A stretch of DNA of 63,368 nucleotides, the filler included, from Octopus bimaculoides (lineage: Eukaryota): assembly GCF_001194135.2 (NCBI RefSeq). It is 7 parts of 7 records of this genome, joined end to end, with 100 filler letters (N's around TTAATTAATTAA, not from the genome) between each part and the next. Parts side by side here need not be neighbours in the genome. Positions count along the whole stretch, not along the records: positions 23,911 to 29,933 come from NC_068985.1; 6 more parts are not named here. One strand, written 5' to 3'. Below are positions 1-63,368 of this stretch, piece by piece. The notes beneath the pieces are model-generated. The model worked only from the letters and a program-made list of their open reading frames with translations, was not told where the DNA came from and ran no database searches. Position 1 is the first letter of the stretch; every line of letters begins with the position of its first letter. The position numbers were made by a program, and so were the translations under genes.

Positions 1-25891: not shown

Positions 25892-28276
25892 ATGCAGATT
25901 GTAACAGTATTTTTATCAATCACCATTATTATCTCACTGACATCATTAAACATACATGCGAAAAAAATCGGAAATAATTGTGAGATTAAAATTTCTCACA
26001 ATGTCAGTCAAATTTTAACTCGTTTAGTAAAATCAGGCAAACTGGTTTTCAATTTTGAAGTCCATATAGCTGATAAAAAGCTTGACGGCCTTCTGAATCC
26101 TGTACCACTGGATTATTTTGCAAATGCGAGGCATTTCATGTGGATTCCAGATAATCCAGATGGTTTAGTAATGTATAAAAATGTCCTCTTTGATTTTTCA
26201 ATTCATTCATTTAATATATTAGATGTCTACATTGCTTCTCTAAATATTGTTGTCGATATAAATTGTGGGAAACAAAATATTCAGAGATACAATGTGGTAA
26301 ATTTGATTTTCGAAGAATTAAGGAGAATCGTATTTATCGATGACTTGCAGATGGGAGAATCTGGATACATGTGTTTTTTTATAAATTTGTCTCGTCGCTT
26401 GAGGAATAACAGCCTTTCTACGTTATTGGCATGCAGAAGATTGGGTATAAATCGAGAGATACTGAAGAACTATTGCTGTCTACTACATAATGACGATAAC
26501 CACACTTACGAATCGAAATCCGTTTGTTCTGGAAACATCATTGAAAATAGTATGTTTGTCGATTGTGCAAATATTGTTGGAGCAGTTCTGTGGGCTATAT
26601 TTCCATTATTGATCAGTTTTGTATCAGAAGCTAAATTACCCCTATCAGCTAACCACTCTTTGCCAACTGGAAACACATCGCTAAATTCCCGTGAACCTAA
26701 CCAGCAACAATCAGCAGACGAGGAATTAGCTTTGTCAACTGAGCACAAATCACCAGATTCTCGTGAACCTAACCGGCAACAATCAGCTGATAAGGAAGTA
26801 GTTTTGTCAACTGCGCACGCATCGCCAGATTCCCGTGAACCTAACCAGCAACAATTACATTACGATGAATTTACAACTGAATACCTATTGCCAGACAAAT
26901 CGGAATGGATTTGTGTAAAACATGATATTTACAGTTTTTCGTATTTTTCATCGAGGTTATTTTGTTTTCATCATTCGACTTTCTTTGTCTCAAGACTAAG
27001 AAGAAGTATTCTTATTCTGCTTTCTCTCTCAGTAATTCTCCTGGATCTTTTAATGTATTACTTTTTTTTATATGAAACGTTGACAATATTTTCCCATGAT
27101 CGCATTCCATTGGGCTATCGCTCCTTCATTCTAGGGATCCCTAAAGGTAATGAACTTTCAGATAGTTTTGTTTTGAATCCCATTGTTGTGATAATCAGTT
27201 ACATAATTGTTAACTTTATTCTCTTAGTTCTTCCAAGTCGTTTAAGTGATACTATCGCTTATAATGCATTATATCAAGAATCCACTTGCACATTTCTCAT
27301 TAAAGATAAAAATTTTTTAGTGGAGTTTGGTAATTTGAATGTTACTACACTTCGGGATTATGATCGACTCCTTGCAATAATGAAAGCTAATATTTCTGTT
27401 GCTGCAAACCCAAATTTCTGGCACTTACTATTTAGTACTTGGATTAAACGTATAAAAAAAATATGGGATAAAAATGTTCCAAAATTTATATTATTCTTGC
27501 CTATTATTGTGATTACGATTTTATTTGCTGTATTTTCTATTTGCGAATTACTTCTGTGTCTCGTTTATTACGGAATCCCCTTCGTATATTTGATTCTAAC
27601 TTTACCATTAAGTTATTTCAAAGTGTATATTTTACCTCTCTATAAGAAACGTAATCGTATTTTCAAGTGTGTTACTGTAATTTTACCGTTGATGTCATTG
27701 CCAATTTTTATAGCATGGGCAATTTATTCAAGCTACGTATTTCTTATGAGTTTTCAAATCATTTGCAGTTATATATTTTCAATAGCTACCGCAGTGCTTG
27801 CCAAACCTGAAACTGCTAGCGATACATGGTTTGTTACCACATTTTTCATGTACGGTTTTACAGATATGAAAGGTATTCAGGAACATTATCACACGTTACT
27901 CGTTGAATTTATACAGTTAACCAAAACTGTTCGCCCAGATTTAGTTCTGTCTAAATATGGAGAGGAATTCATTAAAGCCAAATTGTTTAAAGAAATAGTT
28001 AACAATCACTGTTCTTTGAGACACGAGATTGGTAAATCCATTTTAAAACTATTTCTAGTCGTATCTTTTTTCTTTGCTTGCAACAATATAATAAATCGAA
28101 AGGACTTGGATTTATCAAGATTCACACGGATTGCCTTGGTGTTGATGACTTCTGCGATACCTAAATTTTTCTCGAAAATTAATACTAAATTTCCTTTTAA
28201 TAAACCTCTGTTAGACAATGTTATTGAAACAATTAAAACATTTGGAAAACGAAATGAATCCGAGAGCAAGTTATGA
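25892..28276 (+). CDS. Uncharacterised multipass membrane protein (~794 aa): signal peptide, ~200-aa Cys-containing ectodomain, ~9-10 predicted TM helices; single coding exon
   Basis: Stop-free 2.4-kb ORF in otherwise stop-rich, repeat-filled DNA. A polypyrimidine tract and acceptor (ttcaattttctttattacAG, ending 25872) lie 19 nt before an in-frame ATG at 25892; the track's TTG start at 25877 is not a eukaryotic start. N-terminal MQIVTVFLSITIIISLTSLNIHA looks like a signal peptide. Many 18-25 aa hydrophobic runs; no transposase or RT motifs. Confidence 0.85.
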   Translation: MQIVTVFLSITIIISLTSLNIHAKKIGNNCEIKISHNVSQILTRLVKSGKLVFNFEVHIADKKLDGLLNPVPLDYFANARHFMWIPDNPDGLVMYKNVLFDFSIHSFNILDVYIASLNIVVDINCGKQNIQRYNVVNLIFEELRRIVFIDDLQMGESGYMCFFINLSRRLRNNSLSTLLACRRLGINREILKNYCCLLHNDDNHTYESKSVCSGNIIENSMFVDCANIVGAVLWAIFPLLISFVSEAKLPLSANHSLPTGNTSLNSREPNQQQSADEELALSTEHKSPDSREPNRQQSADKEVVLSTAHASPDSREPNQQQLHYDEFTTEYLLPDKSEWICVKHDIYSFSYFSSRLFCFHHSTFFVSRLRRSILILLSLSVILLDLLMYYFFLYETLTIFSHDRIPLGYRSFILGIPKGNELSDSFVLNPIVVIISYIIVNFILLVLPSRLSDTIAYNALYQESTCTFLIKDKNFLVEFGNLNVTTLRDYDRLLAIMKANISVAANPNFWHLLFSTWIKRIKKIWDKNVPKFILFLPIIVITILFAVFSICELLLCLVYYGIPFVYLILTLPLSYFKVYILPLYKKRNRIFKCVTVILPLMSLPIFIAWAIYSSYVFLMSFQIICSYIFSIATAVLAKPETASDTWFVTTFFMYGFTDMKGIQEHYHTLLVEFIQLTKTVRPDLVLSKYGEEFIKAKLFKEIVNNHCSLRHEIGKSILKLFLVVSFFFACNNIINRKDLDLSRFTRIALVLMTSAIPKFFSKINTKFPFNKPLLDNVIETIKTFGKRNESESKL
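26685..26855 (+). repeat. 72-bp (24-aa) in-frame tandem repeat, ~2.4 copies, inside the CDS
   Basis: SREPNQQQSADEELALSTEHKSPD / SREPNRQQSADKEVVLSTAHASPD / SREPNQQQ; DNA core ttc(c/t)cgtgaacctaacc(a/g)gcaacaat occurs three times at 72-nt spacing. Confidence 0.9.
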
Positions 28277-28559
28277 AATCATTAACCTTTTTTGAAAACT
28301 GAAACTATTCCAATATTCCAGAAATTATTCCAACGCTTTTAACTACTGTGCATAGTAATCTGATGGATTACACCTGATTTTTAGCTCCTTCGACACTCTT
28401 AGCATCATTACCGTACGCATCTTCCTTACTTCATAAATTTCGACTATTGATGTCAGTGGTAACTGCAACGAGTCTCTTTTACGATAAATAGCTGAGCTGT
28501 TCTAATGAATACATTGCATTTTTGTTCAATTATTTGAACTCGTGATAGCACCACGTCGT

Positions 28560-29000
28560 ATATTAAAAATGGCCACGAAGGGCGCAGATATAAGCCGAAC
28601 TGAAAGCGCCATATTTTACATCCCTGGTAATTTTATTTATCAATTACTGTTAGTCCACATCCGGATTGTTCTATTATCTGCATCCCACGACTCTTCTCTG
28701 GCAATGTTCCAGCCTATATACACTCCAAGCTCTTTACGCGTTCTTCTTTAACTGTTGGAATACTTTCTGTTGCTATTTTAAATTTTACTTTAATTTTTTC
28801 ACTGCCCTAATAAATGTTAGAATACGTGTCTTTTTTGCTCTAAATTGCATCCTTTATTGCTTTATCAGCTCGTCTAGCCTCGTGAGGGCACTCTGCAAGA
28901 TTTGCTTGTCTATAGATAGAAGTGTCAGGTCATCCATTAAGGCCTTCTTAGGTGAGTGTATATGGGCCGTTTGTTCCAAGATGAATGTCACATTCAAGTT
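28560..29000 (-). mobile_element. Hero-like RT fragment, antisense to the gene
   Basis: Minus translation KALMDDLTLLS...LTRLDELIKQ*RMQFRAKKTRIL...FKIATESIPTVKEERVKSL...LPG resembles the Hero-type RT (MDD motif at 28929-28937). Confidence 0.65.
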
Positions 29001-30033
29001 ATAATTTACAATTTTTTATATTGTAATTTTCTACTTGTAATTTTATGATTTTAAACTTCATACATATACGCTTTACCCCAATCCCCTGTTCCTGCAGTTC
29101 CCTCTAGAGGATCGTTATATGCATATTACTAGCTAACTATCAATTTTCCCTCTCTACGGCTTTATCTACTACTCCATTTCTAAAGAATTCGCAACTTACT
29201 GCATGACTTATATAAAGTTTTATTTCTGCTAATTCTAAACTCTTATTCTTAACCTTTAAACTTAACACATTATATATTTTATCTTATCCCTTTTTACCCT
29301 AATCCCGTTTTACTACAGTATGTTTTATAGGGCTGTCATACCTATATTACTAGCTAAGTGTTTATTTTCAATCTAAGCATCTTATCTCCTACATTTTATA
29401 CGACTCGCTATTGTAATTATCCCAGTGCTCTTCGACATACTAAAATTTTAAATTTCAAATTTATTTTCCTATATCTTCTCTATTTTCTCTATTTTATATA
29501 TCTTCGATTTACCTAAACTATATTCGTTCAAAACTGACATATATTATAAAATCTTTTGACCACTTTTCAATTAAAGTATTCTGGCAATCGTTTTCTATCT
29601 GCTATAAGTAATTCTGGCAATAGTTCTTGCCATTGTCATCAGTTTCATCCGACTCATGCTTTTAATCTCCTTAAACTGATATAATTTCTCACCCATGAAA
29701 TGAATTTTGGTACCGGTGACAATGTTGTACTGACTGACCATTCTGAGAATCTTTAATCCAGATACACTGGTTTGTTATATATTGTCTTTTCCTCATTCAT
29801 TATTGTCCGTAGTTCTTATTTTTCCTTTTTCTCCTTCTCTCATGATCTCTATACTAATTATTCACCGTCTAAAAATACTTCTATCCACTTTTCGTTTCCT
29901 CTCGATATAAGCAAAAAAAAAAAAAAAAAAAAANNNNNNNNNNNNNNNNNNNNNNNNNNNNNNNNNNNNNNNNNNNNTTAATTAATTAANNNNNNNNNNN
30001 NNNNNNNNNNNNNNNNNNNNNNNNNNNNNNNNN

Positions 30034-30074
<41 letters not shown>

Positions 30075-30959
30075 GCGCTATCATCATCTCATTGCCTCTC
30101 TCTTTCTGTTTCCGTGGCATTTTGGTTTCAGGCCAAAATATTATTCGCTGACTTCATCCGGTCGATAAAACATGTTTGAAGAAAGGGCCCATCAATATTC
30201 TATGTTCTATGGACTATTCAATATCCACATCTACATGGGAATAAGTCAATATTCATATCTTCACTGAAACTGAATTCTTTGTTATCAAACATTCCTTCAA
30301 ATATCGCTGCTCTGTTCTCCTTCGCTAAGCTGTTTTTAGGTTATCACAATAAAATTCATTTATCGACTAATCTCTTTTGTATAAGAAACTATAGATAATA
30401 TTTGAAAAGTTAGACCATCATAGCGTCTCTGTATACGCTATAATCTCTTGACCGCCTTTTATCTCTTGCCAGAATGTCTTCCCCTTTTTCCTTTTCTTTC
30501 AACTAGTTTCCTTCTAGGCTATTCTATATAGTTTCCTGCGTTAAGCAAATATTCTTATATGTTTCGTTTCACGTTCATACGTTTGCACAAAATCGAATAG
30601 AAATCAACGTATGCTATATTGTCGTACGTATAAATCTGTGATCGGCATACCAACAAGGGAGTCTTAACGTGCACTTGGCGAAACCTGACATTATAAATGA
30701 ATTCACATTCCTTTAAAATATGATTATCCTTTAGTTTTATGATTTCAGTTGATAAGTACCTAATATTCCCCTTATACTAAACATAATTTTACAAAACATA
30801 CAAACCATACCTGATTCTTTCTGAGTAAGGATCAAATATATCCTATATCTGTCTTGTCCCTAATATTTCTCTAAGGTACGTGTGTGGTTGTATGTATGTG
30901 TGTGTGGTTGTATGAATGCGTGTGTGGTTGTATGTATGTGTGTATGTTTGCAACTGTAT

Positions 30960-31430
30960 GCGTTTCTTTAATAGTTTCAAGGATAACTGTGTGCCACTTG
31001 GTCGTCAGTTTTGCAACGATATTCACTACAGCCGCTGGTATTTTGGTAAGGTGTAGTGTTTCTATCATTCATGTATGTATGTATGTATGTATGTATGTAT
31101 GTATGTATGTATGTATGTATGTGTATGTGTGTATGTATGTATGTTTGTGTATGTATGAGTGTATGTATGTGTGTATGTATGTGAACGCTTGGGACTCTAA
31201 GTGTGCATACATGCATTCTAATGATTGGGGAATTATTAGAAAATCTATTGTACTTTCCAGCCAGTGTCAGATAAAGAAGGAGTTGATATTTGTATCCCTC
31301 ACGATTGTTTTTCATTTTTGGCGTTTATCTTTCGATGAAGCACATGAATATCATAGCTTCGTACATCCATTCATCATATCTCCCGTGATTTTACAGGATT
31401 CTCACCAGGCAGTACCAGCAAATATATAGT
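30960..31430 (-). mobile_element. Highly decayed non-LTR RT fragment (R4-like?), interrupted by (TATG)n
   Basis: IETLHLTKIPAAVVNIVAKLTTKWHTVIL resembles the RT region after motif A of RLE elements; the upstream part is only weakly similar. Confidence 0.35.
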
Positions 31431-31924
31431 TTCAAAGCAATTATCACATACTTTATACTTAGCTCTCCACGAACAGTTATTACAAGGCTAATCAAAATTA
31501 AATGAAATTTACCGAGATAGCCTATATAACACATGGTGTAGCTGAGAAATTCCAATGTCTGTGTAAGTGATTGTAATTTATGGAATGAAATAATGATAAT
31601 TTAGTAACCATAGTTTCAAGATTCAGCAATATATTTGTTTATACATATTAAGTTAAATATTACAATTTATCACAAAATACATCTTTGCAAACATATCCTT
31701 TGAAAGTCAAACTGAGCATAATAACTCTAGTCTAAAGTGGTAAAATATAGGTGGAAGGTGAGTTGCTGATAAATACAAATATGCGCATACGGACTTCAAA
31801 TAGGTATGTGTGTGTCAATAAATAGATAGATAGATAGATATGAATATGTTTTGGAAGGAATAGAGGAGAGAAAAAGATAATAGAAAACAGAAACAGACAA
31901 GACAGTGCATGTAATGGATTTTGT

Positions 31925-31969
<45 letters not shown>

Positions 31970-32788
31970 NNNNNNNNNNNNNNNNNNNNNNNNNNNNNNN
32001 NNNNNNNNNNNNNNNNNNNNNNNNNNNNNNNNNNNNNNNNNNNNNNNNNNNNNNNNNNNNNNNNNNNNNNNNNNNNNNNNNNNNNNNNNNNNNNNNNNNN
32101 NNNNNNNNNNNNNNNNNNNNNNNNNNNNNNNNNNNNNNNNNNNNNNNNNNNNNNNNNNNNNNNNNNNNNNNNNNNNNNNNNNNNNNNNNNNNNNNNNNNN
32201 NNNNNNNNNNNNNNNNNNNNNNNNNNNNNNNNNNNNNNNNNNNNNNNNNNNNNNTATATATATATATATATATATGTATTTATCAAGTAATTCGTTTCTT
32301 GCGAATCAAGCTTCACAGAACAATAATACATGCACAACCCACCACATATTCACACACGGATATATGCACACACACATATACACACAATAATATGGCTGCT
32401 AGATTATGTGCGTATAGAAATTACAAGCAAAAAACTGATTGAATTCTGTTGTCATTGCTTGCCATTATGTAAACCAACTGTAATCAAATCAATTCTGTCT
32501 GATTCATTAAAATGTTCCCTATAAGTACAATACGTGATGATTCCCTTATGTCAAATATATACTTTCAAATCCTGTACCTTCAACATTATTTGCTTTCTTT
32601 CCACATTATATTATCATATTCCTTGACCAGTCTTTTTGATTTGTTTACCTATTATCTGGTAATAGTAAAACTGAAAGAGAAAATACATTCAGTTGGTATT
32701 CTTTATCGATTTGAAAGGATATTCGGCAGTGTATGTATAATGTCATGTGTCTAAATATACACACTCGCACGCACACACACACACACAC

Positions 32789-32897
<109 letters not shown>

Positions 32898-33968
32898 TTT
32901 ATGTATGTAAGTGTATGAGTGTTTGTGTGTGTGTGTCTGCCAGAGAGGGAGAGAGAGATCTGCTTTTTTGCATTACTAATGACTTTTACCTTTATTCTAG
33001 ATACAAGGGACTCGAAATCGTATTTACAATATCACATACACTATACACATACAGACATTTATATATATGGGGTTACCTGGCTGCCTTTGCGAGTATTTCA
33101 CGAATGACTCAAAATTTTGCTATAGCTCTCCTCATCTTTTGCACATGTACGCTATTATTTATTTATGTAAAGCAGTCTGTATGTGCAAGTCTGAGAGAGT
33201 GCCAATAAGTGCATGTGCATATATAACTGCATATATTCATTGTATAAATGCTTATTTCATTTCTCTAATGTATTGACCGTTTCATCAGACAAGAGAATGC
33301 AAGTTTGAAAATCAGCGATGTGATATTTACAGCTGTCGTAATGTTTCATTTTATTTCTCCGTGTGTACGTGAACGAGACTATTAAGTGATAATTCTGTAA
33401 GGCATTATTCGTACACATGCACAATCATATCCCCATCTCTAATTTACAAAACCATACAATAGCATGTTAATGAAAACGCAGAAAATAAACTGATATCCAT
33501 AACGCATATACATAATTCGTAATTTGAAATGTAACGTGAGAGACAATGGAATATAATTCCTATGTGCAATCATTATTGCTTATGTCAGTAGTTTTATTTC
33601 CTATGAGGAATCCCTAGCGCATGGAACAATAGTATCTTAGCGAACGAAATCAATTTTAATAGCCATAAATAATCCATTATTTCTGCCACCCAGCACCATG
33701 ACACTGAATGAATAATGAAATGAATGACGTTTAATTTACTATTTATCATTGTTTCTATTAAAATCTCGTTAGCATTAGAACATGCTACTTTTCTGTTATA
33801 CCTGAAGTTGTCAATTTGAACTCAACACCGTGAAGTTAAAATATATTTCAAAGACTACCGTGAAGATATGGCAAGGTTTATAGCGTCTTGTGAACAACAG
33901 TTCACAAAATTAAGAAGTTGCTTCGCAATCACGAAGAACTTATGATTGATCACTCGGTTAAGGAACTA

Positions 33969-34865
33969 TTAAGTTGTTCAGATAATTATGTCTTATTTTT
34001 AAAATAAACCTATATTCTTGAAAAATTGAACTTATACAAAGGTTTAATTATTCAAAATATGATCCTTGAATAGCTGTACATTTCTCCCATCGATTAACAA
34101 GGTCATTTATGCCTCTTCGATAAAAATCCAAAGGTCTTGATGCCAAGAAATTCTTGAATTCAGTTTTGATCTCGGTTTTGGAACAGAAGGGTTTTTTGCT
34201 GTCTATATACTTGAAAAATTGGTAGTCGGTGGGTAAAAGATTAGGGGAATACGGAGATTTTCCAAGTCTGTGAACTTTTGTAGTTTCATCCTGAAAATGT
34301 GCGGTGGAGTGTTGTTGTGGAGCAGAATTGGACCACCTCGATTAACAAGTGCAGGTCGCATTTTGCAGAAGTCAATATGCATTTCTGCAAGTTTCTCTTA
34401 AAGACACCAAGCTTACGAAATATTTCTCTGACAATTTGTAGTGGGTTTTGTTTGAGTGTTGTTTTCAAATACTGATTATCAAGGAGGAAGGATGTCCTTT
34501 AGCTTTTTGGTCGTCAAGGCTCTCAGCCCCTCTTCGGAATGTCTCAAACCACCGTCGTATCGTCCCATCACCAGTGGGCCCTTCACCCCATGCTCTGTTC
34601 ATATTGGCGACTGTTTAAAAAGCATTATGTCGAAGCTTGAATTCATGAAAAATGATGTAAACGTATTTCTTTGTTCAAGTCTGAAATTAAAGATTTCTAC
34701 CTTTTAAATTTATAATCTGAAAGAAATCGATCAAACTTTGTTAAAAGGTTTACATCAATTATTATGCATGTAAAGTTTCGTCTAAAAGATTACAGAAATA
34801 ACATCTGAAATCGAATTTGAGAAAACGTTTTCCAGAAATAGGACTGTATTTTCGGAACAACCTAA
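33969..34865 (-). mobile_element. Internally deleted mariner element with both TIRs and TA TSD
   Basis: Ends TA|ttaagttgttcagataatt and attttcggaacaacctaa|TA. Minus translation includes HEFKL...GTIRRWF..FR.G.ESLDD and SPYSPNLLPTDYQFFK...FKNFLASRPLDFYRRGINDLVNRWEKC....GSYFE. Confidence 0.85.
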
Positions 34866-37014
34866 TATGATAAGTGTTGTTTAACTTTACCTTGGGTCAA
34901 ACCAAACAGAGTGGAAATGGGTAGAGGGAAGCTGCCCGGCTCCTGTCTGGTAGATTGTAACTATTATTCAAATGCACAAGCTGCGTCACACTGATCTGAT
35001 TAAGACTGAGATTTACTTCATGGTTGCATATATCCGTGGTATGGCCAGCCATATATTCAATGAGCAGTTAATGCAGCTGAACATAAACGGCGTAGACACA
35101 ACTACTTACTTTGGTAAATCAGATACTCAAAGTTTTGCTCATAGACAAAGAGCAAGATAGCTAATGCAAAACAGTTTCCATAATTAGAATAAGAAACTGA
35201 CAGTTGCTTTTTATTTTCTCATCTGAATTAGATTCCTCAAAGTACACGTTAAAAAGCAATATGTTGTATATGCATAGTCACGTTTGTTCCGTAAATAGCT
35301 TTTTCAGGTATTGAGAATATCAACCAAATCAACAGTTTTCAATCGCCTCTAGTAATAATAATCTAATAATTTCAAAATTTCTTACAATAAACAAAAATTG
35401 TGATAAGCACAGAATACGAACACAATACGTACTACGTGCAGCATATGTATATATGAATATCACTCATAATAACTGGATAGCGATACCATGGAAATGAGTT
35501 GTTAAAAATGATATACAGGCCAACAGTAACTTACATAAATGAAACGATAAATTAAACATATATTTATAAAGTATTAAGATTTTTTTGTCTGTCCGTGAAA
35601 CAACAGAGATTGTTTCAAGAGGCGCTGTATGTCAATTCTTATAATGTTTGTCTGAAAATACATTTCTCTTCTTTTACATCATTGTGCCTCTTTTCCCAAA
35701 CATACGACTATCACTCGTGCATGGCACACAAATATAGACACACACATACACACGTACAGACTTTGTGTGTGTGCGTTTCTAAAGCATAAATCTATCAATC
35801 TATTTGCTTTCCTATGTCTGTATATGTATGTGCATAACTTATCTGTGTTTGATTTTTGTAGTTGCGATTTTGTGTACACATATTCACTTGTGTAGAGTGA
35901 TAATCGTGCACAAGAAAACTGGGAGCTATGATACTGTTATCAACCAAGGCGAGAATCACTGACAAGCAACTCACCAGGGAGATTGCCTCTTAACAACAAC
36001 CTGCATAACCACTAAAGAAAATTCCTCATAATCACTTACATAAAAACAACTACTACAACTATTTTCAGTAATCTTACATACATTATTATCAACAGAAGCA
36101 AATATAGACATCTTTACTATACGTAATAGCAAAAATACTTAACCGGACTGTTATTTCCAACCGCATTGCTACCAATCTTTGTTTGGAAAACAAAAACTTA
36201 TGAACGTAAGCAATGGTGGTTTTCCATGATGGCTAGTAGCACACCAGGTTCACTGTTGGTTTTGACAGAGTGCCAAAAAAGCTATTAGTTGAAATGGCTT
36301 CCAACTCTATTGCTTCGGATACATGACACATGTCTTTGGAATACATTATGTTTTTAATCCATTTACTTACTACGTTGTTTCCAGTGGTTCGCGCTAACCG
36401 TTCTATAGTTCATTCTCACAAGCTAGTGTATATTGTACTTTAATATCATCTTATGATTTATACCTATCGTTCTCCTATTCACATTTTCAAAAATACATAT
36501 ATTCACCATATATTTACAGTTGTGTGTATACATATGTATATAAAATTTTAAGACACATGCACACCACACAAACACAAACACACACATATCAGCATATGTA
36601 TATAAAATTCAAATATACATACATAAACACACACATATATATATGTGTGTGTGTTTGTGTGTCTGCGTGTGTGTATACTTTATATATGTGATTTTATAAA
36701 CACATATATACCTACATGTATATAAATTCATATACACACTCACGCACACACACANNNNNNNNNNNNNNNNNNNNNNNNNNNNNNNNNNNNNNNNNNNNTT
36801 AATTAATTAANNNNNNNNNNNNNNNNNNNNNNNNNNNNNNNNNNNNNNNNNNNNAATATTTAAGCGATGTTTTGTTAAAAAGTATCCATTTTCTGGATAT
36901 TATGAGGCAACAAAGTCTGGGGTGTATACATCTGTAGTAATGTCCTTTTATCTATACGAATCTTTCAGCTCATGTTTATTTCATTCTTTGTTTGCGAAGT
37001 TCTCTATCTCACAG

Positions 37015-37315
37015 ACACACTGTAAAGCTTAAAGATGGGCTGCTAAATTGAAATCTCTATGCTGCTTTGAGGGGAAGGTAAAACTTGACAAACTCCTTCT
37101 TCCTCCGTTGTTGGACAACCGTGATGTTTGTTTAAAAAAGAGAGATTACGACTGTGATAAAATAATGAAAGCAATATTTACTAAGCAAGTGAGCACTATT
37201 ATACCCCCAAAATTAGACATAAAATATCATAAAAGTTATTAGAATTAGGAATCAAATGTAAAAATATTATCAAGTGGCTAGCAGGAAATCGTCCGGAGGG
37301 CGGTCTTTCTGCTAG
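37015..37315 (+). mobile_element. Helitron fragment 1 (Rep N-terminal Cys motif plus 3' terminus)
   Basis: HCKA*RW...CCFEGKVKL matches the Helitron CxHCxA..W..CC..GKV motif; ends in hairpin tcgtcc-gga-gggcgg followed by tctttctgCTAG|T. Confidence 0.6.
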
Positions 37316-37332
37316 TATATATATATATATAT

Positions 37333-37375
<43 letters not shown>

Positions 37376-37629
37376 TATATACATATTTATCTTATTTCTG
37401 GTCCTTTCTGTGCTGTTCCAGGATTTACTCCCGTAGAGCGGGAAGATCCCCTTTATATCACTATGATGGCTTAGTACTTAATCCTGACTCCTTTGTACTC
37501 TCTAATCCTGTCCCTTTGATTTATATATATATATATCAAAAGTTAAACAGAGAATGGAAAAATAGACGAAACTGGTTGTAAACATAAAAGACAGAAAAGG
37601 GAGATATGTATATCTATATAATATGTATA

Positions 37630-62525: not shown

Positions 62526-63368
62526 ACTCCTGGGTGTGAGTACAAAACCTGCATCCCTCTACCAAGCTATATTGAGTTAATGTGACAGAATAAGCTCATC
62601 AAACCAGTATGATCTCATGCTCAAATTCACCGCCTTCACATTGGACCGTATTTGGTGGAAGAGAACATGCTAAGGCCCTTATCCTGCAATGCACTGAACG
62701 TAGGTAATACTACCTAATCCAATCCAGTCCAATCCAAAAATTTATAGCTTTATCAACTTCGAGTTACACCGTTAAAAAGCGATTTATTTCGTGTCTCTCG
62801 GACTTGCGAAATTCTTATGACGTAAGCGATATTCGTGGTTTCTTTTCCCCCATGTTTGTCTCTGTTGGTATTTACAGCTAACGTGGTTATTGTTAGTCTT
62901 GCTATGTATTTCGTTTATTTGTACACGCTTTTTTAAGTTTTCATATTTTCTCCGGACCGTGTGGGTGGAGGTCGTTTAAGATAGTAATGTAACAACAATA
63001 TGGCGTCTTGGAAATATTTCTCTGAGTGTTTGGATGTAATCCAACACGTATTTTCTTTGTTATTTCTCTTGTTTTGTTGGTCGATGTAGACTTTTACTTT
63101 TACCGTCTGTTCCGTTGTTAGAAGTCTTATTTTTATCAGAGGAGTTTGTGTCTGGTTTTTTTATCAGATTAGCTATTTCGGTTGGGTAATGGTGTATTTT
63201 TTTTTAATGATACTTTGTGAAACACTATTTTTCTCTTTTACGCTTTTTTTTTTTAAATAATGTACTCAATAGGAACAGGCATGGCTGTGTGGTTAAGGCG
63301 GGGTTTCTTGCCCAAGGTGTCGTTCGATGGGATCGAACCATAATCAACATAGCAGTGGAGCGAACTTT

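Follow-up and report, generated by a model that had tools for sequence, protein, structure and literature searches.

Positions 25892-28276 (plus strand) of the window analysed here, by which we mean the whole 63,368-nucleotide stretch of Octopus bimaculoides DNA, hold an open reading frame (ORF) of 794 uninterrupted codons that begins with ATG at 25892 and ends with a TGA stop at 28274-28276. It is a real, intact octopus gene coding for a multi-pass membrane glycoprotein, and has been kept open by selection. The features of the locus, all on the plus strand, are listed below.

25857-25872 (+): candidate 3' splice acceptor made up of a polypyrimidine tract and TTACAG; its AG lies at 25871-25872, and the ATG follows 19 nt downstream
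25883-25885 (+): ACG where the first ATG usually stands in the family (paralogs begin with MA(A/V)MQ; here the frame reads T-A-V-M-Q)
25892-28276 (+): complete CDS, 794 codons and TGA stop, judged by chance expectation and neutral simulation
25892-25960 (+): predicted signal peptide or N-terminal anchor (aa 1-23), hydropathy peak 2.19, hydrophobic family-wide, low pLDDT
25961-26548 (+): predicted extracellular or luminal alpha/beta domain (aa 24-219, 196 aa), pLDDT 83-95, with Cys and sequons
26549-26629 (+): TM1 (aa 220-246), from hydropathy and the AF2 model
26630-26977 (+): disordered linker, presumably cytosolic (aa 247-362), polar, pLDDT 23-47
26658-26873 (+): three in-frame 72-nt (24-aa) tandem repeat units, S-R-E-P-N-Q-Q-Q-S-A-D-E-E..., within the linker
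26978-28186 (+): membrane core (aa 363-765), pLDDT mostly 80-95, with conserved motifs
27545-27547 (+): codon of Glu552, an acidic residue within TM4, conserved from annelid to octopus in at least 90% of the 42 sequences
28187-28273 (+): basic C-terminal amphipathic helix, presumably cytosolic (aa 766-794), from the AF2 model and charge; poorly conserved
28277-29013 (+): 3' flank collinear with the orthologous locus of O. sinensis (80% identity to L002 12818-13577)
28809-28814 (+): AATAAA in the 3' flank, read from the sequence

Given the base composition of the surrounding piece, the probability of a stop is 0.068 (about 7%) per random codon, and 794 open codons would therefore arise by chance with a probability of ~4e-25. 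This figure upholds the proposal of the first-pass annotation that the locus carries an intact coding ORF for a multi-pass membrane protein. When neutral evolution of the ORF was simulated, the frame survived in 1% of cases at 5% substitutions and in 0 of 2000 at 10% or more. Since the usual first ATG of the family reads ACG at this locus, translation must begin at the second Met (25892); the first ATG has also been lost in O. bimaculoides L001. The same annotation had called the gene intronless, and this is correct for the CDS, which is uninterrupted, but probably not for the whole gene, as the acceptor motif upstream of the ATG suggests an intron in the 5'UTR. On aligning five octopus loci (alignment A4: the present ORF, O. 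sinensis L002 and L005, and O. bimaculoides L001 and L003), the motif TTTT(C/T)T..TTACAG and the A following it were found to be invariant and in the same place, which implies a non-coding first exon further upstream. Splicing of a non-coding 5' exon onto the acceptor at 25871-25872 is thus probable. On the other side of the CDS, the 3' flank is probably 3'UTR or neighbouring DNA. Rfam and tRNA scans of the piece carrying the ORF were both empty.

Residues 1-23 are hydrophobic, in agreement with the signal-like N-terminus that had been noticed earlier. The ectodomain which follows (aa 24-219) contains seven cysteines (C30, C125, C161, C181, C195, C196 and C212), of which C30, C125, C161, C195, C196 and C212 are each at least 90% conserved across 42 sequences, and four N-glycosylation sequons (NVS37, NLS165, NNS172 and NHT203). 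An ectodomain of about 200 aa with eight cysteines including a CC pair, and four sequons, had been described; its size, the CC pair (C195-C196) and the sequons stand, while the cysteine count falls to seven because C225 sits in TM1. Family-wide, the density of sequons in the ectodomain is 2.1 per 100 aa, as against 0.3-1.0 in most other loops (and no more than 1.6 in two very short ones), and that of cysteines is 3.8 per 100 aa. The linker between TM1 and the core is the least conserved region of the family, with 14% identity, and the copy number of its repeat differs between species, three units being present here and about 8-9 in the O. sinensis ortholog.

Beyond the linker, further hydrophobic segments were observed at residues 371-389, 428-448, 532-572 (double length), 592-635 (double length), 639-658, 713-735 and 744-761. 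The predicted order of TM1, a long polar loop and eight to nine more hydrophobic segments is thus borne out by hydropathy, with pLDDT below 50 throughout the loop (247-362). Of the approximately ten membrane helices first proposed, hydropathy gives nine; the count is best stated as nine or ten, because the AF2 model draws residues 589-637 as a single 49-residue helix. The first half of the core consists of TM2, a conserved outer loop (IPLG..GGP, aa 394-429), TM3 and a cytosolic helical insert (aa 451-529, LNPxFW), and the second half of the TM4-5 hairpin with its YYGxP turn, TM6-7/8, a cytosolic beta-hairpin plus helix (aa 661-712, GIPxxLF..P.R) and TM8-9. In the 42-sequence family alignment P448, P563 and P757 are invariant core residues, and R371, G415, G428, G429, P430, N506, F509, W510, R520, E552, P639, Y654 and Y666 are nearly so. 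If one residue is to be singled out as a possible functional site within the membrane, Glu552 is the strongest candidate by its conservation and position. Lysine and arginine are enriched in loop 5/6, cyt2 and the C-terminus, as would be expected if the N-terminus were out and the C-terminus in; taking this charge bias together with hydropathy and sequon density, we infer that the protein is N-out and C-in overall and that the linker and the inserts are cytosolic. Comparison of helix blocks of the core with hhalign gave no signal of the internal TM repeat or inverted duplication typical of transporters.

The protein had been taken for an orphan, and this proved wrong. We found 18 octopod family proteins, with E-values of 1e-118 to 1e-282 between the ORF protein and the octopod members, and a profile search returned 135 clusters at 50% identity, among them clusters from bivalves, from Lingula and from the annelid Owenia. 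The named members come from Mytilus, Ostrea, Saccostrea, Mercenaria, Mya, unionids, Lingula and Owenia. The presence of homologs in bivalves, a brachiopod and an annelid also shows that the family did not originate in cephalopods. A homolog search with broad alignments retrieved only close relatives of the first sequence, and its gain lay mainly in oyster names. Octopods have about ten paralogs at 46-65% identity, which are loosely clustered, with paralogs 0.09-0.3 Mb apart on one chromosome. The neighbours of family loci are ordinary host genes (gelsolin, ankyrin-repeat, Arf, WD40). The CDS consists of a single exon in every locus examined (L001-L007, L009 and L010); an uninterrupted CDS is ancestral to the octopod, bivalve, Lingula and Owenia members and is therefore not a feature of a cephalopod retrogene. 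In alignment A2 the ORF protein keeps all the family hallmarks and every invariant and near-invariant column. These hallmarks are, in the N-terminal part, the signal peptide, the ectodomain with six conserved cysteines (including CC) and a W-x-W-T motif, and in the remainder SR..R before TM2, IPLG..GGP, LNPxFW, the glutamate of TM4, the YYGxP turn, GIPxxLF..P.R and the single-exon CDS. Apart from two 'STRA6' names in UniRef, the relatives are labelled 'uncharacterized' or 'hypothetical' in the databases, and a literature search found no paper citing 12 family locus ids and nothing relevant on lophotrochozoan-specific transmembrane families. With these labels, uncited locus ids and no solved structure that resembles it, the family is uncharacterised, as had been supposed. 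The gene is a genuine member of an undescribed, Lophotrochozoa-wide membrane-protein family (molluscs, brachiopod, annelid) without a characterised relative.

The AF2 model of the ORF protein is confident, with a pLDDT of 80.2 and a pTM of 0.78. With the 18 octopod sequences alone the pLDDT was 43, which made that model unusable, and addition of 35 distant relatives raised it to 80. A Foldseek search with the predicted structure, proposed as a check in the first-pass annotation, gave no match with E below 0.7 in either PDB or BFVD. Among PDB entries there were 93 matches at E ≤10, the best 50 of these 93 all had E above 1, and the best matches reached a TM-score of at most 0.12 and a probability of at most 0.08; such a lack of PDB neighbours fits an uncharacterised family. 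No Pfam model matched any of 53 family members (the ORF protein, 17 octopod relatives and 35 distant relatives), and no weak Pfam match recurred across the 35 distant members. NCBIfam gave no match in single-sequence and octopod-only profile searches, nor did the PDB sequences when searched with the single sequence and both family profiles. Going by the model, the fold is possibly new.

It is nevertheless conceivable that the protein has a known channel or transporter fold (for example TMEM16/OSCA/TMC, TRP/polycystin-like, or that of the GOLD-domain 7TM proteins of Wntless/TMEM87 type) and has diverged so far that Foldseek and the HMMs missed it. Membrane cores that are entirely helical are difficult to recognise by 3Di or by sequence, the arrangement of an ectodomain and a helical core recalls several channel and transporter families, and TRPC3, TRPC1/5 and TRPM3 are among the weak top Foldseek matches (E 1.5-5). 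We consider this explanation unlikely, in view of the very low scores of the best PDB matches, the failure of every Pfam model of the candidate families in the 53 members and the lack of a PDB sequence match with either family profile. TMC, OSCA-TMEM63, TMEM16, otopetrin, pannexin/innexin, CALHM and the insect 7TM ion channels were also rejected, as none had a Pfam match in the 53 members or appeared among the best 50 of the 93 Foldseek matches. Rhodopsin, secretin, class C and frizzled GPCRs are excluded by the lack of a 7tm_* match together with the nine to ten hydrophobic helices; these, and a 116-aa linker after TM1, agree with the earlier view that the protein is not a 7TM GPCR. The statement that it is not a Cys-loop channel also holds, since no Neur_chan_LBD or Neur_chan_memb match was found and the topology differs from four TM helices, but one reason given for it, the absence of C-x13-C, was mistaken: a C181-x13-C195 spacing exists, though C181 is not conserved in the family.

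The O. sinensis ortholog is syntenic in both flanks and has an intact ORF of 938 codons. Against it, dN/dS was 0.71 (bootstrap interval 0.57-0.90) at a dS of about 0.30, and against other family members 0.29-0.60. Since the interval for the ortholog pair lies below 1, constraint is weak but real; this dN/dS, which had been proposed as a check, and the homologs found both speak for the gene. A sceptical reader may still hold that selection on this paralog was recently relaxed and that it is turning into a pseudogene, its open frame being a leftover. In keeping with this, the pair shows a dN/dS of about 1 over the TM core and the C-terminal part, identity of the CDS to the ortholog (81-83%) is no higher than that of the flanks (80-84.5%), and codon-position periodicity is almost flat, third positions (79%) being barely more diverged than first (78%); moreover, the usual first ATG has mutated to ACG and the linker repeats expand and contract. 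Decay of this kind is nonetheless improbable. Frames of 794 and 938 codons have stayed open in the two orthologs across the whole of that synonymous divergence, when the neutral simulation had nearly abolished the frame at 5% substitutions; all indels between the orthologs are in frame; even the upper bootstrap bound of dN/dS is below 1, and the ectodomain value is 0.36. All family-invariant residues are kept, and the second-Met start is used by another intact paralog.

The only database name on any relative is that of STRA6: the UniRef entries P0002 and P0003, both O. bimaculoides relatives, are named 'Receptor for retinol uptake STRA6', which would make the protein a retinol-binding-protein receptor that moves retinol between an extracellular carrier and the cell. 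The two are of a similar size class, and STRA6 has nine TM helices with the N-terminus outside and the C-terminus inside (PDB 5SY1), the topology predicted here. That layout fits the hydropathy, sequon and charge data (with ten helices also possible) and is not specific to STRA6. The identity is highly improbable. PF14752 (RBP_receptor) matched 0 of 53 family members at E ≤10, whereas the human STRA6 control scored 869 bits; hhalign of the 42-sequence family profile with human STRA6, and with human plus zebrafish STRA6, gave a probability of 0.1-0.2% (E 0.3-0.5); hmmsearch of PDB sequences with the family profile did not retrieve 5sy1; and STRA6 was absent from the best 50 of the 93 Foldseek matches, all with E above 1, in a PDB set whose sequences include 5sy1. 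Neither a signal peptide nor a 200-aa disulfide-rich ectodomain nor a long disordered linker between TM1 and TM2 is present in STRA6, and vertebrate STRA6 genes are multi-exon. A literature search on STRA6 with octopus or mollusc returned nothing relevant. With Pfam, hhalign and Foldseek all negative and a positive control that worked, we reject the STRA6 identity.

That the ORF is a domesticated or selfish transposon or virus ORF, its intronless and multicopy state reflecting mobility, would account for the single-exon CDS, the many copies per genome and the repeats in the flanks, but can be dismissed, as the first-pass annotation had done for transposons: Pfam shows no transposase, RT, integrase or envelope domain and BFVD no match, position and flanks are conserved between species (the locus being syntenic with O. 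sinensis), each of the five aligned octopus copies has a host-like conserved splice acceptor, the neighbours are ordinary host genes, and the family is an old one, whose spread over an annelid, a brachiopod and molluscs looks like vertical inheritance.

The best explanation overall, which we hold with somewhat more confidence than doubt, is that the locus is a gene for a membrane glycoprotein of an undescribed family, proposed to work as an ectodomain-coupled device. Its product is predicted to carry a cleavable signal sequence, a disulfide-bonded and N-glycosylated alpha/beta ectodomain of ~196 aa, TM1 and the repeat linker, after which eight or possibly nine more membrane helices, with two helical inserts, make up a compact core. 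The protein would reside in the plasma membrane or a membrane of the secretory pathway. As to mechanism, we tentatively suggest either a receptor or gated channel, or a transporter of small molecules or ions. The conserved ectodomain and outer loop (IPLG..GGP) may form the external face; the near-invariant Glu552 in TM4, together with conserved Pro/Gly kinks, may provide a polar site or conduction path; and the repeat-bearing linker and basic C-terminus could act as regulatory or docking elements. A bolder version, which we regard as rather doubtful, is that the family represents a new, Lophotrochozoa-restricted class of membrane machine with an unseen fold, built of a disulfide-bonded ectodomain and an eight-helix core with an invariant intramembrane Glu, serving as ligand-gated channel, receptor or transporter, and that its octopod and bivalve expansions serve environmental or immune sensing.

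If the favoured explanation of an undescribed membrane glycoprotein family is true, this family of about 800-aa proteins, present in at least three phyla and enlarged both in octopuses (some ten or more copies) and in bivalves (many clusters), could be among the larger uncharacterised animal membrane-protein families, one without a Pfam model, a solved relative or a literature. A model that is confident yet lacks any structural neighbour would amount to a new membrane fold, and the intramembrane Glu and conserved outer loop would be immediate targets for mutation. The family would also offer a fresh set of candidates for sensory, immune or transport functions in cephalopods and bivalves, invisible to vertebrate-centred annotation. 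Dark families are numerous, and we regard this one as a lead rather than a discovery. The analysis also corrects two faulty gene models and a misleading 'STRA6' label that is liable to spread through automated annotation.

Wntless/TMEM87 (GOLD-domain 7TM), SID-1 and polycystin-1/PKDREJ likewise have a signal sequence and a folded N-terminal ectodomain joined to a multi-helix core, and PKDREJ is intronless, as is the CDS here. They differ in that no GOLD-7TM, SID-1_RNA_chan, PKD_channel, PLAT or REJ Pfam match was found, in that the octopus ectodomain is predicted by the model to be alpha/beta where theirs is a beta-sandwich, and in that none of them is among the Foldseek matches listed. With the insect OR/GR 7TM ion channels and the octopus chemotactile receptors (nicotinic-receptor type) the likeness is one of evolutionary pattern only: many paralogs, loose clusters, fast evolution (dN/dS 0.3-0.7) and an uninterrupted CDS are common to lineage-expanded, intron-poor chemoreceptor families of invertebrates, while the present protein has a signal peptide, an ectodomain and nine TM helices, and no 7tm_6, 7tm_7 or Neur_chan match. 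Both in the ortholog pair and family-wide, the variability of the ectodomain does not exceed that of the rest of the protein, and there is thus no sign of diversification of a ligand-binding domain. Hypervariability would be expected of the ectodomain of a diversifying chemoreceptor; the octopus ectodomain departs from that pattern.

The piece of the window drawn from NC_068985.1 (23911-29933) is AT-rich, with GC of 26-40% across it, and holds a single long ORF, listed as 25877-28276 under bacterial start rules. Its first ATG lies at 25892 on the plus strand and opens 794 codons, with the stop at 28274-28276. Taking the stop probability per random codon from the base composition of the piece (0.068), the probability of 794 open codons by chance is ~4e-25. 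The anatomy given by the first-pass annotation proved essentially right:

aa 1-23: hydrophobic N-terminus
aa 24-219: polar region, the ectodomain, with seven Cys (C30, C125, C161, C181, C195, C196, C212)
N37, N165, N172, N203: four N-glycosylation sequons, within aa 24-219
aa ~220-246: TM1
aa 247-362: polar stretch, with further hydrophobic segments beyond it
26658-26873 (+): tandem repeat in the polar loop, three in-frame 72-nt units

The four sequons claimed for the ectodomain were all found, but of the eight Cys one (C225) falls within TM1. A C-x13-C spacing, said to be lacking, is present at C181-C195, and C181 is not kept among relatives.

The protein had been called an orphan, which is refuted by its relatives. 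It matches 18 octopod proteins from O. bimaculoides, O. sinensis, O. vulgaris and Argonauta hians (46-65% identity, E 1e-118 to 1e-282), and a profile of the octopod proteins, searched against 1.84 billion cluster representatives, retrieved 135 clusters at E <= 0.001, 114 of them at <= 1e-10. These are mostly of 730-880 aa and were matched over almost their full length. Thirty clusters were looked up, and names were obtained for only about a quarter of the 135, so a wider spread is possible. Those with a species name all come from bivalves (Mytilus spp., Ostrea edulis, Saccostrea spp., Mercenaria, Mya, Sinanodonta and Potamilus), the brachiopod Lingula anatina or the annelid Owenia fusiformis. 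The family therefore dates back at least to the common ancestor that molluscs, brachiopods and annelids share. The relatives are already in the databases, but as unnamed predictions; named members are all labelled 'uncharacterized' or 'hypothetical'. In one O. vulgaris model (P0019, 'cytoplasmic-like', 1010 aa) a family member is joined to gelsolin domains. As a gelsolin gene lies immediately upstream of the O. bimaculoides paralog P0002 (L001 1-7460), this fusion is probably an annotation artefact mirroring a conserved gene order.

The gene span equals (residues + 1) x 3 in all eight loci fetched, from O. bimaculoides (L001, L003, L009), O. sinensis (L005, L010), Saccostrea (L004), Lingula (L006) and Owenia (L007). 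An unbroken CDS is thus ancestral to the family and not a retrogene mark of octopus. The description 'intronless' holds for the CDS of the window and of every fetched locus, but requires qualification upstream of the start:

25857-25872 (+): candidate 3' splice acceptor, motif TTTT(C/T)T..TTACAG|A
25883-25885 (+): ACG replacing the first ATG of the family

In five octopus loci the acceptor-like motif is invariant and lies 13-19 nt before the start codon; from it we infer a putative non-coding 5' exon. Most paralogs start with MA(A/V)MQ; since ACG stands at the first-ATG position, the second Met serves as the start in the window, as it does in the intact O. bimaculoides paralog at L001. Paralogs share one chromosome in each of two species, at a spacing of 90 kb in O. 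bimaculoides and of 300 kb in O. sinensis.

AlphaFold2 modelling, suggested in the first-pass annotation, reached a pLDDT of 43 with octopod sequences alone and gave a confident model (pLDDT 80.2, pTM 0.78) with 42 family-wide sequences. In this model the ectodomain is an alpha/beta domain (pLDDT 83-95), aa 254-335 are disordered and the remainder is helical. These elements, together with the TM segments from family-averaged hydropathy, are:

aa 30-34, 52-59, 81-86, 114-125, 157-165, 191-199: ectodomain strands, with intervening helices
aa 224-245, 371-389, 428-448, 713-735, 744-761: TM segments
aa 532-572: TM segment of two helices with a YYGxP turn between them
aa 592-635 and 639-658: TM segments, the first of double length, the second weaker

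The ectodomain carries 2.1 sequons per 100 aa, compared with 0.3-1.0 for most other loops, and 3.8 Cys per 100 aa; K+R are enriched in loop 5/6 (21.7%), cyt2 (16.2%) and the C-terminus (19.8%). These distributions fit a predicted arrangement of nine TM helices, N-out and C-in. The earlier estimate was about ten; because the model draws 589-637 as one 49-residue helix, ten are possible.

Columns conserved from annelid to octopus were scored in the same 42-sequence alignment. In the ectodomain they comprise six Cys, which suggest three disulfides, W84 (in a W-x-W-T motif) and an S106/L110 motif. Also conserved are R371, where TM2 begins on the cytosolic side, the outer-loop residues G415 and G428-G429-P430, and P448, N506, F509, W510, R520, P563, P639, Y654, Y666 and P757 in the core. 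A GIPxxLF..P.R motif is shared over the same range, and an acidic residue inside TM4, E552, is nearly invariant. Conservation is fairly level along the protein, highest in the outer loop and TM3 and lowest in the linker and C-terminus. Comparison of helix blocks within the membrane core revealed no internal repeat.

No consistent Pfam model was found at E <= 10 among the window protein, 17 octopod and 35 distant relatives, the NCBIfam search was empty, and neither phmmer nor hmmsearch gave a meaningful match to any PDB sequence. This bears out the initial view that the protein is neither a GPCR nor a Cys-loop channel; TMC/OSCA, otopetrin, pannexin/CALHM and 7TM ion channels likewise gave no Pfam or PDB match. 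The Foldseek comparison that had been advised, made with the confident model, returned no PDB match at E < 1 (best TM-score 0.12; PDE catalytic domains and TRPC/TRPM, probability <= 0.08) and nothing in BFVD. Among the papers of the library searched, none mentions 12 locus ids of members and none describes such a family. With caveats, the family appears to lie outside the described protein families and solved folds searched, and would be new at both levels.

The sole functional label on relatives is 'Receptor for retinol uptake STRA6', on the UniRef entries of two O. bimaculoides proteins (P0002, P0003). A human STRA6 query, confirmed as PF14752 (869 bits, full profile coverage), found zebrafish STRA6 (5sy1) at 2.6e-169. 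Aligned by hhalign with human, or human and zebrafish, STRA6, the family profile scored a probability of 0.1-0.2%; STRA6 is also not among the Foldseek PDB matches listed. We reject this identity on these grounds and on the lack of a Pfam match. Only the generic layout, here predicted as probably nine TM helices, N-out and C-in, would be shared. Supported by no test made, the name may spread to other molluscan annotations.

The data support a secretory-pathway membrane glycoprotein with a folded, Cys-rich and probably disulfide-bonded ectodomain, a variable disordered linker, presumably cytosolic, and a conserved multi-helix core with a near-invariant acidic residue. It could tentatively act at the cell surface as a receptor, channel or transporter. 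In such a device the ectodomain and conserved outer loop would face outside, the helix bundle holding E552 might bind a small polar species, conduct one or relay a conformational signal, and the repeat linker and basic tail may be regulatory. The remaining probability is spread over further functions in the membrane, among them those of an enzyme, a scramblase, a trafficking factor and an adhesion protein. Environmental-sensing receptor families resemble this one in evolutionary pattern, with an intron-less CDS, numerous loosely clustered paralogs and rapid evolution, but here the ectodomain is not the fast-evolving region. Until a function is shown, this is one dark family among many, with clear experimental handles.

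The locus in the window is collinear with O. sinensis scaffold L002 across the CDS and both flanks. The orthologous locus (10001-12817, VCDQ01000806.1) is one open frame of 938 codons, from which the NCBI model LOC118761507 (P0005, 841 aa) cuts out a 291-nt 'intron' that codes for TM4-TM7; the short models P0016 and P0018 appear truncated in like manner. The linker repeat at 26658-26873, of 24 aa per unit, has ~3 units in the window versus ~8-9 in O. sinensis (~10800-11450). Its consensus is SPxSxEPNQQQSxxEE..., and it is missing in other octopod paralogs; it therefore marks the orthologous subgroup and evolves by gain and loss of units.

Between the orthologs dN/dS (Nei-Gojobori) was 0.71 (bootstrap 95% interval 0.57-0.90), with 0.36 in the ectodomain and about 1 in the TM core and C-terminal part; other family pairs gave 0.29-0.60. 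CDS identity (81-83%) is no higher than that of the flanks (80-84.5%) and codon positions 1/2/3 are nearly flat (78, 83 and 79%), so amino-acid constraint is weak. The reading frame is clearly protected: both ORFs are intact, no indel shifts the frame, and random substitutions left it open in 1% of trials when divergence was 5% and in 0/2000 at >=10%. We therefore read the gene as fast-evolving but functional. A decaying paralog, to which the flank-like CDS identity and the TM-core dN/dS would point, is improbable given a frame open in both orthologs and the simulated loss.

The 5' flank holds a foldback/MITE-like structure (24549-25210), 0.7-1.3 kb ahead of the start codon. It has two inverted arms of 115 nt (24608-24722 and 24786-24900) with 85% complementarity and a third copy at 25085-25166, and it borders a (TA)22 microsatellite (25157-25200). 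Nothing corresponds to this structure in the aligned portion of the orthologous O. sinensis locus. A repeat of ~200 nt (24352-24562) is dispersed: several matches to it at 75-84%, lying in either orientation, occur in two unrelated O. bimaculoides loci (L001 and L003). It probably represents a SINE or MITE family; tRNA and Rfam scans gave no match. In the 3' flank 82 nt are duplicated in direct orientation (29072-29153 and 29293-29374), at 71% identity and a distance of 221 nt. Since 29014-29185 has no counterpart at the ortholog locus, a local insertion or duplication seems to have occurred in this flank. The piece closes with 21 A in a row (29913-29933), which may mark the end of a retroposed element or a plain piece edge.
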